This document shows positions 1 through 64,000 of a DNA stretch of 64,000 nt, piece after piece; positions within the stretch are counted from its first letter, which is position 1, and every line of letters starts with the position of its first letter. Source of the stretch: a virus. Lineage: Duplodnaviria > Caudoviricetes. The notes beneath the pieces are model-generated. The model did no database searches. It saw only the letters and a program-made list of their open reading frames with translations, and was not told the origin of the DNA. Made by a program: the position numbers and the translations under genes. The DNA is taken from positions 1 to 64,000 of the IMG/VR virus record IMGVR_UViG_2562617147_000003. One strand, given 5' to 3'.

Positions 1-429
1 TCACTGCTCGCACTCCTTTGTGGGCTCGGGATGATGTTTTTCCAGGAGCTGCATAAGCGTGTACGCGCCGTAGCCGCCGACCCTCTGAATTTCTAATTCC
101 TTGCGCGCGCCATGTACCATCAAGCCAAGGAGGTTGCCGACGCTTCGGCAAAATTCCGCATCTCCCATGGAGAAGCCCCCTTCATCCTCATCATGAACGG
201 TGGTTAACAAGCCGGCCAGCAGCCCAAAGGGATTGATGATTTTTCCGTCTATGCTTGTGGCCATGTCAGCGCGAGCTTCGTCTTCGGCTTTGGCAATGGC
301 TCTGTTTCGCTCTATTTCGGCGGGAGTGGGGTTGGTGGACTCGACAGCGTCGATGGCGATGGAGACTCGTGCGTCCTCGCTGTACGGGGTGCGCTCAGAA
401 GCTGTCTTTCCGGTGTCCATTATGCGCAC
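1..429 (-). CDS. hypothetical phage early protein
   Basis: 142-aa ORF in the leftward early operon; stop at 1-3; no recognised motif. Confidence 0.55.
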   Translation of the reverse strand: MRIMDTGKTASERTPYSEDARVSIAIDAVESTNPTPAEIERNRAIAKAEDEARADMATSIDGKIINPFGLLAGLLTTVHDEDEGGFSMGDAEFCRSVGNLLGLMVHGARKELEIQRVGGYGAYTLMQLLEKHHPEPTKECEQ

Positions 430-1151
430 ACCTCCGGCGTAGCGGTTTGAAGCAGGGGGAGCAGAGTTTTAGCCTGTGCGATAAGGTGCGTCAGAGCAGA
501 GGCGACCTGTCGCATGTCGTCGGTGGGCAGGGAGGCTTGCCGGTTTTTGTGAACAACCTTGCCGGTAGGTCCGATGGTCAGAGCAGAGAGAAAGGCCACA
601 GCTTCATCCATTCTGGACTCGGGAAGAAGCCGGTGCTGTGGGATGGAGAAGTTCCGATTGAAAGCCGTCCAGGCTGATTTCCATGCCAGGGCGGCCGGAA
701 CGTGGGTCAGTTTGGCGAGCAGCAGTTCGGCAAGCTGTTCTCGTCGCGCCCTGGGGAGAACCTTGACCTGAAGAAAGGGGGTGAGGAGCGGAGGTTTGCG
801 TGTGGCAACTCCTTTGGTCCAGTCATTCCACAGGGCGTCATCGCACTCGGCTTGATAGAGTTCGATTTTTTCCCGAAGTTCGGGGCGTACCTTCTTGGAG
901 TTGATCGAAGCCATGAACGCGGGAAGCTTGCGCACGGGCATGCAAAGAGTCTGCTGATCTCCGCCTTCGGAAGGTAGCACCATCATGGTGATACCCCATC
1001 GCTCGTTGTTATCGGTGAGCTTGCGTTGTTGCGTCTGCCATGCCAGCCCCATGTTTTCAACAATGGGCTTCATGGGCGCCAAGGGTTCACCACCATGGGG
1101 AATGACGAAAATGATATCGCCGTGGAAAGTGACGGGGGAAAGGCTAGACAT
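420..1151 (-). CDS. phage antirepressor, P22_AR N-terminal domain family
   Basis: MSSLSPVTFHGDIIFVIPHGGEPLAPMKPIVENMGLAWQTQQRKL...KKVRPELREKIELYQAECDDALW matches the P22 Ant N-terminal pattern; likely start is this internal ATG, not the track start at 1319. Confidence 0.8.
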   Translation of the reverse strand: MSSLSPVTFHGDIIFVIPHGGEPLAPMKPIVENMGLAWQTQQRKLTDNNERWGITMMVLPSEGGDQQTLCMPVRKLPAFMASINSKKVRPELREKIELYQAECDDALWNDWTKGVATRKPPLLTPFLQVKVLPRARREQLAELLLAKLTHVPAALAWKSAWTAFNRNFSIPQHRLLPESRMDEAVAFLSALTIGPTGKVVHKNRQASLPTDDMRQVASALTHLIAQAKTLLPLLQTATPEVCA

Positions 1152-1187
1152 GATGCACCTCACTGGTTTGGGATTGGGAACAAAAAA

Positions 1188-1255
1188 GGCAGAACAACGC
1201 TCCCCGGCCCAGTGAGACCGCCGGGGCCTCTCGGACACCCGGACGTTGTTCCGCC
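1188..1255 (-). ncRNA. C4-like structured RNA upstream of antirepressor
   Basis: Closing stem GGCGGAACAACG/CGTTGTTCTGCC, internal CC-GAGA-GG GNRA hairpin, followed by a U-run; position resembles P1 c4-ant. Confidence 0.45.
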
Positions 1256-1461
1256 AATATGTAACCAACGCCCGTTGAGGCGCTTTGGTGGCAGAAACTG
1301 AAAACGCCGCGATTTTCACCCGCTTGGGACGGGTAAAGGCTCCGGCAATGCCTCACTGGTTTAGGGAAGTCCAGCATGCCTTCCACCGTCGAGGCTGTCA
1401 GGGGGGCCGTCCGGGCGCTGAGGGTCGTGAGTTTTACGACCCTCCTCATGTGTTGTGCGCA

Positions 1462-1640
1462 AGAGTTGACCACGAGGGGATGCCTTGGATTCGTGCCGCC
1501 GAACTTGCCCGCGCCTTGGGGTATAAACGCGAAGACAAGATTGGCCGCCTTTACCAGCGCAACGCCGATGAATTCACGCCGGGCATGACGCAAGTCATTG
1601 AAATCCTCGCGGAACCCCATTTTGGAACACAGGGCAACAT
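1462..1640 (+). pseudogene. Bro-N domain fragment
   Basis: VDHEGMPWIRAAELARALGY..DKIGRLYQRNADEFT is a typical Bro-N motif; no proper N-terminus; opposite strand to neighbours. Confidence 0.6.
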
Positions 1641-1660
1641 GATGTCTCATAGTGCCCTCC

Positions 1661-2029
1661 CTACCAGCCGGCCGCGGCAAACAGCGTAACGGGAAAGTCG
1701 ATCCCGGCAGCTACGCCGTAATCATCTTCCTCCGCCTCGGGCATATAGCGGCGTATAACCTGGACCACAGTACAGGCGTCGCCGTCGTTGGTGTAATCGG
1801 TGACGCAGCTCTCAATCTCGTCCAGGCTGCGGGCCGGGCCGTTGAAGTCGCCGTCATCGGTCAGATTGTAATAGCCGGGGGCAAGCTCTTCGATCTGCTC
1901 GCGGCGAGTATCCAGCAAATGCCGGAGGCGGAGGTTTTCCGATTCAAGCTGTCGGATGCGCTCGTGAGCCTTCAGCAGGGAGGGGGGAATTGACGATTCC
2001 GCAGGGGTGTGGGAACTTGCCGTAGCCAT
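1661..2029 (-). CDS. hypothetical phage protein (coiled coil, acidic C-terminus)
   Basis: 122-aa ORF with GAGG RBS, first gene after the leftward leader. Confidence 0.6.
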   Translation of the reverse strand: MATASSHTPAESSIPPSLLKAHERIRQLESENLRLRHLLDTRREQIEELAPGYYNLTDDGDFNGPARSLDEIESCVTDYTNDGDACTVVQVIRRYMPEAEEDDYGVAAGIDFPVTLFAAAGW

Positions 2030-2281
2030 TATTCGCGCCTCGCTAGTGTGGTTGATGGTTTGCCCGGTTGGTGTTCCAGCACCGCCGGGCGCTTTTATTT
2101 TTCGCCCTTGCTAATCCCGCCTTATGGCTTCTCTCGCACCTTCCTACTGATCCGCGTCCCCCGTATAGGGCTCCGCGTCGTTCGGGGCTCTGGAATCCTG
2201 CCCGGCGGGTTGCCGCTGGGGTTGAGCTTGGCACTCTGCCTGCTGGCGCTGTGACGAGCCTGTTTCCCCGTTGGCAATGTC

Positions 2282-2310
2282 ATATTGCGTAATCGTAAAA
2301 ATAAAGTCAA
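2282..2310 (-). promoter_or_regulatory. leftward early promoter/operator
   Basis: TTGACT-17nt-CAATAT on the minus strand; spacer resembles the cro promoter spacer. Confidence 0.55.
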
Positions 2311-2457
2311 TATAAATTTGTTTTTTCGTAAAAAATGATATAAAAAATCACGCCGGGAATTTCGGCGTGATGGCGGCCCGGTCAGCGGGCGCAAATTAAG
2401 GAGGACGAAGATGAGCGCAGAAACGAAAGCACCTCGGGTGAGGGGCGGAAAGGAGGA

Positions 2458-2574
2458 ATGATGAAACTGGATCAGTTTATGAGAACGCTGAAAGAAACAG
2501 CGGCTTATGTGCGGCAGGGAGAGGGGGAAGAACGAAGGGACGGCATTGCTTGCCAGTTATGCCTGACTGCTGAT
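2458..2574 (+). CDS. 38-aa small hypothetical protein
   Basis: Strong AGGAGG RBS; MMKLDQFMRTLKETAAYVRQ...; below the ORF-track length cutoff. Confidence 0.35.
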
Positions 2575-2823
2575 GGTGAGGTCAGCAGCGAACAGACAGC
2601 CATCACCATCAGCTTTTTTGTGCGGGGCGCTATCTAAGGCCGATTTTTTTCGGCAATCGCATTTGAGTATCCTACGATTTTCTTTGCTTTCAATGTAGGC
2701 TGCCAAGAGTGCACAGACGCCTTCAACCTGAAATCGACAGGAAGGTTCTTTGCATTCCCAAAAGGCTCCCATTGGGACTTGATTCTGTTTGTTGACCAGT
2801 GGGCAGGTACGCATACTGTACAT
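2557..2823 (-). CDS. small Cys-rich hypothetical protein
   Basis: 88-aa ORF downstream of the darG terminator. Confidence 0.4.
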   Translation of the reverse strand: MYSMRTCPLVNKQNQVPMGAFWECKEPSCRFQVEGVCALLAAYIESKENRRILKCDCRKKSALDSAPHKKADGDGCLFAADLTISSQA

Positions 2824-2934
2824 AGAAAATTCTCCTGATTAAAAATTGTCGGATACCCTTTCATATCAGGAGGCCCGGCCTTGGGGCAAACTCGGGGCCG
2901 GGCACAAAAGCCCCTCGGGAGAGGGGCTTAATTT

Positions 2935-3975
2935 CTATTGTGAGACACGCTTTAAAGCCAGTTCAATTAATCGTGGTGGAAAGTATTTTAATTTTCGATC
3001 TCCCCATCCTTCTTGATTATCTTTCCATTTTGCTAGTGCATCTATAATCTTTTCCTGTTCGGGTTCAACATGGTCATGAACAATAAGCCAATGGACTGTG
3101 GCTAGCAACTCGAGCCCAAGTGGGTTTTCAAAGCCCATAAATATCTTGTCAATTTTTTCAAGCGCAGCTTCGTAGTTATCTGGCAGAACAGTATTTTTCG
3201 CAACCTTTGCTGCAGGTAGTAAGGAAAATGTTTCAAATGCCTTTCGTGTTCCATCGCCAAAACCGTCAATCCAGATGCCCTCCATGTCGCCAAGAATATG
3301 TCCCATGTTACGAGCCCACGGACCATATTTCCAAGCTTTAAAGTCTAGGCGCAGATCAGCTCCGCAAGCGCATTGGAGCAAATAGCCAAGCTTGTGAGCT
3401 TCAACAAAGGTAATTTCAACAGAAGGGACAAGATTCATATATTTTTCAAAGCAACGAAGGAAAAGCGCTTTTGCATTTGTCATCTTTGTCCTAGTGCTGA
3501 CGACAGGTGATGGATTTTTGCCCTTAAGAGGTGCAAAAACTATAATATCTGCTGCATCAAAGTCTGAAAATGTCATGTCTATTTCGCGCTTAACAATGTT
3601 CCAAGAGAGTCCACCAAGGCCGCAGCCCAACGGTGGAATGGCAACACTTGTTATTCCAAGGGACACTATTTCTTTTTTGAGAGCCTGTAAACCAGAAACA
3701 ATATCTTCAATTTTGCTTTTATTTCGCCATGAGACTTTGGTGGGAAAATTGATGAGATATTTAAGACCTTCAAGGCCATTGTAGGGTACTATAAACATTT
3801 TGCCTATTTTGACTTCGTTGCGCTTGCAAGCAGCGGCATAAGCTAGAAAATTTTCAGGAAAGCGCCTTTTAAATTGAAGCGCTAACCCTTTGCCCATTAT
3901 TCCTTCAGTATTGACCGTATTCACTAGAGCCATTGCGTCAGAAGCGAAGATGTCGCCATTTGTATATTTCAGCAT
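2935..3975 (-). CDS. darG: DarG antitoxin (macrodomain ADP-ribosylglycohydrolase)
   Basis: GDIFASDAMALVNTVNTEGIMGKGLALQFK macrodomain; SVAIPPLGCGLGGLSW; DarG C-terminal GLELLATVHW. Confidence 0.92.
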   Translation of the reverse strand: MLKYTNGDIFASDAMALVNTVNTEGIMGKGLALQFKRRFPENFLAYAAACKRNEVKIGKMFIVPYNGLEGLKYLINFPTKVSWRNKSKIEDIVSGLQALKKEIVSLGITSVAIPPLGCGLGGLSWNIVKREIDMTFSDFDAADIIVFAPLKGKNPSPVVSTRTKMTNAKALFLRCFEKYMNLVPSVEITFVEAHKLGYLLQCACGADLRLDFKAWKYGPWARNMGHILGDMEGIWIDGFGDGTRKAFETFSLLPAAKVAKNTVLPDNYEAALEKIDKIFMGFENPLGLELLATVHWLIVHDHVEPEQEKIIDALAKWKDNQEGWGDRKLKYFPPRLIELALKRVSQ

Positions 3976-3985
3976 GGCAATCTCC

Positions 3986-4597
3986 TCAAAAATACCAATC
4001 ATTTTTTACTATTACGTCTTTGCGTTGTGATTCACACATCATATCATAAACTTTAACTTTTGCTGCTTCATTATAAACGGCGACACCTAAAAAGTCATCC
4101 CATGCTACTCGTTCGTAAACTAGGAATTCTGCCATCCTGCGTTCCATTCTGTCAGGATATGCATCTGTATTATTCCAATATTGTGTAGAAAATATTTCCC
4201 AAGATAACTCTTTTTCAAGGTCTTCAACTGTTTCAAAAAAACTGGTATCGTTTTTTGCTGCATTCATATTGCTACAACACCATTTATATTTAGGTATTAA
4301 GTCATGCGCATTTGCAACAAGATATATTGTTTCATCATTTTTAATGATATCATTTTTAAATTGTGTATACATCATTGGGGATCGAGGAGCAAAATAAAAT
4401 GGGACATAATTCGCAACATATCCACCGAATGGGACAGACATTGTCTTTCGTCTGTTTTTTATTTCTACATTTCCTATATTTTTATATTTATCACAGTCAA
4501 TACTAGCGTCGGCCCATAATCCTTCATTGAGGATAGCGGGGAAATTATCCACATGGGTGAAATGGAATATAAATACTTTTTTTGCGTTATACGCCAT
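3986..4597 (-). CDS. darT: DarT DNA ADP-ribosyltransferase toxin (DUF4433)
   Basis: FHFTHVDNFPAIL, YVPFYFAPRSPMMY and ERRMAEFLV (catalytic Glu) motifs; directly upstream of the macrodomain gene. Confidence 0.92.
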   Translation of the reverse strand: MAYNAKKVFIFHFTHVDNFPAILNEGLWADASIDCDKYKNIGNVEIKNRRKTMSVPFGGYVANYVPFYFAPRSPMMYTQFKNDIIKNDETIYLVANAHDLIPKYKWCCSNMNAAKNDTSFFETVEDLEKELSWEIFSTQYWNNTDAYPDRMERRMAEFLVYERVAWDDFLGVAVYNEAAKVKVYDMMCESQRKDVIVKNDWYF

Positions 4598-4601
4598 GTT
4601 C

Positions 4602-5345
4602 TCACTTCTCCCGCACGTCCGCCCAGGCCCAGATCACGCGGCCCACAATGGCCTTGTCCCAGTCGTCACAGAAGTCTTGCTTCAGGCTGTAAATCATAGG
4701 CGGCCATTTTGATCCGTTATCACTGTAATAGGTGACCTGGAAGTCATCTTTTCGTTCTGTGACACTGACGCGCTTGATCATGCCTGACCCGTCGTCAGGA
4801 TCAAGCACCAACATCATATGGCCGGGTTTGGTCACGTCGCGATCATCGCGGTCAACAAGCACGATGTCGCCGGGGTTCAGCGTGGGCTGCATGGACGTGG
4901 ACGTCGGCCCGATTTCCACGGCGATCAAATTTCTGCGGTGCCGGATAGCGGGAAGGTTCTTGTAGGCCAGGAACCAGCTCTTGACCTCATCCTCCGGCAA
5001 ATAGCCCGGTCCGGCCCCCACCTCACCCACCATAGGGGCCGCAATATAGTCTTCGGCCACCGGTGGTGTGGCATATTGCCCAGCTGGAACCACCTTGGCG
5101 TTGACGAAGCAGACGTCGCGGGATGCTTCGGCGTCTGGTTTTGTAATGTTTATTTTTAACACATCCAAAAGAGGAGAAATCTCTGACATTCTAGGGGATT
5201 GTATTTTGTTGATCCACCTACTCAAATTTGCATTAGAGACGCCAGCAGCCTTCGCAAGCGCTGTTGCGCTCCCATACTGAGTTACGCCTTCTTTCAAGAC
5301 CCGCAAAATTTTTTCCGAAAAAGTATCTTCTTTCATACCAACCAT
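4602..5345 (-). CDS. CI-like repressor (XRE HTH + S24 peptidase)
   Basis: N-terminal HTH ALAKAAGVSNANLSRWIN; STSMQPTLNPGDIVLVDR and MIKRV S24 Ser/Lys motifs; divergent from cro. Confidence 0.9.
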   Translation of the reverse strand: MVGMKEDTFSEKILRVLKEGVTQYGSATALAKAAGVSNANLSRWINKIQSPRMSEISPLLDVLKINITKPDAEASRDVCFVNAKVVPAGQYATPPVAEDYIAAPMVGEVGAGPGYLPEDEVKSWFLAYKNLPAIRHRRNLIAVEIGPTSTSMQPTLNPGDIVLVDRDDRDVTKPGHMMLVLDPDDGSGMIKRVSVTERKDDFQVTYYSDNGSKWPPMIYSLKQDFCDDWDKAIVGRVIWAWADVREK

Positions 5346-5394
5346 TTTACTTGAAAGTAAAAAAGCTGTCTAGTTACGTTTTTATTTTTATTGC

Positions 5395-5422
5395 TTGATT
5401 TTATTTTTCGTTTTCGTAAAAT
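5395..5422 (+). promoter_or_regulatory. rightward lytic promoter/operator
   Basis: TTGATT-16nt-TAAAAT overlapping TTTTCGTAAAA, just upstream of ATG 5430. Confidence 0.55.
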
Positions 5423-5429
5423 GGGCCGC

Positions 5430-5672
5430 ATGGAAACACGTATCGCTATAGAACTCAGAGCTTTCTTGGCAAGGACCTCTTTTAGCCAATCTGAATTAGC
5501 TCGCGCGTCCGGCGTAAATCCAACCTACATCTCTCGGCTAAAAACTGGCGTGCAAAGAGACATTTTTTCAGCCTACGCCGACGCCCTCCGTGATGCCATG
5601 CACCACCTCATAACCAGCCCCGCTACTCAACCCGAACCGCCCGGCGGTGAAGAAGGCAGCCATACTTCGTAG
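5430..5672 (+). CDS. Cro-like HTH regulator
   Basis: SQSELARASGVNPTYISRLKTG HTH; divergent from CI. Confidence 0.8.
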   Translation: METRIAIELRAFLARTSFSQSELARASGVNPTYISRLKTGVQRDIFSAYADALRDAMHHLITSPATQPEPPGGEEGSHTS

Positions 5673-5808
5673 CCTATTCGAGCCCTGCGCATGGGCCGCT
5701 GCCGGACTGTATGCCCTTAGCCTCCTGATGGCGCTGTGGTGGCTGCGGGAACAATGGCGGGAACGACGGAAGCACAAAAAACATCAATAAATAATAGGAG
5801 GCGTAACA

Positions 5809-6405
5809 ATGAACACAGAGCGTGTTGAAAGTATCGTCACCGAGTATCACGGCAACAATAACGCTTCGCTCAAGGCTCTGCTTATTGATGCCTGCACCAT
5901 CAGTGCCGGAAGTCCTTCCATCACCGTGGCCTCGCGCCTGGCCCTGCAATGGGCCAAAGGGCAGCCGGAAGCCTTCAGCGAACGCACGGGCAAACCGGAC
6001 ACGCGCGGGGCCTATGGCCTGCTGGGTCAGGAGATGATCGGTTGGGTGACGCCGTTGCAACACATCGGCAGCCGCAACGTGTGGTTCGTGGGCCTGCTGG
6101 ACGAAAAGCGCGATGACTTCAACCGCCCCTACTACGAGCCGCAGATCGAAGGGAGCAAGACCGGCTTGGAACTGCCCGGCATTGTGGACGAGGTTGTCAC
6201 CATGACCGAGCTGAAGCCGGAAGGCGAAAACGTACAGCCGTACCGCGCTGTTGTCTGCTCACGGCCCAATCCCCGGGGCTATCCGGCCGGGGACCGCGGC
6301 GGCAAACTTGAGCAGGTGGAAGCGCCGCATCCGGGGCGGCTCATGGCCAAGATACGCGACGGGCGGCGGCCCGCCGCAGCGGACTATACCTATAACATCC
6401 AGTAA
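5809..6405 (+). CDS. AAA_24-family phage ATP-binding protein, N-terminally truncated or chimeric
   Basis: SITVASRLALQWAKGQPEAFSERTGKPD...ELPGIVDEV...AGDRGGKL family motifs; no Walker A in the ORF. Confidence 0.65.
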   Translation: MNTERVESIVTEYHGNNNASLKALLIDACTISAGSPSITVASRLALQWAKGQPEAFSERTGKPDTRGAYGLLGQEMIGWVTPLQHIGSRNVWFVGLLDEKRDDFNRPYYEPQIEGSKTGLELPGIVDEVVTMTELKPEGENVQPYRAVVCSRPNPRGYPAGDRGGKLEQVEAPHPGRLMAKIRDGRRPAAADYTYNIQ

Positions 6406-6419
6406 TGAGGAGAAGAGCC

Positions 6420-7175
6420 ATGCATGATTTTAATACCGCGGACCGCCAGCAGAACGGTTTCGACCTCATCCCGTCGGGCACGGTGTTGCCCCTGGTCATG
6501 ACCATCCGGCCCGGCGGCGCGGGCGAAGGCGGCTGGCTGTGCGACTCGCAGTCTTCCGACGCGCAGATGCTGGACTGCGAGTTCACTGTGGAGTCCGGCC
6601 CCTACGCTAAGCGCAAGGTCTGGCAGATGTTCACCCTGACCGGCGGCAAGCTGAACGAAAAGGGCGAGTCCATAGGGGGCAACATCAGCCGCGCCACGCT
6701 GCGGGCCATTCTGGAAAGCGCGCGGAATATCCAGCCCGACGACATGAGCGACGCGGCGCGCGCGGCCCGCTGCATCAACGGCTGGCAGGATTTCTGCGGG
6801 ATTACGTTCTGGGCCCGACTGGGCGTGGAAAAGGACAAGACCGGCCAGTATTCCGACAAGAACAAGATCGCCTGCGTGCTGACGCCGGACATGAAGGACT
6901 ACGGCAAAATGGGTGAAGCCCCGGCCGGAGGGCGGACGGGCGGATCGTCCAGCGCGGCAGCGGTTCCGGCCCCCGCCTGGGGCGCGGCCGCCCCGGCAGT
7001 ATCCTCCGCCCCGGCTCCGGCCCCGGCGCAACCGGCGGTGCAGCCTTCGGAAGCGGCAGCCGTTGCCCGCGCCAGCGGGCTTACGGATGGCGACAGCGGA
7101 GCTAACGCGGCCCCGGGCCAGATGCCGCCCCCGCAGCCCGCCCAGGGAGCGCCCGTGCCCGCTTGGGCGCGCTAG
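6420..7175 (+). CDS. phage single-stranded DNA-binding protein (DUF669-like)
   Basis: FDLIPSGT...LDCEFTVESGPYAKRKVWQ; Pro/Ala-rich tail ending VPAWAR; GAGGAG RBS. Confidence 0.7.
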   Translation: MHDFNTADRQQNGFDLIPSGTVLPLVMTIRPGGAGEGGWLCDSQSSDAQMLDCEFTVESGPYAKRKVWQMFTLTGGKLNEKGESIGGNISRATLRAILESARNIQPDDMSDAARAARCINGWQDFCGITFWARLGVEKDKTGQYSDKNKIACVLTPDMKDYGKMGEAPAGGRTGGSSSAAAVPAPAWGAAAPAVSSAPAPAPAQPAVQPSEAAAVARASGLTDGDSGANAAPGQMPPPQPAQGAPVPAWAR

Positions 7176-7456
7176 CCGTTGCGACGAAGGAAGCTACGGA
7201 TGGCGACAGCAGAGATGCGCTAGCCGTTGCGACGAAGGAAGCTACGGATGGCGACAGCAGAGATGCGCTAGCCGTTGCGACGAAGGAAGCTACGGATGGC
7301 GACAGCAGAGATGCGCTAGCCGTTGCGACGAGGGAAACTGCGGCTGGCGACAGCAGAGATGCGCTAGCCGTTGCGACGCAGGAAGCTGCGGCTGGCGACA
7401 GCAGAGATGCGCTAGCCGTTGCGACGCAGGAAGCTGCGGCTGGCGACAGCAGAGAT
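7169..7456 (+). repeat. 6 x 48-bp tandem repeat (SSB stop codon + REP-like motif)
   Basis: Unit GCGCTAGCCGTTGCGACGAAGGAAGCTACGGATGGCGACAGCAGAGAT; copies 4-6 carry substitutions. Confidence 0.95.
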
Positions 7457-7558
7457 CAGCTGGAATCTTCTCCTCCAACCCTGTAACCCCTGCCCGCCCA
7501 TGAAGCGGGCAGGGCCACCCCGACACGGGCTTGAGCCCGCAAACTTCAAGGAGTTGTT

Positions 7559-8110
7559 ATGAGCCAAAACGTTGAAAACCCGCAGACCCCGGCCAACGGC
7601 CTGTATGTGGGCGAAATCCGCCTGCTGCCCTTTCGGCATGACGAATTGCCCTTCGGCTGGCACTTCTGCAACGGCGAGCGCTTTCTGCTCACCTCGCCCC
7701 AGGGCGAAGTCCTGAGCGGCCTTTCCGAGAACTTCCGCGCCGACTGGGGCCTGGAGGAAGATCTGTGCAGCATCAGCCTGCCCAACCTGTTCCACGAGGA
7801 CGGGCGCGGCTGCTTCTTGCGGCCCGTGGACGGCCTGACGCGGCAGGTGGGCGCGGTGGAAGGGGATGCCATCCGGAATATCACGGGCGAGCTTTCCGAT
7901 GACTCGGCCTATGGTCCCCTGCTGGCCGTGAACGTCCCGGAAGATCCGAACAGTGCCATCTATGCGAAACAGAAAGGCAAGGGCGCTTCTCTCAACGGGT
8001 CCAACGGTTGCTGCAACCTCTACTTCGACGCCTCGCGCGTGGTGCCCACGGCCCCGGAAAACCGCCCCCTGAACCTGGGCATGACGCCTGCCATTTACCT
8101 GGGGGTGTAA
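7559..8110 (+). CDS. phage tail-collar domain protein
   Basis: VGEIRLLPF..GWHFCNGE...SLPNL..GDAIRNITG...VVPTAPENRPLN; AAGGAG RBS. Confidence 0.8.
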   Translation: MSQNVENPQTPANGLYVGEIRLLPFRHDELPFGWHFCNGERFLLTSPQGEVLSGLSENFRADWGLEEDLCSISLPNLFHEDGRGCFLRPVDGLTRQVGAVEGDAIRNITGELSDDSAYGPLLAVNVPEDPNSAIYAKQKGKGASLNGSNGCCNLYFDASRVVPTAPENRPLNLGMTPAIYLGV

Positions 8111-8112
8111 TC

Positions 8113-8427
8113 ATGAACCACTACTTCACTGAAGACGGCCTGTATTCGCATTCCCTGCCCGAAGGTAAAGGGCGCATCCCTCGCAATGCCCGCCGCGCAT
8201 CCCTGCCCGCCGATCCCTGGACCGGAGTCTGGCCCCGCTGGAACGGCAAGGTATGGGAAATGATTGAAGATCACCGCAAACGTGACGGCGCGCATGCGCA
8301 GGAGGGCACGCTGTACTGGCTGGCAGGCGATACGGCGGACACGCCGCCCCGGTATATGACCACGATCGGCCCTCTGCCCGAAGGCGCTCTGACCACCCGG
8401 CCTGAAGGCGAGCCCGAAAACGGCTAA
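8113..8427 (+). CDS. tail fibre assembly-like small protein
   Basis: WPRWNGKVWEMIEDHR...YW...MTTIGPLPEGALTTRP, Tfa-like pattern, directly after the collar gene. Confidence 0.55.
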   Translation: MNHYFTEDGLYSHSLPEGKGRIPRNARRASLPADPWTGVWPRWNGKVWEMIEDHRKRDGAHAQEGTLYWLAGDTADTPPRYMTTIGPLPEGALTTRPEGEPENG

Positions 8428-8523
8428 GGCCGTCGGCCCCTTCCTTCCCCCTGACCTGCCGGGCGCAAGCCCGGCAGCCAACGGGCGAGGGATGCAACCT
8501 CTTTTCTTGCAAAGGACTACGCC

Positions 8524-10197
8524 GTGATTCTCCGCCCCTATCAACAAGCAATGGTCAAGCGCGCCGTGGACGCACTGGCCGCGCGCGGCAACACTCTGGC
8601 CGTGGGCAGCACCGGCTGCGGAAAGACCATTATCTTGTCCGCCGTGGCCGGAAAGATCGGCGGCAAGCAGTGTGTGCTCCAGCACCGGGACGAGCTGGCA
8701 GCCCAGAACCTGCGCAAGTTCCGCGCCGTGAACCCCAGTCGCTCCACAAGCCTGTACACCGCCGACGCCAAGAGCTGGCGCGGAGACACCACTTTCGCCA
8801 TGACGCAGACCTTGACGCGGCATTTGTCCTCCATTCCCAAGCTGGACGCTCTGATCATCGACGAGGCGCACCACGCCGCCGCCGCCGGTTATCTCAAAAT
8901 AGTGGAGGCCGTGAAGGACAAAAACCCGGACTGCAAAATTTTCGGCGTCACGGCCACGCCCGCGCGCGGCGACGGCAAGGGCCTGCGCGCCGTGTTCGAC
9001 AACTGCTGCGACCAGATCAGTCTGCACAGCCTTGTGGCCATGGGCTTTCTGGTCAAGCCGCGTACCTTCGTCTGCACCTTGGGCGGCACGGACGAAAAGC
9101 TGGCCTCGCTGCGCAAGACCCGTTCCGGCGAGTACGACATGCACAAGGCCGCCGAGGTGCTGGACCTGGCCGTACACAACGAAGCCGTGGTGCGCGAATG
9201 GCGCAAGCTGGCAGGAGACCGCAAAACCATTGTTTTTTGCTCCACCGTGGAGCACGCCCGCCATGTGCTGGAAGCCTTTCTGGCCCAGGGGGCGCGCGCC
9301 GCGCTGGTCACCGGCGACATGCCCGCCGGTGAGCGCAAGGCCCTGCTGGAGCGTTTCGATAGAGTGGACGCGGCCAACGGCGTGCAAGTGCTGGTCAACG
9401 TGGCCGTGCTTACGGAAGGCTACGACAGCCAGCCGGTGAGCTGCGTGGTGCTGCTGCGGCCCTGCTCGCAGAAATCTACCATGCTCCAGATGATCGGCCG
9501 GGGCCTGCGTACTGTTGACCCGGCGATCTATCCCGGCGTGGTCAAGAAAGACTGCATCGTGCTGGATTTCGGGCGCTCCCTGGTCACGCACGGCGACATG
9601 GAAAGCAAGGTGCGCCTGGACGACAAGCCGAAAACCTGTCCCGAGTGCGGGGCGGAGATTCCTCGCGGAGTCATGGAATGCCCCATCTGCGGCCATGCCT
9701 TCAAAGCGCCGGCACGGGGCGCGGGCGGCGATCCTGACGGCGAGGACGGCCCTGAGGCCGTGAGTAACGTGTCCATGGAGGAAGTGGACCTGCTCAACGC
9801 CTCACCGTTCCGCTGGTGCGATATCTTCGGCTCCGGCAAGGTCATGCTGGCCAGTGGTTTTGAAGCCTGGAGCGCAGTGTGTTCGGCCGATGGGGATGCC
9901 TGGCTGGCCTTGGGCAGGCTCAAGGGAGAAGGCGGACTGCGGCGTCTGGCCGTGGGCGAACGCATCCCGGCTCTGGCCGCCGCGGACGATTTTTTGCGCC
10001 TGAACGAAAGCGACGACGCGGCCAAGAAAAATCGCCGCTGGCTCAACGACGCCTGCACGGACAAGCAATGGGGACATTTGCAGCGCCTGGGCTATGGACA
10101 GGGCAACATGCTTTCCTTCACCAAATACAGCGCGGCCTGCACGCTCAATTTTTTCTGGAACCGCGGACTCATTGAAAGGGAGCTTTTGCATGGTTGA
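8524..10197 (+). CDS. SF2 DEAD/DEAH-box helicase with zinc ribbon
   Basis: LRPYQ, TGCGKT, IIDEAHH, GVTATP, LTEGYD, QMIGRGLR; CPECG..CPICG. Confidence 0.93.
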   Translation: MILRPYQQAMVKRAVDALAARGNTLAVGSTGCGKTIILSAVAGKIGGKQCVLQHRDELAAQNLRKFRAVNPSRSTSLYTADAKSWRGDTTFAMTQTLTRHLSSIPKLDALIIDEAHHAAAAGYLKIVEAVKDKNPDCKIFGVTATPARGDGKGLRAVFDNCCDQISLHSLVAMGFLVKPRTFVCTLGGTDEKLASLRKTRSGEYDMHKAAEVLDLAVHNEAVVREWRKLAGDRKTIVFCSTVEHARHVLEAFLAQGARAALVTGDMPAGERKALLERFDRVDAANGVQVLVNVAVLTEGYDSQPVSCVVLLRPCSQKSTMLQMIGRGLRTVDPAIYPGVVKKDCIVLDFGRSLVTHGDMESKVRLDDKPKTCPECGAEIPRGVMECPICGHAFKAPARGAGGDPDGEDGPEAVSNVSMEEVDLLNASPFRWCDIFGSGKVMLASGFEAWSAVCSADGDAWLALGRLKGEGGLRRLAVGERIPALAAADDFLRLNESDDAAKKNRRWLNDACTDKQWGHLQRLGYGQGNMLSFTKYSAACTLNFFWNRGLIERELLHG

Positions 10198-10447
10198 TCT
10201 GAAGATGCTGGGCCGGTCGCTGGCTGAATCCGGGCTTATGGGCAGGAGTTTCGCCGCCATGAGCGAAGCCGAGGTGCGCCAGGTGGCCCGCATGATTCTG
10301 GACCACAGCAAAAAACGCTGCATCCTTTGCGACCAGTGGGAGAAGGTTCCCGAAGCCCCGTGGTGGATAGGCAGGTGCCGCATCGGCGGGCATGGCATCA
10401 GCAGGGACAGCTTTTGCACGCTCATCACTGACGAACCGCCGTTTTAA
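10190..10447 (+). CDS. small Cys-containing hypothetical protein
   Basis: MVDLKMLGRSL...CILCDQW...C...C; start overlaps the helicase stop. Confidence 0.6.
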   Translation: MVDLKMLGRSLAESGLMGRSFAAMSEAEVRQVARMILDHSKKRCILCDQWEKVPEAPWWIGRCRIGGHGISRDSFCTLITDEPPF

Positions 10448-10453
10448 GCGCTC

Positions 10454-11464
10454 ATGGTGCTGCGGAGGCGGCTATCCAGCCGGGAGCGCAAGGCGCTCTA
10501 TCAGAATTATCTGAAGACGGAGCACTGGCGGCAGCGGCGGGAGCTGGCCCTTGAGAGGGCCGGGCGGCGCTGCCGGGAGTGCGGCAAAGGCGGGCCGCTG
10601 GATGTGCACCATCTGACCTACGCGCGGTTGTTTCAGGAGAAGGACGAGGACTTGCTGGTGCTCTGCCGTGACTGTCACGGCAGACGGCATGGCTACAGAG
10701 GAGAAGAAGACATGCAAGATTTTACTATGCGCAATACCGGCGGTCGCGTGGCCTATCTGGTGGATACGGCCATGCTGCATGTGCAGGAGGCGGCCGACGC
10801 CGAACGGCTGGCCGCGCGCACACCGCGCATCGGGGCGTCCCGGCTGGGCGAATCCTGCCTGCGCAAGCTGCAATATGAATTTTTCAAGGCCCCCAGGGAC
10901 AAGCCCTTTACAGGTAAGGCCCTGCGTATTTTTCACCGTGGGCATGAAGGGGAAAACTGGATGGCCCGATGGCTGCGCCAGGCCGGTTTTGATCTTTATA
11001 CGCACAATGCCGATGGCCAGCAGAGATGCTTCCGCGCTCTGGACGGCAAAATTCTGGGCTACGCCGACGGCGTGCTGCGCGCCGGTCCGGAAGAGTGCGG
11101 GCCGTATCCGCGCCTTTGGGAAAACAAGGTTCTCGGTGCCAAGGGCTGGAACAAGGTAGAGCGCGACGGGCTCAAGAAGGCCTATCCCGTTTATTACGGA
11201 CAAATGCAGCTCTATATGGCCTATTTTGAACTGACCGGCGCCCCCGCGTTGTTCACGGCGCTCAATGCCGACAACATGGAAATCTGCGCCTTGGACGTGC
11301 CCTTTGACGCCCCGGCGGCACAGGATCTTTCGGACAGGGCCGTCAACCTGGTCAGGGCCTGCGAAGCCGGGCAGTTGCTGCCGCGTTGCGCGCAGGATGA
11401 AACATGGTTTGAATGCAAATTTTGCGACTGGCATCAGCGCTGCTGGTCCGGTCAAGAAATCTGA
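10454..11464 (+). CDS. HNH endonuclease fused in frame to a PD-(D/E)xK (Cas4-like) phage exonuclease
   Basis: CRECG..LDVHHLTY..LCRDCHGRRH, then IGASRLGESCLRKLQY...GYADG...WENK...YYGQMQLYM...CKFCDW. Confidence 0.85.
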   Translation: MVLRRRLSSRERKALYQNYLKTEHWRQRRELALERAGRRCRECGKGGPLDVHHLTYARLFQEKDEDLLVLCRDCHGRRHGYRGEEDMQDFTMRNTGGRVAYLVDTAMLHVQEAADAERLAARTPRIGASRLGESCLRKLQYEFFKAPRDKPFTGKALRIFHRGHEGENWMARWLRQAGFDLYTHNADGQQRCFRALDGKILGYADGVLRAGPEECGPYPRLWENKVLGAKGWNKVERDGLKKAYPVYYGQMQLYMAYFELTGAPALFTALNADNMEICALDVPFDAPAAQDLSDRAVNLVRACEAGQLLPRCAQDETWFECKFCDWHQRCWSGQEI

Positions 11465-11481
11465 AGCCGGAGCCGGCAATC

Positions 11482-13902
11482 ATGAACGCCGTCTTCGCTT
11501 CAAGAGTTGTGACGAAGGAAACTACGCTTGAAGACAGCATGCGTAACGATACGGTTGCATCGGCGCAATCGCTGTCGCCATCCGTGCGTCAGCCGTTCGA
11601 GCGCGGTGAGTTACTGATGACGACAGCAATTGGTCACGCCAATGGGCAGCCGACAAAACTGCTGTCGCCATTCGTAAGGCTCGGAGACTCGCCGACGACT
11701 GGCGCAAGCCCTGCGGGCAACGGCTGGTGCGACTTCAACACGGCCGCGCGGCAGGATGCCCGGCCCGCTCGCAACCGGGCCCATGGCGTTGCGAATCCCG
11801 CCGCCGCGTTCCGTGAGTTCCTGCTGTCACATGGATTGCACCCCGATGACAGCGTCGTTCCCACCGGAAACCGAGTGCAACGGTGCCCTGTGGATGACGA
11901 CAAACCCGGCCGGACGTCCGGCTGGTATGTGCTGTATGTGGACGGCCTGCCCGCCGGAGAGGCGGGCGACTGGAGAACCGGCGAAAGCTGGACGTGGTGC
12001 GCAAAAGAAAAAGACTCGCTCAGCCTTGAGGAGTTGAAAATCGCACAGGCGCACCTGGAGCGCTCCCGCAAGGCGCGGGAGCAGGAGCGCGCGCGGCTTG
12101 CCGCTGAGGCCGCCGCGCGGGCCGCTGACATCTGGGCCAAATCCAATGCGTGTGAGGCCCATCCTTACCTGAGCGCCAAGTGCAATGCGTCCTGTGGGCT
12201 CAGGCTGTCGGCCGGGAAACTGTTAGTACCGGTCATGGACATGGCGGGGACAATGCGTTCCCTGCAATTCATCGACGCCGGCGGGAACAAGAAGTTTCTC
12301 TTCGGCGGCGCCATCGCCGGATGCTTTCACCGCATTCCCGGCACAAACGACGTTGTGGCCGTGGCCGAGGGCTACGCTACGGCGGCGAGCATTCACATGG
12401 CCACGGGCTGGACCGTGCTGACGGCTTTCAATGCGGGCAATTTGCTGCCTGTGGCGCGGGCCTGGCGCCAGGTTCATCCCGAATGCCGTATGATCATCTG
12501 CGGTGATGATGACCGTTGGACAAAAGGCAATCCCGGGCGCGCCAAGGCCGAGGCCTGCGCCAGGGAAGTGGGGGCTGCAACGCTGTTTCCGTCCTTCGCG
12601 TCGGGCGCGGGCAGGCTCACGGACTGGAATGACCTGCACCAGCGTGAAGGGCTGGAGGAGGTGAAGCGGCAGTTGCTGGCGGGCGCGGGCCAGCGGAAGC
12701 GGGACATCCGGTCATGGGGCCTTGAGCGCTTTGCCGGGCAAGCTCCGGAGCGACGCTGGCTTGTGGAGAATATCATGCCCTGCGGCGCGGTTTTTGTGCT
12801 GGCCGCCATGGGCGACGCCGGCAAGGGCATGCTTACCCTGGATCTGGGGCTTAAGGTGGCGGGCAAGACGCCGCTGCGCAGGGGCAACGGTGGCGAGCGT
12901 GACTTTAACCCTGATCTGACCGCCTTTGGGAACCGCATTTTGCGGCAGGGGCCGGTGGCGGTCATTTCCGCCGAGGACAGCGCCGATGAGGTGCATCGTC
13001 GTCTCCAGAGTATCGGCGTGGGTCGGGCCCGGGAGATGTATGTGCTGCCGCTGCCCAACGCCGGGGGGCCGCTGCCGGTCATCGTGCCCGGCAAACACGG
13101 CCCGGAGCTGTCCGCCGACTGGCTGGAGCTGCGCGCCCAGCTTGTGGAACTGCGGCCTGCGCTTATCGTCATTGACCCGCTGGCCAGTTTCGTCATGGCG
13201 GATATCAATACCGATCCCGCCGTGGGAGCTTTCACCATGGGACATATGGCGCAACTGGCCCAGGAAACCGACGCGGCCGTGGTGCTGGTGCACCATCTGG
13301 CCAAGAGCAAGGCCAACGTGGTTACGCCGGAAGAGGCCCGCGCCCTGATCCGGGGCACCTCGGCCATCGTGGACAACGCCAGGGCGGCTTATGTGCTCTG
13401 GGGCGTAGAGGAAAAGGCGGGCAGGGCGGCCTGCTCCGCGCTGGGCGTGGAATGGGCGCGCAACAGCGTCATGAAGGGCTGTCTGGTCAAAAGCAATGGC
13501 CCAGGTGACCGGGAGATCAAGACTTGGATACGCAACAAAGCGGGACTGCTGGAGGTGCGCAACGAGCAGTTGCGCAGCGTCGCCAGGGAGCGCACGCCCG
13601 CGCTGCTGGACAGCCTTGCGGCGGCCTGCGCCGAAGCCGCGCAACGGGGACAGCCCTTTACCAAAACCGGGGCCAACGGCCTGTTTACGCGGCGGCAGGA
13701 GATGCCCGCGGAGTTGCGCGGCTTGAGCAAACATCTGCTTGACCAGTACGCGCAGCGGCTTCTGGAGGCTAAGCGGCTGGTGCTCTGCATCGCCAAGGGC
13801 AGCACCAGCAAGAAATGGTTGGACGTGCCGGACGGCGACTTCGCCCTGGGCCTGGGCCAGTTCGCTACAGGAGCGACGGAGGACAAGGAAAATGATTCGT
13901 AA
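11482..13902 (+). CDS. primase-helicase (TOPRIM + AAA_25/RepA helicase)
   Basis: VAEGYATA...ICGDDD TOPRIM, DWNDLH, AMGDAGKG Walker A, LIVIDPL, VLVHH; GGAG RBS before ATG 11482. Confidence 0.9.
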   Translation: MNAVFASRVVTKETTLEDSMRNDTVASAQSLSPSVRQPFERGELLMTTAIGHANGQPTKLLSPFVRLGDSPTTGASPAGNGWCDFNTAARQDARPARNRAHGVANPAAAFREFLLSHGLHPDDSVVPTGNRVQRCPVDDDKPGRTSGWYVLYVDGLPAGEAGDWRTGESWTWCAKEKDSLSLEELKIAQAHLERSRKAREQERARLAAEAAARAADIWAKSNACEAHPYLSAKCNASCGLRLSAGKLLVPVMDMAGTMRSLQFIDAGGNKKFLFGGAIAGCFHRIPGTNDVVAVAEGYATAASIHMATGWTVLTAFNAGNLLPVARAWRQVHPECRMIICGDDDRWTKGNPGRAKAEACAREVGAATLFPSFASGAGRLTDWNDLHQREGLEEVKRQLLAGAGQRKRDIRSWGLERFAGQAPERRWLVENIMPCGAVFVLAAMGDAGKGMLTLDLGLKVAGKTPLRRGNGGERDFNPDLTAFGNRILRQGPVAVISAEDSADEVHRRLQSIGVGRAREMYVLPLPNAGGPLPVIVPGKHGPELSADWLELRAQLVELRPALIVIDPLASFVMADINTDPAVGAFTMGHMAQLAQETDAAVVLVHHLAKSKANVVTPEEARALIRGTSAIVDNARAAYVLWGVEEKAGRAACSALGVEWARNSVMKGCLVKSNGPGDREIKTWIRNKAGLLEVRNEQLRSVARERTPALLDSLAAACAEAAQRGQPFTKTGANGLFTRRQEMPAELRGLSKHLLDQYAQRLLEAKRLVLCIAKGSTSKKWLDVPDGDFALGLGQFATGATEDKENDS

Positions 13903-13907
13903 CACCG

Positions 13908-14275
13908 TTCCCGGCGTTCCCGGAAAAGTCTTCCCGGAAGATATCAGGAAAATTAGAGCGTTTTGATATTGAAAATATCTCAACGCTCTGTGCGGATTTT
14001 CACAGAAAATCCGCACCGCGAAAGTATCGCAAGGCGAATTTACTTCGCCGTTAAGCGATAATTTCAAGCGCAAAATGCTCTAAGATGTTAAAAATAATTC
14101 CCGGCCATTCCCGGAAAAACATTTCCGGAAATTTTGCGACATCCCCGAGGAAAAGTGCCATTCCCGGGAACGTTTCGGGAACGGCCGGGAACGCGGGAAC
14201 GTTTTTATAACTTATTGAAATTAAAGAAAAAAATGCACACCCAACGACGGGGGGTAATATATAGGCTTTAGCCTA
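13908..14275. repeat. TTCCCGG/CCGGGAA iteron cluster and palindrome, putative replication origin
   Basis: About ten TTCCCGG or GGGAAC copies directly after primase; hairpin GGGGTAATATATAGGC-TTTA-GCCTATATATACCCC. Confidence 0.5.
13953..14083. mobile_element. MITE-like element with TTAGAGC..GCTCTAA ends
   Basis: Terminal inverted repeats TTAGAGCGTTTT/AAAATGCTCTAA with internal hairpins; interrupts the iteron cluster. Confidence 0.6.
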
Positions 14276-14473
14276 TATATACCCCACCCCGGAGGAGGGT
14301 GTGCAGGGTGCGGGAACAAAGGAGCGGGAAAATGTGCGATTACGAATACTCCGTGGCCGTGCTGGCGGACAATCCCGGCATGTACGGGCGGCAGTGGTGG
14401 GAACAAGAACAGCGGGCCGAGGAAAAAGGTCTGCCGGGAAAGGGAAAAGCGGAATCCGTGGAGGAGGTGCGGC

Positions 14474-14698
14474 ATGACGGCGAATAACAACGCGCGGCCT
14501 GTGGTGGTGAGCTATACGCCCAAGATTCTGCGGAACATGACCGAGATCTGCGAGGAGATGGGCGTGGGGCCGAAGACGGTCAAAAAGTGGGTGGAACAAG
14601 GTGCCCCCATCGCCGTGGGGGGCGAAGGGGGCAATTCGCGCTACAGTGCGGAGGCGGTCAGGCTTCAGGCCTGGAGGACTGGGCCGTGCGAAACCTGA
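14474..14698 (+). CDS. small MerR/excisionase-like HTH protein
   Basis: NMTEICEEMGVGPKTVKKWVEQGAP winged-HTH pattern; GAGGAGG RBS. Confidence 0.7.
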   Translation: MTANNNARPVVVSYTPKILRNMTEICEEMGVGPKTVKKWVEQGAPIAVGGEGGNSRYSAEAVRLQAWRTGPCET

Positions 14699-14706
14699 GC
14701 GTGGCG

Positions 14707-14985
14707 CTACACGGGCAGGATTTCCAGGCGAATGGGCTGGCCCACGGCCTTGGCATACCGGGCGATGGTTTTCAGCGAGATATTCTTGCCGGATTCTATG
14801 CGGGCGATGGTGGACTGGGTAACCCCCATCTTACCGGCGACATCGGCCTGAGTCAGGCGGGCGTTGGCACGCGCCTGAATGAGTGCGCTGGCAATGGAAA
14901 ATTCCTGATCCAAAGCATCGTAGGCAGCCCTGAACTCTTCATTGCGCATCAGTTCGGGCAGTTCGTCGAGAACACGCTTGCGCAT
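14707..14985 (-). CDS. HigA-like XRE antitoxin
   Basis: ARANARLTQADVAGKMGVTQSTIARIESG; downstream of a RelE-like toxin. Confidence 0.85.
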   Translation of the reverse strand: MRKRVLDELPELMRNEEFRAAYDALDQEFSIASALIQARANARLTQADVAGKMGVTQSTIARIESGKNISLKTIARYAKAVGQPIRLEILPV

Positions 14986-14986
14986 A

Positions 14987-15310
14987 TCAATCGACCTCCT
15001 TCGCCCTTCTGAGGGCCAATTTGATTTCTTCCTGTGGTGTCTGCTGCGTTTTTTTGACGAATGAACGGGCAATGACCACACGTTTGCCAGTGGCGGTTAC
15101 ATAAATGCTCCGAGCAATGCCGTCCCTGCCGCGTCCACGTATTTCCCATAATTTCTCCTGTAGGTGCCTGACATAGGGCATCCCTACACGCTCCAAGCCG
15201 TATGCTTCGATTATTTCAACGATTTTGAGCATAGAAGCCAGCATGTCGGGAGGCAAAGCGAGAAATTCATTTCGCACAGTCTCGTTGAGGTATTCTACCG
15301 TCCAGTTCAT
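14987..15310 (-). CDS. HigB/RelE/ParE-family toxin
   Basis: MNWTVEYL...GMPYVRHLQEKLWEIR...R..Y...FVKKTQQTP. Confidence 0.88.
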   Translation of the reverse strand: MNWTVEYLNETVRNEFLALPPDMLASMLKIVEIIEAYGLERVGMPYVRHLQEKLWEIRGRGRDGIARSIYVTATGKRVVIARSFVKKTQQTPQEEIKLALRRAKEVD

Positions 15311-15462
15311 GATGAAAATATCGCATATATGCGATGAAGTAGCAATGTCTAAAATGTTGTCAACCCCTCCCACGCTATGCCCACGCCCCTCCCACGCTTA
15401 TCCTACGCTTACCCAGCCCGGAGTGCCATGCTACGCTTTTGCCAAAAGCAGGAGCGTAGCCC

Positions 15463-16077
15463 ATGCCCATCTTCACCGATTTCATCAGCGCCTTTCTGAC
15501 CCGCATGGAAGAGCGGCATTGCGTCGCCTACATCCCGTGTAAGCGGCGTAATTTCGACGGCCACGGCAATGCCGGTGACTGCGGCGAACCCGTCGGCCAG
15601 TCCGGCGTGACCATCGGCGCGGGCCTGGACCTGGGGCAGCAGGGAGAAGCCGATTTGCGCCGTATGGGGTTGGAGATGGAACTCATCAACCTGTTCCGCC
15701 CCTATCTCGGCAAAAAGCGGCACGGCGCCGTGGCCGCCCTGGGCAAGTCCCCCCTGACCATCACCGAATCACAGTGCGACGCCGTGAACCGCGCCGTGCA
15801 TACCGACTATATCCGCCGGGGCGCCGACCTCTATGACCGCTATACCGAAAGCAAGTCCTTTGCCGACTGCCCCGCGCAGGCCCAAGCTGTTATCGTATCC
15901 CTCTTTTATCAGCTTGGCTTGCCGTTCCCCAGCGCTGACCGTCACGGCTATCCCGTGCTTTACGGCCATCTGTGCCGTGGCGACTGGCAGGCCGCCGCAT
16001 TGGAGCTGAAAACGGGATTCAAAAAGTACATCTACCGCCGCCGTCAGGAAGGCGAACTGCTTGAGGGGATTGCCTGA
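15463..16077 (+). CDS. endolysin, pesticin C-terminal-like muramidase
   Basis: YIP...QSGVTIGAGLDLGQ and AVIVSLFYQ motifs; upstream of holin-like genes. Confidence 0.8.
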   Translation: MPIFTDFISAFLTRMEERHCVAYIPCKRRNFDGHGNAGDCGEPVGQSGVTIGAGLDLGQQGEADLRRMGLEMELINLFRPYLGKKRHGAVAALGKSPLTITESQCDAVNRAVHTDYIRRGADLYDRYTESKSFADCPAQAQAVIVSLFYQLGLPFPSADRHGYPVLYGHLCRGDWQAAALELKTGFKKYIYRRRQEGELLEGIA

Positions 16078-16373
16078 TGTTCGATCTGCTCAAGTCCTTG
16101 TTCGGCATCGGCGGAAAAGCGTTAGATAAAATTTTTCCCGACCGGGCCAGGCTCCAGGAAAAGAACCTGGAGATCAACGCGGAAACGGAGCGGGCCAGCG
16201 GCGGGCGCATGACTCCGCGCAAGCTGCTCATGTATGTTTTTGCGCTGGGCCTCGCCTGGGAACTGATGGTCAGGCCGTTCATCGTCACCTACTGGCCTGC
16301 GGCGACATTGCCACCGTCCATGCTCAAAGAACTTATGGCGGCGGCCTCCGCCATGTTCGGCATGGGGTTCTGA
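16077..16373 (+). CDS. putative holin
   Basis: 98-aa membrane protein overlapping the endolysin stop. Confidence 0.6.
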   Translation: MFDLLKSLFGIGGKALDKIFPDRARLQEKNLEINAETERASGGRMTPRKLLMYVFALGLAWELMVRPFIVTYWPAATLPPSMLKELMAAASAMFGMGF

Positions 16374-16374
16374 C

Positions 16375-16593
16375 GTGAGCGCCACGGCAGAAGAGCGCCT
16401 GGCCCGCATCGAGGCCCAGCTCGCCGGGCTCAACCAGCGTCTGGACGAGGTGGTCATCAGCCAGCTCAGGGACCACGGCAAACGTCTGGCCGCCTTGGAG
16501 CGGCGGCAGATCTGGGTGGGCGGCTGGATCGCCGGGGCCGGGGCCGCGGGCGCGGGCCTGACGTATCTGGTCAAATTTCTGGGAGGGCTGTGA
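16375..16593 (+). CDS. small coiled-coil + TM protein (XhlA-like)
   Basis: EERLARIEAQL...RLAALE..hydrophobic tail. Confidence 0.6.
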   Translation: MSATAEERLARIEAQLAGLNQRLDEVVISQLRDHGKRLAALERRQIWVGGWIAGAGAAGAGLTYLVKFLGGL

Positions 16594-16689
16594 CACTCTC
16601 TCGGAGTATGCCGGGATATCGCGTTTCCACTGTTGAAAACGCATTTACCAAACCTCACACAGCAACAATCTACCATTGGAGGGAAAAAC

Positions 16690-17040
16690 ATGAGCCAGCA
16701 ATGCGACTGCGAAAAAGCGACTGTGAGCGTGCCCGTGCGGGGCATCACGCTTGCCCTTGATGAGGAAACCCTGGCCGGTATCGTGGGCACCGGCTCGCCT
16801 GTTTCCCCCATCGACAGCGTCAAGCTGATCGAAGGAGGGAACAATCAGACCGTGGCCCTGCCCGAGGGCGGCACCTGGGCCTGGCTGTGCCAGCGGGTTG
16901 ATGTGAATTTCAACAATATGAGTGGGGTCAAAGTTTCCAGAGGTTTCTCCGGCGCCGGAATTGCCGAGGGCGGGACCATTGTGAGCCCCAAGGCTGAGCC
17001 CGGATATGCCTACCAGGTCGTCTGCATGCGCGTGGCCTAG
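16690..17040 (+). CDS. hypothetical protein with CxC...PVRG N-terminal motif
   Basis: MSQQCDCEKATVSVPVRGITLALD resembles the N-termini of the next two genes. Confidence 0.7.
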   Translation: MSQQCDCEKATVSVPVRGITLALDEETLAGIVGTGSPVSPIDSVKLIEGGNNQTVALPEGGTWAWLCQRVDVNFNNMSGVKVSRGFSGAGIAEGGTIVSPKAEPGYAYQVVCMRVA

Positions 17041-17210
17041 CGGGCCCTGCAAAAAGACTGGGGACGTCGTCGTAGATCCCAATTTGAGCGTGAGAACGGC
17101 GGCGTCCCTGACGAAATTGCTCCCAGATCTGGAGCGGATCGCAACAGGGCGCGCCCGCTGACAAGCCTTTTTGCCCCATTGCCGTTTTCAACCAACAAAG
17201 GACAATATCA

Positions 17211-18086
17211 ATGAGCCAGACTGAACAGCATTGCGCCTGTGATCCTTCCAATCTTGTCATGCTGCCCGTGCGCGGCTTCGGCCTTGCCGTGGACCCCAGC
17301 GGCCTTGTGCCCGCACCCGCCCCGGTGCTGACCTGCCGTGAGCGGGTGGACCGGGACATGCACATCTATATCAACGGCAACCTTGAAACGTCCGGCGACG
17401 GCCTGGGTCCGGAAACAGCGGTGAAAGGCTATGCGGACGCCGTGCTGGCCCTGTCGAAGTACGACGGGTGCAATCAGCACGCGGCGCATCTGCATTTTCT
17501 GTCTCTGGAGGACACGGAGGCAACCTATCCGGATTTTACTGTATTTTCTAATACATACAGCACGTTTACATCACTTCGTATCAGCGGGGAGTCCTACGAA
17601 ACGACGCATCTCGGCGTCTGCTCATTCCAGATGGGAACAGTCATTGCTGTCTCTGAGGTCAGTATGCGCTCCCTTGCCTCTCTTGGATCGCACACATCTA
17701 TTTCCGGCGATGTGGCTTTCAAGGCGAACGGGGAGAGTTATGCGATGAACGTGAACTACGGAGGCTGCCTCTACATTCTGGAAAATGTGAATGTCTATTT
17801 CCATGCAGGCTCATGTACAGCTTACATGAAAATCACAAGTTCGATGATGCTATTATGTGAAAATTCAAAATTTCATACAATTGGAAGTATTGTCGCGAGC
17901 GTAGCCTTCCTTTATGTCCAGTATAATGGCTCGATTACAATCGGAAATACTGTGGATTTTTCCGGATGTACATCTGTTTTAGGCAGAAAATACTATTTGA
18001 TGGGCCTGTCATATATTAATTCAAACGGCACCACGTTGCCTGGGACGCAGGCGCCCATGCTGGAAACCGGCAGCATTTACGTCTGA
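17211..18086 (+). CDS. tailspike/beta-helix-like protein, paralog 1
   Basis: IYINGNLETSGDG...TAVK motif; beta-rich C-terminus; paralog of 18149-19024. Confidence 0.6.
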   Translation: MSQTEQHCACDPSNLVMLPVRGFGLAVDPSGLVPAPAPVLTCRERVDRDMHIYINGNLETSGDGLGPETAVKGYADAVLALSKYDGCNQHAAHLHFLSLEDTEATYPDFTVFSNTYSTFTSLRISGESYETTHLGVCSFQMGTVIAVSEVSMRSLASLGSHTSISGDVAFKANGESYAMNVNYGGCLYILENVNVYFHAGSCTAYMKITSSMMLLCENSKFHTIGSIVASVAFLYVQYNGSITIGNTVDFSGCTSVLGRKYYLMGLSYINSNGTTLPGTQAPMLETGSIYV

Positions 18087-18148
18087 TTTTCTGAAATCCC
18101 GTGCGGCACTTCTCCACCACAACCTTGTACTATTATAAGGAGTTTTAC

Positions 18149-19024
18149 ATGTCCCAAGACAATCACTGCGCCTGCGGCCATCCCGAACTTGTCATGCTGC
18201 CCGTGCGCGGCTTCGGCCTTGCCGTGGACCCCAGCGGCCTTGTGCCCGCGCCCGCCCCGGCGCGGTCCTGCCGCGAACGCGTCGATCAGGACATGCACAT
18301 CTACGTTGACGGCAACCGCGGCGAGTCCGGCGACGGCCTGACGCCGGAGACGGCGGTGAAAGATGTTTCTGACGCCGTATTCGCTCTGTCGCGTTATGAC
18401 GGCTGCAATCGGCACCATGCATACTTCCACCTGGTCTCTCTTGAGAGCCCGGACGCGACCTATCCGGAGATAGCCGTCGGCCTCGGCAGCTACACCACGT
18501 TCGGTGCGCTGCATATCAGAGGCGAGTCTCATGAAACGACCCGCCTGTGTCGGTTCAATAACCAGGTGGGTTCATTGGTTTCGCTCTCCAACATCAGTGT
18601 TGCTTATACGCAGACGGTGGCGTCGTGGTTGGCGATCGAGGGCAAGGTCGCACTCCGGCCCACGCCGGAGCAGTCCTCCGCGTTTCATGCGACATGGGGC
18701 GGATGCGTACGCTTTTCCGAAGACGCGGAAATATACCTTTATCCGGGGGAATATAAGGCGGTGTGCGCCACCAGCCATGGGATGATCGGCAGTGGGGAAA
18801 GAGTCAAATTCCGCACGCTGGGCAACATCAATATCAACAGCGGGTTCGCCTTGGCCTTGCATTGCGGAAGCATACAGTTTCCGGCCAGCACGGACTTTTC
18901 GGGCTGCACCGCTGTCACAGGCCGCAAATACTACCTCGAAAAACTTTCCTGTCTTTGTCTGGATGCCGGGATATTGCCCGGTTCCGTCGCTGGTGAAGCA
19001 AAGAACGGCAGCGTGTACATCTGA
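18149..19024 (+). CDS. tailspike/beta-helix-like protein, paralog 2
   Basis: IYVDGNRGESGDGLTPETAVK; both paralogs are 291 aa and end G(S)(I/V)Y(V/I). Confidence 0.6.
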   Translation: MSQDNHCACGHPELVMLPVRGFGLAVDPSGLVPAPAPARSCRERVDQDMHIYVDGNRGESGDGLTPETAVKDVSDAVFALSRYDGCNRHHAYFHLVSLESPDATYPEIAVGLGSYTTFGALHIRGESHETTRLCRFNNQVGSLVSLSNISVAYTQTVASWLAIEGKVALRPTPEQSSAFHATWGGCVRFSEDAEIYLYPGEYKAVCATSHGMIGSGERVKFRTLGNININSGFALALHCGSIQFPASTDFSGCTAVTGRKYYLEKLSCLCLDAGILPGSVAGEAKNGSVYI

Positions 19025-19096
19025 TTACCCGAAATTTCCCCCCCCACGGCGGACGGCAGGCCTGCGGTCGGGCCGCCCGAGAAGAGCGAGACAGCC

Positions 19097-19469
19097 ATGG
19101 CTGGAAAAAAAAGAAAATCTCAAACCCGTGCAAAACACGGAAGAAGCACGGGAGCGCGGACGCAAGGGCGGCGTCGCATCCGGGCAGGCCCGGCGCAAGA
19201 AGCGCGCCCTGCGCGAGTATCTGGAGGCGCGTCTGGAAATCATGACCGGCGATGTGAGCACCGCCGAGGCCATTACCGCAGCCCTGGTGGACAAGGCGCT
19301 TTCCGGTGACATGCGGGCTTACGAAACCATCCGCGACACCCTGGGGCAGAATCCCAGGCAGATGGTTGAAACCGAAGTCTCCGGCGGGCTGGGCCTGCAC
19401 CATGAGGTTACACCTGTGGTGGGCGCTCTTTTGGCTCGGTTGGTGAAAGAAGAGGAAGGCCAGGCATGA
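19097..19469 (+). pseudogene. terminase small subunit, frameshifted in an A8 tract
   Basis: ATG 19097 gives MAGKK; ENLKPVQNTEEARERGRKGGVASGQARR continues in another frame; one A fewer at 19105-19112 restores the reading frame. Confidence 0.7.
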
Positions 19470-21013
19470 CGGAACGCGAGCGAGCCCAAGCCGCTTACGC
19501 CCAGGCGCGCCACTCAGAAGACCTGCGGGCTCTGTGCGCCGGAGACCTTTTTTTCCTGCTGGTTCACGGCATGGGTCGGGCGGACATGGACAACGACTTT
19601 TGCTTCGCCCGCTGCCGCGAGGTGCAGGCCGTGCCGGACGGCTGCCTGGATCTCTGGGCGCGCGAGCACTACAAGTCCACCATCATCACCGTGGGCCTGA
19701 CCATTCAGAACATTCTCAACAATCCCGCTCTGACCGTGGGCATCTTCAGCCACACTCGCCCCATTGCCAAGGCCTTTTTGCGCCAGATCAAGCGTGAGTT
19801 CGAGACAAACCGACTTTTGCGAGAGCTCTTCCCGCACATTTGCCCGCCGGGCAGGGGAGAATCCCGCACCTGGAGCGAGGACAACGGCATTGTGGTGCGG
19901 CGGGAAAACAATCCCAAGGAAAACACCGTGGAAGCCTGGGGATTGGTGGACGGCCAGCCTACGGGCAAGCATTTCGACCTGCTGATCTATGACGACGTGG
20001 TGACGCTGGAAAGCGTGAGCACGCCGGAGCAGATCGCCAAGACCACCGAAGCCTGGCGCCTCTCGCTCAACCTGGGTGCGCGCGGCGGGGCCCGGCGCAT
20101 GATCGGCACGCGCTATCACGCCAATGACACCTATGCCGAGCTTATCAAGTCCGGCTCCGTGTCCGTGCGGCTGCATCCTGCCACCAGCGACGGCACATTT
20201 GAGAGCGAACCCGTTTTGCTGCCGCGTGAGGTGCTTGATGAAAAGCGCCGCGACATGGGGCCTTACGTCTTTGCCTGCCAAATGCTGCAGAACCCGCTGG
20301 CCGACAAGGCGGACGGCTTCCGCACGGAATGGCTGCGCTACTGGCGGCCCGCTGAAAATCTCTGGCGGCCCATGAACCGCGCCATCCTTGTGGACCCCGC
20401 AGGAAGCAAGAAAAAGGCCGGCGACTATTCCGTATTCTGCGTTGTCGGCTGGAACGTGGACAAGGGACTGTATCTCATTCACGCCGAGCGCTCCCGGTTG
20501 AATCTCACTGAGCGCACAGCAACGGTGTTCCGTCTGGCACGGGAGTTCGATCCGCTCTTTGTGGGCTATGAGCAGTACGGCCTGCAATCGGACATCGAGC
20601 ATATCCAGGGCGAAATGGACCGGCTCAATTACCATTTTGCCATCCGCCCTCTTGGCGGCAGGACAGCCAAAATCGACCGCATCAGGCGGCTGATTCCGTG
20701 GTTTGAGCAGGGACGGCTTTTTCTTCCGGCACAGGCCAGTTTCCGCGACGGGGAAGGCCGCATCCGCGAATTCACCAGGGAATTTGTGGAGGAAGAATAT
20801 GAGAGTTTCCCGGTCTGCATCCATGACGACATGCTCGACTGTCTGTCCCGTGCCGTGGACCCGGAAGTGAACGTGCCCTTTCCCGACGGGGCGGACGGCC
20901 GTAGCGCCGTGGAAAAAGAACTGGACCGCATACGCGAAACCAACCGGGCGCTGAATGGAGAGCGCCACGGCCTCAAATACGGCTATACGGCCGGATCGGG
21001 GGCGTCATGGTGA
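19466..21013 (+). CDS. terminase large subunit
   Basis: LWAREHYKST Walker A-like, LLIYDD, IGTRYH, VDPAG, HDDMLDCLS. Confidence 0.93.
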   Translation: MTERERAQAAYAQARHSEDLRALCAGDLFFLLVHGMGRADMDNDFCFARCREVQAVPDGCLDLWAREHYKSTIITVGLTIQNILNNPALTVGIFSHTRPIAKAFLRQIKREFETNRLLRELFPHICPPGRGESRTWSEDNGIVVRRENNPKENTVEAWGLVDGQPTGKHFDLLIYDDVVTLESVSTPEQIAKTTEAWRLSLNLGARGGARRMIGTRYHANDTYAELIKSGSVSVRLHPATSDGTFESEPVLLPREVLDEKRRDMGPYVFACQMLQNPLADKADGFRTEWLRYWRPAENLWRPMNRAILVDPAGSKKKAGDYSVFCVVGWNVDKGLYLIHAERSRLNLTERTATVFRLAREFDPLFVGYEQYGLQSDIEHIQGEMDRLNYHFAIRPLGGRTAKIDRIRRLIPWFEQGRLFLPAQASFRDGEGRIREFTREFVEEEYESFPVCIHDDMLDCLSRAVDPEVNVPFPDGADGRSAVEKELDRIRETNRALNGERHGLKYGYTAGSGASW

Positions 21014-21537
21014 CATATCGCTTCGTGGAGGCCGACACGCCCGCGCTGCGCCGTCTGCCCTTTGAGCGCATGGAGTCCGAAGGCATCGCGCGGGCCGTGA
21101 TCTGGAACCGCGTCGATCCCTGCCTGCTGGACTGGCTGGAATGCGTCAATCCCCAATATGCGCTCTGCTGGCTGGCCCATGACCGGAATAATGCCCTTGC
21201 GGGAGCCGTCTGGCTCAATCCTGTCATGGGCCTGTGCGGTTGCGTGCATTTCTGCATCTTCAAGGCGGCGCGGCCGGACTGGAAAAACCTCGGGCGTCAG
21301 GCCATCGCGCATCTGTTCCGGGCGCGGCCGCTGGCCGGGCTGCTGGCCGTCTGGCCCGCGCACTACCGCTCTGTGACCAGGGCGGCCAAGGCCTGGGGTT
21401 TCGGCAAGCCGGTGTTGCTGCCCAAAGCCTGCCACATGCCCGGCGTCCATAACCCGTCACGCTGCCGCGACGGCTTCATGGCCGTGCTGCGGCGCTCCAG
21501 CCGTTGTGACGAAGGAAACTACGGATGGAGACAGTAA
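21007..21537 (+). CDS. putative GNAT-fold phage protein
   Basis: AGAVWL..CGCVHFCIFK..GRQAI..A..WGF; last ~12 codons come from the REP-like repeat. Confidence 0.55.
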   Translation: MVTYRFVEADTPALRRLPFERMESEGIARAVIWNRVDPCLLDWLECVNPQYALCWLAHDRNNALAGAVWLNPVMGLCGCVHFCIFKAARPDWKNLGRQAIAHLFRARPLAGLLAVWPAHYRSVTRAAKAWGFGKPVLLPKACHMPGVHNPSRCRDGFMAVLRRSSRCDEGNYGWRQ

Positions 21538-21612
21538 TTGGATACTCTCTATGCGACGCAAGGAAATTGCTGTCGCTATCCGTAAGCGGCAGAGCCGCTA
21601 ACGGCTACCGCA
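21500..21612. repeat. REP-like palindromic element
   Basis: CTACGGATGGAGACAGTAATT...AATTGCTGTCGCTATCCGTAAG; near-identical copy at about 29935-30032. Confidence 0.85.
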
Positions 21613-21645
21613 GGAAGATTTTATGAACAAACAGGAGGCATAACT

Positions 21646-21900
21646 ATGGGCAGTGTGATTTCATCCATTTTCGGCGGCGGCCAGAGCAGCGCTCCGGCTC
21701 CCGTGGTCTACGAGGCCGAGGCCGCGCCGCGCGAGGCGGAACAGGAAGCCGAAGCCTCCAATGTGCGCGACGAGGAAAAGCGCAAGCTGCGCCAGCGGCG
21801 GCAGATGGGCGGCACGCTGCTCACGTCGCCCCTGGGCGTTACCGGCGGCGCCGACAGTGCGGGCGCGTCCCTGCTGGGGCGCTCCGGCCTGGACGGTTGA
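21646..21900 (+). CDS. small virion protein preceding portal
   Basis: MGSVISSIFGGG...TLLTSPLGV; AGGAGG RBS; typical of this podovirus gene order. Confidence 0.7.
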   Translation: MGSVISSIFGGGQSSAPAPVVYEAEAAPREAEQEAEASNVRDEEKRKLRQRRQMGGTLLTSPLGVTGGADSAGASLLGRSGLDG

Positions 21901-21911
21901 GGGTTGCGCGC

Positions 21912-23561
21912 ATGGATTTGAAAGAGGTCAAGCAACTCGTCGGCCATCTGGAAAGCCTGCGCGCCAAGCGCCTGGCCCAACAGCGCGAACTGGGGCGGCT
22001 GATCCTGCCCTCGCGCGGGCTCTTCCAGGGTGAGGACACGGAAAGCCTGCGCGAGTCCAACCTGTTCAATCCGGCGGCCAACCGCGCCTTGCGCAAGGCG
22101 GCCGCGGGCATGACCCAGGCCATCACTCCGGCCGGCAATCCCTGGTTCAAGCACGCCTTTCTGCTGCGCCGGGACCGTGAGGCCACGGGCGGCAACGAGT
22201 ATGTGGATACGGTCGACAACATGCTGCGCACCGTGCTTTCCGCCGGGGGCTTCTATCGGGCCATCCATTCTTTCAACAAGGAGTTGTTGGGCTTCGGTTG
22301 CGCTCTCCTGGGTTGCGAGGAAAGCCCGCGCACGGTGGCCCGCTATTTCTGTCAGACCTGCGGCACGTACTGCGCGGCCCTGGACGAGGACGGCAATCTT
22401 GACGCCGTGGCCCGCCGCCTGCTGATGACCCCGCGCGAGCTGGCCCGGCGTTTCGGCGAGGACCGTCTTTCCGACGTAAGCCGCCAGAAGCTGAAAAAGG
22501 ATTCGTATGATCCCGTAGCCGTGCGCCATGTGGTCCAGCGCCGGACGGCGCGCGATCCGGAGCGCGCTGACCGGAGCAACATGCCCTGGGGCTCCTGGTG
22601 GTATGAGGAGGGCGGCGCGGCCGATTTTCTGGACGTGGGCGGTTTCCGCTCCATGCCTTTCTTTTTCACCGTCTGGGAGGAAGCGCGCGGCGTGTACGGC
22701 ACCGGGCCCGGCGACGAGGCCCTTGCCGACCAGAAAGGCATTGAAGGATGGGAATTGCGCAAGGCCGTGGGCGTGGAAAAGATGATCGACCCGGTGCTTG
22801 TGTCGCAAGGGCCGCTCAAGGCCTATGTGGACACCTCGCCGGGTGCCGTCATCCCCTCCGGCGGTTTCGGCGCGGACAGCCTCAAACCGCTTTATGAAGT
22901 CAATTTCGGCCCGGCCGTCCAGCATGTGCAGGAGGAGATCAGCCAGATTTCCCTGCGTCTGGAAGACGTGATGATGGCCAACATCTTCGCCAGCATGAGC
23001 CTGGAGACGCGCCCGGCGGGCATGACCATGACCGAGTACATGGACCGCCGCAGACGCAGCGCCGAGCTCATGGGCCCCACGGTGTCCGGTTATGAGCCGC
23101 GCATCCTCTCCCCCGTGCTGGAGAACACTTTCGGCCTGCTGGAGGAATACGGCCTGCTGCCCGGGCCGCCGGACGGCCTCTCGCCCTTTGCCTCGCTCAA
23201 TGTCTCCTATCAGTCGCCCATGGCTCAGATGCTTGAGCAGAGCGGGGCCGTGGCCATCCAGAGCCTTTTCGAACTGGCCGCGCCCATGCTGCGGGCCGTA
23301 CCGGACCTGGCGGACAAGATCGACTTTGAGCAGGCCATTGACGAGCTGGCCCAGCGTCTGGGCGTGCCCGCGTCGGTGGTCCGCTCCGATGAAACCGTGG
23401 CAGCCATGCGGCAGCAGCGGGCTGAAGCGCAGGCCGCTCAACAGCAGCAGATGGCGGAAGCGCGGATGCTTCAACAGGTGGCGGCCCTGGGCAATGTGAA
23501 GACGCAGGGCACTGTGGCCGGTGAGGTTCTGGGAACAACGCAGGGAGGCGAGTCCGCATGA
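21912..23561 (+). CDS. portal / head-tail connector (T7 gp8-like)
   Basis: About 550 aa after TerL; YGTGPGDEALAD, T.TE...R, Y.SPMAQ, DKIDFEQAIDELA. Confidence 0.9.
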   Translation: MDLKEVKQLVGHLESLRAKRLAQQRELGRLILPSRGLFQGEDTESLRESNLFNPAANRALRKAAAGMTQAITPAGNPWFKHAFLLRRDREATGGNEYVDTVDNMLRTVLSAGGFYRAIHSFNKELLGFGCALLGCEESPRTVARYFCQTCGTYCAALDEDGNLDAVARRLLMTPRELARRFGEDRLSDVSRQKLKKDSYDPVAVRHVVQRRTARDPERADRSNMPWGSWWYEEGGAADFLDVGGFRSMPFFFTVWEEARGVYGTGPGDEALADQKGIEGWELRKAVGVEKMIDPVLVSQGPLKAYVDTSPGAVIPSGGFGADSLKPLYEVNFGPAVQHVQEEISQISLRLEDVMMANIFASMSLETRPAGMTMTEYMDRRRRSAELMGPTVSGYEPRILSPVLENTFGLLEEYGLLPGPPDGLSPFASLNVSYQSPMAQMLEQSGAVAIQSLFELAAPMLRAVPDLADKIDFEQAIDELAQRLGVPASVVRSDETVAAMRQQRAEAQAAQQQQMAEARMLQQVAALGNVKTQGTVAGEVLGTTQGGESA

Positions 23562-23863
23562 AGACGCCCGCAGAGGTGGCCGCCGAACGGCAATCTCAGG
23601 AAGATGAAGCCCGCCAGGCGCGCGTGGACCTGCGCGACGTGCTGGACACGGAAGCGGGCTGCCGCGTCTTTGCCCGCTTGCTGCATGAATTGGGGGCTGG
23701 TTCCCCCATGAAGAATGAAACCGACATGCGCCTGCGCAACGCGGCGGACTGGCTGCTGCACCAGGTTGCGGCCGCCCATCCCGCGGCCTGTCTGCGGCTT
23801 TTGGCGGAACTGCGCGGCATAGGCGGCGCTGAACTTTTAGAGCAGATTAACTTTGAGAATTGA
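23558..23863 (+). CDS. Bbp19-like small protein
   Basis: DLRDVLDTEAGCRVFARLL; located between portal and scaffold. Confidence 0.65.
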   Translation: MKTPAEVAAERQSQEDEARQARVDLRDVLDTEAGCRVFARLLHELGAGSPMKNETDMRLRNAADWLLHQVAAAHPAACLRLLAELRGIGGAELLEQINFEN

Positions 23864-23988
23864 CATTCTCAAAGTTTTTAAGACGCCCACTCCGGCGCTT
23901 AACCGCGCAAATAAATTGCGCTTACGCCTCCGTGGCGGGCGTCTGCTCACGCAGCCGCCAGAGCAATTTCATTTTGAAATTGCTCTAA
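23837..23988. mobile_element. MITE-like element TTAGAGCA...TGCTCTAA
   Basis: 8-bp terminal inverted repeats; internal AGAGCAATTTCATTTTGAAATTGCTCT palindrome; supplies the last codons of the upstream ORF. Confidence 0.6.
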
Positions 23989-24003
23989 AACAGGAGGAAA
24001 CTC

Positions 24004-24702
24004 ATGCCTGAAGACATCATCCCCGGCGCGACGCCCCCGGAAGGCGGAGAATCCGCGCAGCGGAGCGAGCCGGAAACCACGCTTTCCGGCGAAGCGAGAA
24101 CGAGTGCGGCGCAGGAACGCGCCGCCGAGCATCATCCCGAAGACTGGCGAAGCTCTCTCCCCGCCGCCTGGGCCGACAAGCTCAAGGACGTGGCGGGCGA
24201 AGAGGATGCCGTCAGGGCCCTTGAGCGCGGCCTGTCCTACACGCCCGCGCTCAAACCCGAGGATGTGGAGCTGGACTATCCCGACGGCATTCAGGTGGAC
24301 GAAGGCGTGCGCGACAATTTCCGCCAGTTCTGCGTGGACAAGGGCATCACGCCTGTTCAGGCCCAGGCGCTGCTGGACTGGCAACTGGCCGCCAACAAGG
24401 AAATTACGGACGCGGTCATGGCAAAAGGCAAGGCCGAGCTGCAAAAGCTCTGGGGCAGCCGTTTTGAAGAGAACAGCGCCAAGGCTCTCAAGGCCGTGGT
24501 GGCCCTGGACAAGCGCATGGGCGGGCGGCTTTCCGAAACCATGGCTTTCAGCGGCATGAACAACAATCCCGTGCTGGTGGAGGCTTTTCACGCCATCGGC
24601 ACGCTTATTTCCACGGACGCCCTTTCCGGCGGCCGGGCCGCCCCGGCCCCGGACAAACCGGAAACGGCCGAAGAAACCTACAACGGCATGTTCAATAAGT
24701 GA
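24004..24702 (+). CDS. capsid scaffolding protein
   Basis: Acidic, helical 232 aa between portal and capsid; AELQKLWG..F motif. Confidence 0.75.
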   Translation: MPEDIIPGATPPEGGESAQRSEPETTLSGEARTSAAQERAAEHHPEDWRSSLPAAWADKLKDVAGEEDAVRALERGLSYTPALKPEDVELDYPDGIQVDEGVRDNFRQFCVDKGITPVQAQALLDWQLAANKEITDAVMAKGKAELQKLWGSRFEENSAKALKAVVALDKRMGGRLSETMAFSGMNNNPVLVEAFHAIGTLISTDALSGGRAAPAPDKPETAEETYNGMFNK

Positions 24703-24713
24703 GGTGACCAACC

Positions 24714-25634
24714 ATGCCCGACATGATCCCGCAGACTCTCAAGGAAATCGCCCTGGACAAGGCGAAAAAGCGCCCGGAACTGGTGGACTACCTCACCGAG
24801 GAGTCGCCCATCCTGGCCATGCTCAAATGGATTCCGGCCACGCACGGCCTCTGGAACGTGGAAGAAGTGCTGGCCAACGTGCAGGGCCCGGCCTTCGGCG
24901 AACTGGGAGCGCCCCTGCCCAGCATGAAGGCCGACACCAATTTGCGCCAGACCTACGTCTCCGTGCTGGGCGGCGAGATGGAAGTGAGCAAGGACAAGGC
25001 CGACCAGTTCGGCGGCGCGCCCAAGTATTTCGCCCGGCGCGAATCCGCCATCCTTAAAAAGGCGGGCAGCGACACCGAGTTGGCCATCTGGCGCGACCAC
25101 TGGCGCAAGGCCGCTCTGGCCAGGAAACTCGTCAGCAAGGGCAAGGCCGCGAGCAACGCCTATACCGTCCTGGTGGTGCGTTTCGACAAGGAAATCAATA
25201 TCGGCATCTATGATCCCACGGGATTCAACCAGGGTCGCCTGGTGGACATCACGCCCATCAACGGCGGCAGCCTCTATCACCTGCGCAGCCAGGAAGGCGT
25301 GCTGGGCTACGGCGTCGAATACCGTGGACGTTTCGGCTGGCAGAACCTTGCGCCCGAACGCGCGGTGCACGCCATCGTCAACGTCAATGCCGATAACCTG
25401 CCCGGCCTGGGCCAGTTGGAAGACGCCATTGCCGCTGTGCGCGGCACGGCGGAAAACACCTACATCTTCGGCCACCACAAAATCCTGCAGAAGACCATGA
25501 GCTCCATCAAGAAGGAATACCTGCAGATGACCGTCAACGACGGCTCCATGAAGACCGTCATCGGCGACATCAACGGCGTGAGGCTGGTGGGTTCCTATAA
25601 TCTGCCCGACGGCACGGAAGCCGCCGTCAATTAG
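24714..25634 (+). CDS. major capsid protein
   Basis: 306 aa; ESPILAMLKW..A; position after scaffold; GAGGTG RBS. Confidence 0.8.
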   Translation: MPDMIPQTLKEIALDKAKKRPELVDYLTEESPILAMLKWIPATHGLWNVEEVLANVQGPAFGELGAPLPSMKADTNLRQTYVSVLGGEMEVSKDKADQFGGAPKYFARRESAILKKAGSDTELAIWRDHWRKAALARKLVSKGKAASNAYTVLVVRFDKEINIGIYDPTGFNQGRLVDITPINGGSLYHLRSQEGVLGYGVEYRGRFGWQNLAPERAVHAIVNVNADNLPGLGQLEDAIAAVRGTAENTYIFGHHKILQKTMSSIKKEYLQMTVNDGSMKTVIGDINGVRLVGSYNLPDGTEAAVN

Positions 25635-25645
25635 GAGGGGGAAGA

Positions 25646-26065
25646 ATGAACAAGACCTTTGGATACGGCGCGGAAAACCGCTGGCATGACCAGTATTTCG
25701 AGAAAGGAATCACCTTGCCCGGCTCCGCCGGCGTCGTGTGCGCCAACGCCCTGGCCGTGGGGCAGCATCACGGGGCGCTTGCCGTCACGCTGGTTGCGGA
25801 CGGCGCGGTGAGCATTCCCGCAGCCAAAAAACTGACCGTCACCATTCAGGGCAGCGACGCCGAGGGCGGCGCGTTCGCTGATATTGCGGGGGCTCCCGAA
25901 ATGAGCGTCAGCGGCGGGGCCGGTGCGGCCACAATCTTTGGAGACGGTGAGACCATCGGAAAGCTGGTGCTGCCGGACATGGCGGCCTTCGCCAAGATTA
26001 AGCTCACCACGGACGGCGCGGCCACCGGCAAGGTGGACGTCTTCCTTAACTATCTGGCCCGCTAG
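25646..26065 (+). CDS. Bbp16-like minor capsid/cement protein
   Basis: 139 aa beta-rich, LTVTIQGSDAEGGAF, immediately after the capsid gene. Confidence 0.55.
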   Translation: MNKTFGYGAENRWHDQYFEKGITLPGSAGVVCANALAVGQHHGALAVTLVADGAVSIPAAKKLTVTIQGSDAEGGAFADIAGAPEMSVSGGAGAATIFGDGETIGKLVLPDMAAFAKIKLTTDGAATGKVDVFLNYLAR

Positions 26066-26075
26066 GAGCATTCCC

Positions 26076-29000
26076 ATGATTGCCCAGACCAGCGTCGTTG
26101 TCCGCTACATCGTAACCGCCGGGGTCTTGTCCTATGCCGTTCCCTTTCCCATCTACAGTGAAAAGGACGTGCGCGTAACCTTTTCCACGGACGGCAGAAC
26201 GGAAACGGCGCTGGTTCCGGGCGCGGAGTATACGGTGACCGTACTGTCTTCCGGCGGCGGGACTGTCACGTTGGGTTCTGCCGGGATTGTTCCCATAGAG
26301 GCGGTACTGGCCGTGGCTTCCGCCATCCCGGCAACCCAGGAGGCGGACTTTTCCGCCACCACGGACGTGGACACCGGGGCCCTGGAAACGCAGCTCGACC
26401 GCCAGGTGCAGATGATCCGGCAACTGGAGGCCGAGCTTGACCGGGCGGTCAAGGTTCCGGCGGCCTCCGAGGAGAGTCCGGAAAGTGTCGCACGGGATAT
26501 TTATACCGCCCGGGACGCGGCGGAAGCCTCCGCCGGGGCCGCGGGCGACAGCGCCGCGCGGGCGGCCCGGAGCGCGGCAAACGCGGCAAACAGCGCCGGG
26601 CAGTCGGCGGGCGCGGCCGCCGATGCCGAGTACTGGGCCGGGCGCGCCGAGGACGCCGGCAACAACGGCCCGGCCACGCCCGGGCACATCGGCGGCGTCA
26701 AACCCCGTCACGGCCTGTCCGTCATGGAGGACGGCACCCTGGACCTCAATACGGGCGACGGCCTGGAAATCGACGCAACGGAAAACGCCCCGCGCGTCAA
26801 CGCCTCCGGCATCCGGCACGGCGTCCTGGCCGTGGCGCACGGCGGCACCGGGGCCGACACGGCCCAGGGCGCGCGGGACAACCTGGGTCTCAGCGCCTGG
26901 CAGAAAGGCATGGAAGGCACCAATCCCCAGCGCCTGCGCAACGTCATCCTTTCCGGCCGGGAAAAGGACGGCTATCCGGCCTACCTCGTCGGCCAGGAAT
27001 TCATTGACATGCAGCACGAGGACGGCGTGTACATCAGCAAGCGCGGCACGGTCAGCGCCGGCGGGGAATACAGCGCCTCACACCGGGCCACCAGGCCCCT
27101 GCGCAACCAGCTTGTCTACCAGGCTCAAGGCTGGCTGACGCCCAACACCGTGACCAGCGGCCAGTGGGAATACGCCTTTGCCGACCGGGCGCACGTGCTC
27201 ACGGGCCTCTATCTCCAGAACCGGGATAACGAGCCGCAATGTTTCCCCCGGAAATGGCAGCTTCAGGGCTGGAATGAAAGCAGCGGCCTCTGGGAGGACA
27301 TCTACCGCCGCGACAATGACCAGGCCCTGCGCGGCAGTTCGGACAATCTCAAGGACAACGGGCGGATGTACTGGTTCACGGAAAATGCCACGGCCTACCG
27401 GCGCGTGCGCATCAATATCGAAAGCAACCACGGCGGCGCGTACTCGCAGCTTGCCGTCATCCGCCTGTACGAGGCGGTCATTCCCGGCCTGCACAAATAT
27501 GACCCGGCCCTGTACGCCACGCCCGAAACGCCCTTTGCGGCCTCCGTGGCCTGCGGCCTGAGCGCGGACGGCACGGCCCGCACCCTGGACCGGCCCGTGA
27601 AAGTCACGGAGCATGTGGTTTTTGACGGGCGCAAGCTGGCGGAAATGAGCCGCAATTACATCTACGTCGTCCCGGCCGATGAAAGCACCGGCCGACTTCC
27701 GGACAATCTGGACGCGGACAGGGCCGTGCCCCTGCCCGGCAATGCGGCCTTTCTGTACGCGGACACCCGCAAACTGCACTACGGCACGCGCGGCGACATT
27801 GAAAAAGAGTGTTTCGCCCTGCTGCAATCCCGGCACACCGTGGCCTACGATCCCGTGCCCAACGGCATGTTCGAGATGAACCAGGGGGCCTGGAACCATC
27901 CGCTGTACTTCCAGAACGTGCGGGTGGACCCCACGGAAAAGCCACGGGGCGCGGCCTCCAGCTACCGGTTCACGGGCGTTGACAACTGGATCGGCCCCAA
28001 TGCCGACCTGACGGCGGCCCTGCTCGGCAAAAACGCCCATCCCTACAGCAACGAATGCACCGTGGAGCTGGATTTCAAGTGGAACGGACCGGCCCCGGAA
28101 ACGACCGACGATTATTTTATCCTCTTTGACAACGGCTACTCTGCAAGCCGGGGCTGGGCGCTGGCCTATCACAACCGCAAAAAATGCCTGGCCCTGCATT
28201 GGGGCAGCAAAAGCATCAGCAACTGGTGCTACCACGCGCCGTTCAATGCCGCTGACGGCACATGGCATACGGTTTCCGTGAGCCAGCGCGATTCCAACCT
28301 GTTCATCCATGTGGACGGCGTTTGCCTCGGCGCGTTCAATTATGTGTCGCTCTGCAATCCCAATTACCGCTATTGGTTTCTGGGCCGCTGGATACACTCG
28401 GGCAGCCACCAATGGTACGGGCATCTCAATAATCTGCGCGTCACCCTGGGCACGGCCCTGTACCAGGGGCGGGATTACGCCGTGTCCCCGGCTTTCAACC
28501 GTGGCCCGATTCCCGACAAAACCCTGTGGTACGACGCCGCCGAAGGGGTGGTCAAGGAATGGCAAGCGGAGGCGGGCGTGTGGCTGAAAACGCCCATGCT
28601 GCCCGTGGGGCATGTGGATACCGGGCGAAAAGAGCACCTCATGACCGACCAGCCCAGGGGCACCTATCATCTTCAACCCACCAAATGGGTGACGGATTTT
28701 AAAACCGACAGCAGTTATGACGGCAATGCGGGGGCAAGCAGCCTGTTCAATCTCGGCTACGGCGGCGCACATGCCTTTTTGTCAGGGGGAACAAATGATG
28801 CGACGCATGCCGTGGAATTTATGCTTGAAAAGCCCCTGGCCTTTGAAAGCATGCTTGACTTTGTAAACACGCGCGGCAATTGGAACTCCTCATTGTGCAA
28901 ATTCAGATTGTCAGGCCGCAACGCTGATGAGGAAGCATGGAATGTGCTGATCGACCGCAGCACTTTTATTGATGACGGAGCATTGCTCGGGGCGGGCGTA

Positions 29001-29549
29001 TACGTAGCGCCCAACGGCACATCCCCCTATTTCGGCGGCTACAAGTCATTCGCCATCAGTGATCCCACGCCATATCGGCAGTACCAGCTGTACATTCTGC
29101 CCAAGGATGAAGTGCCGTTTTTCAAAGATTACAACTACACGTCGGTCCTGCTTACCTTCACCTTCCGTGACGCCCGGCCCGAGCTACTGGGCATTTCCAG
29201 CTACGCCACGGGCGGGGCGTGGACCATCGGCCCCGTCCCGCTGGGCGTGAACACGGAGGCTGAAATCCCGGTTCCCTTCGGCAATCTGCCCTTTTCCGTG
29301 GACGGCTCTGTGGAGGAAGAGCACGACTACCAGGTCAGAAAGCGCAGGCTGGGTGAGATGTCCGGCTGGTACAACAGCGGGTATTACGTCACCGGTGAAA
29401 TCGTGTACCGCAAAAGCGACGCCGTGGTGCTGGTCACGGGAAACCATGCCGTCAGCCAATACAACGGCGCGTACTGGAACTCGCCGTCCGTGAATACGCA
29501 AAGCAACAAGGCCAACTACTATCTCAGCCTGCAACGGAGGGGCGTGTGA
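26076..29549 (+). CDS. tail fibre with F5/8 type C-like and LamG/ConA-like domains
   Basis: T7-type fibre N-terminus (YAVPFPIY..DVRV, ETQLDR); PRKWQLQGWN..YRRVRINI discoidin-like; WHTVSVS..FIHVDG..GHLNNLRVT LamG-like. Confidence 0.85.
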   Translation: MIAQTSVVVRYIVTAGVLSYAVPFPIYSEKDVRVTFSTDGRTETALVPGAEYTVTVLSSGGGTVTLGSAGIVPIEAVLAVASAIPATQEADFSATTDVDTGALETQLDRQVQMIRQLEAELDRAVKVPAASEESPESVARDIYTARDAAEASAGAAGDSAARAARSAANAANSAGQSAGAAADAEYWAGRAEDAGNNGPATPGHIGGVKPRHGLSVMEDGTLDLNTGDGLEIDATENAPRVNASGIRHGVLAVAHGGTGADTAQGARDNLGLSAWQKGMEGTNPQRLRNVILSGREKDGYPAYLVGQEFIDMQHEDGVYISKRGTVSAGGEYSASHRATRPLRNQLVYQAQGWLTPNTVTSGQWEYAFADRAHVLTGLYLQNRDNEPQCFPRKWQLQGWNESSGLWEDIYRRDNDQALRGSSDNLKDNGRMYWFTENATAYRRVRINIESNHGGAYSQLAVIRLYEAVIPGLHKYDPALYATPETPFAASVACGLSADGTARTLDRPVKVTEHVVFDGRKLAEMSRNYIYVVPADESTGRLPDNLDADRAVPLPGNAAFLYADTRKLHYGTRGDIEKECFALLQSRHTVAYDPVPNGMFEMNQGAWNHPLYFQNVRVDPTEKPRGAASSYRFTGVDNWIGPNADLTAALLGKNAHPYSNECTVELDFKWNGPAPETTDDYFILFDNGYSASRGWALAYHNRKKCLALHWGSKSISNWCYHAPFNAADGTWHTVSVSQRDSNLFIHVDGVCLGAFNYVSLCNPNYRYWFLGRWIHSGSHQWYGHLNNLRVTLGTALYQGRDYAVSPAFNRGPIPDKTLWYDAAEGVVKEWQAEAGVWLKTPMLPVGHVDTGRKEHLMTDQPRGTYHLQPTKWVTDFKTDSSYDGNAGASSLFNLGYGGAHAFLSGGTNDATHAVEFMLEKPLAFESMLDFVNTRGNWNSSLCKFRLSGRNADEEAWNVLIDRSTFIDDGALLGAGVYVAPNGTSPYFGGYKSFAISDPTPYRQYQLYILPKDEVPFFKDYNYTSVLLTFTFRDARPELLGISSYATGGAWTIGPVPLGVNTEAEIPVPFGNLPFSVDGSVEEEHDYQVRKRRLGEMSGWYNSGYYVTGEIVYRKSDAVVLVTGNHAVSQYNGAYWNSPSVNTQSNKANYYLSLQRRGV

Positions 29550-29812
29550 TGCAAATTCTTACCTGGCTGACGCCCGAGGATGAAATGTATTGCGCCGCAA
29601 CGCCGCGCGCGGGCCGCGACACGGCCATCGCCGACAGACCGGCGGACATGCCGCAGGGCCGCTACAACCGGGAAAACGGGCAGTGGGAACGGGTTTACGA
29701 AGCGCCCGGGCCGCAAGACATCAGCCTGGGCGAAGCCGAACGGCTGTGGGCCTGGGCCGAAGCCCAGGGCGAGGGCATGGCGGGCATCATTCTCAAGGCG
29801 CTGGGGCTGTAA
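29549..29812 (+). CDS. putative tail fibre chaperone
   Basis: Small ORF coupled (TGATG) to the fibre gene. Confidence 0.55.
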   Translation: MQILTWLTPEDEMYCAATPRAGRDTAIADRPADMPQGRYNRENGQWERVYEAPGPQDISLGEAERLWAWAEAQGEGMAGIILKALGL

Positions 29813-29865
29813 GAGGTCGCCATGCGCGTAGTCCCGCAAAACCTTGCCATCGGAGCCACCTTGCT

Positions 29866-30032
29866 CCAGCCGTTGTGACGAAGGAACTTTAGCCGTAGGC
29901 GAACCTTGTGAGCCATACGGATAAAGACAGCAACGCTAACTACGGATGGAGACAGCAGTTGGCTACTCTGTATGCGACGCAAGGAAATTGCTGTCGCTAT
30001 CCGTAAGCGGCAGAGCCGCTAACGGCTACCGC
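29866..30032. repeat. REP-like element cluster
   Basis: GCCGTTGTGACGAAGGAA, TACGGATGGAGACAGCAG and inverted TGCTGTCGCTATCCGTAAG. Confidence 0.85.
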
Positions 30033-30054
30033 GAGATGGGGGAAAGATGCGTAA

Positions 30055-30429
30055 TCAAAAACCCAGCCAGCCGAAACCCTTGGCCATGATGGCGGCCAAA
30101 GCGACCCAGCCGCCGATCTGCCACTTGAGCAGGCGTATTTCCGTGCCCTTGATTTCGCCGCGCACCACTTCGATTTCTTTCAGCAGGCGCATTTCCGTGT
30201 TCTTGATTTCGCCGCGCACCACTTCAATTTCCTTTTGTAGGCGCAACTCCGTCTCGCGCAGTTCCGTCTTGACGGAGGTAATGTCACCCTTGAGGTTGGT
30301 CTTGACGTCGCTCACTTCCTGCGAGGTGGCAAGCGAACCGTCGCGTTTTTCCAACACCTCCACCAGCGCGTCGAACTGTTCCTTGGTGAACGCCTTTTCG
30401 AGCTTCTTTCCGGTGTCAAACAGCAGCAT
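30055..30429 (-). CDS. DUF1640/CCDC90-like coiled-coil membrane-anchored protein
   Basis: FDT..LEKAFTKEQ..ATSQEV..repeated EIEVVRGEIK..E.RLLK..LLKWQIG. Confidence 0.8.
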   Translation of the reverse strand: MLLFDTGKKLEKAFTKEQFDALVEVLEKRDGSLATSQEVSDVKTNLKGDITSVKTELRETELRLQKEIEVVRGEIKNTEMRLLKEIEVVRGEIKGTEIRLLKWQIGGWVALAAIMAKGFGWLGF

Positions 30430-30544
30430 GCGGCCTCCGATGCCCCAGATTAGCTATAATATCAACCCTTGCCAACAGAAGAGTTTCATGCGTCAGAACC
30501 GCATCGGCAGCACTGCGGCCCTTGTGCGCGTGGGCGGGGCATAC

Positions 30545-30814
30545 TCACAATGCAAACAGATCCGCATGGCTGCCCGTGCGCTCAAAACGCACAAAGCCGT
30601 CGCCGCGCGTGTAGAGCAAAAGCCAGTCTGGTTCCATGTGGGCGTCCATAACGCCCTTCCATGGGCCCGCGAGCATATGTTCACGGCAATGTCCCGGCAG
30701 AGGCTTGCCTTCCATGATCAGGAACATGGTTTCCTTGAGCTTGCCCATGTCTTTGCCCCGCCGTTGTGCCAATCTCACGTCCCGCTTGAACCGGCCCGAA
30801 TACGCAACGCGCAT
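30545..30814 (-). CDS. yafQ: YafQ-family toxin
   Basis: FKRDVR...EH.LAGPWKG..DAHMEPDWLLLY...RTGSHADLF. Confidence 0.9.
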   Translation of the reverse strand: MRVAYSGRFKRDVRLAQRRGKDMGKLKETMFLIMEGKPLPGHCREHMLAGPWKGVMDAHMEPDWLLLYTRGDGFVRFERTGSHADLFAL

Positions 30815-30817
30815 GTC

Positions 30818-31078
30818 TTATACGCCCAATTGTCTGAAAAGATCGTCAGCGTCAGCGGCCGTGTGGACATCCTCGCCGCGTGCGGATTTGTCCAGCGTTT
30901 CCTCAGTCATGGCGTTGGGAATCAATTCCAGGGGAAAGCGTCCGTCGCGGGCGATGCGCGTCAGAAGAATACGTACCGCGTCCGAAACCGAGAGGCCCAT
31001 TTCGCCCAGCACCACTGCCGCTCGGGTCTTCAGGGCGGGATCCACGCGCGCCTGTACAAGATTGTTCATGATGTTCAC
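30818..31078 (-). CDS. dinJ: DinJ/RelB antitoxin
   Basis: VQARVDPALKTRAAVVLGEMGLSVSDAVRILL..IA..PNAMT..DDLFRQLG. Confidence 0.9.
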   Translation of the reverse strand: MNIMNNLVQARVDPALKTRAAVVLGEMGLSVSDAVRILLTRIARDGRFPLELIPNAMTEETLDKSARGEDVHTAADADDLFRQLGV

Positions 31079-31140
31079 CTCCTTGAAAAATGTAATTCAT
31101 TTGTATGCTATTGGCAAGATCTGAACAGGGGAAGTTAGCT

Positions 31141-31710
31141 ATGCGCCACAACCGTACCAGCATCATCAATACGGCCCTCATGCGCGTGGGGGCCCAGGGT
31201 GTCACCGCCGCTTTTCAGGATGCGCCCGCGGCTCAAACGGCTGCCGCCGCTTATGACCGGGTCCTGGCCTACTGCCTGTCCCTGCATCCGTGGAGCTTCG
31301 CCATGCGGCATGCGGCCCTGGCCCGAGGCACGGAAAGCCCGGCGCCGGGTTGGCGTTACGCCTGGCCCCTGCCCGCCGACTGCCTGCGGGTGGTGACTGC
31401 CGCGGCGGACGGCGGGGAACAGCATATTTGCTACTCCCTGGCCGGAGATGCCCTGCAAGCGGATGCCGCCGCCGTGATTGTCAGTTACGTCAGTTCCGAA
31501 GCCGCATCATTCCCGGACGCTTTCGCCGATGCCCTGGCCTGGCGCGTGGCCCTGGAGATCGCCCCCTACGTGCAGCAGGGCGGCGGCAATGCCCGCGACT
31601 ATCTGGAAATGTTCGAGCGTGCCCTGGACCGGGCCAAAGTGGAAAACGACATGCAGCGGCCCGAACGCGTCTGCCGGTCCTCCTTCCTTAAAGAGCGGAT
31701 GGTTTTCTGA
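31141..31710 (+). CDS. tail tubular protein A (T7 gp11-like)
   Basis: IINTALMRVG...HPWSFAMR...Y.LPADCLR. Confidence 0.85.
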   Translation: MRHNRTSIINTALMRVGAQGVTAAFQDAPAAQTAAAAYDRVLAYCLSLHPWSFAMRHAALARGTESPAPGWRYAWPLPADCLRVVTAAADGGEQHICYSLAGDALQADAAAVIVSYVSSEAASFPDAFADALAWRVALEIAPYVQQGGGNARDYLEMFERALDRAKVENDMQRPERVCRSSFLKERMVF

Positions 31711-32449
31711 TGCCCCTTTACCATATTCAGAATGTCCTCAACGGCGGCGAGATCACCCCCCTGATGCGCGGGAGGGTGGATCAGCCCCGCTGCGGCAGCC
31801 GTCGGCGAGTCTTCGAGCCTTACGGATGGCGACAGCAGGGTTACAGGAGCGTTTGATATGCCCTTATATCACATTCAGAATGTCCTCAACGGCGGCGAGA
31901 TCACCCCCCTGATGCGCGGGAGGGTGGATCAGCCCCGCTGCGGCAGCCGTCGGCGAGTCTTCGAGCCTTACGGATGGCGACAGCAGGGTTACAGGAGCGT
32001 TTGATATGCCCTTATATCACATTCAAAATGTCCTCAACGGCGGCGAGATCACCCCCCTGATGCGCGGGAGGGTGGATCAGCCCCGCTGCGGCAGCCGTCG
32101 GCGAGTCTTCGAGCCTTACGGATGGCGACAGCAGGGTTACAGGAGCGTTTGATATGCCCTTATATCACATTCAAAATGTCCTCAACGGCGGCGAGATCAC
32201 CCCCCTGATGCGCGGGAGGGTGGATCAGCCCCGCTGCGGCAGCCGTCGGCGAGTCTTCGAGCCTTACGGATGGCGACAGCAGGGTTACAGGAGCGTTTGA
32301 TATGCCCTTATATCACATTCAGAATGTCCTCAACGGCGGCGAGATCACCCCCCTGATGCGCGGGAGGGTGGATCAGCCCCGCTGCGGCAGCCGTCGGCGA
32401 GTCTTCGAGCCTTACGGATGGCGACAGCAGGGTTACAGGAGCGTTTGAT
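31710..32449 (+). repeat. 5 x 148-bp tandem repeat of the tail tube B 5' end + REP-like motif + RBS
   Basis: ATGs at 31710, 31858, 32006, 32154 and 32302; intact gene starts at 32450. Confidence 0.95.
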
Positions 32450-34540
32450 ATGCCCTTATATCACATTCAGAATGTCCTCAACGGCGGCGAGATCACCCCC
32501 CTGATGCGCGGGAGGGTGGATCAGCCCCGCTACGGCACCGGCGCGCGCGAGATGCGCAACTTTGTTCCCATGCCCCAGGGCGGCGTCACGCGCAGGCCCG
32601 GCACGCGCTTTTTAGGCATGGCGCACGGCGACGCGGCGCGCCTGATTCCCTTTGTCTTTTCCGCGACGCAAGGGCGCATGCTGGAATTCGGAGATAAAAC
32701 CTTGCGCGTCTGGCTTCCGGATGGCCGTTTGGTGGCGGATGAAAACGGTGAGCCGAAGGTTTTCGAATCCCCCTATGCCGTCGGCGACCTGCACGAGCTG
32801 CGCTTTGCCCAATCCGCGGACGTGGTCTATCTCGCCCATCAGGGCTATGCCCCGCGCAGGCTCTCCCGCCATGCCGATGACGACTGGCGCTGGAGCGAGC
32901 TGGCCTTTGTGCCGGCCATCGCCGCTCCCGACAACGTCAGCCTGCAGGTCATCGACCGGGGATACAATGGCGACAACGCCACGCGCGTTTACACCTATGC
33001 CGTTACGGCCGTGGATGAGAAGACCGGGCAGGAATCCGGCGCCGGAGCCGAGGTCAGCATCACGGCCAAGGCCCTCAATTCCGTGAGCTACATCATCCGC
33101 GCCGCCTGGCCCGCCGTGGAGGGTGCGGCCTACTATCGGGTGTACAAAAAGAAATACGGCGTGTTCGGCTATATCGGCAGGTCCGACGCGGAATGCTCCT
33201 TTGACGATGAGAACATCGGCGCGGACACCGAGGACACGCCGCCCGAGCACAAGAATCCGTTCGCTTCGGAAGGCGACTGGCCTTCACAGGTCTTTTTTCA
33301 CCAGCAACGTCTGGGCTGGGCCGCTACGGCCAACAGGCCGATTACCATCTGGCTCTCGCGCCCCGGTGACTTTGAAATCATGGCCGCGTCCACCCCGCCC
33401 AAGGATGACGACGCCATTGAAGCCACCCTGGCCGCCACCCAGGCCAACCGCATCGTCTGGCTGCAGCCGGACCGTCAGTCCCTGACCTTCGGCACCGAAG
33501 GCAGCGAATGGACGCTTTCAGCCGGTGAGGGCGTGGCCCTGACGCCCTCCAATGTCAGCTTTGAAATGCAGACCGCCAACGGCGGCGACAACGCGACACA
33601 GGCCGTTTCCGTGGGCGGCGGCGTGCTCTACCTCCAGCGCGGCGGCAAGGCTGTGCGCCAGTTCGCCTACAATTACAGCGCGGACAAATATCTGGGCCAG
33701 GACGTTACCATTCTGGCCCGGCACATCCTGCGCGACGCGGTCGTGACGGCCTGGGCCTTCCAGCAGGAGCCCTACGCCGTGCTCTGGTGCGCGCTTTCCG
33801 ACGGCACCCTGGCCGGACTCACCTACATGCCGGAACAGGACGTCATGGGCTGGCACCGCCACGACACGGACGGGCGCTTTGAGGACGTGGCCGCCATGCC
33901 CGGCACGCCCGACGACCAGACCTGGTTTCTGGTGCGGCGGGGTTGCGGGCTTTGTGTGGAACGGCTGGACAGCTTCTTTGACTCCGATGAGCTGGCGGAA
34001 GCCTATTTCCTGGACAGCGCGCTCAATTACCAGGGCGCGGCGGTCACGCGGTTCAGCGGGCTTGATCATCTTGCCGGACGCACGGTTCAGGTTTTTGCCG
34101 ACGGCGGAACCATTGACGGCCTGGCAGTGGATGCGGACGGCGGCCTGACCCTGCCCCGGCCCGCGTCCAGCGTGCATGCGGGCCTGCCGTACACGTCGCG
34201 CCTTGTGCCCAATCTGCCTGAAATTCAGACCCCACAGGGCTCAAGCATGATGCACAACCGCAAAATTTCCGCCGTGCGGCTCCGAACCTACCGCAGTATG
34301 TCCTTCCTGGCCGGGCTGGAAGGAAACCTTACCCCTATTGTGGACAGACATATCCGCTCCGGGGCGTTCCGGACGCAGCCTTTTTTCAGCGACGGGACAG
34401 ACCTTGCCCTGGACGTCTGCGGCGGCTGGGCCGACGAGTCGCCGCTTGTCCTGGAAGTGAACAGCCCTGCGCCGCTGACTGTTCTGGCCATCTCCACAGC
34501 CGTGGATGCTTCTCCGTATTCCGGAATGGGAGGGTTCTAA
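32450..34540 (+). CDS. tail tubular protein B (T7 gp12-like)
   Basis: NGGEITP...PQGGVTRRPGT...FAQSADV...FHQQRL...WHRHDT. Confidence 0.9.
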   Translation: MPLYHIQNVLNGGEITPLMRGRVDQPRYGTGAREMRNFVPMPQGGVTRRPGTRFLGMAHGDAARLIPFVFSATQGRMLEFGDKTLRVWLPDGRLVADENGEPKVFESPYAVGDLHELRFAQSADVVYLAHQGYAPRRLSRHADDDWRWSELAFVPAIAAPDNVSLQVIDRGYNGDNATRVYTYAVTAVDEKTGQESGAGAEVSITAKALNSVSYIIRAAWPAVEGAAYYRVYKKKYGVFGYIGRSDAECSFDDENIGADTEDTPPEHKNPFASEGDWPSQVFFHQQRLGWAATANRPITIWLSRPGDFEIMAASTPPKDDDAIEATLAATQANRIVWLQPDRQSLTFGTEGSEWTLSAGEGVALTPSNVSFEMQTANGGDNATQAVSVGGGVLYLQRGGKAVRQFAYNYSADKYLGQDVTILARHILRDAVVTAWAFQQEPYAVLWCALSDGTLAGLTYMPEQDVMGWHRHDTDGRFEDVAAMPGTPDDQTWFLVRRGCGLCVERLDSFFDSDELAEAYFLDSALNYQGAAVTRFSGLDHLAGRTVQVFADGGTIDGLAVDADGGLTLPRPASSVHAGLPYTSRLVPNLPEIQTPQGSSMMHNRKISAVRLRTYRSMSFLAGLEGNLTPIVDRHIRSGAFRTQPFFSDGTDLALDVCGGWADESPLVLEVNSPAPLTVLAISTAVDASPYSGMGGF

Positions 34541-34541
34541 G

Positions 34542-35192
34542 ATGGGCGCCACCGCGCTTGCGTTGACCATGGGCGGGCTTTCCGCCCTTTCCAGCCTGTC
34601 GCAGACGCGGCAGCAGAACCGCCAGGCCAAATACCAGCAGGCCCAGCTGGAAGCCAATGCGGCGGCCGCGCGCAATCAGGCCAAGATGACGGCTGAGAAA
34701 GGCCGCATTGAGGCGGAAAATCTGGACCGCGAGCGCTCGGCCCTGCGCCGGGAATACGCCGACGTGCAGTCCGGCAATGTGGCGAACCTCGGCGCGCTGG
34801 GCGTGGACATGTCCAGCGGCAGCGCGGCGGCTTCCCTGGAGGGCAACGCCAACCGCTTCGCCGCGGACTATGGGGCCAACCGCTACCAGAAAGCCGTGGG
34901 AGAATGGGAAACCCGCGAGAACGTCAAGGCCCGGCAGGCCAGCGCCCAGAATTACGAGAACGCGGCCTCCTGGTACGGCTCCACGGTCAAGAACCTGGGG
35001 CAGTCCCTGCTCACCGCCGGGGTATCCGGCCTGGTCTCCGGCATCAGCACCTACAGCCTGGCCGGTGGATTCGGCGGCGGGGGCGATGTGGCCCAGGCCG
35101 GTAAAGGCTTTGTAAGCGGCAGTCAAAGCGTGCTGCGAAACCTTCAGGCCGGAAATATTCTCCGCAATGGCCTCAAAGCAAGCAGGAGGTAA
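34542..35192 (+). CDS. internal virion protein (T7 gp14-like)
   Basis: Ala/Gly-rich with GVDMSSGSA motif; follows tube B. Confidence 0.7.
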   Translation: MGATALALTMGGLSALSSLSQTRQQNRQAKYQQAQLEANAAAARNQAKMTAEKGRIEAENLDRERSALRREYADVQSGNVANLGALGVDMSSGSAAASLEGNANRFAADYGANRYQKAVGEWETRENVKARQASAQNYENAASWYGSTVKNLGQSLLTAGVSGLVSGISTYSLAGGFGGGGDVAQAGKGFVSGSQSVLRNLQAGNILRNGLKASRR

Positions 35193-35195
35193 GTC

Positions 35196-37916
35196 ATGGC
35201 CATCCGCATTCAGCAGTACAGCGCGCCGCCCCGGCATATTCAGGCCGGAGACGTTGATCCCGGCTTCTCCCAACCCCTGATCCGCGACGCCGGGCGCTCC
35301 GCCGACGCCGATCTGACCGACGCCATGCTCAAGGCGGGCATGCGGATCACGGAGGTGGGCGTCAGGGAGTATGTCAGCCGGGAAACCACGCGGGTGTCGC
35401 AGTCGCTTTTGCGTATGCAAGGCGATCTGAGCGCCGAGCGCGACCGATATATGGCGGAACACCAGGGGCAGAACGCCATCAACGCGGGAGAGCATTTCAG
35501 GAGCTTCGCCGACGAAGCCATGCGGCGGCACTTGGAGGACGGACAATTCTCCGGCCGCTTTCGCCAGATGTTTGCGCGGCAAGCCGTGGCTACCGGCCTG
35601 CACTTCACCGAGCAGGGGCAGGCCTACGGCCGACAGCAGAAGGAAACTTGGGAAGGCTCCGTGCTCAAAGGCGAACTCGCCCACTTTGAAACGCTGGTAG
35701 CCAAGAATTACGACAATCCCGAACTGATCACGTACAACCTTGGCCAGTTGCAGGGACGCATCAAAGACATGCGGCCCGGCCTGGACAACCGGGAGATGTT
35801 TCAGCAATTGGATTCGTTGGCGGCCAAGGGGCGTCTGGACGGCATGCTGGCTGACGGGCGCTATGACGAGGCTGAACGGCTGATGGGGGGCGGAACCGGA
35901 AGCGGCGGTACCATTGCGGAGACGTTTCGCAATCCGCTGAACCTCAAGAAGGCGGGCGCCAATACCGGCACACGGGACGATTTCCGGCAGTTCGGCAGCT
36001 ATGCGGAAGGCTTCGGCGCGGCATGGGATCAGCTGAAAACATATCAGTCGCGAGACGGCCTGACCACGCCGCGCCGGATGGCGGGCAAATGGGCTCCTGT
36101 TTCGGACGGCAATGACCAGAACAAATACGTCGCGGCACTGCGGTCCGTGGGGCTGGACCCGGACGCCGAAATAGACGTGAACGATCCGGGGCAGGCGGCC
36201 TTGCTCATGAAGGGCATGGCCCTTGCCGAATCCCCTGTGGGTAAGCGTTTTTCGAAAGATGACATCGCCGCCATGCTGGCCACCGGCAAGGACGCGCCAG
36301 CGCCCGGCCAGCTTGAGGCCGGGAATATCAACCTGTTCAACCGGCCCGTGGTCAAGAATGCCGACGGCACCATCAGCACCGTGCGCAGCATGTCCGCCAA
36401 TTTCGACGGCAAGGAAGTCCTGCTCCCCACCGTCAGCGACGACGGCAAAATCCTTTCCAACGAAGAGGCCGTGGAGCAGTACCGGAAGACCGGCAAGCAC
36501 CTGGGCATCTTCGACAGCCCGGAACACGCCACCGCCTACGCCAAAACCCTGCACGAGGACCAGGAACGCCTGTATGTCCCGCAAGATCGGCAAGCGCCCG
36601 GCCTGGCCGGACTCACGCCGGCCGACCGGCTGAAGTATCAGGGTCAAATCAGAACGGCGCGCCGGGAACGAGTGCTGGAAGCGGGACTTACCGCATCAGC
36701 CTTTGAGAATCAAATCTCCTACGGCATGGACAAAGGTGATTTTTCGGCCGCTGAAGCCACCGTCGCCAAGCTGGAAGGCATGGGCGCGCATAAGGAAGCC
36801 GGAGAGCTGTCCGAAAAACTTGCCGTCTCCAAACAGGCCCGCACGGCTCTGGACGGGACGCAAGGCTTGCCGTTGCTGGAGCAGGCGGCTGCCGCCAAGA
36901 ACGATCTGGATGCTCTGATCACGCCGGGCAACGCTAAAGCTGTCGTGGCCATGCGCGAGAAAGTGGATTCCGTGATGGAGAAAAGAAAAAGCGCTTTTAT
37001 CAAGGACCCGGCCGGATACGTGGCGATCCTGCCCGCCATGCAGGGAGAAATGGATTTTCAGGAGAGAGTGCGCCGCAGTCTCGCCTTGCAGGAGGAAACG
37101 GGGAAGGGGCTAGGTTTCACGCCGCGCGTGCTCCCGGACGCGGAGAGCAAGCGCCTGCGCGCGGTGTATGACAAGCAGACCACGCCGGAGGGAAGGCTTC
37201 AGAACCTCCGGGGATTACAGCAGCAGGGTGGCATATATTCGCAGCGAATGTTGACGGAAATGAAGATGCCGGAATCGGTTGTGGCTATCGCTCCGGCACT
37301 GCCAATCCTGCCGGACAAGGATTCTGGACTCTGGCTTACAGCCGCTGAAATTAAGCCGTCCGATATCCCCAATGTAAATGAAGACGCAAAGAAGAATGCC
37401 AGGGATGCCATAGCCAATTCCAGTGCCATGAGCTTTTTCTACGGCATGGCGCGAAAGTTCCCTACAAATACAGTTCTTCGGGACTTGGCAAAAAACATGG
37501 AAGCAACCGTTCAGAACGCCTTGCTGCTGGGCATGGAACCCGGCGCGCTGGACAAGGCATGGTCTTCGGAGACAAGCGACAACTGTCTACTGTTGATCCC
37601 GAAAAATGCCAATATTGACGCCAGTGATGCCGAAACTGCGTTGGCAAGCCAGCGAGAAGAGATCGCTGCCCGCCTGATGCGGGAATACCCCAAAAGCGGC
37701 GACGCCGCAAAAGACCGCACAGCCATGGCCAACCGCCGCGCACTGGCGCGGGAAGGCGTTTTTGTGTCCAGTAATAACGGTTTGTCCGCATCACTTCTTG
37801 ATCCCTGGACCGGCGATCCCGTGTTCTGGCAAGACGGGAGCCCTGTGACGGTTGACCTGAACGACGCCTTGGCCGCCGCGCTTTCGGAGGAAGAGGAAGA
37901 CGAAAATGATCTTTGA
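35196..37916 (+). CDS. large ejection protein with putative lysozyme-like inserts
   Basis: 906 aa; NPLNL..KWAP.SDGND..Y and GNINLFNRP..DGTISTVRS segments resemble domains of virion-associated proteins. Confidence 0.7.
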   Translation: MAIRIQQYSAPPRHIQAGDVDPGFSQPLIRDAGRSADADLTDAMLKAGMRITEVGVREYVSRETTRVSQSLLRMQGDLSAERDRYMAEHQGQNAINAGEHFRSFADEAMRRHLEDGQFSGRFRQMFARQAVATGLHFTEQGQAYGRQQKETWEGSVLKGELAHFETLVAKNYDNPELITYNLGQLQGRIKDMRPGLDNREMFQQLDSLAAKGRLDGMLADGRYDEAERLMGGGTGSGGTIAETFRNPLNLKKAGANTGTRDDFRQFGSYAEGFGAAWDQLKTYQSRDGLTTPRRMAGKWAPVSDGNDQNKYVAALRSVGLDPDAEIDVNDPGQAALLMKGMALAESPVGKRFSKDDIAAMLATGKDAPAPGQLEAGNINLFNRPVVKNADGTISTVRSMSANFDGKEVLLPTVSDDGKILSNEEAVEQYRKTGKHLGIFDSPEHATAYAKTLHEDQERLYVPQDRQAPGLAGLTPADRLKYQGQIRTARRERVLEAGLTASAFENQISYGMDKGDFSAAEATVAKLEGMGAHKEAGELSEKLAVSKQARTALDGTQGLPLLEQAAAAKNDLDALITPGNAKAVVAMREKVDSVMEKRKSAFIKDPAGYVAILPAMQGEMDFQERVRRSLALQEETGKGLGFTPRVLPDAESKRLRAVYDKQTTPEGRLQNLRGLQQQGGIYSQRMLTEMKMPESVVAIAPALPILPDKDSGLWLTAAEIKPSDIPNVNEDAKKNARDAIANSSAMSFFYGMARKFPTNTVLRDLAKNMEATVQNALLLGMEPGALDKAWSSETSDNCLLLIPKNANIDASDAETALASQREEIAARLMREYPKSGDAAKDRTAMANRRALAREGVFVSSNNGLSASLLDPWTGDPVFWQDGSPVTVDLNDALAAALSEEEEDENDL

Positions 37917-40380
37917 GCTGGCCTTTGCACACAAGAAACCATTCGACCTCCGGAAACTGGACGAAATGTCCCTGATGCCGACACCTTCCGCCGGGGAATA
38001 CCTGGGCGAGCATGTGGCCCAGGCCTTTGACCGGACCATCCCCGGGCGCGTGCTGGAAGAGCAGGCCATTCTGGACGCCGAAAAGGCCGAGGGCACGTAT
38101 GATCCCGACTATCTGCCGCAGCGGGAAGCGCGCGACATGTTCGGCTCCTTTCCGGATATGCCGGAACTGCGTCATGCGCACGCTATACCGGAAGATGAGT
38201 GGAAGGCGTCTCCTTACTATCGCAAGGGGGTGCAATATCGTCCGGACATGACCGCCACGCGGGCTCGCATCCTGTCGGAAAATTACGATGAGCGGCGCTT
38301 CCGGGAAGAACTCATTGCCAACGGCGACGCTGCCTACGGTCCGGGCGTGAAAGCGGCGGCTTTCGGGGCCATGTTGCTGGGCAGCCTGCCGGACCCGGTG
38401 AACGTTCTGCCCCTGGGCGGCGGCGTGCGGGCCGCTTCTTTGCTGGGCAAGGCCGGATTGAAAGCGGCCATCGGAGCCGGGGCCAAGGCGGGCATTGTGG
38501 AGGGCGCTGCGGGCGCACTGCTCTCCGACGCGCTGACTCTGCCCGATCTGGCGGCCCGGGGCGAAGACGTGGGCTTTGTCGATGTGATGCTGGACACTGC
38601 CTTCGGTGCTTCCCTGGGCGGTGGGCTGGGAGCCCTGGGCGGCGGCATCGGCGGCTATCTGGGCAAACGCCGAGCCCAGGCGCAAGCGCTTTTGGCAGAG
38701 CGGGCGCTGCTTCGGCACGCGGAACTGCTGCGTGAGGCCGATGTACGGGAAAAAGCGGCTTTGGCCGTGACGACGGAGTTCGGCGCGCTGGACAATAATT
38801 TCCTCAATTCCGGCTGGCATGCCTTTGAGGACAACCCGGACGACTTCTTTCTGAGCCGGGCCGGACGCGACGGCGGGCCCGGCGCGTCGTTGGCGACACG
38901 TGCCGAGACTTTTTTCGGTCTCCTTGATGAAGTTGATCTGGGCATCGCCCGGCGTGATCGCTGGCGCATCTGGACAGCCGAGTTTCAGAAGCAGCTCGAA
39001 GATGCCGGGTTCTCTTCCCAGAAGGCGGAATCATTCAGTGACGTGCTGGGCGCGCACGCCGAGGTCATGGCCCCCATGTACGGCATGGAGCCGGGGCAGT
39101 GGCTGGAGCACAGGCTTGCGGGTTTCCGGCAGATGAGTCCGGAAGAATTTGCCGCAGTACGCGAGGGCTTTTTATATGACGCGCCCGGACGCGAAGCGGC
39201 GGACTTGCGGCAAGCCACAGGCGAAGGACGGGGCGCGAACCCCATTGCCGACGCCGTCTGGGGGCAGCTTGACCGCGCGGCTATCCGTGAGGGCTATGGC
39301 CAGGACGTTGTACGGGCCATTGAGGAGCGTTACGGGCGAGGCGTGTTTGCCAAGACCAGCGGCGGGAAGGCCAAGGACCGCGCGACCCTGAGCAATGACG
39401 GTCTGGCTTCGGAGCTTTCCCGGCGCGGGCTTTTGCCGGAAGGCTCCAGCCTGGACGATATGGTAAACTATCTGGCCACGGGCGAAGGCGTGGACACGGG
39501 CCGGGCGCTGTATCAGCCCGCCGACATGGTGCGCCCCCTTCCCCAACGCTTCGCGGATATGCCCACCCTAGAGGCCGACAGCTCGCACTGGTTCGGCAAG
39601 GGGAAGGAGATTGAGGCCGACAAGAAGAATCTACGCAAGAATATCAAAGAATGGGCCAAAGAACATTTTTCCAGAGATACAACTGTCTCCAATGCGGATA
39701 CGGGATGGGATGTGCGGGTAACGCCCAAGGGTATCGAAAACTCGCTTTCGCATGGATTTGATGAACCACTGGCCCGTTCCGTGCCCTTCATTCCGCAGAT
39801 TGTGGAAGGCGGCATTCATGTTGCGACCACAGAGAAAAAAGCCGGCCTCATGTCGCATATTTTTGCGAACAAGGTCAGGCTGGACGGAAATGACTATGTA
39901 GTGGGCTTTGTGCTGCGCGAGGATGATAACGGGAATCGTTTTTATGACCATGAGCTGACGGAAATAATCGACCCCGGTTGGTTATACCGGGACCCGCTCT
40001 CCAAAAAGGAAACGTTGTACACCGGACCGGCCAACCGGGGTCTTGACCCCGATCGGCTCGCACCGGGCAGAGACACTTCCGAAGAAGCCTTGGGACACCG
40101 GACCAATCGGGGTGATGTGATGAACATACTCCGGGAAAAGCTGGGCGTCAATGACGGCAGCGGGCGGATTCTGTTTCACGCCGCGGACGGCGATCCGGCC
40201 AACGCGCGCGGGGCCCTCGTCTTCCGGCCCGAGGATGGCCAGGCGCTCATTGCCCTGTTCAAGGGCAAGCGGGACATTTCCACAGTCATTCACGAGGGCG
40301 CCGACCGGGCCGCCAGAGTCGAGAGATACGGGGAACTTGGGCAAACCGTGCTGGAATGCGTCATGGAGGTGGCGGAATAA
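37906..40380 (+). CDS. ejection protein with an LPD3-like polyvalent insert
   Basis: NADTGWDVRVTPKGI..SH...VGFVLREDDNGNRFYDHEL LPD3-like segment; STVIHE motif. Confidence 0.7.
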   Translation: MIFELAFAHKKPFDLRKLDEMSLMPTPSAGEYLGEHVAQAFDRTIPGRVLEEQAILDAEKAEGTYDPDYLPQREARDMFGSFPDMPELRHAHAIPEDEWKASPYYRKGVQYRPDMTATRARILSENYDERRFREELIANGDAAYGPGVKAAAFGAMLLGSLPDPVNVLPLGGGVRAASLLGKAGLKAAIGAGAKAGIVEGAAGALLSDALTLPDLAARGEDVGFVDVMLDTAFGASLGGGLGALGGGIGGYLGKRRAQAQALLAERALLRHAELLREADVREKAALAVTTEFGALDNNFLNSGWHAFEDNPDDFFLSRAGRDGGPGASLATRAETFFGLLDEVDLGIARRDRWRIWTAEFQKQLEDAGFSSQKAESFSDVLGAHAEVMAPMYGMEPGQWLEHRLAGFRQMSPEEFAAVREGFLYDAPGREAADLRQATGEGRGANPIADAVWGQLDRAAIREGYGQDVVRAIEERYGRGVFAKTSGGKAKDRATLSNDGLASELSRRGLLPEGSSLDDMVNYLATGEGVDTGRALYQPADMVRPLPQRFADMPTLEADSSHWFGKGKEIEADKKNLRKNIKEWAKEHFSRDTTVSNADTGWDVRVTPKGIENSLSHGFDEPLARSVPFIPQIVEGGIHVATTEKKAGLMSHIFANKVRLDGNDYVVGFVLREDDNGNRFYDHELTEIIDPGWLYRDPLSKKETLYTGPANRGLDPDRLAPGRDTSEEALGHRTNRGDVMNILREKLGVNDGSGRILFHAADGDPANARGALVFRPEDGQALIALFKGKRDISTVIHEGADRAARVERYGELGQTVLECVMEVAE

Positions 40381-43004
40381 TGGCCCTGAACAAGAGAGAC
40401 TGCATTGCCGCCGTCAAACAGGCCGGGGCGTCTGAGCTGGAGGCCCTCGACATCGTGGACATGCTGCTGGAGCAAAAAGCCCGGTTGAAAGCCTCCGGCG
40501 ACCTGACGCCGCAAAACCTTTCCCGCGCCTGGAGCGCCACCGCCGAAGGCCTGGCGCGCCAGCGGGCGATACAGCGCCGCCGCACTGCCCTGGGGCTGGT
40601 CAAGTTCCGCGAGGCTGCGGGCTTCGTTGATTCCGCCAAGGCCCAGGGAGTTTCGGCCATGGAAGGCATTCAAGCCCTGATGGTGGGCGTTTCCCGACGG
40701 TTTGACGGAGCGCGTCGTTCTGTATCCGCCTTGCGGCAGGGCATCTTCAAATCCTGGGCATCACCCATGCTGCGCGAACTGGAGGCCGTCGACAACGGCG
40801 CGGCCCTGCGCCTCATGCGCGAAGACAAGGCTTTTCATGACAGCGTATTCCGCGAAATGCGCGAACCGGACAGCACGGGCGACAAAAACGCTCGCGCCAT
40901 TGCCGACATCTTCAGCCGCTACACGGAGCAGAGCCGCGTCCGGCTCAACGCCGCCGGGGCGGACATCGGCAAACTGGACGGCTGGACGCCGCAGACCCAT
41001 GATCCCTATAAGCTTATGGCGGGCGGCGAGGCCGGGCGCGCGAAATGGGTTGATTTCATGCTGCCCCGTCTTGATCTGGAGCGCACTTTCGACGGCGTGG
41101 GCCTGGTGGACGCAAACCGTGCCCGCGAGTTGCTTAACGGCGTGTACGATACCTTGACCATGGGCAGGAATCCGCACATGCCCGGCGACTTCACGGGCGG
41201 CGGCGCTTCCGTCCCCGGCCCGCGCAATCTGGCGTCCGGCATGGGCAAGAGCCGCGTGCTCCATTTCAAGGACGCGCAAGGCGCGCTGGAGTATCATGAC
41301 GCCTACGGACGCGGCAACATTTTCGACGCCATGCTCCGGCATCTGGAGCAAGACGCGCGGGCCCTGGCCCTCATGGAACGGCTGGGGCCAAATCCGCAGT
41401 ACACGCTGGAAAGACTTCTGGCTCATGAAAAGCGCGCGCTCAAGGACAACGCCGTCCTGACTCCCGAAGAAAAAGCGCGGCAGATGCGGGAGTTGGACAA
41501 TGCCTTTTCCGGCGGCATCATCCGCCAGGGCAGGGTTTCCGCATGGCTGGCGGAGCTGACAGGAGAAACCAGCTGGGCGGTGCATCCCACGCTGGCCAGA
41601 GTCGGGGCCGTGCTGCGCGCGTCGCAAAATCTTTCCAAGTTGGGCGGCGCGTCCCTCTCGGCCATTGCCGACGTATTCACCAAGGCGGCATCCATGCGCG
41701 TCAACGGCGAGACATGGCCCGGGGCAATAGGAAAAAGCCTTGCCCAGTATATCCAGGGATTCAGCGGCAAGGAAAAGGACGTCGCCCGGCAGTGCGGGGC
41801 CTTTCTGGATCATGTGCGCGGCGACATCGTTGCCCGCTGGGATGACGCCAGCGGCATGCCTGGAGTGCTGGCCGACCTTCAGGACAAGCTTTTCCGCTGG
41901 AGCGGTTTGAACTGGATCACCGAGCGCGGCAAGGCGGGTTATACGCTCTGGTTGTCGGAGCACCTGGGAGAAGTGTCCGGCAAGGCCTTCGATCAGTTGG
42001 ACGGACCGCGCCGGGCCATGTTGCAATACCACGGGGTGGATCCGGAACGCTGGGAGGCCATGCGCAAAATGAGCCACCAGGCCGAGGACGGCAAGGCCTA
42101 CTTCACGCCGGAAGCCGCTGCGTACTTAACGGACGCCGACCTTGCGCCGCTCTTGCCGGAGCATGCGAAGAACGCGCCGCCGGACGTCCAGGCGCGTGAG
42201 CTGGCCCGTATCCGCGACAGCCTGCGCTTTGACAGCATGGCCATGCTGGCCGATGAAACCGCCTTTGCCATCATTGAGCCGGACGACGCTACCCGCGCCA
42301 TCATGCGCCAGGGCACGCGGCCCGGAACCGGGGCGGGCGAAGTCTGGCGGGCCATAATGCAGTTCAAATCCTTCCCCATAGCCTACATGCAACGCGTGCT
42401 TGGCGGCCGCCGCTGGGTACGCGGCGATTTGCAGAGAGGCATGCGCTACGGCCCGCGCAATCTGCCGGGGGCGGTCGAGGATGCGTTGACGCGGGATATG
42501 GGCGGGCTCATGGGGTTTGTGCTCAGCTCCGTGGCCTTCGGCTACGCGTCCATGACGCTCAAGGATCTGGCCAAGGGCCGGGAGCCGCGCAGTCTGGCCC
42601 ACAGGGAAACCTGGCTGGCCGCCGCGATGCAGTCCGGCGGAGCGGGCATTTTCGGAGACATCCTTTTCGGCAAGGTCAACCGTTTCGGCAACAGTTTTGC
42701 GGAAACCGCAGTGGGGCCGCTGGGCGGGCTCATCGGCGACGCGGCCACCTTGGGCGGCCAGCTTGTGCGCGGCGACATGGCCGATGCCGGAGAGGACACG
42801 TTGCGCCTGGCCATGGGTAACGCGCCCTTCATCAACCTCTGGTACACCCGCGCCGCCCTGGACTGGATGCTGCTCTACCATGTGCGGGAAATGATGTCGC
42901 CGGGAACCCTGCGACGCACGGAACGCAAGATGAAAAAGGAGTTCGGGCAGGAGTTTCTTTTTCCGCCGTCGCAATTCATCCGGCGGGGTGGGGGATTCCG
43001 GTAG
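40380..43004 (+). CDS. large internal virion/ejection protein (APSE/epsilon15-type)
   Basis: 874 aa; GWTPQTHD, RVLHFKD, GTGAGEVWRAIMQFKSFP, PFINLWY. Confidence 0.8.
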   Translation: MALNKRDCIAAVKQAGASELEALDIVDMLLEQKARLKASGDLTPQNLSRAWSATAEGLARQRAIQRRRTALGLVKFREAAGFVDSAKAQGVSAMEGIQALMVGVSRRFDGARRSVSALRQGIFKSWASPMLRELEAVDNGAALRLMREDKAFHDSVFREMREPDSTGDKNARAIADIFSRYTEQSRVRLNAAGADIGKLDGWTPQTHDPYKLMAGGEAGRAKWVDFMLPRLDLERTFDGVGLVDANRARELLNGVYDTLTMGRNPHMPGDFTGGGASVPGPRNLASGMGKSRVLHFKDAQGALEYHDAYGRGNIFDAMLRHLEQDARALALMERLGPNPQYTLERLLAHEKRALKDNAVLTPEEKARQMRELDNAFSGGIIRQGRVSAWLAELTGETSWAVHPTLARVGAVLRASQNLSKLGGASLSAIADVFTKAASMRVNGETWPGAIGKSLAQYIQGFSGKEKDVARQCGAFLDHVRGDIVARWDDASGMPGVLADLQDKLFRWSGLNWITERGKAGYTLWLSEHLGEVSGKAFDQLDGPRRAMLQYHGVDPERWEAMRKMSHQAEDGKAYFTPEAAAYLTDADLAPLLPEHAKNAPPDVQARELARIRDSLRFDSMAMLADETAFAIIEPDDATRAIMRQGTRPGTGAGEVWRAIMQFKSFPIAYMQRVLGGRRWVRGDLQRGMRYGPRNLPGAVEDALTRDMGGLMGFVLSSVAFGYASMTLKDLAKGREPRSLAHRETWLAAAMQSGGAGIFGDILFGKVNRFGNSFAETAVGPLGGLIGDAATLGGQLVRGDMADAGEDTLRLAMGNAPFINLWYTRAALDWMLLYHVREMMSPGTLRRTERKMKKEFGQEFLFPPSQFIRRGGGFR

Positions 43005-43080
43005 AAGCTTCGGGAGGCTCCTGTAGAAATTTTCGGCTCCGTCTAGAAGAGAGCCCCATGAAATCCGAGGGAACTCAAAG

Positions 43081-43698
43081 CTAGTTGAGAAGGCTATCAA
43101 TGGTTCTTTTGAAATCCTTGATTCTGTCTTCGAGATTACGGAGCTCGTCGTTGTTCTGATTCTTTTTTGGGGAAGGCTTAGTTGACTGCGTTGAAAAAAT
43201 TTCTTCCATTACTGGAAATTTGATTTTTTGGTTTTGTTTTTCACGTAACTCTTGAATGTATGGACTATATTCAGTAGCAATACTTGCTTCTATTTCTTTG
43301 TATGAATGATCTATAAGTATTATATCAATAAAAAATATAATTATTACGATAAGTAAAAAATTAATTAGAATTTTAAAACTTTTTCTTTCTCTTATTATAT
43401 AAAAGTATCGCATTGATATAAAAATGAATATTAAAATTGAAATAGAAATAATGGTTAGAGTTATACTCTTCTTTTTGTTTTTTATCTCTGACAGCATCAC
43501 TTGTTCTGTGATATACGGTGATTCATCTATATCTTGTGGGGTTAGGCCTGGTCTATCTGCAAAAGCAGATTCAAACACACCGATCTGAATATAATTCCCT
43601 GGTTGTTGCGAGGGCGCAGAGGTGTCCGCTCGAGCCACCGGCGCAATCACGCACAAAAGGAGAAGCGCCAGCAGCGCACAGCCCACAAGTCTTTTCAT
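43081..43698 (-). CDS. low-GC membrane protein (moron)
   Basis: Signal peptide plus two Ile-rich TM segments; opposite strand to structural genes. Confidence 0.7.
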   Translation of the reverse strand: MKRLVGCALLALLLLCVIAPVARADTSAPSQQPGNYIQIGVFESAFADRPGLTPQDIDESPYITEQVMLSEIKNKKKSITLTIISISILIFIFISMRYFYIIRERKSFKILINFLLIVIIIFFIDIILIDHSYKEIEASIATEYSPYIQELREKQNQKIKFPVMEEIFSTQSTKPSPKKNQNNDELRNLEDRIKDFKRTIDSLLN

Positions 43699-44011
43699 GG
43701 CTTAATTTTAAACGGCCTTGGGGGCTTTGACAACCACAGAGGGATAAAAGGACGGGCCGGGGGATGGAGGTCATCCTCGGCTCGTTTCTATGCCAATGAG
43801 GGCAGTATGGCTTGTTGCTGGTGCTTGTTGACGGGGGTTACATAGGGTTTGTCTTTGATGTTGACGGGGTTGAAATTTATTTACATCCTGGAGTAGCACA
43901 AGCTTAATCTGCTTGGTTTTACTAATAATACTTCTTAATCCTGTATGATTATTAATTATATTAATGTGTTACTTTCAGTGTGGAAATATCCTACGGAAAG
44001 CGAGGTTAAAA

Positions 44012-45568
44012 ATGGATCTGTCTTCGCTGGTAAAAGATTTCAGTACAACGCCGTTCCTTTTTGTGGGGTCTGGTTTTTCTCGGAGATACTACGGTCTTCC
44101 CGACTGGAAAGGCCTTTTGCAGATTTTTGTCCAAAGAATGAGCAACGATGAGTTTGCGTTCAACAAGTATATAAGCAGGGCTGAAGGCCTTATAAATTCT
44201 GGAAAAGAAGGAATCCTGCTTGCCGTTACCGCCGGACTCATCATGCAAGATTTTGACAGACTTTGGTATGAGGATTCTTCTTTCCGTCAGCTGAGGGATT
44301 CCTACAAGGTGTTTGTGAAGAATGGGCAGTCACCATTTAAGGTAGAGGTAGCCCAATATATTGATAACCATTCCGTCCCTGTGGAAACCATGCGAGGCGA
44401 GCTGGCAAAATTGAAAGAACTTTCCCGCCGTAGCTTGGCTGGCATTATTACCACCAATTATGACTGCCTTCTTGAGATGGAAATGGAGGATTATAAAACC
44501 TTCGTTGGGCAAGAAGAACTTATCTTCTCCGCGCTCCAGGGCTGGGCGGAGATATACAAGATACATGGTTCTGTTACCAATCCGGGTACTATTATCATTA
44601 CAGATAAAGATTACAGGGGATTTAAGGAATACAGTCCTTATCTTGCGGCAAAACTTATGACTATATTTATTGAGTTTCCAATTATATTTATTGGATATTC
44701 AATAAATGACCCTAATATCCGTATAATATTGGAAGAGCTTGGTAGATGTCTTTCGAAGGAAAATCTTCAAAGGCTTCAGCGCCGCTTTATCTATGTGGAG
44801 CATAAGAAGGATAAACATGATATAGAATTTTTTGAACATTCCATAGTGATTCGTGACGACTATATCCATATGACTGGCATTAGAACAGACAATTTTATGG
44901 CAATTTATGAAGCACTTGCTGAAAAACGGGCTTCTCTTCCTGCCAAGCTTATTCGTATGTTCAAACAGGAATTTTATACTTTTGCGCTGACTAGCGAACC
45001 TACGGCCAGAATACGGGTAGCTAATATTGATGACGCACGAGTAAGAGATGAAGATCTCATGATTGCGATTGGGAAAGCGTCGGAGTTTGGTTTGAGGGGA
45101 TTGTCCGGCATGACGATGAAAGAATGGTATCAACATGTTGTTCTACATGATCTTGAATTCTCTGCTGACGACATCCTAACGTATGCTTTTCCTGTCTTGC
45201 ATAGAAAAAACATGGCCCTGCCGTTGAACATGCTGCTGAACGAGGCAAACAGGTCATACCCTGAATGCGAAGCAAACAGATGTGCTAGTTTTGATTCTAT
45301 ACTAAACTCAAATTATAGAAAAGGAAGGAATAGAACTATAGAGGTGAGAAGCATAAATGGAATCATTAAATGTTTTAATAATGATATGCATAAAATCATA
45401 TATGAGATTCCGTATCTCAAGGAATCAGAGATTGATGTAGAGGAGTTGGAAGCCTATCTGAGAGGACTCTTTTATCAAAAAGGGCTTTATAATAACCTAG
45501 ATAACAATAAAAGGTCAGATCTGCACAGAGTGGTACGGATATTTGATTATCTCAAATATGGCAGATAA
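44012..45568 (+). CDS. Sir2-family (SIR2_2) protein, candidate anti-phage NADase
   Basis: PFLFVGSGFS..LPDW; IITTNYD; YKIHGS; IIFIGYSINDPNI; low GC. Confidence 0.9.
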   Translation: MDLSSLVKDFSTTPFLFVGSGFSRRYYGLPDWKGLLQIFVQRMSNDEFAFNKYISRAEGLINSGKEGILLAVTAGLIMQDFDRLWYEDSSFRQLRDSYKVFVKNGQSPFKVEVAQYIDNHSVPVETMRGELAKLKELSRRSLAGIITTNYDCLLEMEMEDYKTFVGQEELIFSALQGWAEIYKIHGSVTNPGTIIITDKDYRGFKEYSPYLAAKLMTIFIEFPIIFIGYSINDPNIRIILEELGRCLSKENLQRLQRRFIYVEHKKDKHDIEFFEHSIVIRDDYIHMTGIRTDNFMAIYEALAEKRASLPAKLIRMFKQEFYTFALTSEPTARIRVANIDDARVRDEDLMIAIGKASEFGLRGLSGMTMKEWYQHVVLHDLEFSADDILTYAFPVLHRKNMALPLNMLLNEANRSYPECEANRCASFDSILNSNYRKGRNRTIEVRSINGIIKCFNNDMHKIIYEIPYLKESEIDVEELEAYLRGLFYQKGLYNNLDNNKRSDLHRVVRIFDYLKYGR

Positions 45569-45754
45569 CAAAAAGCCTTGGCCTAGTGGATACTCTCTAT
45601 CCACAAAGAACCAAGACTTCTTGCACATAAAATACATTAAGTTGGGGCACAACAAATACGCAGTCCCCCTCTCCGATAGTGGACATTTCGTATCCTGTAC
45701 CCGTGCAAAAAATAGATGAAAATTGAGTTTTGTCAACTCATACGCGCCTGCAGG

Positions 45755-45892
45755 TCAGGCGCGGTGGTCAAAGTAGACTTGCCGCTCAAGCATCCTTTTC
45801 CCGGTATTGAAGCTGTCATTGGTGGTATTTCCGGAGGCCAGAGCCATGATCGGCAGCGCGATCAGGGCAAGGGCAAGGATGATTTTTTTCAT
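45755..45892 (-). pseudogene. truncated endonuclease I (EndA/Dns-like) 5' fragment
   Basis: Signal peptide + GNTTNDSFNTGKRMLERQVYFDHR, then a premature stop. Confidence 0.6.
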
Positions 45893-46645
45893 GCTCATCC
45901 CTAACAAATAGCCGATATTGCCGCAAGACGGGATATTGCGGGCACGAAAAAGCCGCCCGTAGGCGGCTGGGGAGATATGCCCTGCGTTTTTCTGATGAGC
46001 GCGGGGATGGGGAAAGTAGGTAGAGGGGGCGCTTTTCGCCCTTGGCGTCGGTGCATTCAACCAGCTCAAAGTTGAGCGCGTTGAATGATTTTGCACAGTT
46101 ATGAATACTCTGTTCAGGCAGATATGAGGAGCGCTTAAAATTCAGCAGTCCTCCGACGAGTGGAAGGACCGGGAACCGATTCCGGTCAGGTCCGAGAGCG
46201 GTGTAGGACAAGAACTTGAAATGCGCATCATCTCCGAGTCCGGCCTGTCCGCCCTTGTCTTCCGTAGCGGTGCTAGCAATTTGCTAACATGCTGCTTCTT
46301 TCAATGTTTTTTTGTTCACTGAAAGCGCGATCTTGTTTCACTATAAGCGCTTGTTTTCATGCATATTCACCATGAAATATAAAGTAATTTCGGCCCTTTG
46401 AAGGCCCGCAAAGCGCTTTTGCGCACTGGCTCCGGCAAAACAAAGCCACCGCGCTTTATCAGAGCGCCGGCGGCTCTCCGGCTCAACCCAAGCCCGCCGA
46501 GGCGGGGCGTGTCTCTGAACTCAAGCAGGGTGGCTTTGAACACACACTAGCTGAAGAGGGCGGCACTGACAAGAGTCCCGGTGACGCCTCCGCCATACCC
46601 CGTCGGCGTGCGCCGGTCATTGAGGTTCGCGGCGATGAGCTGGGC

Positions 46646-49600
46646 GTGCCGGAGGGCGCGCCCAGCAGGGAGTACCAGAAAGCCGCCCGCGAATTGTACC
46701 GGAAATTACAGAAGACGCCAGCGCAGCGGGAGGATCTGGGAGAAATCAGGTTTACCAAGGCAGGGTGGAGCGAAGCGGCGCGCACCGGCGCGGATCCGAG
46801 AAAGTGGCGGCTTTTTCCGAAATTGAAAGAAATCATCGAGGGCGCGGCGTACATTGAGCGCCATGAGCTCAGGAAGCAGCGCAAAGATAATATTATCGCC
46901 TTTCACTGGCTGGAAACCGATGTTGCATTGGGGGGCGAAAATCTTCGCGTGGGGGTGCAGATTGCGGAAGATGCCGACGGCAACAAATTCTACAACCTGA
47001 ACCAGGATTTGGAGGGATGGAGTCAAAAATACGAAGCTCCCGGAGCAGATCCGGCTCTATCGGATGCCGGCCCCCAGGAGCTTCGCCAGAACGCGACAGC
47101 GCCTGTTGAAAACAGAATAGTTCCTGACGCCGACAGCGTCAACCTGCATATCCTGCCGCAAGAGGGAGGGCAGGGCGGCCCTGTGGTCCGGGGCTCCGTC
47201 ACCCTCTCGCCCGAGAGCGCGGCCGCCCGCATTTTCAAGGAGGCCAATCTCTCCACCATCCCGCACGAATCCGCGCATATTTTTCTGGATGACCTCATGC
47301 GCGTGGCCGCGGACGACGGCTCCATCGCCCTGGGCAACATGCGCCGCTCCCTGGCTGATGCCCTCAAGGGCGAGGCCCCGGCCGTCCGCCGGACCGTGGA
47401 CGCATTGCTGGCGGATGCCGCAAAATCCCCGGCCTATAAGCGCATTGCCGCCCTGCGCACAGCCGTTGCCGAACTGCGCGCCAATGCGCGGGACGCCCGC
47501 GCCGCCTCGCGCGCCCATGCGGCGGCCGTGGAGGAGCTGCAGCGCCGGGCCAGGGAAAAGGGCGAAACCTTCCAGCCCGGCCAGACCCCGCCCTGGTTTG
47601 GCCACCAGGCCGCGCGCATCCTCTCCCGCGACCATGCTTCCGCCAACGCCCGCGCCGCCAACATCGTCAGCCGTGCCGTGGGCCATCTCCACGCCCTGGA
47701 CCAGGCCCGGGCCGATCTGCGCGCCCTGCGCCAATGGGCTCAGGTTCCTGTGGAAGGCGAGCTTGCCCAGGGCTCGGAAGAATGGACGAAATTCCATGAA
47801 ACCGTGGCGCTCGGTTTCGAGCAATATCTCAGGGAGGGCAGGGCCCCCAGCCGCAAGCTGGAAGCGGCCTTCGCCCGCCTGCGTTCCTGGCTGCTGAAAG
47901 TGTACGGGCAGGCCCGCGACATTCTGGGCCTGCCCGTCAGCGACGACGTGCGCCGCGTTTTCGACCGCATGCTGGCCACGGACGCACAGATCCGCCGGAC
48001 GCGCGGGATGCGAAATGTCCTGGCCGCCGAGAGCGACTTCATGGGCAGCGGCCAGCTCCGGCATGACGAGTGGGACGAACTCAACGCCATGCGCGGCCAG
48101 GCCGAGCGCGAGGTGCAGGCCGCCATGGACCGCGCCACCCTGCGCGAACGCAACATGCGGTATAAAGAATACTACGCCGAGGCCCTGGCCGGGCTGGATG
48201 CGTCGCCCTTCTGGCAGATGGTGGGCGACCTCTCCGCGCGCACGCGCACGCCGGAGGGGCAATCCCTGGGCGGCCTCGACCGCGCCGGTGTCGCCCGCCT
48301 CATCGGCGAGGAGCAGACGGCGGAGCTTTCCCGCGCCCGGCACGGCATCATCAACGCCCGGGGCAATGGCTCGCCTGTGGACATGGCCGCCATGGAACAG
48401 GGCTATGAAGACGCGGACGCCCTTGTCCATGATCTCTACGACGCACTGGTGGTCCGGGGCGAAAGCAAGAAAAAGCTGGCCGTCGCCCTGGCCGAGCAGC
48501 GCCTGGCCGAGGACGACAGGGCGGCCGAAGCCGATGCCCTGCTGCACGGCGGCGAGAGCTACGCCGCCTATCTGGACAAGGTGGACGAGGTGGTGCTGCG
48601 TATCGCCGCCCGCAAGGGCTACCGCGGTGTGGAAGAACAGGACCGCTTTGTGCGCAACTCCATCACGCCCCGCAGCGTCGTCCGCAATCAGGCTTTCCAG
48701 ATGTTGCACAACAGTCCCCTGCGCGACATCACGCCCGAACGCTATCAGGCCATGCTCGACAAGGCGTTGCGCGACCGCTCCCGCGCCCTGGTGGACGGCG
48801 ACGTGATGGCCGCCGTGCGCGCTGTGGACAATGCCCGCGTGGCCAACGAACTGATCTGGTCCTCCCGCGACCAGTTGCGCCGCAGCGACGAACTGCTTGA
48901 GCTGGCCGCCAGAACAGCGGCCGCCAAGCCCGGAACTTTCCCCACCATTCACCGCGAGGCCTTGCGCAAACTGCTGGAGCGTTACGGCCTGGCCCATATG
49001 CGCGGCCTGCCTGACCAGACGCTGGGCGCTTCCAGCCTGCGCGAGCTGGTGGAGAAAACCCTGCCCGGCGACGACGTGGCGGGCATTCTGCCCAGCTTTG
49101 CCGACTGGCTGCTCGACGGCGTGAATCCCGATACCGGCGCAGCCCTGCAGAACGGCCGTCAGTCCTGGCGTGATCTCACCCCCGCCCAGTTGCAGGAGGT
49201 GGAAAACCTGCTCCACTATCTGCGCCATGTCGGCTACGACGCCCGCACCGATGCCCGCAACAGCGAGGCCGCCAGGGTGGAGCTGACGGCCAACCAGGCG
49301 GCGGCGCGCATGCGGCCCCTGAAGGAAATGCCCAATGCCCCGGCGGACAGCCTGCGCCGCAAGGCTCAGGACGCCGCGCGCGGGCTTTATTCCGCCGTGG
49401 ACGCCCTGCGCTGGGAGTTCCGCAAGGCCGACGGCTTCAGCAATGTGCCGGGCGAAGGGGAGGCCGGCCCCATGGAAACCATGCTGGACCAGATCCTGGG
49501 CGGCGAGCAGCGCGTCCGTGAGCGCGTGGAAGCCGTCAATCAGGCCATGGCTCCACATCTGGTCCACCTGGCCGACAGCGTGCGGCAGTGGGAGAAGCGC

Positions 49601-51574
49601 TACGGCAAAAATCTCATGCTCAAGGACGCTGTCGGCAGGCCCGTGGAATTGCCGCCCAGCCTGCACCGGGCCTACGGCAAAAAACACTGGACGGCGGACA
49701 TGGTCCTGGCCCTGGCCCTCAATTGCGGCAACCGGTCCAATATGGCCCGCCTCGCCAGAGGGTATCCGGATCTGAACTATGAAACCCTGGAGACGCTGCT
49801 GGGCGATCAGACGGCCGCACGCATCTTCAATGCCGCCAGAGGACAGGACGCCGCCCCCACTCGCTCCGGCGGCAACCGTCCCGGCCTGCTCAGCCTGGAC
49901 GACTGGCGGGCCGTGCAGGGCATCTGGGATGCTCTGGCCACCCAGTGGGCCGACACCCAGGCCGTGCACGAGCGCATGTTCGGCTTCAAGCCCCAGGGCG
50001 TGGAGCCGCGGCCCCTTGTCCTCACGGACCTGACCGGCAACGCCGTCACCCTGCCCGGCGGCTACTACCCCGTGCGCTATGATCCCAACGTCTCCGACCG
50101 CGTGGCGGCCTGGAATGAAAAGGAAGACCTCATGGCCCGCAACGAGGCCATGTTCTCTGTTCCGGCCGCCAGGCGCGGCTATACCCAGGCCCGCACCGAG
50201 CGCGCGCCGGTCCTGCCCCTGCGCCTGGATACCGGCATCATCATGGAACACATCAACGACGCCGTGCGCTTCATTGAATTGGGCGAGATCGTGCGCCGGG
50301 CGGACCGGGTCACCCAGAATCCCGCCTTCCGTGTGGAGTATGCCCGCGTCTACGGCCGGAGGGATTACGACGCCATCCGGCCCAACCTGCGCGGTCTGGT
50401 GCGGCAGGAGCCGCCGCCCAAAAGCGACTGGGTGGTCTCCGTCGCCAATGCCATGAGAAAATACCTTGTGCCCTGGGGCCTGGCCTGGAATCTCAAGGTG
50501 GCCGCCCTGCAAATGACCGCCGTTTTCCCGGCCATGGGCGATCTGGGCGCGCGGCCCGTGCTGCGCGCCATGGGGCATATGTCCCGTCACGGCCTCTCGA
50601 CCATGCGCCGGATCTGGGAGGTCAGTCCCTATATGAAGTCCCGCATGGACAATATCGACCAGGACCTCCGGCGCCATATGGCCAATTTCAATCCGGCCCG
50701 GCGTCCCAAATCCGTCCGCATCGGCAAACGGGAGATTGCCTGGGAAGATCTGGTCAACGCGGGCATGCTGCCCATCGTGGGCGTGGATATGGCCGCCACC
50801 GGCGCGGTCTGGCTGGCCGCCTACGCCAAAAAGCTCTCCCAACTGCAAGGGGAGGCCGCAAACTACGGCATCAGTACCGACAGCGAGTTCCACCGGCAGG
50901 CCGTGGACTTTGCCGACTCCATGGTCAAGCAGTCCAATCCGGACTATGACCCCTCGTCCCGCAGCGGCTTTCTGCGCGCCCAGAACGGCTATCGCCTCGT
51001 CAACGCCTTCGCCGGCGCCGTCACGCTCTTTGCCGCCCGCCACAAGTACATGTATACCGCCCATGCCAAGGGCAAAATCAGCCTGGGCCGCCTGGCCAGG
51101 TTCGAGCTGTACGACACCATTCTGCCCGCCGCCGGCATGTTCCTTTTCCTGGCCCTGGTGCGCGGCTACGCCGGTGACGACGACAATGAGGAACTGACCA
51201 GGCTCGCCATGTCTTCGCTCTGCGACTTCGGCTCCCAGCGCATCCCCATTTTCGGCAGCAACGTGGGGGACGGTCTCATGTCCCTCATGGGCATGGGCGA
51301 AGGCAGCCAGAAACGGGGCGGCGTGCGCACCACGCTGGATACGCCCGTGCAGCTCTGGAGCGTGGCCACCGGCAGGGCGGGCCGCGCCCTGCATGAGGGC
51401 GTCACCAACGACGAGCAGGCCAGGCAACTTGTCTACGCCGCGGCCGACATCGCCAGCTTCCTGGCCAGGGTGCCCGTCTCCAAGCCCGCCTGCAATGCCG
51501 AGCGCGGCTGGGACCAGTGGCAGCGCGGCAAGGGCACGCCCCTTTCCGTGCTTATGCCCCGGCCGGGGAGGTAG
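46646..51574 (+). CDS. giant polyvalent/ejection protein (LPD3-like N-terminus), 5' end uncertain
   Basis: 1642 aa; EIRFTKAG...ADGNKFYNL; ANLSTIPHESAH; GYYPVRYD; frame open upstream to 46388. Confidence 0.75.
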   Translation: MPEGAPSREYQKAARELYRKLQKTPAQREDLGEIRFTKAGWSEAARTGADPRKWRLFPKLKEIIEGAAYIERHELRKQRKDNIIAFHWLETDVALGGENLRVGVQIAEDADGNKFYNLNQDLEGWSQKYEAPGADPALSDAGPQELRQNATAPVENRIVPDADSVNLHILPQEGGQGGPVVRGSVTLSPESAAARIFKEANLSTIPHESAHIFLDDLMRVAADDGSIALGNMRRSLADALKGEAPAVRRTVDALLADAAKSPAYKRIAALRTAVAELRANARDARAASRAHAAAVEELQRRAREKGETFQPGQTPPWFGHQAARILSRDHASANARAANIVSRAVGHLHALDQARADLRALRQWAQVPVEGELAQGSEEWTKFHETVALGFEQYLREGRAPSRKLEAAFARLRSWLLKVYGQARDILGLPVSDDVRRVFDRMLATDAQIRRTRGMRNVLAAESDFMGSGQLRHDEWDELNAMRGQAEREVQAAMDRATLRERNMRYKEYYAEALAGLDASPFWQMVGDLSARTRTPEGQSLGGLDRAGVARLIGEEQTAELSRARHGIINARGNGSPVDMAAMEQGYEDADALVHDLYDALVVRGESKKKLAVALAEQRLAEDDRAAEADALLHGGESYAAYLDKVDEVVLRIAARKGYRGVEEQDRFVRNSITPRSVVRNQAFQMLHNSPLRDITPERYQAMLDKALRDRSRALVDGDVMAAVRAVDNARVANELIWSSRDQLRRSDELLELAARTAAAKPGTFPTIHREALRKLLERYGLAHMRGLPDQTLGASSLRELVEKTLPGDDVAGILPSFADWLLDGVNPDTGAALQNGRQSWRDLTPAQLQEVENLLHYLRHVGYDARTDARNSEAARVELTANQAAARMRPLKEMPNAPADSLRRKAQDAARGLYSAVDALRWEFRKADGFSNVPGEGEAGPMETMLDQILGGEQRVRERVEAVNQAMAPHLVHLADSVRQWEKRYGKNLMLKDAVGRPVELPPSLHRAYGKKHWTADMVLALALNCGNRSNMARLARGYPDLNYETLETLLGDQTAARIFNAARGQDAAPTRSGGNRPGLLSLDDWRAVQGIWDALATQWADTQAVHERMFGFKPQGVEPRPLVLTDLTGNAVTLPGGYYPVRYDPNVSDRVAAWNEKEDLMARNEAMFSVPAARRGYTQARTERAPVLPLRLDTGIIMEHINDAVRFIELGEIVRRADRVTQNPAFRVEYARVYGRRDYDAIRPNLRGLVRQEPPPKSDWVVSVANAMRKYLVPWGLAWNLKVAALQMTAVFPAMGDLGARPVLRAMGHMSRHGLSTMRRIWEVSPYMKSRMDNIDQDLRRHMANFNPARRPKSVRIGKREIAWEDLVNAGMLPIVGVDMAATGAVWLAAYAKKLSQLQGEAANYGISTDSEFHRQAVDFADSMVKQSNPDYDPSSRSGFLRAQNGYRLVNAFAGAVTLFAARHKYMYTAHAKGKISLGRLARFELYDTILPAAGMFLFLALVRGYAGDDDNEELTRLAMSSLCDFGSQRIPIFGSNVGDGLMSLMGMGEGSQKRGGVRTTLDTPVQLWSVATGRAGRALHEGVTNDEQARQLVYAAADIASFLARVPVSKPACNAERGWDQWQRGKGTPLSVLMPRPGR

Positions 51575-51579
51575 CACCA

Positions 51580-51648
51580 ACAACAAACATAGCCCCGGCG
51601 GAGAATTCTCCGTCAGGGCTATGTTTGTGAAGCACGTTAACTGCTCTA
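51580..51648. terminator. hairpin / half-MITE between convergent genes
   Basis: ACAAACATAGCCC...GGGCTATGTTTGT stem followed by TGCTCTAA. Confidence 0.55.
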
Positions 51649-51654
51649 AAAACG

Positions 51655-52089
51655 CTAGGATTTGGGAACGGACTTGTCCAGCAGCTTGTTTCTACAGGAG
51701 GAAACTTTGCCGCTATCAAGCATCCAGCGGAAGTAGGCGTAACAATCGCTTTTCGCGCCTTCTTTGCGCAGCATCTCCGCGTCGTTCATCCATACGAAGA
51801 AGACTTCTTTATCCGTGCTGAAAAATTTGAAAAACATGCGGTAACGAGAGGGCAACAGGCGTTTTATCCTGCGCCAGTCCCGGTGCTCGGTCCCAAGGGT
51901 ATTCCCGAGCAGATATTCCGGGTGGGTGGGATCCTGACGCGCTTTTTCCATCCCTCTCACAGCGCCGACATAAAGCTGTATGTCAGGGTGATTGCGCAGA
52001 TTCTGATTTTCCCGGCGCAGCCGTTCGATGTTCCGTTCGAGCTGCTTCAAGCGGCTGTCAAGGTGGCGGGTAATATATGCGGCCCACAT
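51655..52089 (-). CDS. YhaV-family RelE-like RNase toxin
   Basis: DP..EYLLGNTLG..HRDWRR...RYRMFFKF...VWMND..LRKEG..SD.Y..F..ML. Confidence 0.85.
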   Translation of the reverse strand: MWAAYITRHLDSRLKQLERNIERLRRENQNLRNHPDIQLYVGAVRGMEKARQDPTHPEYLLGNTLGTEHRDWRRIKRLLPSRYRMFFKFFSTDKEVFFVWMNDAEMLRKEGAKSDCYAYFRWMLDSGKVSSCRNKLLDKSVPKS

Positions 52090-52094
52090 ATCGG

Positions 52095-52721
52095 CTAGTC
52101 CACGTACTGGGAAAGTTCGTCGGCAAACTTTTTCATTTCAGCCCACCGCTCGTCGCTTATTTTTGATGCCGTGCGCAGGTCATCTCCCGGCAAGGCTGCC
52201 TGCAGTCCGGCAACGGCTTTCTCATCGTTCTCGCCGTCAATGCTCAAAAGTGCTGCGGCTTGGGACAGCACAGGGCTGAAAATCCCCATTTGGGCGGCCG
52301 CATGTATGATGTCCGCCGCCGCATCCATATCGCCGATATCGACCGCGGTAACGATAAGGCTGTCGATGAATATCCAATCGTTCTGCTGTTTGCAGAGAGC
52401 CAGGCTTTCGCGGATTTCCTGGGATGCTTTTTCCGGATATCCGTGATTGGCGAGTAAAACCGCGTAATTGGCATGCACATCAAGGGAATTCGGCGCGATT
52501 TGAAGGGCTTCCTCAAAGCAGCGCATGACCGAAGCGGCATCCCCGTCAACGGACGCCAGCAGAGCCTGTAAAATAAGCGCGCATACGGGATCATGTCCCA
52601 TACCGGCGTCGATAGCCCTTGTGATTTCATAGCGGTCAATATCGCCCAAGCGCCTGCCGTCCTTGATCACGGTATTGAGCTTGGCGACATATTCGTTGAT
52701 CTTAAGCGCGGGAACCGGCAT
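52095..52721 (-). CDS. TPR-like helical protein
   Basis: FEEALQIAPNSLDVHANYAVLLANHG TPR-like motif; 5 nt upstream of the YhaV-like gene. Confidence 0.7.
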   Translation of the reverse strand: MPVPALKINEYVAKLNTVIKDGRRLGDIDRYEITRAIDAGMGHDPVCALILQALLASVDGDAASVMRCFEEALQIAPNSLDVHANYAVLLANHGYPEKASQEIRESLALCKQQNDWIFIDSLIVTAVDIGDMDAAADIIHAAAQMGIFSPVLSQAAALLSIDGENDEKAVAGLQAALPGDDLRTASKISDERWAEMKKFADELSQYVD

Positions 52722-52906
52722 TGCATACCTCTCTGGCCCGGAGGATACTGTGAGGGCAGATGAAGCTCAATGAATTTTATTTTGCCCTCTGAAGCGAAGG
52801 CACGCTATGCCGCTGGCTTTCTGGCCCGCGTCCAAGCAGGCCTGCAACGCAGCGAGGGGACTCCACAATCTGTGGCTATACCGAGATGGAAAGGTAAAAT
52901 AGAAAA

Positions 52907-53677
52907 CTATGAAACAGCTCTACATAAATTTTGTCGAGCTCTCGGGGGAATTTGAATTTGTTCTCTTTTAAAAATAACAGAGCGTAAATCTTGTAAAAAA
53001 TTATTTACACTTGGCATGGATACCCGCAAAGGGTCTATCTGACCTCTATTGATAAGCTCACATAGTGTTCTTGCTGAGTAGTCACCAATAACTTCTCTCA
53101 AAATTGCTTTTGCATAATGTGGACTCGTATCGCTCCCAGATAATTGAGTCTCTAATCTTGCACACTTTTGCGTTTGATAATTCTCTTTTAAGGCACATAT
53201 TAACCATGCTTCAGAAGTTGGACATGGAACAATAGGACAAATATGAAAAATATTACTGTCTTGCGAAAAACAGGATGCTGTTTTTATTGAATTCCGAATT
53301 TCTGTATTTCGTCTAGTATCATGAGAGCGATTATCAGTATCGCGGAATAAGATAGGAAGTACATCATCACTCTGCTGCTGAGAGAGCGATAATGCCGCCG
53401 CCATTAAAGCGCGCGTCCTCTTTCTCCCTTCAGCGGAGTCATTTTCTCTTCCACTTGAAATTGCCATAGGCACAAGTCGCCTAGATATACCAGCAATATA
53501 AGTTCTAGGGGCAAACCAAAATTGTCCAACTGTTAGGGTAGATTCTATATGGGCTTGAATAAATTTTTCAATAAACAGTGTAATCGGACCAAGAGTCCAG
53601 CTACCAGGCGGGCATAAATCAGTGGAAGTCGCACATCCAATGTCTGTTGGCCCTTCTCCTGTAACCAAGACTAACAT
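52907..53677 (-). CDS. TOPRIM-like protein (DUF4276/RloB-like)
   Basis: VTGEGPTD, FRDTD and P..EAWL motifs; TAATG coupling to the ATPase. Confidence 0.7.
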   Translation of the reverse strand: MLVLVTGEGPTDIGCATSTDLCPPGSWTLGPITLFIEKFIQAHIESTLTVGQFWFAPRTYIAGISRRLVPMAISSGRENDSAEGRKRTRALMAAALSLSQQQSDDVLPILFRDTDNRSHDTRRNTEIRNSIKTASCFSQDSNIFHICPIVPCPTSEAWLICALKENYQTQKCARLETQLSGSDTSPHYAKAILREVIGDYSARTLCELINRGQIDPLRVSMPSVNNFLQDLRSVIFKREQIQIPPRARQNLCRAVS

Positions 53678-54831
53678 TATTCTAGCCCTTTTTCTTCAAG
53701 CGCGCTAATCTCTTTAGAAATTTCAGTTGAACTGGAATCAAGAAAAGCCTCTCCAGGTCCTAAAAAATCAAGTTTCTCATTGATGCCTGGAAGAGAGAAG
53801 AATTTAACTGCTCCTGAATTTCCAGCTTCCTTTCTATACATGAGAATCACAGAATCCCGTGCGATCTTCTCATCAATATAATTAAGAATAACAGGATTAT
53901 GTGTTGTTATAAGTATTTGTTTGTTACAATCCATAATAAAATCTATAAGCTTTTTCATTACCTCAGGGTTAAGCCCATTTTCAATTTCATCAAAGATAAT
54001 AAATGTATCAAGTGTTTCAATTTCTGTAAGAAAGGCAAGTATCCTTAATAACCCATCGCAGGTGTGTGTAGCCGATACTCTAATAATTCCAGATTCAGAC
54101 TCTTCAGTAAATTCAATATCTGTCCAGCCAGCTCTCCGGGTTATTGCACGTGCCGAATGGAACCATGGGTAAATATCTTTTAGTCTAGAATTAATTTTAT
54201 CTTTTTGTGCTGATGAAAGGCCAGAAAAGACACCTGCAACACGTTCTCCTCCACGCCCAATACCTCCAGAGGTACGCCGAGATCTGGCTCGAAGCTGTAA
54301 GGAATTGAGTGTGTCAAAAGAATGCATTCCTCTTATATACGAGGAAAATTTATTAGCTGTATTCCCATTTTTGATAAAATTTTGTTTTAAATGAGCTAAG
54401 ATAGATCCTTCGAATTCATTTACAATTGGATATATGTTATTATTACAAGTAACTTTTCCTTCAGAAACACTGAGAATGTGTTCACCATCAATCAGCATTT
54501 TTTCTGTTATACATCTTCTGAGTATTGTATTGTATGATGCTTCCCATGAAATGTGTTTTTTATCAAAACAACCTTCTAATTTAAGTGAGATCGTGCGCAT
54601 TTTTTTTGATGACATAATATCAAGCGGATTCCAGCCTCGACTATTAAACCAGCTTGTGAGATTTCCCCGAAAAATTGCGCCAATGAAATCAAGGCACTGG
54701 AGTACAGTGGATTTTCCGCTACCATTATTACCAATTAAAAAAAGTATATTCCCATCTTTTGGAAAAGGAAGTGAAAAATCATTCAGCGATTTAAATTTAT
54801 CAATATGAAGAGCGGTAATTCTGTCCATCAT
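53677..54831 (-). CDS. ABC-type ATPase (AAA_15/AAA_21)
   Basis: FKS, GNNGSGKST, CDG signature variant, FDEIENGLNP, ITTHNP. Confidence 0.9.
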   Translation of the reverse strand: MMDRITALHIDKFKSLNDFSLPFPKDGNILFLIGNNGSGKSTVLQCLDFIGAIFRGNLTSWFNSRGWNPLDIMSSKKMRTISLKLEGCFDKKHISWEASYNTILRRCITEKMLIDGEHILSVSEGKVTCNNNIYPIVNEFEGSILAHLKQNFIKNGNTANKFSSYIRGMHSFDTLNSLQLRARSRRTSGGIGRGGERVAGVFSGLSSAQKDKINSRLKDIYPWFHSARAITRRAGWTDIEFTEESESGIIRVSATHTCDGLLRILAFLTEIETLDTFIIFDEIENGLNPEVMKKLIDFIMDCNKQILITTHNPVILNYIDEKIARDSVILMYRKEAGNSGAVKFFSLPGINEKLDFLGPGEAFLDSSSTEISKEISALEEKGLE

Positions 54832-55259
54832 AGTTTAGCCAGTGTTTAAAATAGCTGAATGGGTCTAAAAGATGACCAGTATGAAGCTGGATTTGCCTCC
54901 GGTAGGCATTGGGCGGGTCAGGTGAAAATGCCTCTTGGCATGGGCTCCCTAACGTCAGCTACGAAGTGCAATTTATTACTGGAGAGCTACGAAAACTTTA
55001 TAATCCATACCATGTGATGCATTCAAAGCCAAGCTATTTTCCCCCAGAGGACGCGACGAAAAACCTCTGCCGCTCCTACGTGTCTCCTGCGTACCAAGAC
55101 TTAGGGCCTCCGCTCTGGTCCATTCCGTCGCCTCACACTGCCGCAAATAAGCTCGCCCCATGCATCACCGGTGACATGCTCATTCCGCAGCGCTCGGCCC
55201 TATCTCTGTCGGTGCACGGCGCACCCGGCTCAACACTCACAGACCTGCCCATGGCAAGC

Positions 55260-55829
55260 TCAATTCAGCAACCCGCGCACTGTGTCGCCATAAACATCTA
55301 CCTGCGCGTCCGGCACGGCCTCCCGCACGACGCCGGGCCTGTTCAGAAGCGCGCTGATCACCACTCCGGCGCAAAGCAGCAGCATGACCAGCGCAAACAC
55401 CCCCAGCACGGTCTTGTAATACGGCTTCGCGGGCGCTTCGCTCCTGACGCCCCGCGCCATGCGGCGCAGCAGCCGCCACAACAGATGCAGCCCACCCAGC
55501 GCCGCCAGAGGGGCCGCGGCGCAGAGCGCCAGAAAAAGGGGAAAGTTTCTGAACGCGTGAAATTCCCGCCCGAACACCTTGGCAATCATTTTAAAAAAAG
55601 CTGTCAGGGTTTGGTCAATCTTTTCATCCAGGGGAAGACGGTCATAGGGGATGGCGCGTAGGTCTTCCGCCGGCGTGATTTCGCAGTCAAAATTCATGGA
55701 ATACTTTTTATTTATTCTGGCGCACTCAGCCGGGTCGGGCTTCCGTCTGGCCTCAATGGTATACGAAAAGTCCGGGGCCGGGCCATATGCGCTCGTTTCA
55801 GTGCCCACATACGGCCTGTGGCTGTTCAT
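55260..55829 (-). CDS. hypothetical membrane protein
   Basis: Two hydrophobic segments; its start region abuts the degenerate integrase 3' end. Confidence 0.5.
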   Translation of the reverse strand: MNSHRPYVGTETSAYGPAPDFSYTIEARRKPDPAECARINKKYSMNFDCEITPAEDLRAIPYDRLPLDEKIDQTLTAFFKMIAKVFGREFHAFRNFPLFLALCAAAPLAALGGLHLLWRLLRRMARGVRSEAPAKPYYKTVLGVFALVMLLLCAGVVISALLNRPGVVREAVPDAQVDVYGDTVRGLLN

Positions 55830-57017
55830 AAAGAGAAAAATGAAGAACCCGCCCATTACTGCATCATGCGGCGGCGCTCATCCAGATATAGGGCATGGTT
55901 ATATGCGCGCCGCACACTGTCGCGTTCCCCCGTGGGCGAGTTGTGCCTCGATAATGTCCGACCTGTACCCTTGTTCGTTGAGCAGAGTAGAAGCCATGCT
56001 CCGGAAACCATGAATTGTCATCTCCCCCTTAGTGTAGCCCATACGCCGCAGCGCATTGAGCAGGCCCATATTCGACATGCAACGGGTCATGGTGAAGGGG
56101 GAGGGAAACAGCAGCAGGGATCGCCCCGAATATTCGCGTAGGGATTCAAGCAGTTCTAATACTTGCCGGGCCAGCGGCACAATATGGGGGCGGCGCATCT
56201 TCATGCGCCCGGCGGGGATGAGCCACTCAGCCCTGGCAATGTCTATCTCTGCCCACGCGGCCCCGCGCAACTCAACGGAGCGGACGAAAAGGTAGGGGAG
56301 GGTTTGCAACGCATGGCGGGTTACAGGGTCGCCCTGATAGCCGTCGATGGCTTGGAGCAGCCGTCCTATGGCTGCCGGGTCGGTTATCGTTGCGTGGTGC
56401 CTGTCTTTGGGGATTGGGGGCAAAGCTTCGTGCAGGCCCGCCGCAACGTCGAATTTTGCATATCCGACAATCCGAGCATATCTGCAAATTTTCCCCATAA
56501 GTTGGGTCAACCTATGAGACATTTCAACAGCACCCCGGCTCTGTGTGTGCCGGACCGCTTCAAGGATATGAGCAGGCTCCAGGGTTGCAAAGGGGATGCT
56601 TCCAATGAACGGGAAGATATGATTTTCCAACCGTGAGAGCAGTTGTTTTTTATAGCCCTCGGTCAATTGTGTTGTCTTTGTCGCAAACCACTCGCGCGCC
56701 ACGGTTTCAAATGTCCTGGTTTTTTCTTCCGCAATGACAACGGCGGCGGCTTTGACTTCCTTTTTGTGCTCGCTAGGGTCTACGCCGTGGGCCAGCAAGG
56801 TTCGCGCCTCATCCCGCCGCTTGCGGGCCTCTTTCAAAGAAATGTCTGGATACACGCCTAGGGCCAACGTTTTTTGCTTGCCGCCGAAGCGATATGCCAA
56901 GCGCCAATACTTCCCGCCCTTGGCGTAGACATGGATATAACGCCCGCCGCCGTCCGCCTTTTTCAGTGTGCGGCCCGTGGCCTTCAATCCCCTCAACAGC
57001 GTGTCTGACAGTGCCAT
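55830..57017 (-). pseudogene. P4-like integrase with arm domain, frameshifted before the catalytic Tyr
   Basis: DGGG..YRFGGKQKTLALGVYP; R..E, HGFR, LAH motifs; extra G at 55927-31 diverts the frame from ...VRRAYNH...; in-frame TAA at 55856-58. Confidence 0.85.
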
Positions 57018-57196
57018 ATCGCCCTTGTTGGTACATTGATGGTTGGTATGTGCGGCTTCCGTTTTATGCCAACACAGGTACCAACGAAAAGGCGGCTGTC
57101 AACGTACTTAGGCGGAAGCAGGCGAACCCTTAAAAAGCGAAAATCCGCTCAGCACAAAGGCTTTGCGGACTTTCATGAACTCTTATGAACCTTGTT

Positions 57197-57261
57197 TGGC
57201 GGGGACGCATAGGAGTCGAACCTACCGCAGACCGTAAAGCCTGCCACCGGTTTTGAAGACC
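57197..57261 (-). tRNA. selC: 3' 65 nt of tRNA-Sec (selC fragment, att site)
   Basis: GGTCTTCAAAACC (UCA anticodon), long variable arm, GGTTCGACTCC, CGCCA end; D-arm and 5' acceptor strand absent. Confidence 0.85.
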
Positions 57262-57333
57262 TATCACCCCGCAGCATAAAGGAAGACTTGTTTTTTCCGT
57301 ACACCTCCAGAGGAAAAACCTTTTGGAGGCGTT

Positions 57334-58197
57334 ATGCTTACGTTAGATGAAGCCTGGAACAGCTATCTTGCGACCCGCCACCTGACCCCATACGGGTATT
57401 TGACGGATATGAGCCGTTACCGTGTCCATCTGCAAACTTATTGGCACGGAAAAACTCTAACGTCAATAAAAACCCTGGATATTCAATTTTATACAAACCA
57501 CCTGTTTGAGAAAGGACTTTCTCCGCAAACCGTCAGGCTATGCCTTGGCCAGTTGCGGCGCATCATGCGTCGCGCTCATCGGTTAGGGCTACTGGAAGGC
57601 CAACTGCCATATTTTGAAATGCCCCCAGCCGACAGCGTGCGTTACCGTTATCTTGAGCCGGAGGAGGCCACTAGTCTTTTGCAGGTGTTACGCAATCTCT
57701 CTCAGCTTTGGCATGACATAGCCTTGCTTTCTCTTAATACAGGAATGCGGGCGAGTGAGATTTTTTCTTTGCGTGGAGCCAATATAAATGTTCCACAAGA
57801 GAATATTATTTTGCATAAAACAAAAAATCTCAAGCAGCGTATTGTTCCATTGAATAGTCCATCCCTAAACATTGTAAAAAAATATCATAGAAAAAATGCA
57901 GAGCTTCTTTTTCATCAGGAAGAAAGCTCTAATAAGCAATTTGTAAAAATATCAAAAAAATTCAGAAGAGCAGTTGAGATAAGCGGATTAAATGAAGGCA
58001 TTATAGATAATCGTTATCGTGTTGTTTTTCATACTCTACGTCATACATTTGCAAGTTGGCTTGTGCAGCGTGGAGTATCATTGCAGGTTGTCAGCAATCT
58101 TTTAGGACACAGCTCTGTTCGCGTAACTGAACGCTATGCGCATCTTGCGCCGGATCAAGGCCGAAATGCTCTTAAATTTTTGCCTTGTATTTCATAG
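57334..58197 (+). CDS. tyrosine recombinase (Rci/HP1-like)
   Basis: TGMRASE, TKNLKQRIVPL, HTLRHTFASW, LGH...YAH; all catalytic residues present. Confidence 0.92.
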   Translation: MLTLDEAWNSYLATRHLTPYGYLTDMSRYRVHLQTYWHGKTLTSIKTLDIQFYTNHLFEKGLSPQTVRLCLGQLRRIMRRAHRLGLLEGQLPYFEMPPADSVRYRYLEPEEATSLLQVLRNLSQLWHDIALLSLNTGMRASEIFSLRGANINVPQENIILHKTKNLKQRIVPLNSPSLNIVKKYHRKNAELLFHQEESSNKQFVKISKKFRRAVEISGLNEGIIDNRYRVVFHTLRHTFASWLVQRGVSLQVVSNLLGHSSVRVTERYAHLAPDQGRNALKFLPCIS

Positions 58198-58319
58198 TAT
58201 TACATATCATCAATGCAAAAAATCGCAACCTTCTGCAACTTTCTGCAATTGTGCTGACAGCTTTTGCGGAAATTTGTTAATAGTTGCAAAGATAATCAAT
58301 GCAGAAGAAGACAGGACAG

Positions 58320-58365
58320 GTAAAGTAACGTCACTTTTCAAGTGACGACTTTACGTCCTGCCCCC
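58320..58365 (+). promoter_or_regulatory. IncP/R64-type oriT
   Basis: Inverted repeat GTAAAGT..CGTCACTT-TTC-AAGTGACG-ACTTTAC followed by GTCCTG^CCC, close to the YATCCTG^Y nic consensus; MOBP relaxase downstream. Confidence 0.7.
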
Positions 58366-58427
58366 TCAACGCCGGGGGTGGCTTGCTTATTCGCCTTCGG
58401 CTCAACGCTAAAAACAGGGAGAAAATC

Positions 58428-59309
58428 ATGGAAGACAGCCAGACCAACGAACAGGAAATCACCACGCAACCCATTGAAAACATTGTTGAGATTAACGACG
58501 GCAAGATGTTCACCACGTCGCTGACCGTCGCCAATGCCTTCGAGAAGGAGCACAAAAACGTGCTTCAGGCGATTGAAAATTTGGAGTGCTCGAAGGAGTT
58601 TCTAGAGCTGAATTTTCAGCTCTGTAATTATTCCAGTGAGTTAGCACCAGATGGGCGAAAATATTCCTTTTATCAGATCACCCGCGACGGCTTCGCCTTC
58701 CTGGCCATGGGCTTCACGGGCAAGAAGGCGGCCTGGAAAGAGAAGTTCCTGGAGGCGTTTAACGCGATGGAAGCGGCGCTGCTGGCCAGACGGCCGGAAG
58801 AACCGAGGCCCATTCTGGAAGAAGAGGAGAAAGCCATCTCCCCCAAGGAGCGTAGTCGTTTCTTCAGGCCCAGGCGAAAAATATCCAAGAGCGACGCTAA
58901 AGCCGTGCATGGTTTGCTCCATATGGAGTCATTTGTTCAAGAAATGACCTGGGATGAAGCTGTGGCGCGGTTTTGCGAGAAAATGCATATTGAAAGGATT
59001 GAGGATTTGCCCCAATCCGATTTCATGGAGGCCATTACCAATACTTTTAAAAAGCTTTTTTTCGTGCACACCTGGGAGCGTCAAGAGAGCAATCCGGCTT
59101 CAGTGGAGTTGAGGGATGCTTTTCAGGGGATGCTGACTTTCTGGCGTCAGGTGACCGACTTCTCGGAGACAGATATTCGCAACTATATTCTTAACCGTTG
59201 TGGTGTGGATAGCCTGGACGACATTGTGAGCGAACGGGACACCCTCAAGGCCCTTTTCGTTCTTTGGGGAGGGATTGCCAATCATACCTTGGAAGCGCGG
59301 GTCTGGTAG
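58428..59309 (+). CDS. Rha family phage regulatory protein
   Basis: TTSLTVANAFEKEHKNVLQAIENL...ITRDGFAFLAMGFTG..A.K..F..AFNAME. Confidence 0.9.
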   Translation: MEDSQTNEQEITTQPIENIVEINDGKMFTTSLTVANAFEKEHKNVLQAIENLECSKEFLELNFQLCNYSSELAPDGRKYSFYQITRDGFAFLAMGFTGKKAAWKEKFLEAFNAMEAALLARRPEEPRPILEEEEKAISPKERSRFFRPRRKISKSDAKAVHGLLHMESFVQEMTWDEAVARFCEKMHIERIEDLPQSDFMEAITNTFKKLFFVHTWERQESNPASVELRDAFQGMLTFWRQVTDFSETDIRNYILNRCGVDSLDDIVSERDTLKALFVLWGGIANHTLEARVW

Positions 59310-59310
59310 C

Positions 59311-59637
59311 ATGCCGGAAGAAAAGAAGCCCAAACGCACGGAACGGCTACAAGCCTATGTGACGCCGGAGGAGTTCACTCTTATCATGGAGTCCAGCGAC
59401 CGGGCCGGGCTGAGCATGTCGGAGTTCGCCCGGCGTGTGTGTCTGGGCTTCCGGGTGGAGAGCCGGGAGGACCAGCAGGCCCGGCGGGAGCTGCTGAAGG
59501 TCAACGCCGATCTGGGGCGGCTGGGCGGCCTGCTCAAGCAGGCTCTGGCCACCGGCCATAAGGAGCAGATTTACGGACTGCTCCATAAGATTGATCAGCT
59601 TCAGGCAAGCCTGAAGGCCAGGATCAGGGCGCTATGA
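59311..59637 (+). CDS. MobC/TraJ-like relaxosome protein
   Basis: RHH-like V..EE..I...AGLSMSEFARR..G...ELLKVNADLGRLGGLLK. Confidence 0.85.
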   Translation: MPEEKKPKRTERLQAYVTPEEFTLIMESSDRAGLSMSEFARRVCLGFRVESREDQQARRELLKVNADLGRLGGLLKQALATGHKEQIYGLLHKIDQLQASLKARIRAL

Positions 59638-61469
59638 TCAGCAAGCGGATTCCGTGTGCCCCTAAAAATGATAACTACGCCCGGCTGGCAAATTACATTG
59701 CCGCCGGGCGTGAACATGACATGCAGCAGGAGTTTAGCGATGGACAACGGCACTATGATCCGCAGCGCCACTTTGAAACAGGTCAAGGCATTGCCGGAAA
59801 CCGCATGCGTCGGCTGTCCGAATGCCGTCTGGCATCTTACTCGCAAGGACAGGAAAGAGGAGCTGCGGATTTTCTGCCTGCTGATGCACGCCTTGATCGA
59901 CGCGCCGATGGCGGCGTGCGACGGCACGCTGATCTTCCCGAAGATGTAAAACCTGAAAAATGCCTCATGAGCTGGTGCGCCGGGTGCTGGGCCGGGGACG
60001 ATTACGAGCTGGCCATCCAGGAAGTGGCCGATACCCAGGCGCTTAATACGCGCACCACCCAGGAGAAAACCTATCATCTGATTGTGAGTTTCCGGCCGGA
60101 AGATGAAACCAGGCTGACGCCGGAAACATTCAAGGCCATTGAGGAACGCTTTGCCCTGGCTTTGGGGCTATCGGAACATCAGCGGCATTGCGGCGTCCAC
60201 GTCAACACGGAAAACATGCACATGCACGTCGCTTATAATCTGATCCACCCGGAAAAGCTGACGCGCGTGGAGCCCTGGCGGGACTATATCAAGCGCGACA
60301 AGCTCTGCCGGGAGTTGGAGAAGGAATACGGCCTTGTCATCGACAACGGCCGGGATAAGGCCCAGGAACAGGGCCTTGGTGAAAGGGCCGCAACCGTGGA
60401 GGCGCACACCGGCCGACAGTCTTTTGAGGGCTACGCGCGCGACCAGGGCGAGGCCATTCTGGCCATATTGGAAAATGCGCGTTCCTGGGAGGACGTGCAT
60501 TGCGCCTTTGCCCGGCATGGCCTGGAGCTGAAGCCGCGCGGGGCCGGACTTGTGGTCAAGGACCGACATGGGCGGCACATGGCCAAGGCCAGCGCCGTGC
60601 ATCGGGATTTATCCCGGAAGAAGCTGGAAGCCCGGTTTGGAGCCTTCCAGCCATCCAGGGGAGCAATGCCGGAAAGCGAACGACGCTACGGCGCTGATCC
60701 GCTTCAGAAGGCACCGAACCGGAATCAGCTCTGGCAGGAGTTCCAGGAACAGCGCCAGGTCCAAAAAATAGGCCTGGAAGATATCCGCCGGAAGTGGGAG
60801 CAACAGCGCATGGACTTGCAGCGCAGGCCCATAGCGCGCAGGACCAGGGCTAATCTTATGAAAATGGTCCGCCAGTATGAAGCGGAAGAAATCCACGCCG
60901 CGCGCGTGAACCAGGGCGCGGGCAACTGGCTTGATTTTTTGCGGCAGAAAGCCGCCCAAGGCGACGAAACCGCCCTGGCCGTCTTACGCTCCAGAAAAGA
61001 GGAAATCGCGCCGGAGATAACGCAGAGTCGCATGCAGGCCCGCGCGGCCTATCTGGCCAGCAAGACTGCAATCCTGGAGAATGCCGAGCTTTCCACCAAA
61101 ACAAAAAACCGCCTCATCAGCGTCGCACTGATGGAGAGCCTGGCCAGTGGAACCACGGCCAGGATCAGCAAGCTCGGCAGTATCATCTATACGCTCCCCG
61201 ATGGCGGGAAAATTTGCGACACCGGGCGCAGCATCAGCTTCAGCGACGGGGCCAGGGAAACGGCCCTGGATTATATGACTGCCAAGTGGAGCGTAAAGCG
61301 AAGGCGGGTGTCTCTGGACAGGGACACAGGCGATCTCGTGTACACGCTGGACAGTGGCCAGAAGATCTATGAGCGGAAGGGGCGGAATGTCTTTGAACGG
61401 CCCGCCGTTGTCCACCGGCAGCGCCAGTTGGAGCGGGAGCGGCCCAGGAACCAGGGTATGGAGCGGTAA
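59634..61469 (+). CDS. MOBP (RP4 TraI-like) relaxase
   Basis: NYARLANYI, TYHLIVSFRP, HQR..VH.NTENMHMHVAYN.IHP. Confidence 0.9.
   Translation: MISKRIPCAPKNDNYARLANYIAAGREHDMQQEFSDGQRHYDPQRHFETGQGIAGNRMRRLSECRLASYSQGQERGAADFLPADARLDRRADGGVRRHADLPEDVKPEKCLMSWCAGCWAGDDYELAIQEVADTQALNTRTTQEKTYHLIVSFRPEDETRLTPETFKAIEERFALALGLSEHQRHCGVHVNTENMHMHVAYNLIHPEKLTRVEPWRDYIKRDKLCRELEKEYGLVIDNGRDKAQEQGLGERAATVEAHTGRQSFEGYARDQGEAILAILENARSWEDVHCAFARHGLELKPRGAGLVVKDRHGRHMAKASAVHRDLSRKKLEARFGAFQPSRGAMPESERRYGADPLQKAPNRNQLWQEFQEQRQVQKIGLEDIRRKWEQQRMDLQRRPIARRTRANLMKMVRQYEAEEIHAARVNQGAGNWLDFLRQKAAQGDETALAVLRSRKEEIAPEITQSRMQARAAYLASKTAILENAELSTKTKNRLISVALMESLASGTTARISKLGSIIYTLPDGGKICDTGRSISFSDGARETALDYMTAKWSVKRRRVSLDRDTGDLVYTLDSGQKIYERKGRNVFERPAVVHRQRQLERERPRNQGMER
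59740..59949 (+). CDS. overprinted 69-aa Cys-rich ORF inside the relaxase gene
   Basis: AGGAG RBS; CVGCPNAVW..FCLLMH..ACDG; spans the non-conserved insertion of the relaxase. Confidence 0.55.
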   Translation: MDNGTMIRSATLKQVKALPETACVGCPNAVWHLTRKDRKEELRIFCLLMHALIDAPMAACDGTLIFPKM

Positions 61470-61653
61470 CACGAATCGTCTTGCCGCGGCAGCCTGGCCA
61501 ACGAGCGCCGGCGCGGCTGATCCGGCCGGCACGGCCGAGGCCTTCATGATAATAACTTACTATGATATCTTGATTTTCAAAATATAGCGTTTCCTAGACG
61601 GCGCACATGAAAATTTTTCTAGGTAACACGAATTTCAAAAAAGCCAGGTTCAG

Positions 61654-61866
61654 ATGGACAGCAGGAAGAAAATCATCATGTCGGTATCCAGGTTCTTAGA
61701 CGACCCGGCTGCGTGGTGGGAAAAGCGAAAATGGGCGATTGCTCTTGGTGTCGTCACTGTGACCTTGTTACACGCCCTCATTGACATGGGCATCATTGAT
61801 CTGAGGGCCACGTTTGTTTGGCTGGCCATCTGGACCAACCCTCTTACAGGGCTTTTTCTCTTCTGA
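61654..61866 (+). CDS. small membrane protein
   Basis: 70 aa, two hydrophobic segments. Confidence 0.45.
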   Translation: MDSRKKIIMSVSRFLDDPAAWWEKRKWAIALGVVTVTLLHALIDMGIIDLRATFVWLAIWTNPLTGLFLF

Positions 61867-61881
61867 AACATCTTTTCTGCA

Positions 61882-62190
61882 TTGCCGGGCGTGGGTTTGC
61901 CTGCTAGGCTGACCCGGCACGGCTACCCTCTGGCCTGAAAGCGTCGGCACGGCGCAAACGGAAAAAGGAGGGCACAGCCATGCGGAAACTTGTTTTCGCT
62001 CTGCTTGTCGCTGTGGCCCTGGTCCTCTTACTGACGTCTGACGCCAGATAAGAGTTGACCCCGGCCCATTAGCGGTGGGCCGGGGTCGAAAAAAGGAAAC
62101 CGTGTCGGTAGCCGTGCACGGGGGCGCTAACCGCGCCGTGCCAGCCCCGGTATCTGTCCCCACAGATGCCGGGGTTCCCTTTTTAGATAA
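61882..62190 (+). other. structured transcription unit A (type I toxin-like)
   Basis: TTGCCG-17-TAGGCT promoter, leader repeats, RBS, peptide, hairpin, complementary 3' segments, terminator. Confidence 0.75.
61980..62051 (+). CDS. 23-aa hydrophobic peptide MRKLVFALLVAVALVLLLTSDAR
   Basis: AAGGAGG RBS; basic N-terminus + single TM helix. Confidence 0.75.
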   Translation: MRKLVFALLVAVALVLLLTSDAR

Positions 62191-62298
62191 GGCAGTAGCG
62201 GGTGAATGTCCAGCCCGGCCTAGCGGGCTCAGACCCAATTTATATTGTGCAATATAAATTCAACAGGCAATAGACTTGGCAATGTAGCCGCCCTTTAG

Positions 62299-62697
62299 TT
62301 GATCCGTACCCACCTTGTGCCTGTCCAGGGTGGGCAAGACACGTTAGCCTACCCGGAACTGTTCGTTCTTATGGGCAGCCAGGTGCCGGATTTGAGGGGG
62401 CTGTTTCTGCGTGGGCACGGGGGCAAGAGCGCTGCTCTGGGAGTCCAGCAGGGCGACGCTATACGGAATATTACTGGTGGCTTTGTCCCAGGCAATCAAT
62501 ATGCAAACGCGGGCATTAAAAACACTTCAGGGATCTTTCGACCTGGAGGAGCCTTTGGACGCAATGACTTCCGGGAATCAGGAGCAAACAGCTCCCCGGA
62601 TGAAGTTATTCTCGACGCATCCCTACAAGTGCCCACAGCCGAGGAAACTCGCCCGGTGAATCTGGCTGTGCGCTACCTGATCCGCGCCAAGCCCTGA
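62299..62697 (+). CDS. headless tail-collar cassette 1
   Basis: AYPELF..QVPDLRGLFLRGHGG..GDAIRNITG..PTAEETRPVNLAVRYLIRAKP. Confidence 0.75.
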   Translation: MIRTHLVPVQGGQDTLAYPELFVLMGSQVPDLRGLFLRGHGGKSAALGVQQGDAIRNITGGFVPGNQYANAGIKNTSGIFRPGGAFGRNDFRESGANSSPDEVILDASLQVPTAEETRPVNLAVRYLIRAKP

Positions 62698-62722
62698 TGC
62701 TTGCCAAACAGGCATGGAGACG

Positions 62723-63036
62723 TTATCTAAAAAGGGAACCCCGGCCCCTGCGCGAACAGGAACCGGGGCTGGCACGGCGCGGTTAGCGCCCCCGTGCACG
62801 ACTACCGCAGCGTTTTTACCTACGGCCCCGTATCAGGTGTAAGCTGATACGGGGCCAGCCTCATCTAAGGCCGACTATCGCCCCGCAACAGCAGGGCGAG
62901 AAGTACCAGCAACACCAAGACGGCAAAGCGTCTCATGTGATGGCACCCCCTTTGATAGTTTGCGCCGTGCCGGGCGCAGATCAGGAAGGGGGTAGCCGTG
63001 CCCGTTCCTTATATCCACATTCATCCCGCCCGGCAA
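62723..63036 (-). other. structured transcription unit B (inverted paralog of A)
   Basis: TTGCCG-17-TATAAG promoter; same scaffold as A with different hairpin sequences. Confidence 0.75.
62865..62936 (-). CDS. 23-aa hydrophobic peptide MRRFAVLVLLVLLALLLRGDSRP
   Basis: AAGGGGG RBS; same length and position as the peptide in unit A. Confidence 0.75.
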   Translation of the reverse strand: MRRFAVLVLLVLLALLLRGDSRP

Positions 63037-63408
63037 CGCTTTGCCGAGCAACACGGCGCGTACCCGGAACTGTCCGCGCTTCTCGGCGGCCAAGTGCCGG
63101 ATTTGAGGGGCTTGTTCCTGCGTGGCCACGGGGGGAACAGCGCTGAATTAGGCTCACCTCAGGGGCATGCCATGCGCGACATATCTTCAGCGGGCAGCAT
63201 CAGCGTAGGGTTCGGAGGGTATCTGACAGGAAATGGGATTTTTAAGCCTGTTGGTAGTCATGGCGTGGTTGTCATTAGGGGCTCGTGGGACGGCAATTGG
63301 GGGAGCACTGCTTATGGACTTGATCTTTCTGCCGGTGGTGTACCTGTGGCCAATGAGGTTCGGCCTGACAACCAAGCGGTACGATTTTTAGTCCGCGCCC
63401 GCCCGTGA
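62998..63408 (+). CDS. headless tail-collar cassette 2
   Basis: AYPELS..QVPDLRGLFLRGHGG...EVRPDNQAVRFLVRARP. Confidence 0.75.
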   Translation: MPVPYIHIHPARQRFAEQHGAYPELSALLGGQVPDLRGLFLRGHGGNSAELGSPQGHAMRDISSAGSISVGFGGYLTGNGIFKPVGSHGVVVIRGSWDGNWGSTAYGLDLSAGGVPVANEVRPDNQAVRFLVRARP

Positions 63409-63590
63409 ATTATGCTCTCCGCGTGCCACCCGGATTTTTGGTCAGAGTCCGGGTGACTCGCAGGAGTAACACGAATGACCTTGCAGTCGCTGATCCGGAA
63501 CCAGGTCGGCCGATTCGCTAACTCGCTGAAATTTAAGATGGTGAGATTTTAGGCCAGTAGCACGAAATTACAAAATCCCATCCCATTTCC

Positions 63591-63980
63591 TTATGGCCGG
63601 GCGCGGACAAGGTACCTAACCGCCTGATTGGCAGGGCGATTTTCTTCAGCGGTCGGAACGACACGAGAGAGGTCAAAGCCGACGCCATTACCGGACCAAG
63701 TACCGTAAGAGCTGCGAATATCTTCAGCGCATCCGCCCGTGCGATAGAAAACCCCACCGGCTGAAGCGGAACCGTGTTGGCCGAAACTGCCGGTTATATT
63801 TCGTATGGCGTCACCTTGCCGGACGCCCAGCGCTGCCGAGTCGCCCCCGTGACCACGAAGAAACAGCCCCCGCAGATCGGGCACCTGGCCGCCCACAACC
63901 GCGAACAGTTCCGGGTACGCGCGGGGCTGACTGGCAAAGCGTTGCCGGGCGAGAAGAATCCAGATATAAGAAGCGGACAC
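63591..63980 (-). CDS. headless tail-collar cassette 3
   Basis: AYPELF..QVPDLRGLFLRGHGG..GDAIRNITG..PTAEENRPANQAVRYLVRARP. Confidence 0.75.
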   Translation of the reverse strand: MSASYIWILLARQRFASQPRAYPELFAVVGGQVPDLRGLFLRGHGGDSAALGVRQGDAIRNITGSFGQHGSASAGGVFYRTGGCAEDIRSSYGTWSGNGVGFDLSRVVPTAEENRPANQAVRYLVRARP

Positions 63981-64000
63981 GGCTACCCCCTATGCGTCGG
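63942..64000 (+). other. 5' end of structured unit C (runs off the window)
   Basis: TTGCCG-17-TATAAG, then CACGGCTACCC...GCGTCGG as in unit A. Confidence 0.65.

What the first reader, a model, noticed from the sequence alone, without database searches (positions are those of the whole stretch)
51655..52721. YhaV-family RNase toxin paired with a TPR-like protein instead of PrlF
Seen: a 208-aa helical TPR-like ORF lies 5 nt upstream of a YhaV-like toxin, and no AbrB-type gene is nearby. Established: YhaV is normally neutralised by the AbrB-fold antitoxin PrlF. Inference: a non-canonical two-gene module in which the TPR protein acts as antitoxin and possibly as phage-protein sensor, sited at the prophage end next to another defence-like pair. 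I do not recognise it as a named system.
Basis: partly seen in the sequence, partly recalled or inferred. Interest (0 to 1): 0.7.

Follow-up and report, generated by a model that had tools for sequence, protein, structure and literature searches.

The report
YhaV toxin with TPR-like antitoxin partner
A prophage of a Desulfovibrio-type bacterium carries a conserved two-gene cassette in which a YhaV-type RNA-cutting toxin is paired with an acidic TPR-like helical protein instead of its usual antidote PrlF. This is most likely a new antitoxin family for a known toxin, but no binding or rescue has been tested.

Summary
A 208-aa ORF (52721..52095, minus strand) lies 5 nt upstream of a 144-aa ORF (52089..51655).

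- **Toxin:** it is a full-length YhaV-family protein (PF11663, 101.5 bits against a cut-off of 35). It has a confident RelE-like model and keeps every family-invariant residue.
- **Partner:** it is an acidic, all-helical TPR-like protein. It has no AbrB or PrlF domain, and I found no significant similarity to the PrlF C-terminal module.
- **Family:** the partner belongs to a small family of about 22 clusters at 50% identity. All 15 distinct members whose surroundings I could read, down to 22-26% identity, sit directly upstream of a YhaV gene.
- **Tree:** on a toxin tree, the TPR-paired toxins form one side of a supported split from the PrlF-paired toxins.
- **Selection:** both genes are under purifying selection.
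- **Setting:** the cassette has its own short conserved leader and a terminator. It sits in prophage cargo between two PADLOC candidate defence systems (PDC-S25 and PDC-M25), near the integrase.

My best reading is a type II toxin-antitoxin pair with a new antitoxin family. The antitoxin role is inferred, and the idea that the TPR domain senses phage proteins is untested. This scan earlier noted a related theme on other DNA: a 290-aa TPR partner of YhaV in a cable bacterium (e1-2612830). I class it as a new variant of a known kind, of moderate interest.

The parts
52722..52780 (-). Conserved 5' leader of the cassette. It holds a putative promoter (-35 TTGAGC at 52770..52765, a 17-nt spacer, -10 TATCCT at 52747..52742) and a Shine-Dalgarno sequence GAGAGG at 52733..52728.
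   Evidence: About 60 nt before the partner's ATG is nearly identical in loci whose upstream cargo differs (window, L019 and L001 against L004 and L009). Homology stops there. The promoter is read by eye and matches 8 of 12 consensus positions. The consensus scan, which needs 9 of 12, reported none, so it is an inference.
52095..52721 (-). Partner gene: a 208-aa acidic (pI 4.47), all-helical TPR-like protein and the candidate antitoxin. The most conserved segments are residues 1-10 (MPxPAxK), 21-30 (RLGDIDR), 51-60 and 191-208 (W..M..LADEL..Y).
51655..52089 (-). Toxin gene: a 144-aa basic (pI 9.95) YhaV-family protein with a RelE/ParE-superfamily fold.
   Evidence: PF11663 at 101.5 bits. AF2 pLDDT 93.5, pTM 0.88. 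Best Foldseek hits are RelE 4fxh_B (E 5.4e-4), PfiT, HigB2, YoeB and ParE. It keeps the residues that are invariant across 28 family members: P54 G62 R74 R84 F87 W100 N102 R108 D115 Y117 F120.
51583..51628 (.). Strong hairpin between the convergent toxin gene and the 1642-aa giant gene. It is the likely two-way terminator and the 3' edge of the cassette.
   Evidence: The folded 91-nt stretch around the hairpin has a minimum free energy of -40.4 kcal/mol (centroid, the hairpin alone, -34.1), z = -5.4, and 0 of 200 shuffles fold as well. The hairpin is conserved in L004, L019 and L001, with paired changes in the stem. The simple terminator scan did not call it.

Best explanation
This is a type II toxin-antitoxin cassette carried as prophage cargo. 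[quoted passage not shown] The upstream gene is translated first and coupled to the toxin gene by a 5-nt gap. It encodes a ~208-aa acidic TPR-like protein that takes the place of PrlF and, I infer, neutralises the toxin by direct binding. The binding surface is probably one or both of the two most conserved non-TPR elements, the N-terminal ~30 residues and the C-terminal amphipathic helix. The partner has no recognisable DNA-binding domain, so autoregulation in the PrlF manner (AbrB domain) is not expected. The cassette has its own short leader and a terminator, and it moves as a unit among phages and related mobile elements. Its likely use to the prophage is addiction or exclusion of competing phages. 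Shown: the anatomy, the family assignments, the strict co-occurrence, the separate toxin clade and purifying selection. Inferred: toxicity, neutralisation by binding, the interface and the biological role.
For: - **Toxin:** PF11663 at 101.5 bits over the full length. The model is RelE-like and the invariant residues are kept.
- **Partner:** a coherent family, 25 sequences aligned, about 22 full-length clusters among 1.84 billion representatives.
- **Co-occurrence:** a YhaV gene follows at -8 to +5 nt in all 15 distinct members read, plus a distant 285-aa relative.
- **Co-inheritance:** partner and toxin distances correlate, Mantel r 0.94, with 0 of 5000 permutations as high.
- **Toxin tree:** TPR-paired and PrlF-module-paired toxins separate at a 95/88 branch, and partner type changes the minimum possible number of times.
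- **Charge:** partners have pI 4.5-5.4 and toxins 9.3-10.1.
- **Selection:** dN/dS is 0.24-0.34 for the partner and 0.12-0.27 for the toxin.
- **No other candidate:** no PrlF or AbrB frame in the record. The spaces inside the cassette are a 5-nt gap, a ~60-nt leader and a terminator.
- **Family function:** from PMC11980606.
Against: - No binding, toxicity or rescue data exist.
- I could not run a complex prediction.
- The partner lacks the DNA-binding domain that most type II antitoxins carry.
- TPR Pfam hits are below the curated cut-offs.
- No natural partner-toxin fusion was found, which is weak evidence.
- No homologue occurs in cultured phages or sequenced plasmids, so no experimental strain is at hand.
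- Correlated distances would also arise simply from two adjacent genes sharing a history.
Confidence: 0.62

Rival explanations
1. The cassette is a prophage-encoded abortive-infection or exclusion system. The TPR-like domain is a sensor that binds a protein of an invading phage and thereby releases or activates the YhaV RNase. This extends the toxin-antitoxin reading with a specific trigger mechanism.
For: TPR solenoids are peptide- and protein-binding modules, as the structural matches to peptide-binding TPR domains show. The cassette lies between two PADLOC candidate defence systems: PDC-S25 at 492 bits and PDC-M25A/B at 410 and 193 bits. The slot next to it holds different cargo in related prophages, as in defence hotspots. 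The central TPR part is the least conserved part of the partner, and the partner evolves 1.5-4 times faster than the toxin.
Against: There is no PADLOC model hit for either gene. dN/dS is well below 1, with no sign of diversifying selection at whole-gene level. A location in a defence island is only guilt by association. No trigger is known.
Confidence: 0.2
2. The partner is a chimeric PrlF derivative. A TPR module replaced the AbrB domain, and the C-terminal tail is a PrlF toxin-binding module diverged beyond detection. The neutralising mechanism would then be the canonical one.
For: They keep only PF15937 positions ~42-90 behind unrelated N-terminal parts (L022, L023, L027, L030) or are 64-92-aa mini versions. 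An earlier scan note reports a 290-aa TPR partner with a PrlF tail in a cable bacterium (e1-2612830). The tail here has the same layout: an acidic run, a helix, a loop and an amphipathic helix. hhalign's best local alignment places the last helix on the second PrlF helix.
Against: The similarity is not significant. hhalign gives P 0.09 and probability <1%. hmmsearch with --max gives 3.1 bits or less in both directions. There is no PF15937 hit for the whole protein (E up to 1) or for ten tails (E up to 10). The toxins paired with this family form their own clade, apart from all PrlF-module-paired toxins, which fits a changed interface.
Confidence: 0.15
3. The 208-aa protein is not the antitoxin. 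It would be an adaptor, chaperone or regulator of the RNase, with the toxin either harmless by itself or controlled by a host factor or an unannotated RNA.
For: The partner has no DNA-binding domain, and its fold is unusual for an antitoxin. Nothing has been tested.
Against: The partner occupies the antitoxin position with tight coupling in every locus. The charges are complementary. The cassette has no room for another gene and no tandem repeats of the type III kind. The toxin keeps all invariant residues.
Confidence: 0.1

Closest known systems
PrlF-YhaV type II toxin-antitoxin system of E. coli K-12 (PF15937 / PF11663)
   Same: The toxin family is the same, with a full-length PF11663 match. 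The gene order is the same (antitoxin first), the coupling is tight, and an acidic partner pairs with a basic toxin.
   Different: The partner is 208 aa and all-helical TPR-like, against 111 aa with an AbrB-type N-terminal domain in E. coli. No PF15937 similarity is detectable, even in the tail. The toxins form a separate clade. This module is phage cargo, whereas the E. coli one lies at a chromosomal locus between garD and agaR.
Chimeric and minimal PrlF-C-module partners of YhaV seen here (L021-L033), and the scan's earlier 290-aa TPR partner with a PrlF tail (e1-2612830)
   Same: They show that YhaV toxins accept partners whose N-terminal part is not AbrB, and that TPR modules can sit in that position.
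   Different: Those partners keep a detectable PrlF C-module (PF15937 positions ~42-90, E 8e-5 to 6e-3), and their toxins cluster with canonical YhaV. The family here has no detectable PrlF module. I could not compare it directly with the earlier 290-aa protein.
RelBE, YefM-YoeB, HigBA and ParDE systems (RelE/ParE superfamily)
   Same: The toxin fold is the same (Foldseek hits). The general logic is an antitoxin segment wrapping the toxin.
   Different: Their antitoxins are small RHH, Phd or HTH proteins that also repress the operon. None is a TPR solenoid.
Sensor-type antitoxins and TPR sensors of phage defence (CapRel-type fused toxin-antitoxins, TPR arms of Avs/STAND proteins; HigBAC triggered by a lambda tail protein, PMC11980606)
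   Same: The concept is that the antitoxin, or a repeat domain, recognises a phage structural protein and frees the toxin. The setting is likewise a prophage or defence island.
   Different: There is no sequence or architectural relationship, and triggering is wholly untested here.

Membership tests
YhaV toxin family (Pfam PF11663; RelE/ParE BECR fold) | Pfam model matched above the curated cut-off over its full length | tested here: met
   101.5 bits against a cut-off of 35, profile positions 4-136 of 138; 100.9 bits in the six-frame search.
YhaV toxin family (Pfam PF11663; RelE/ParE BECR fold) | RelE-like alpha/beta fold | tested here: met
   AF2 pLDDT 93.5, pTM 0.88. The best PDB matches are RelE, PfiT, HigB2, YoeB and ParE, with a best E of 5.4e-4.
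YhaV toxin family (Pfam PF11663; RelE/ParE BECR fold) | Residues invariant across the family are retained | tested here: met
   All 11 invariant columns of a 28-sequence alignment spanning both clades are present in the window's protein. Which of them are catalytic is not established here.
YhaV toxin family (Pfam PF11663; RelE/ParE BECR fold) | Ribosome-dependent mRNA cleavage and growth inhibition | not testable with these tools
   Needs expression and cleavage assays. The family property is taken from PMC11980606.
PrlF antitoxin (Pfam PF15937, AbrB-type N-terminal domain) | PF15937 match | tested here: not met
   No hit for the whole protein at E up to 1, and none for ten family tails at E up to 10.
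PrlF antitoxin (Pfam PF15937, AbrB-type N-terminal domain) | AbrB/SpoVT-type beta-strand DNA-binding domain | tested here: not met
   The model is all-helical, with 12 helices and no strands. No PF04014 frame occurs in the record.
PrlF antitoxin (Pfam PF15937, AbrB-type N-terminal domain) | C-terminal YhaV-binding module (FLxFLxxDI ... LxxRIxxLV) | tested here: inconclusive
   hhalign tail-profile against PrlF-C-profile gives P 0.09. hmmsearch gives 3.1 bits or less in both directions. Divergence beyond detection cannot be excluded.
TPR repeat proteins | A Pfam TPR model above its curated cut-off | tested here: not met
   The best is TPR_2 at 23.5 bits against 27, and TPR_14 at 21.7 against 23.5.
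TPR repeat proteins | Helical-hairpin solenoid fold similar to solved TPR domains | tested here: met
   All top matches are TPR domains (Foldseek TM 0.5-0.6; VIA Z 10-12.3). Profile positions 55-115 hit multi-TPR proteins repeatedly. Caveat: Z below about 13 is common among helical repeats.
Type II toxin-antitoxin system | Two small co-oriented genes, tightly coupled, and conserved as a pair | tested here: met
   A 5-nt gap here, and -8 to +5 nt in 15 distinct pairs. Mantel r 0.94.
Type II toxin-antitoxin system | The antitoxin carries a DNA-binding domain and autoregulates the operon | tested here: not met
   No HTH, RHH or AbrB domain appears in Pfam or NCBIfam or in the model. No clear operator repeat lies in the leader.
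Type II toxin-antitoxin system | The antitoxin binds and neutralises the toxin | not testable with these tools
It needs co-expression and pull-down experiments.
Named anti-phage defence systems (PADLOC-DB 2.0) | A match to a system model | tested here: not met
   No family matches either protein at E up to 1.

The most novel reading that the evidence does not exclude
The TPR-like protein is both antitoxin and direct sensor. It holds YhaV inactive through its conserved N- and C-terminal elements, and its TPR groove captures a protein of an incoming phage, freeing the RNase to shut down translation. That would make it a compact prophage-borne abortive-infection module of a kind not yet named, and one of two ancient branches of the YhaV family.
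Probability: 0.2. Interest if true: 0.7.

Novelty: new variant of a known kind. Interest (0 to 1): 0.45.

Why it matters
This shows that the YhaV toxin family splits into two deep branches with different neutralising partners. One partner is a TPR-like protein with no DNA-binding domain, a fold I could not find described for an antitoxin: the held library has no paper with YhaV, antitoxin and TPR together, and TPR is not mentioned in the NetFlax paper. If the partner does neutralise the toxin, it adds a new antitoxin family. It would also give a simple system for asking how a repeat-protein antitoxin is controlled without autoregulation, and whether its protein-binding groove reads a phage signal. 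The module is small (about 1.2 kb including its own leader and terminator), so it is easy to test.

Tried and rejected
- **Co-folding the pair.** The only in-frame pair (L003) was read through its stop codon (TAA=G, P0183) to serve as a fused proxy. MAFFT could not produce a block-diagonal alignment: partner rows or their tails were pulled onto the toxin columns in A4-A8. I did not fold it, and used the last structure job for the toxin instead.
- **PrlF-tail homology.** This was suggested by eye and by an earlier scan note. It is not significant.
- **Natural partner-toxin fusions.** None were found among longer proteins, which is weak evidence.
- **Locus searches with the partner alignments.** The single-protein scan of IMG/VR found nothing beyond the window's own record.
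- **Cultured phages and plasmids.** There is no partner homologue in either collection. The only toxin homologue among phages is in a Vibrio phage fragment.
- **Consensus promoter and terminator scan.** It found nothing at its thresholds. The promoter and terminator I name come from conservation and folding.
- **Solved structures by sequence.** No YhaV relative is in the PDB.
- **Caveat on the genome search.** Its control E. coli did not ring for PF11663 or PF15937, so I backed the absence of PrlF with my own HMM search.

Full report
**Observation.** The 208-aa ORF runs 52721..52095 and the 144-aa ORF runs 52089..51655, with the stop and the next ATG 5 nt apart. The downstream protein is a full-length member of Pfam PF11663 Toxin_YhaV (E 5.2e-29, 101.5 bits against a cut-off of 35, profile positions 4-136 of 138). 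The upstream protein gives only sub-threshold TPR hits in Pfam and NCBIfam. Neither protein matches any PADLOC model.

**The toxin.** An AF2 model built on 28 homologues is confident (pLDDT 93.5, pTM 0.88). Its best PDB matches are RelE, PfiT, HigB2, YoeB and ParE toxins (best E 5.4e-4). No YhaV relative has a solved structure by sequence search. All 11 columns that are invariant across the 28 sequences, which span both clades described below, are retained: P54, G62, R74, R84, F87, W100, N102, R108, D115, Y117 and F120. The protein is basic, with pI 9.95. [quoted passage not shown] That activity is inferred here, not shown.

**The partner.**
- AF2 gives an all-helical model of 12 helices (pLDDT 81.5, pTM 0.70), with a lower-confidence stretch at residues ~160-190.
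- All leading structural matches are TPR domains. Foldseek finds KLC, PEX5 and consensus TPR at TM 0.5-0.6. VIA-align against 48,161 chains gives Z 10-12.3. The tool's caveat is that such Z values are common for helical repeats.
- A family profile searched against 1.84 billion representatives hits thousands of large multi-TPR proteins, but only through its positions ~55-115. It finds about 22 full-length relatives of 200-210 aa. The protein atlas also places it among TPR clusters.
- The 25-sequence family alignment is most conserved outside the TPR core. The peaks are residues 1-10 (MPxPAxK), 21-30 (RLGDIDR), 51-60, and the C-terminal helix 191-208 (W..M..LADEL..Y).
- All members are acidic, with pI 4.5-5.4.
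- No HTH, RHH or AbrB domain is detectable.

**Is it PrlF in disguise?**
- There is no PF15937 hit for the whole protein or for ten family tails.
I therefore built profiles of that C-module and of the tails of this family.
- hhalign gives P 0.09 and probability below 1%. hmmsearch with all filters off gives at most 3.1 bits in either direction.
- The tails share a layout (an acidic run, a helix, a loop and an amphipathic helix), but homology is not demonstrable.
- No PrlF or AbrB frame exists anywhere in the 74-kb record, nor in the 3.4-Mb Desulfovibrio MAG that carries a 93%-identical copy. That last search has doubtful sensitivity, because the control E. coli did not ring.

**Conservation of the pairing.**
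- Every family member whose surroundings I could read is followed by a PF11663 gene at -8 to +5 nt. This covers close copies (L004-L009, L019) and members at 67%, 47-49%, ~40% and 22-28% identity to the window's partner (L001, L003, L011, L014, L016, L017, L018, L020, L045, L046, L047, L048).
- A distant 285-aa relative in a Cloacimonadota prophage (L025) shares the N-terminal 117 profile positions. It also precedes a YhaV gene.
- Partner and toxin distances are tightly correlated (Mantel r 0.94, 0 of 5000 permutations as high). Two neighbouring genes would show this in any case.
- On a maximum-likelihood tree of 36 toxins, the TPR-paired toxins lie on one side of a 95/88 branch. All toxins paired with a PrlF module (AbrB-PrlF, 110-195-aa chimeras, mini forms) lie on the other. 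Partner type changes the minimum possible number of times.
- Both genes are under purifying selection (dN/dS 0.24-0.34 for the partner, 0.12-0.27 for the toxin). The partner accumulates amino-acid change 1.5-4 times faster than the toxin.

**Cassette limits.**
- About 60 nt upstream of the partner's ATG is conserved between loci whose upstream neighbours differ, and homology ends there.
- That stretch holds a plausible promoter (TTGAGC, 17 nt, TATCCT) and a GAGAGG Shine-Dalgarno sequence. The promoter is my reading, not a scan result.
- Downstream, a strong hairpin at 51583-51628 lies between the toxin gene and the convergent giant gene. The 91-nt stretch around it folds at -40.4 kcal/mol with z -5.4, and the hairpin is conserved with paired stem changes.
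- The cassette has no room for a third gene and no tandem repeats.

**Setting.**
- The record is an IMG/VR provirus, and the closest genome copy is in a Desulfovibrio MAG.
- Upstream are phage genes, including a PF12236 head-tail connector and LPD3 polyvalent giants.
- The cassette lies between the 1642-aa giant gene and a PDC-M25A/B pair (410 and 193 bits).
- A SIR2-type PDC-S25 gene lies 6 kb away (492 bits). The integrase is at 55899-57017, and a separate mobilisable element lies beyond it (second integrase, Rha, relaxase).
- In related prophages the slot next to the cassette holds other cargo. Other family members sit next to portal, terminase or ArdC/MPTase-PolyVal genes. The module is thus consistently cargo of phages or mobile elements.
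- No homologue of the partner occurs in cultured phages or sequenced plasmids.

**Interpretation.** The most economical reading is a type II toxin-antitoxin pair in which a TPR-like protein family has taken the antitoxin role for one deep branch of YhaV toxins. I put this at about 0.6. The main uncertainty is that neutralisation is inferred only from position, coupling, co-occurrence, charge and the lack of any alternative. The sensor idea is attractive given the fold and the neighbourhood, but nothing I could compute supports it specifically (about 0.2). A non-antitoxin role for the partner is less likely (about 0.1).

**Novelty.** Partner exchange among toxin-antitoxin systems is well known. 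What is new here is the antitoxin family and its fold, not the principle, so I class it as a new variant of a known kind. I found no paper in the held library that links YhaV with a TPR partner.

Noticed in passing
window 43964-45568 (+): A low-GC 534-aa SIR2_2-domain protein matches the PADLOC candidate single-gene system PDC-S25 at 492 bits. It sits between phage structural genes and the giant polyvalent gene.
   Followed up: partly
window 52907-54831 (-): Overlapping gene pair matching PADLOC PDC-M25B (193 bits) and PDC-M25A (410 bits; an AAA_21/ABC-type ATPase). GC is 37-40% against ~66% in the phage core. In related prophages (L004-L006) this slot instead holds a 342-aa gene, a DUF4325 gene and a 139-aa gene.
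   Followed up: partly
window 57334-61469 (+): Beyond the prophage integrase (55899-57017) lies a second tyrosine recombinase, a Rha-family regulator and a MobA/VirD2 relaxase with a TraI middle domain. This is a separate mobilisable element abutting the prophage.
   Followed up: no
L022, L023, L024, L026, L030 (Gallionellaceae, Nitrosovibrio and other Pseudomonadota MAGs): YhaV toxins are preceded by 127-129-aa proteins that keep only the C-terminal half of PrlF. Before those comes a conserved 254-289-aa gene with no Pfam hit. This may be a three-gene YhaV module.
   Followed up: partly
L028, L029, L031, L033 (Pseudoalteromonas, Alteromonadaceae and two IMG/VR contigs): YhaV toxins are paired with 64-92-aa mini partners that consist of little more than the FLxLLxxDI...F(D)R(I) motif, next to an integrase. 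These are minimal antitoxins without any DNA-binding domain.
   Followed up: partly
L025 2136-3444 (Cloacimonadota MAG): A 285-aa distant relative of the partner family, with a longer TPR-like body and a very acidic tail, sits with a YhaV gene between a terminase-like and a portal-like gene of a prophage.
   Followed up: partly
The genome search control genomes: The control E. coli did not ring for PF11663 or PF15937, although E. coli K-12 carries prlF-yhaV (L034). Either the control strain lacks the locus or the tool's first look misses these short families, so absences from that tool need a second check.
   Followed up: partly

Follow-up and report, generated by a model that had tools for sequence, protein, structure and literature searches.

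Within the window, a stretch of 64,000 nucleotides from a viral record, we found three copies of a unit (A, B and C) that is probably best explained as a self-contained module of ~340 bp belonging to a type I toxin-antitoxin-like family, so far uncatalogued, of the Desulfovibrionaceae, with the toxicity of its peptide and both of its RNAs being predicted. The core of the original prediction, an unannotated type I toxin-like family, was borne out insofar as the short open reading frame (ORF) is conserved, the pairings covary, the unit is multi-copy and often found in tandem, and a convergent antisense promoter is present; the toxin role itself is predicted. Both strands of the stretch gave no Rfam match at an E value of ≤1, and searches of Pfam and NCBIfam with the three unit peptides returned nothing meaningful, the sole Pfam hint being LPAM_1 (E value of 0.69). 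Thus, the unit falls outside every catalogued family, and our literature search found no paper on it.

Anatomy of units A, B and C

The features first described for units A (61882-62190, plus strand), B (62723-63036, minus strand) and C (from 63942, plus strand) were all found at their positions. In the sequence of unit A, the sense promoter (61882-61910, plus strand) consists of TTGCCG (61882-61887) and TAGGCT (61905-61910) with a 17-nt spacer, and it precedes a predicted mRNA of ~270 nt (61917-62186, plus strand) that is backed by the covariance-model match, the fold z-score and covariation. Along the plus strand, this mRNA comprises segment 1 (GCACGGCTACC, 61917-61927), an anti-Shine-Dalgarno (anti-SD) sequence (61926-61931), segment 2 (GGCACGGCGC, 61946-61955), the Shine-Dalgarno (SD) sequence AGGAGGG (61966-61972), a 23-aa ORF (61980-62051, peptide MRKLVFALLVAVALVLLLTSDAR), a hairpin (62057-62087), segment 1′ (GGTAGCCGTGC, 62107-62117), segment 2′ (GCGCCGTGCC, 62133-62142) and a terminator (62143-62186). 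Unit B has the same architecture on the minus strand: a sense promoter (63008-63036; TTGCCG at 63036-63031, a 17-nt spacer and TATAAG at 63013-63008) and a predicted mRNA (62727-63001) with segment 1 (62991-63001), segment 2 (62962-62971), SD (62946-62950), ORF (62865-62936, peptide MRRFAVLVLLVLLALLLRGDSRP), hairpin (62824-62856), segment 1′ (62796-62806), segment 2′ (62771-62780) and terminator (62727-62770). The window holds the beginning of unit C (63942-64000, plus strand), with promoter boxes TTGCCG (63942-63947) and TATAAG (63965-63970) and an mRNA start at ~63977. Unit C is complete in the parent 74-kb record, where it continues to ~64253 on the plus strand (mRNA at 63977-64253, equal to 3977-4253 of locus L010), encodes a third 23-aa peptide (MLRLLLTTLVALILVLLLASSAR) and has its antisense promoter further 3′.

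The resemblance among the three units is far beyond chance, as the covariance model scored them at 281 (A), 244 (B) and 268 (C) bits, with E values of 1e-68 to 1e-79 for the window copies, their folding lay 6.5 to 7.5 standard deviations under that of shuffled controls (z-scores of −6.5 for A and −7.3 for B), and a terminator scan picked up all three unit terminators. Two other readings of these elements were rejected: TGGCAC in the 3′ untranslated region (UTR), considered as a sigma-54 promoter, has the wrong spacing to a GC element as judged by eye, and the segment order 1, 2...1′, 2′ differs from the inverted termini of a simple terminal inverted repeat (MITE-like) element.

Promoters are conserved at both ends of the unit. 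The sense promoter, a TTG...TAtA box pair at a constant distance from the mRNA start, was present in 62 distinct upstream contexts. At the other end, we found a feature that is new relative to the first reading, and the extent of the unit was revised in this respect: the listed parts stand, but the functional unit runs ~40 nt further than each terminator and takes in a conserved antisense promoter. In unit A, this promoter (62184-62212, minus strand; TGGACA at 62212-62207, a 17-nt spacer and TATCTA at 62189-62184) points leftwards into the terminator, and in unit B it occupies 62701-62729 on the plus strand (TTGCCA at 62701-62706, a 17-nt spacer and TATCTA at 62724-62729). The motif TTGCCA-17-TATnnA, pointing into the unit and keeping a fixed spacing to its terminator, occurred in 53 distinct copies with unrelated outer flanks, and it is the sole conserved antisense promoter of the unit. 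From such an inward promoter, a convergent antisense RNA would be expected to cover the 3′ UTR, as a candidate antitoxin. A search of sequencing runs for the stretch listed no RNA run that contains it. Since the predicted −10 boxes, both sense (TATAAG) and antisense (TATCTA), are devoid of the usual final T, a simple promoter scanner missed the unit promoters. When the first 95 to 145 nt of the predicted antisense RNA were folded, no canonical terminator, that is, no conserved hairpin with a U-run, was found. The hairpin behind the ORF, with its UUAUCU-like tract, is a weak candidate for an antisense terminator.

Conservation of the RNA fold, the peptide and the copies

A covariance model of the unit was used in a search of genomes, and covariation was seen across a set of 64 copies. 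In their alignment, 91.8% of the paired cells could pair versus ~42% in slid controls, and both sides had changed at 29 pairs, those of the closing helix and the anti-SD:SD helix among them. Compensatory changes back the 5′-3′ closing helix, the anti-SD:SD helix, the pairing of segment 2 with 2′, and both hairpins, which had first been seen to keep their pairing despite sequence differences between units A and B. Segments 1 and 1′ were 97% paired and segments 2 and 2′ 90% paired, in 41 distinct combinations, many of them compensatory, versus 3 to 39% in slid controls. The G:U pairs are compatible with the sense strand only, and this strand specificity indicated that the helices are those of RNA and not of DNA.

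In the predicted folding, the mean unpaired probability of the SD was 0.25; thus, prediction and covariation together point to a translation-blocking mRNA fold, with SD occlusion and long-range pairing, as is typical of type I toxins. Truncating the mRNA in silico at either its 5′ or its 3′ end left the SD closed, and hence no activation route is evident from simple truncations. The segment order had also been taken to allow mutually exclusive folds. Both long-range pairings are indeed conserved and covarying in the 64 copies, but exclusive folds are just one option, since the conservation of two crossing pairings indicates that the mRNA either adopts a pseudoknot or switches between two states.

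The ATG ORF is kept in 61 of the 64 copies, together with an unbroken frame and a correctly spaced SD; it has 22 to 25 codons in 60 of these 61, and the length differences are whole codons. Entropies at the three codon positions were 1.28, 0.72 and 1.41, constraint being tightest at position 2 and loosest at position 3, and the substitution pattern of the ORF was of the coding type, with a dN/dS of ~0.5 for the 64-copy set. The peptides (22 to 25 aa, 65 to 85% hydrophobic) have a basic N terminus with R/K, a hydrophobic core of ~16 residues and a polar tail of the ASDAR or GDSRP type, in agreement with the small hydrophobic peptide of under ~60 to 70 aa, predicted transmembrane segment and polar or charged C-terminal tail described for type I toxins (PMC2887945). 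AGA makes up 33% of the Arg codons in the unit ORFs versus 4 to 6% in long ORFs, and TAA 71% of their stop codons versus ~24%. This bias fits an extra nucleotide-level constraint at the end of the ORF, as would arise from a second function on the antisense strand.

Among the loci of the pattern scan, full-length covariance-model matches were confined to the Desulfovibrionaceae (Desulfovibrio and Bilophila); the scan of genome contigs itself gave 120 matches, mostly chance ones from GC-rich genomes. Carriers made up 10 of the 151 sampled Desulfovibrionaceae genomes, with 2 to 13 copies each, and two genomes gave 13 and 18 matches. Desulfovibrio sp. ZJ369 is one cultured carrier. Tandem arrays were present (loci L097 and L119), and the copies within a genome were diverged. 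The units of the window sit in a relaxase/MobC/Rha element, and two copies in a Bilophila metagenome-assembled genome lie between EPSP-synthase-like and prephenate-dehydrogenase-like genes and a flagellar hook-like gene, as named from ORF translations. A second pattern scan, of IMG/VR, gave four chance matches, none of which was confirmed by the covariance model; blastn of unit A against plasmid and phage collections gave no match, and no tRNA gene was found adjoining the integrase genes. Short transmembrane ORFs repeated in tandem are known to mark type I loci (PMC2887945), and the unit shows the multi-copy, tandem and mobile-element occurrence of such loci, with 2 to 18 matches per carrier genome.

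These data bear on a less probable but serious alternative, in which the unit is an ordinary gene for a nontoxic small membrane protein, such as a modulator of a membrane complex, whose structured mRNA serves stability or conditional translation and whose antisense transcription is regulatory without toxin-antitoxin logic. It would account for the conservation of both ORF and structure, toxicity being predicted, and it suits a peptide with the look of a signal peptide or of transmembrane helices in general, the harmlessness of many small membrane proteins and the location of some copies in ordinary chromosomal intergenic regions. However, the number of copies, their divergence and their frequent tandem arrangement are what one expects of type I loci but seldom sees for small housekeeping proteins, copies also adjoin mobile-element genes, and the combination of SD occlusion, 5′-3′ locking and a convergent antisense promoter resembles known toxin mRNAs. 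Another reading, very unlikely in our judgment, holds that the unit is a noncoding structured RNA (a small RNA or a cis-regulatory element) with an incidental short ORF. Although the covariation is very strong and the UTRs are better conserved than the ORF among the three window copies, the retained start codon, SD spacing and frame, the whole-codon length differences and the tight second codon position argue against it, as does the anti-SD:SD helix, which is sensible only if ribosome binding matters.

Tail-collar cassettes and a proposed mechanism

Three headless tail-collar cassettes lie around the units. Cassette 1 (62299-62697, plus strand), with 62% identity in tblastn to residues 80 to 189 of the full-length Collar protein, converges with its 3′ end on unit B; cassette 2 (62998-63408, plus strand) overlaps at its 5′ end with the 5′ end and promoter of unit B, which lie on the opposite strand, and cassette 3 (63591-63980, minus strand; 64% identity to residues 77 to 189) does so with those of unit C. 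A recombinase is encoded at 57334-58197. The anti-SD, read as its reverse complement along the cassette strand, supplies the SD and GTG start that head cassette ORFs 2 and 3, and an antisense promoter lies immediately 3′ of each cassette's stop codon, that of unit B directly following cassette 1. In a public metagenome contig, codon 33 of cassette 2 and the full-length gene's codon 90 are fused in frame, forming an inverted alternative junction at the window locus; a second, opposite-strand joint (63056/64554) was discounted as evidence, being weaker, with a 33-nt side and nonhomologous positions. The units had been proposed to be addiction modules interleaved with variable cassettes, an idea that was only partly borne out. 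The link to tail-collar cassettes recurs in several genomes, but under strict motifs ~51 of the 64 copies have no adjoining cassette, as with the two Bilophila copies above, and about a fifth adjoin one. That the units are not genes but DNA-level parts of a cassette switch, serving inversion or gene conversion as homology arms or recombination sites, is scarcely credible: they lie directly against cassette ends, both 5′ and 3′, in this locus and in at least four further genomes, and the inverted junction exists, but that junction falls within the conserved coding stretch GGQ|VPDLRG outside any unit, most copies are cassette-free by strict motifs, the G:U pairs are strand-specific, and conservation extends to the promoter, the SD, the ORF and the terminator.

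For the type I toxin-antitoxin-like module, we propose a mechanism in which transcription, antitoxin role, toxicity and activation step are predicted. The sigma70-type promoter would drive the ~270-nt mRNA for a membrane peptide of 22 to 25 aa, and this mRNA would be locked in three ways: its first 11 nt would pair with a 3′ UTR segment ~190 nt downstream, the following 4 to 8 nt (CCCUCU or CCCCCU) with the SD, and the 5′ UTR segment GGCACGGCGC with the second 3′ UTR segment. This last helix would cross the first, forming a pseudoknot, or an alternative state reached via strand exchange between two local hairpins. From the promoter past the terminator, a convergent antisense RNA spanning the terminator and both 3′ UTR segments would be made and would act as the antitoxin. 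Being complementary to the 3′ UTR, it shares letters with the mRNA 5′ end and may compete with it; its binding would free the 5′ end, make a long duplex and favour decay, as for RatA and SR4. Upon loss of the antisense RNA, the stable mRNA would be processed and translated, and the peptide would damage the membrane.

A more elaborate version, which we consider unlikely, takes the antitoxin as a mimic of the mRNA 5′ end. As the antisense RNA necessarily carries both 5′ UTR sequences, it would take the place of the 5′ UTR on the 3′ UTR and toggle the mRNA between a locked, stable and an exposed, degradable form; the modules may in addition guard, or read into, segments of a switch, based on DNA inversion, for a secreted protein resembling an adhesin.

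Significance and comparison with known type I systems

A type I toxin-antitoxin-like family of this kind would add to gut sulfate reducers, Bilophila included, an unannotated multi-copy, RNA-controlled peptide gene, together with a well-supported mRNA in which two covarying helices that cross each other join the 5′ UTR to the 3′ UTR. Its covariance model is usable by annotation pipelines and flags places where modules lie within a surface-protein locus that can switch. Should the peptides prove toxic, the family would bear on mobile-element stability, phage defence or persistence in Desulfovibrionaceae carriers. We found no type I system described in the literature for Desulfovibrio or Bilophila, and a 2025 paper places such systems, so far, only in Proteobacteria, Firmicutes and Tenericutes (PMC12390103).

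Like ibs/sib and ldr/rdl, the QUAD and LDR repeats of E. coli, the unit encodes a very short hydrophobic peptide. The Ibs peptide has 18 to 19 aa. No sequence similarity links the unit to these genes and its mRNA architecture is different; they too are repeated, often tandem intergenic units overlooked by annotation pipelines (PMC2887945), and Sib spans the whole ibs ORF (PMC8594479).

With hok/sok of plasmid R1 and aapA1/isoA1 of Helicobacter pylori, the unit shares 5′-3′ pairing and SD occlusion, by which its full-length mRNA is predicted to be inert. In these two systems, a distant 3′ segment captures the mRNA 5′ end and the SD is likewise masked. In hok/sok, the antisense RNA is directed at the 5′ leader or at an overlapping leader ORF (mok), and 3′ processing takes away the fold-back element. 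We know of no counterpart to the crossing helix of segments 2 and 2′. A summary of aapA1 is given in PMC5416894. The antisense RNA of these families lies in the 5′ part of the mRNA (PMC8594479), whereas that of the unit is predicted at the mRNA 3′ end; no mok-like leader ORF was found in the unit, and no antisense promoter directed against the 5′ leader is conserved.

In layout, the unit resembles bsrG/SR4 and txpA/RatA of Bacillus subtilis, in which a small hydrophobic peptide gene faces a convergent antisense promoter past the toxin terminator, giving a 3′ overlap. The BsrG and TxpA peptides have 38 and 59 aa versus 23 aa in the unit. This 3′-overlap layout is catalogued in T1TAdb, where the 3′-convergent arrangement is listed for Gram-positive and not for Gram-negative families (PMC8594479). 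The likeness is one of layout, judged by the position of the predicted promoter, as the unit shares no sequence or Rfam similarity with these systems and its host belongs to the Gram-negative Desulfobacterota. An antisense overlap connected to segments that hold the 5′ UTR is, to our knowledge, not described for bsrG/SR4 or txpA/RatA; in the unit, the predicted antisense RNA would overlap both of the 3′ UTR segments with which the 5′ UTR of the same mRNA is paired.

Anatomy, coding content and structure of the units

Three units were found at exactly the positions originally noted (A, 61882-62190, plus strand; B, 62723-63036, minus strand; C, from 63942, plus strand). The parent IMG/VR "provirus" record is 74,045 bp long, and the window takes up its initial 64 kb. 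Record positions 60001-74045 (L010) were retrieved to see the rest of it; unit C is complete there, with an mRNA at 63977-64253 and the peptide MLRLLLTTLVALILVLLLASSAR. All units share one order of parts: TTGCCG-17-TA..., a leader beginning GCACGGCTACC, then GGCACGGCGC, an AAAGGRGGG Shine-Dalgarno (SD) sequence, a 23-codon ORF, a GC hairpin, GGTAGCCGTGC, GCGCCGTGCC, and a terminator made of a 15-bp stem and the tail UUCCCUUUUU.

The ATG behind the SD was kept in 61 of 64 copies, with 22-25 codons in 60 of those 61 ORFs, and two peptide types recurred, MRKLVFAAxIALxLVLLLASDAR and MRRFVVLVLLVLLALLLRGDSRP. Variability at the three codon positions was 1.28, 0.72 and 1.41 bits, with a dN/dS of ~0.5; on such comparative grounds, the unit ORF is a gene. 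AGA made up 33% of its Arg codons versus 4-6% in long ORFs, TAA made up 71% of its stops, and the last sense codon plus stop was strongly skewed to AGA-TAA.

Folded as RNA, each unit scored 6.5-7.5 sd better than shuffled sequence, and the minimum-energy fold paired the 5' end with the GGUAGCCGUGC segment in all three. Across 14 copies, 91.8% of cells pair, compared with ~42% when partners were slid, and 29 pairs changed on both sides. The helix closing the 5' and 3' ends is 97% paired over 41 distinct segment combinations, and its pairs vary, for instance between CG and UA (20:17) and between AU and GC (18:18). The second helix, between GGCACGGCGC and GCGCCGUGCC, is ~98% paired across ten core positions and shows at least six independent compensatory variants (e.g., GGCGCGGCGC/GCGCCGCGCC, GGUGCGGCGC/GCGCCGCACC and AGCACGGUGC/GCACCGUGCU). 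Because they contain G:U pairs, the helices are sense-strand specific. Covariation also links the SD to an anti-SD placed directly after the 5' segment (CCCUCU/GGAGGG, CCCCCU/GGGGGU). As judged by covariation, the RNA structure of the units is real. The terminator tail UUCCCUUUUU hardly varies between units (window 62177-62186 in unit A). It could pair with AAAAAGG/AAAGGG in the SD region, to which it is complementary, and so might be a second, 3'-terminal anti-SD.

Because the segments lie in the order 1,2...1',2', the two long-range helices cross, and the unit mRNA is therefore either a pseudoknot or a molecule with two alternating states. The mutually exclusive folds proposed from this order are one option: the helices do cross and both pairings covary, and a pseudoknot is the other option. 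Local hairpins in the 5' UTR (GCGYC/GGCGC) and 3' UTR (GGCGC/GCGCC) each hold half of a second segment and change in step with it, as a strand-exchange switch would require.

A candidate antisense RNA and its possible action

Alignment of the opposite-strand DNA beyond each terminator revealed a pair of promoter-like boxes whose position is fixed in 53 distinct copies: TTGCCA/TTGACA, a 17-nt spacer, TATnnA, then AAAAGGGAACCCCGG (box counts T49 T37 G39 C30 C37 A40; T40 A43 T35 n n A44). DNA past the -35 box is unrelated between contexts. These boxes lie at 62212-62184 (minus strand) for unit A and at 62701-62729 (plus strand) for unit B. The predicted transcript would start opposite the terminator U-tail and extend across sequence complementary to the two 3' UTR segments, making it a convergent, 3'-overlapping antisense RNA and a candidate antitoxin. 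The AGA-TAA skew places UUAUCU on the antisense strand just past the nearly strand-symmetric post-ORF hairpin, a hint of where this RNA might end.

We propose that the full-length mRNA would be locked and translationally silent; in silico, the mean unpaired probability of the SD was 0.25, and no simple truncation of the mRNA exposed it. The antisense RNA would be the complement of the 3' UTR; it would thus match the mRNA 5' segments in sequence and have to compete with them. Its pairing would free the mRNA 5' end and yield a long duplex, and each effect may promote decay, by analogy with RatA and SR4.

Distribution and the tail-collar cassettes

When 185,579 species genomes were scanned for the pattern, most matches were due to chance; a covariance model (R1) built from the three copies upheld full-length units only among Desulfovibrio and Bilophila assemblies. 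Desulfovibrio sp. ZJ369 had 13 matches and a Bilophila MAG had 18 when each genome was searched in full, and 10 of 151 sampled Desulfovibrionaceae genomes carried 2-13 copies each. Tandem copies are frequent: L097 (Desulfovibrio sp. ZJ369, contig NZ_JAAKEI010000054.1, 1-2330) holds four full units and one partial at its edge on one strand, with more upstream on the same contig, and L119 holds two. After each unit in L097 come just the last 20-32 codons of a tail-collar gene on the other strand; these look like decayed unit-plus-cassette-end modules.

In the record, three headless tail-collar cassettes are interleaved with the units. These C-terminal ORFs, in both orientations (window 62299-63980), accompany a full-length Collar gene (PF07484; 189 aa, signal peptide) at 64283-64852 (L010 4283-4852), minus strand. 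In a public metagenome contig, an in-frame joint links codon 90 of the full-length gene with cassette 2 codon 33 from the opposite strand (L010 3094<->4583, 11 nt shared). A DNA-inversion switch would give such a product, and the joint is consistent with inversion inside the conserved coding stretch for GGQVPDLRG. The cassette locus looks like a shufflon-like switch, for which a 287-aa tyrosine recombinase (PF00589; window 57334-58197), in an AT-rich patch ~4 kb left of the cassettes, is a candidate invertase.

The surrounding element encodes a relaxase, a Rha-family regulator and a tyrosine recombinase, besides MobC-, TrbJ- and TrbL-like genes named from ORF translations only. Direct repeats GGTAACACGAAT(C/G)..CTTGC and GGTAACACGAATTTCAAAA, which could be oriT-like or recombinase sites, form one pair after the relaxase gene (window 61465-61484, 61622-61640) and a similar pair in the spacer that separates cassette 2 from cassette 3 (63465-63484, 63559-63577). 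Neither a 70-aa ORF immediately upstream of unit A (61654-61866), for which a membrane segment is predicted, nor a 175-aa signal-peptide protein just upstream of the full-length gene (record 64880-65407, L010 4880-5407, minus strand) matched a Pfam or NCBIfam family; the latter is a possible partner for the collar protein.

Read on the opposite strand, the anti-SD plus 5' segment of every unit (e.g., 62991-63001, 63977-63987) gives AGGGGGTAGCCGTG, an SD-like box followed by GTG that heads the cassette 2 and 3 ORFs. In the Bilophila array (L155), the cassettes have the same orientation as the antisense promoter of the neighbouring unit. The cassettes therefore might not be fully silent.

The units had been proposed to act as addiction modules interleaved with cassettes. 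The alternation holds here, and at least four further genomes also have units joined to cassettes, but by strict motifs only ~13 of 64 units touch a cassette and some sit in plain chromosomal intergenic regions, so the module is autonomous; a role in guarding cassettes is a conjecture.

Relation to known type I systems

Every test for membership in a catalogued family failed: Rfam matched neither strand of the units, and Pfam and NCBIfam matched none of their peptides. A blastn search of unit A against plasmid and phage collections also found nothing. The family nonetheless shows the type I class-level features testable by sequence. The prediction of an unannotated type I toxin family is upheld to that extent, with the toxin and antitoxin roles inferred. 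No description of a type I system from Desulfovibrionaceae turned up in our literature search, and a 2025 paper gives the known type I hosts as Proteobacteria, Firmicutes and Tenericutes only (PMC12390103). T1TAdb lists the 3'-overlap layout for Gram-positive families and internal or 5' antisense RNAs for Gram-negative ones (PMC8594479). The 5'-3' lock of the unit mRNA recalls those of hok and aapA1. With its antisense RNA as predicted, the unit combines a 3'-overlap layout with a hok/aapA1-like lock in a Desulfobacterota host.

Follow-up and report, generated by a model that had tools for sequence, protein, structure and literature searches.

The locus described here is likely to be a shufflon-type multiple-inversion switch that swaps alternative tips onto a secreted collar protein, E. 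The array lies in a ~17-kb mobilizable island inserted at the tRNA-Sec gene of a human-gut Desulfovibrio, a setting in which a PilV-shufflon-like switch has not been described before. The sequence analysed, referred to as the window, consists of the first 64,000 nucleotides of a 74-kb virus record, and positions beyond 64000 are given in the numbering of that record.

Organisation of the island and gene neighbourhood

The features of the island and array are listed in order of position.

57197..57261, no strand: island attL, a selC-derived direct repeat of 65 bp that matches the tRNA-Sec 3' end exactly
57334..58197, plus strand: YR287, a 287-aa Xer-like tyrosine recombinase, the sole recombinase inside the island
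59634..61469, plus strand: MobA/VirD2-type relaxase of the island mobilisation module, preceded by NikA-like and Rha genes
61911..62192, plus strand: spacer module 1, with a structured RNA, a 23-aa hydrophobic ORF (61981-62052) and a terminator hairpin
62299..62697, plus strand: silent cassette A, box start 62350; inverted relative to E and the furthest cassette from it
62723..63007, minus strand: spacer module 2, with a 23-aa ORF (62935-62864, minus strand) and terminator; convergent with the 3' end of cassette A and divergent from the head of cassette B
62998..63408, plus strand: silent cassette B, box start 63061; opposite in orientation to E, with a decayed collar N-half remnant as its head
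63591..63980, minus strand: silent cassette C, box start 63917 (minus strand); same orientation as E and the nearest cassette to it
63978..~64260 (record numbering; window part 63978..64000), plus strand: spacer module 3, with a 23-aa ORF and terminator convergent on the 3' end of E
64283-64852 (L010:4283-4852; record numbering), minus strand: gene E, 189 aa, box start 64615 (minus strand), 283 bp past the window
64880-65407 (record numbering, past the window), minus strand: p175, a 175-aa signal-peptide protein, 27 nt upstream of E

An intact tRNA-Sec gene is located at ~74199-74292 on the minus strand, past the end of the record. E is the last gene of a same-strand cluster in the order rep, traL, trbJ, trbL ... 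p175, E, and its neighbours are p175, HNH, TrbL, TrbJ and TraL. A search of the ESM Atlas with p175 returned no result, and a search of positions 61500-65000 against Rfam gave no match. Every collar-locus context seen was a transfer element, comprising TrbJ/TrbL with a relaxase at the present locus, VirD4-TraF-ArdC-TopB-RdgC, DotI/IcmL, and a MobA/RepB plasmid. No thin-pilus genes accompany the array here, the P-type system being represented by TrbJ/TrbL only.

The cassettes share a coding box that opens at a 12-bp core

The original prediction, made from the window, was of three headless collar ORFs united by a shared 12-mer, and both the ORFs and the exact 12-mer were recovered. TACCCGGAACTG occurs at 62350-61 (plus strand), 63061-72 (plus strand) and 63906-17 (minus strand), and the homology of A, B and C begins there; three copies in the window compare with 0.22 expected by chance, a count reached in 0/100 shuffles. 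A fourth copy is present at 64604-64615 on the minus strand, inside the full-length gene E past the window. Besides the 12-mer, ~100 bp of similar sequence had been noted; the ~120-140 nt that follow the 12-mer are 76-78% alike between cassette copies, after which the middles diverge and a conserved RP.N.AVR..RA.P tail closes each cassette, again as anticipated.

The repeat unit is a coding box of 66-125 bp that opens with a core of 12-13 bp. The boundary of homology is sharp at the 12-mer, with non-conserved heads upstream. Overall identity between boxes at the locus is 75-84% over 126 nt, and a 13-nt core is the sole run common to all box pairs; the longest perfect runs are 13 nt between E and B and at most 23 nt between E and A. 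A dyad-symmetric box core (CCGGAAC ... GTTCTCGG) was considered and is not relied on, as visual inspection showed it to be missing from some cassettes or loci. The boxes here are less homogenised than those of relatives and, given this and the 13-nt common core, the locus could be slow or frozen.

A second repeat, the 19-mer CGCCCGGCAACGCTTTGCC, is present as predicted at 63027-45 (plus strand) and 63933-51 (minus strand), two matches against 0.01 expected. It is a mere part of a 197-nt inverted repeat formed by the homologous heads of cassettes B and C, and its candidacy as a crossover site was not upheld: crossovers map to the box starting at the 12-mer, and many shuffled cassettes lack the 19-mer.

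Gene E supplies the constant part

The constant part was expected to lie beyond position 64000, and inspection of the sequence past the window located it in gene E. The predicted product consists of a Sec-type signal peptide, a conserved N segment of ~25 aa and the collar N-half, followed by the rest of the collar and a receptor-binding head. The gene is oriented opposite to A and B and in the same direction as C, and its homology with all three starts exactly at the 12-mer. In this way the locus has the general layout of a shufflon, with one full-length gene of 189 aa, shorter headless copies, the box in all four, and A and B inverted.

E matches the Pfam Collar family (PF07484) with an E-value of 9e-11 and 42 bits (cut-off 24). 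A profile of the E family matched the short tail fibre 9cuy in the PDB (E-value 4e-33) and the receptor-binding domain of T4 gp12 (1OCY; E-value 8e-9) over residues 45-186. The AlphaFold monomer of E was of mediocre quality (pLDDT 69) and gave only weak Foldseek matches, led by gp12, so the sequence profile was the more informative. By comparison with gp12, the variable region of the E family corresponds to the head inserted between the two collar halves. The PilV N-terminal domain (Shufflon_N) was absent from E even at a Pfam E-value threshold of ≤ 1, Collar being the sole match. The proposal of silent tips for a pilV-like or fibre gene stands with respect to silent C-termini and to a constant part shortly past 64000, and fails with respect to a PilV-like constant part. 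From sequence, E is predicted to be the only expressed gene, with a Sec-secreted product; the mature part of this product has its homologue in the collar and head of T4 gp12. Such a product would be a surface or pilus-associated adhesin.

Cassettes A, B and C are headless (129-136 aa), each a copy of just the C-terminal two thirds of the collar protein, in agreement with the prediction. None reached Pfam Collar at an E-value of ≤ 0.01, as each lacks the N-terminal half of that domain, and neither a start context nor a signal peptide is present in any of them. The cassettes are read as putatively promoterless, silent alternative C-termini. No record of cassette B was retrieved by an exact-protein look-up. 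A database search with the A-type variable part found close copies solely in short, cassette-length proteins; two full-length matches (184 and 195 aa) were of 43-58% identity only, and a close copy in an expression site was never found in the databases.

Proposed mechanism of switching

Each silent cassette holds an alternative version of the protein from the YPEL motif to the stop codon, comprising the second collar half, the variable head and the closing strand. If the box of E recombined reciprocally with that of an inverted cassette, the intervening DNA would flip; a new tip would be joined to the constant N-part and the old tip parked on the head of the cassette. Cassette C, which is at present in direct orientation, would become reachable after one flip. 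The E protein may then determine the choice of recipient cell by the transfer machinery, the role that PilV has for R64; this adhesin or recipient-choice role is suggested by homology and gene context only.

Related loci carry permuted arrangements

Alternative orientations had been anticipated in related strains, and permuted arrangements were found there. One case is provided by loci L011 and L077, whose islands have a common backbone and are distinguished by a clean inversion of 798 bp with a 12-mer at either end; read in inverted orientation the segment is 90.7% identical, and the colinear upstream flank shows 95.9% identity. The Q-type and I-type modules trade places between L011, L016 and L077. 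The C-type module, silent here, is expressed in P0010, P0018, L018, L019 and L074, and the E-type module, expressed here, is silent in P0068. Heads and variable parts have also re-assorted. L018 joins head C of the present locus to variable part B, and in L075 two cassettes of L074 have been cleanly recombined by one crossover, which falls between -6 and +37 of the 12-mer. These inversion variants, both the L011/L077 inversion and the re-assorted heads and variable parts, were observed between related strains.

The cassettes nearest E are direct and distal ones inverted in 5/5 mixed loci (the present locus, L016, L021, L025 and the N. vulgaris plasmid described below), an order predicted by inversions anchored at E. 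On a rough estimate that assumes independent random orientation, the chance of this pattern is ~1 in 1000. The arrays of relatives hold up to 14 or more cassettes, and the family exceeds 1,300 proteins in public data. Taken together, the comparative data show the cassettes to be, as far as sequence can indicate, in use.

Candidate recombinases

A family of array-linked tyrosine recombinases of 360-406 aa is present in relatives. All eight members (8/8) lie ≤1 kb from a collar cassette, in two cases between inverted cassettes, and the family was found in 5/5 genomes with collar loci compared to 1/120 other Desulfovibrionaceae. The 406-aa member adjacent to L074 was considered as the integrase of a neighbouring element and rejected as such, since orthologues adjoin arrays or lie within them at seven other places, a circular plasmid among them. 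The family is absent from the 74-kb record, which has YR287 and a P4-like integrase only, and no serine recombinase (PF00239) was matched in the record, with control genomes positive. A search of PLSDB with the relatives' recombinase (E-value ≤ 1e-5) showed no visible matches to IncI1 plasmids of Escherichia or Salmonella; this indirect evidence suggests that it is not a close homologue of Rci. Given the short perfect runs between E and B and the 13-nt core, exchange was counted as site-specific rather than homologous, and we infer that a tyrosine recombinase acts at the 12-13-bp core. That it is an array-type enzyme of 360-406 aa, supplied in trans from a co-resident element, is quite possible and is proposed tentatively.

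The original prediction tentatively assigned inversion to the recombinase at 57334, YR287; on this reading the enzyme might double as the integrase. No other recombinase is encoded inside the island. YR287 is conserved in all islands of the present backbone, in which box inversions have taken place, and has weak NCBIfam matches to FimB/FimE-type invertases (E-value 1e-8). Nevertheless, it is a generic Xer-like protein that falls under every NCBIfam cut-off and is only 22-25% identical to the array-associated family. Its gene is 4.1 kb from the array and 72 bp from the 65-bp selC-derived repeat, an island-edge position that it also occupies in six other contigs (seven loci in total), and the similarity of this repeat to the cassette boxes is not above that of shuffled controls. 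Its nearest relative among the examined loci (31% identity) is located at the edge of an island beside a collar gene without cassettes. Because of its edge position by the selC repeat, and because that repeat is unlike the boxes, YR287 is probably the island integrase, and its action as the invertase is doubtful.

RecA-type homologous recombination or gene conversion between the coding boxes would require no dedicated recombinase; cassette variation by general recombination is known from sap of Campylobacter fetus and pilE/pilS of Neisseria. Consistent with such a route, the boxes of a locus are homogenised (in L021, 100% identity over as many as 75 nt) with synonymous-site differences between loci, a pattern that also counts for the shufflon reading, deletions between direct boxes occur among related loci, and no recombinase gene was found beside the present array or in the L075 stretch examined. 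However, all copies have just 11-13 nt in common, both here and in L043 and L074, which are large arrays, and the perfect runs of 13 nt between E and B are too short, and the boxes too mismatched, for efficient RecA pairing. The long identical tracts between expression site and cassettes that characterise sap and pilE/pilS were not found here (13 nt for E and B, 23 nt for E and A). The tight linkage of a specific recombinase family to arrays elsewhere also argues against this route, as does the re-assortment of heads and variable parts, which represents reciprocal exchange and not just one-way copying. General recombination is therefore an unlikely basis for the switch.

Site-specific exchange by a tyrosine recombinase can be extended to a wider scheme, in which the small island carries a switchable receptor-binding protein that would retarget the mating apparatus of a helper. 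The helper would supply both the secretion machinery and the shufflon recombinase in trans, and the hok-like RNA modules with their 23-aa peptides would act as addiction units penalising cassette loss by box-to-box deletion. This scheme is speculative and, taken whole, rather improbable.

Integrity of the silent cassettes

Across 17 loci, 59/60 complete silent cassettes were intact, retaining both their reading frame and the conserved motif at the C-terminus. The B-type module, which was silent in 4/4 loci where it was seen, showed a pN/pS of 0.01-0.17 at pS up to 0.35. On these sequence measures the silent cassettes are under purifying selection and functional. The reading of the cassettes as decaying fragments of duplicated collar genes with no present function could draw on their missing start context, signal peptide and N-half and on the related locus L031, a truncated remnant, but appears largely refuted by the selection and integrity data, which extend to modules seen solely in silent positions, and is further opposed by rearranged relatives in which identical modules alternate between silent and expressed sites, and by an architecture kept across at least four element backbones and in Bilophila; we consider it extremely improbable.

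It is equally hard to credit that E is a polymorphic secreted toxin or bacteriocin, with the cassettes as orphan toxin tips and the 23-aa peptides as cognate immunity: the constant N-part, swappable C-terminal cassettes and small hydrophobic ORF superficially resemble orphan CdiA-CT/CdiI or Rhs modules, but the variable part is homologous to a receptor-binding head and not to a toxin domain, the same peptide sequence occurs next to different variable types, the peptide genes, which have a 5' region and terminator of their own, run convergently to the cassettes, and the dense arrays L043 and L074 have no peptide genes whatsoever.

Comparison with known inversion systems

In the R64/IncI1 shufflon, Rci acts at 19-bp sfx repeats, each with a conserved and a non-conserved arm, to vary pilV, whose product chooses mating partners. 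The present locus resembles it in having one expressed gene with a constant 5' part and several silent 3' segments in both orientations, in nested inversions at short repeats within coding sequence, and in its location on a transfer element with presumed recipient recognition. It differs in that the constant part is no type IV prepilin and there is no type IVb pilus operon. The repeat is also another sequence, a short core opening a longer coding box; the sharp boundary at the 12-mer with non-conserved heads upstream may be an asymmetry analogous to that of sfx. Whereas rci adjoins the segments in R64, no recombinase gene lies beside the present array; relatives do have one, of another family.

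A fusion of PilV to a tail-collar domain has been reported as a target of programmed inversion (Milman, Yelin and Kishony 2023, PMC9881135), and was the only case that literature searches for a collar shufflon, in Desulfovibrio or stand-alone, turned up. On the N. vulgaris plasmid pDsulf-L2-2 (NZ_CP116247.1), an annotated PilV encoded adjacent to a type IVb pilus operon ends in a collar domain joined at the same YPEL junction, and a recombinase of the same family as in the relatives' arrays is sited between cassettes. The variable part is the same collar domain as here, at 46-47% identity. There it is fused to a 330-aa PilV pilin body, whereas here it is free-standing behind a Sec signal peptide, with interleaved 23-aa peptide modules and no recombinase in cis.

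The hsdS shufflons of Type I restriction-modification specificity genes, which have adjacent tyrosine recombinases, share inverted repeats in conserved coding sequence, silent half-gene cassettes and homogenised repeats, but differ in target protein and biological output. T4 gp12 (1OCY) is homologous across the whole mature domain of E, which differs in its length of 189 aa, its lack of a shaft, its predicted Sec export and in not being part of a phage. The tail fibres of E. coli phage-plasmids have collar-type tips with 42-43% identity to E. In phages Mu (G/Gin) and P1 (C/Cin), a serine invertase selects between two alternatives and a chaperone gene is co-inverted. Inversion likewise swaps the receptor-binding C-terminus of a fibre protein in those phages; here there are four alternatives, no serine recombinase in the record, and a secreted bacterial protein in place of a virion part.

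Significance

Shufflons are textbook knowledge for IncI plasmids of enterobacteria. Here the logic of the shufflon serves a phage receptor-binding tip in a stand-alone, Sec-exported copy, and it recurs on conjugative and mobilizable elements of several kinds in Desulfovibrio and Bilophila. The comparison defines a family of recombinases in tight linkage to the arrays. The finding also carries a warning for annotation, as collar genes are labelled 'phage tail protein' and in this case helped to draw a non-phage island into a 'provirus' call. Desulfovibrio and Bilophila, which reduce sulphate or sulphite, are common in the human gut, and the switch offers a testable handle on the targeting of gene transfer among strict gut anaerobes.

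A constant collar gene beyond the window

Three headless tail-collar open reading frames (ORFs) had been predicted to be silent variable tips for a gene whose constant part lies beyond 64000. The three ORFs (A, B and C) were recovered where they had been placed, and inspection of the record sequence located the constant part, gene E.

Cassettes and expression gene
62299-62697, +, cassette A, ORF
62998-63408, +, cassette B, ORF
63591-63980, -, cassette C, ORF
64283-64852, -, gene E, 189 aa, 283 bp beyond the window end

The window covers bases 1-64000 of a 74,045-bp IMG/VR 'provirus' record, and the same DNA is present in NCBI as contig ADDR02000002.1 (assembly GCA_000145315.2). A 12-mer, TACCCGGAACTG, marks the start of similarity among the cassettes; it codes for Y-P-E-L and is present three times in the 64 kb, where 0.22 copies would be expected. 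Over the ~120-140 nt 3' of the 12-mer the cassettes are 76-78% alike, their middles are unrelated and the final ~15 codons are conserved. As they lack the first half of the Collar domain, none of the three reached a match to Pfam Collar. The 19-mer previously noted in B and C is exact, and is a mere part of a 197-nt inverted repeat made by their heads (the sequence 5' of the 12-mer), which at the protein level are decayed remnants of the collar N-half.

Gene E begins with a typical Sec signal peptide, as judged by inspection, and its AlphaFold model has a helix at residues 2-20. A conserved ~25-aa segment and a complete collar domain follow (Pfam E-value 9e-11). Homology of E to the cassettes begins exactly at the 12-mer (64604-64615); cassettes A and B point the opposite way from E, and C is in direct orientation. 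A profile built from 36 sequences of the family matched the solved short tail fibre 9cuy (E-value 4e-33) and the T4 gp12 receptor-binding domain 1OCY (E-value 8e-9, residues 45-186). The gp12 collar consists of two halves with the receptor-binding head inserted between them; therefore what the cassettes encode is the second half of the collar, all of the variable head and the closing strand. By this analogy, the cassette-borne part is exactly what would set binding specificity.

The prophage encodes a 183-aa collar protein without a signal peptide (7559-8110, +), which has the motifs GDAIRNITG and FDASRVVPTA.ENRP in common with E (41% identity over 86 aa). Presumably this protein forms the fibre tip of the phage itself and does not belong to the shufflon.

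Variable parts change place among related loci

Alternative orientations were sought in related strains (L, contigs or loci; P, family proteins) and were found. A clean 798-bp inversion between two 12-mers distinguishes L011 from L077, with 90.7% identity in the inverted register and a colinear upstream flank at 95.9%. Variable parts of Q-type and I-type trade positions among L011, L016 and L077, all with the backbone of the studied island. The C-type part, silent in the studied locus, is expressed in P0010, P0018, L018, L019 and L074, while the E-type part, expressed here, is silent in P0068 behind a B/C-type head. L075, 98.9% identical to L074, combines two L074 cassettes through one clean crossover that maps between positions -6 and +37 relative to the 12-mer. 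In L018, head C of the studied locus, together with the spacer module beside it, is fused to variable part B, an arrangement that two inversions between boxes (the common coding segments starting at the 12-mer) would produce from the studied one. All mixed-orientation loci (the studied one, L016, L021, L025 and the N. vulgaris plasmid) have E-proximal cassettes direct and distal ones inverted, as predicted for inversions anchored at E. L011, L018, L074 and L077 are all-inverted, and the studied arrangement is one inversion away from that state.

Boxes are homogenised within a locus, reaching 100% identity over ~75 nt in L021, and those of different loci differ at synonymous positions. The 12-mer is the only stretch common to all copies in every locus, and little beyond it is identical in the large arrays L043 and L074 (nine cassettes). 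In the studied locus, perfect runs extend 13 nt for E against B and at most 23 nt for E against A, and E is 75-84% identical to these inverted partners over 126 nt. From such short perfect runs we infer that a site-specific enzyme working on a short core is more likely than RecA-type pairing.

The L043 contig (IMGVR_UViG_3300028454_000183, 5599 bp) consists almost wholly of headless collar cassettes, at least 14, arranged head-to-tail ~28 nt apart in a single orientation; their variable parts are highly diverse. Each end of the contig falls within a cassette.

Silent cassettes retain open frames

At least 1,372 proteins belong to the E family, most of them encoded by gut-metagenome Desulfovibrio and Bilophila. 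In a comparison set of 17 loci and 76 cassettes, 60 silent cassettes were free of contig-end truncation, and 59 of these stay open in frame from the 12-mer through to their conserved end. The B-type module, silent in 4/4 loci where it was found, gave a pN/pS of 0.01-0.17 at synonymous divergence of up to 0.35, a pattern expected only with regular expression of such modules. These sequence patterns argue that the cassettes are maintained for use.

The locus lies on a putative mobilizable island

The cassette locus is on a ~17-kb island that is integrated at the tRNA-Sec (selC) 3' end, between the two copies of a perfect 65-bp direct repeat.

Island boundaries
57197-57261, 65-bp repeat, left copy (attL), tRNA-Sec 3' end
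~74199-74263, 65-bp repeat, right copy, in tRNA-Sec (~74199-74292; L070:8193-8286)
55899-57017, -, P4-like integrase of the prophage, across the repeat from the island

From attL, the order is YR287 (a tyrosine recombinase), Rha, NikA, relaxase, a 70-aa membrane protein and the cassettes. On the opposite strand follow E, p175 (a signal-peptide protein), HNH, TrbL, TrbJ, TraL, DUF5338, an HTH_36 replication-initiator-like gene, small ORFs and a CI-like repressor, and then the tRNA. The island's gene content showed neither VirB4 nor VirB11 nor a coupling protein, so the island looks like a mobilizable element. Most of the window belongs to a prophage, a distinct neighbouring element with an integrase of its own. 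This integrase faces the same partial tRNA copy, so selC holds the two elements in tandem, and they are fused in the IMG/VR 'provirus' call.

An AT-rich HNH-endonuclease gene (65732-66586, -; L010:5732-6586) lies between trbL and p175. Sister islands L011 and L077 have two HNH genes of different length, so this is a variable insertion hotspot within the transfer operon. In sister islands L064/L065/L066 (= L011-L013; ~11200-17800 in L064), the relaxase gene is reduced to 129 aa by an inserted element with a P4-like integrase and an AlpA-like gene, as well as a 1423-aa protein without a Pfam match. L031 (9735-10358) is a degenerate sister island (YR287 89.5% identical) in which E is deleted and a truncated cassette abuts a p175 fragment, an example of switch loss.

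A second recombinase family accompanies the cassettes in relatives

The original prediction named YR287 (287 aa, 57334-58197, +) as the possible invertase. It is the only recombinase inside the island, lies 72 bp from attL and holds the same island-edge position in six other contigs; the boxes bear no resemblance to the att repeat. YR287 is most simply the integrase of the island. The relatives suggest another candidate, an array-type tyrosine recombinase family of 360-406 aa, with only 22-25% identity to YR287. It was found <1 kb from a collar cassette in 8/8 cases (L074, L026/L081, L082, L083, L084, L085, L091 and the plasmid), and between oppositely oriented cassettes in L091 and the N. vulgaris plasmid pDsulf-L2-2. 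The family was present in 5/5 collar-locus genomes versus 1/120 other sampled Desulfovibrionaceae (Fisher's test 2.6e-8, relatedness ignored), and the lone positive also has cassettes beside its recombinase gene. The 74,045-bp record contains no array-type recombinase. For the studied locus the enzyme may be supplied by a co-resident element, YR287 may substitute for it, or this copy of the shufflon may be slow.

In L085 (D. falkowii chromosome, ~622.5-624.6 kb) only a box remnant adjoins the array-type recombinase, and the cassette-less collar gene L023 (~578 kb) lies ~44 kb away on the same chromosome. The pair may be what a large inversion, or the decay of an array, left behind.

Assemblies of L028, L030, L021, L025, L026, L019, L082 and L083 break exactly at the box or within arrays. 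Arrays and recombinase are therefore usually on separate contigs, and the shufflon system is easily missed in draft genomes.

Spacer modules between the cassettes

Three ~280-nt spacer modules lie between the cassettes.

Spacer modules
61911-62192, +, spacer module 1
62723-63007, -, spacer module 2
63978-64000, on to ~64260 past the window, +, spacer module 3

A 23-aa hydrophobic ORF sits in each, together with a conserved 5' region, covarying hairpins and a terminator; the 5' and 3' ends are mutually complementary. The first module gives a much stronger fold than its shuffles (z = -7.15), and no Rfam family matches the modules. The length and C-terminal motif of the 23-aa ORF are conserved in four backbones including Bilophila, always between collar cassettes; dense cassette arrays are without the modules. 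The modules look like hok-like, type I toxin mRNAs and are reoriented by inversions, as had been anticipated for toxin-like units. They might also protect the array from deletions.

Relation to PilV tip adhesins

A literature search found no description of a stand-alone collar shufflon, nor of a collar shufflon in Desulfovibrio. Every genomic context found is a transfer element. Plasmid pDsulf-L2-2 carries this domain, again with the YPEL junction, as the C-terminal end of an annotated PilV tip adhesin, whose gene lies in a type IVb pilus operon adjoining Dot/Icm-type genes. This collar is of the same type as the PilV-collar fusion known from one report (Milman et al. 2023, PMC9881135). Because of the analogy with PilV of R64, we infer that E would be a switchable adhesin choosing recipient surfaces.
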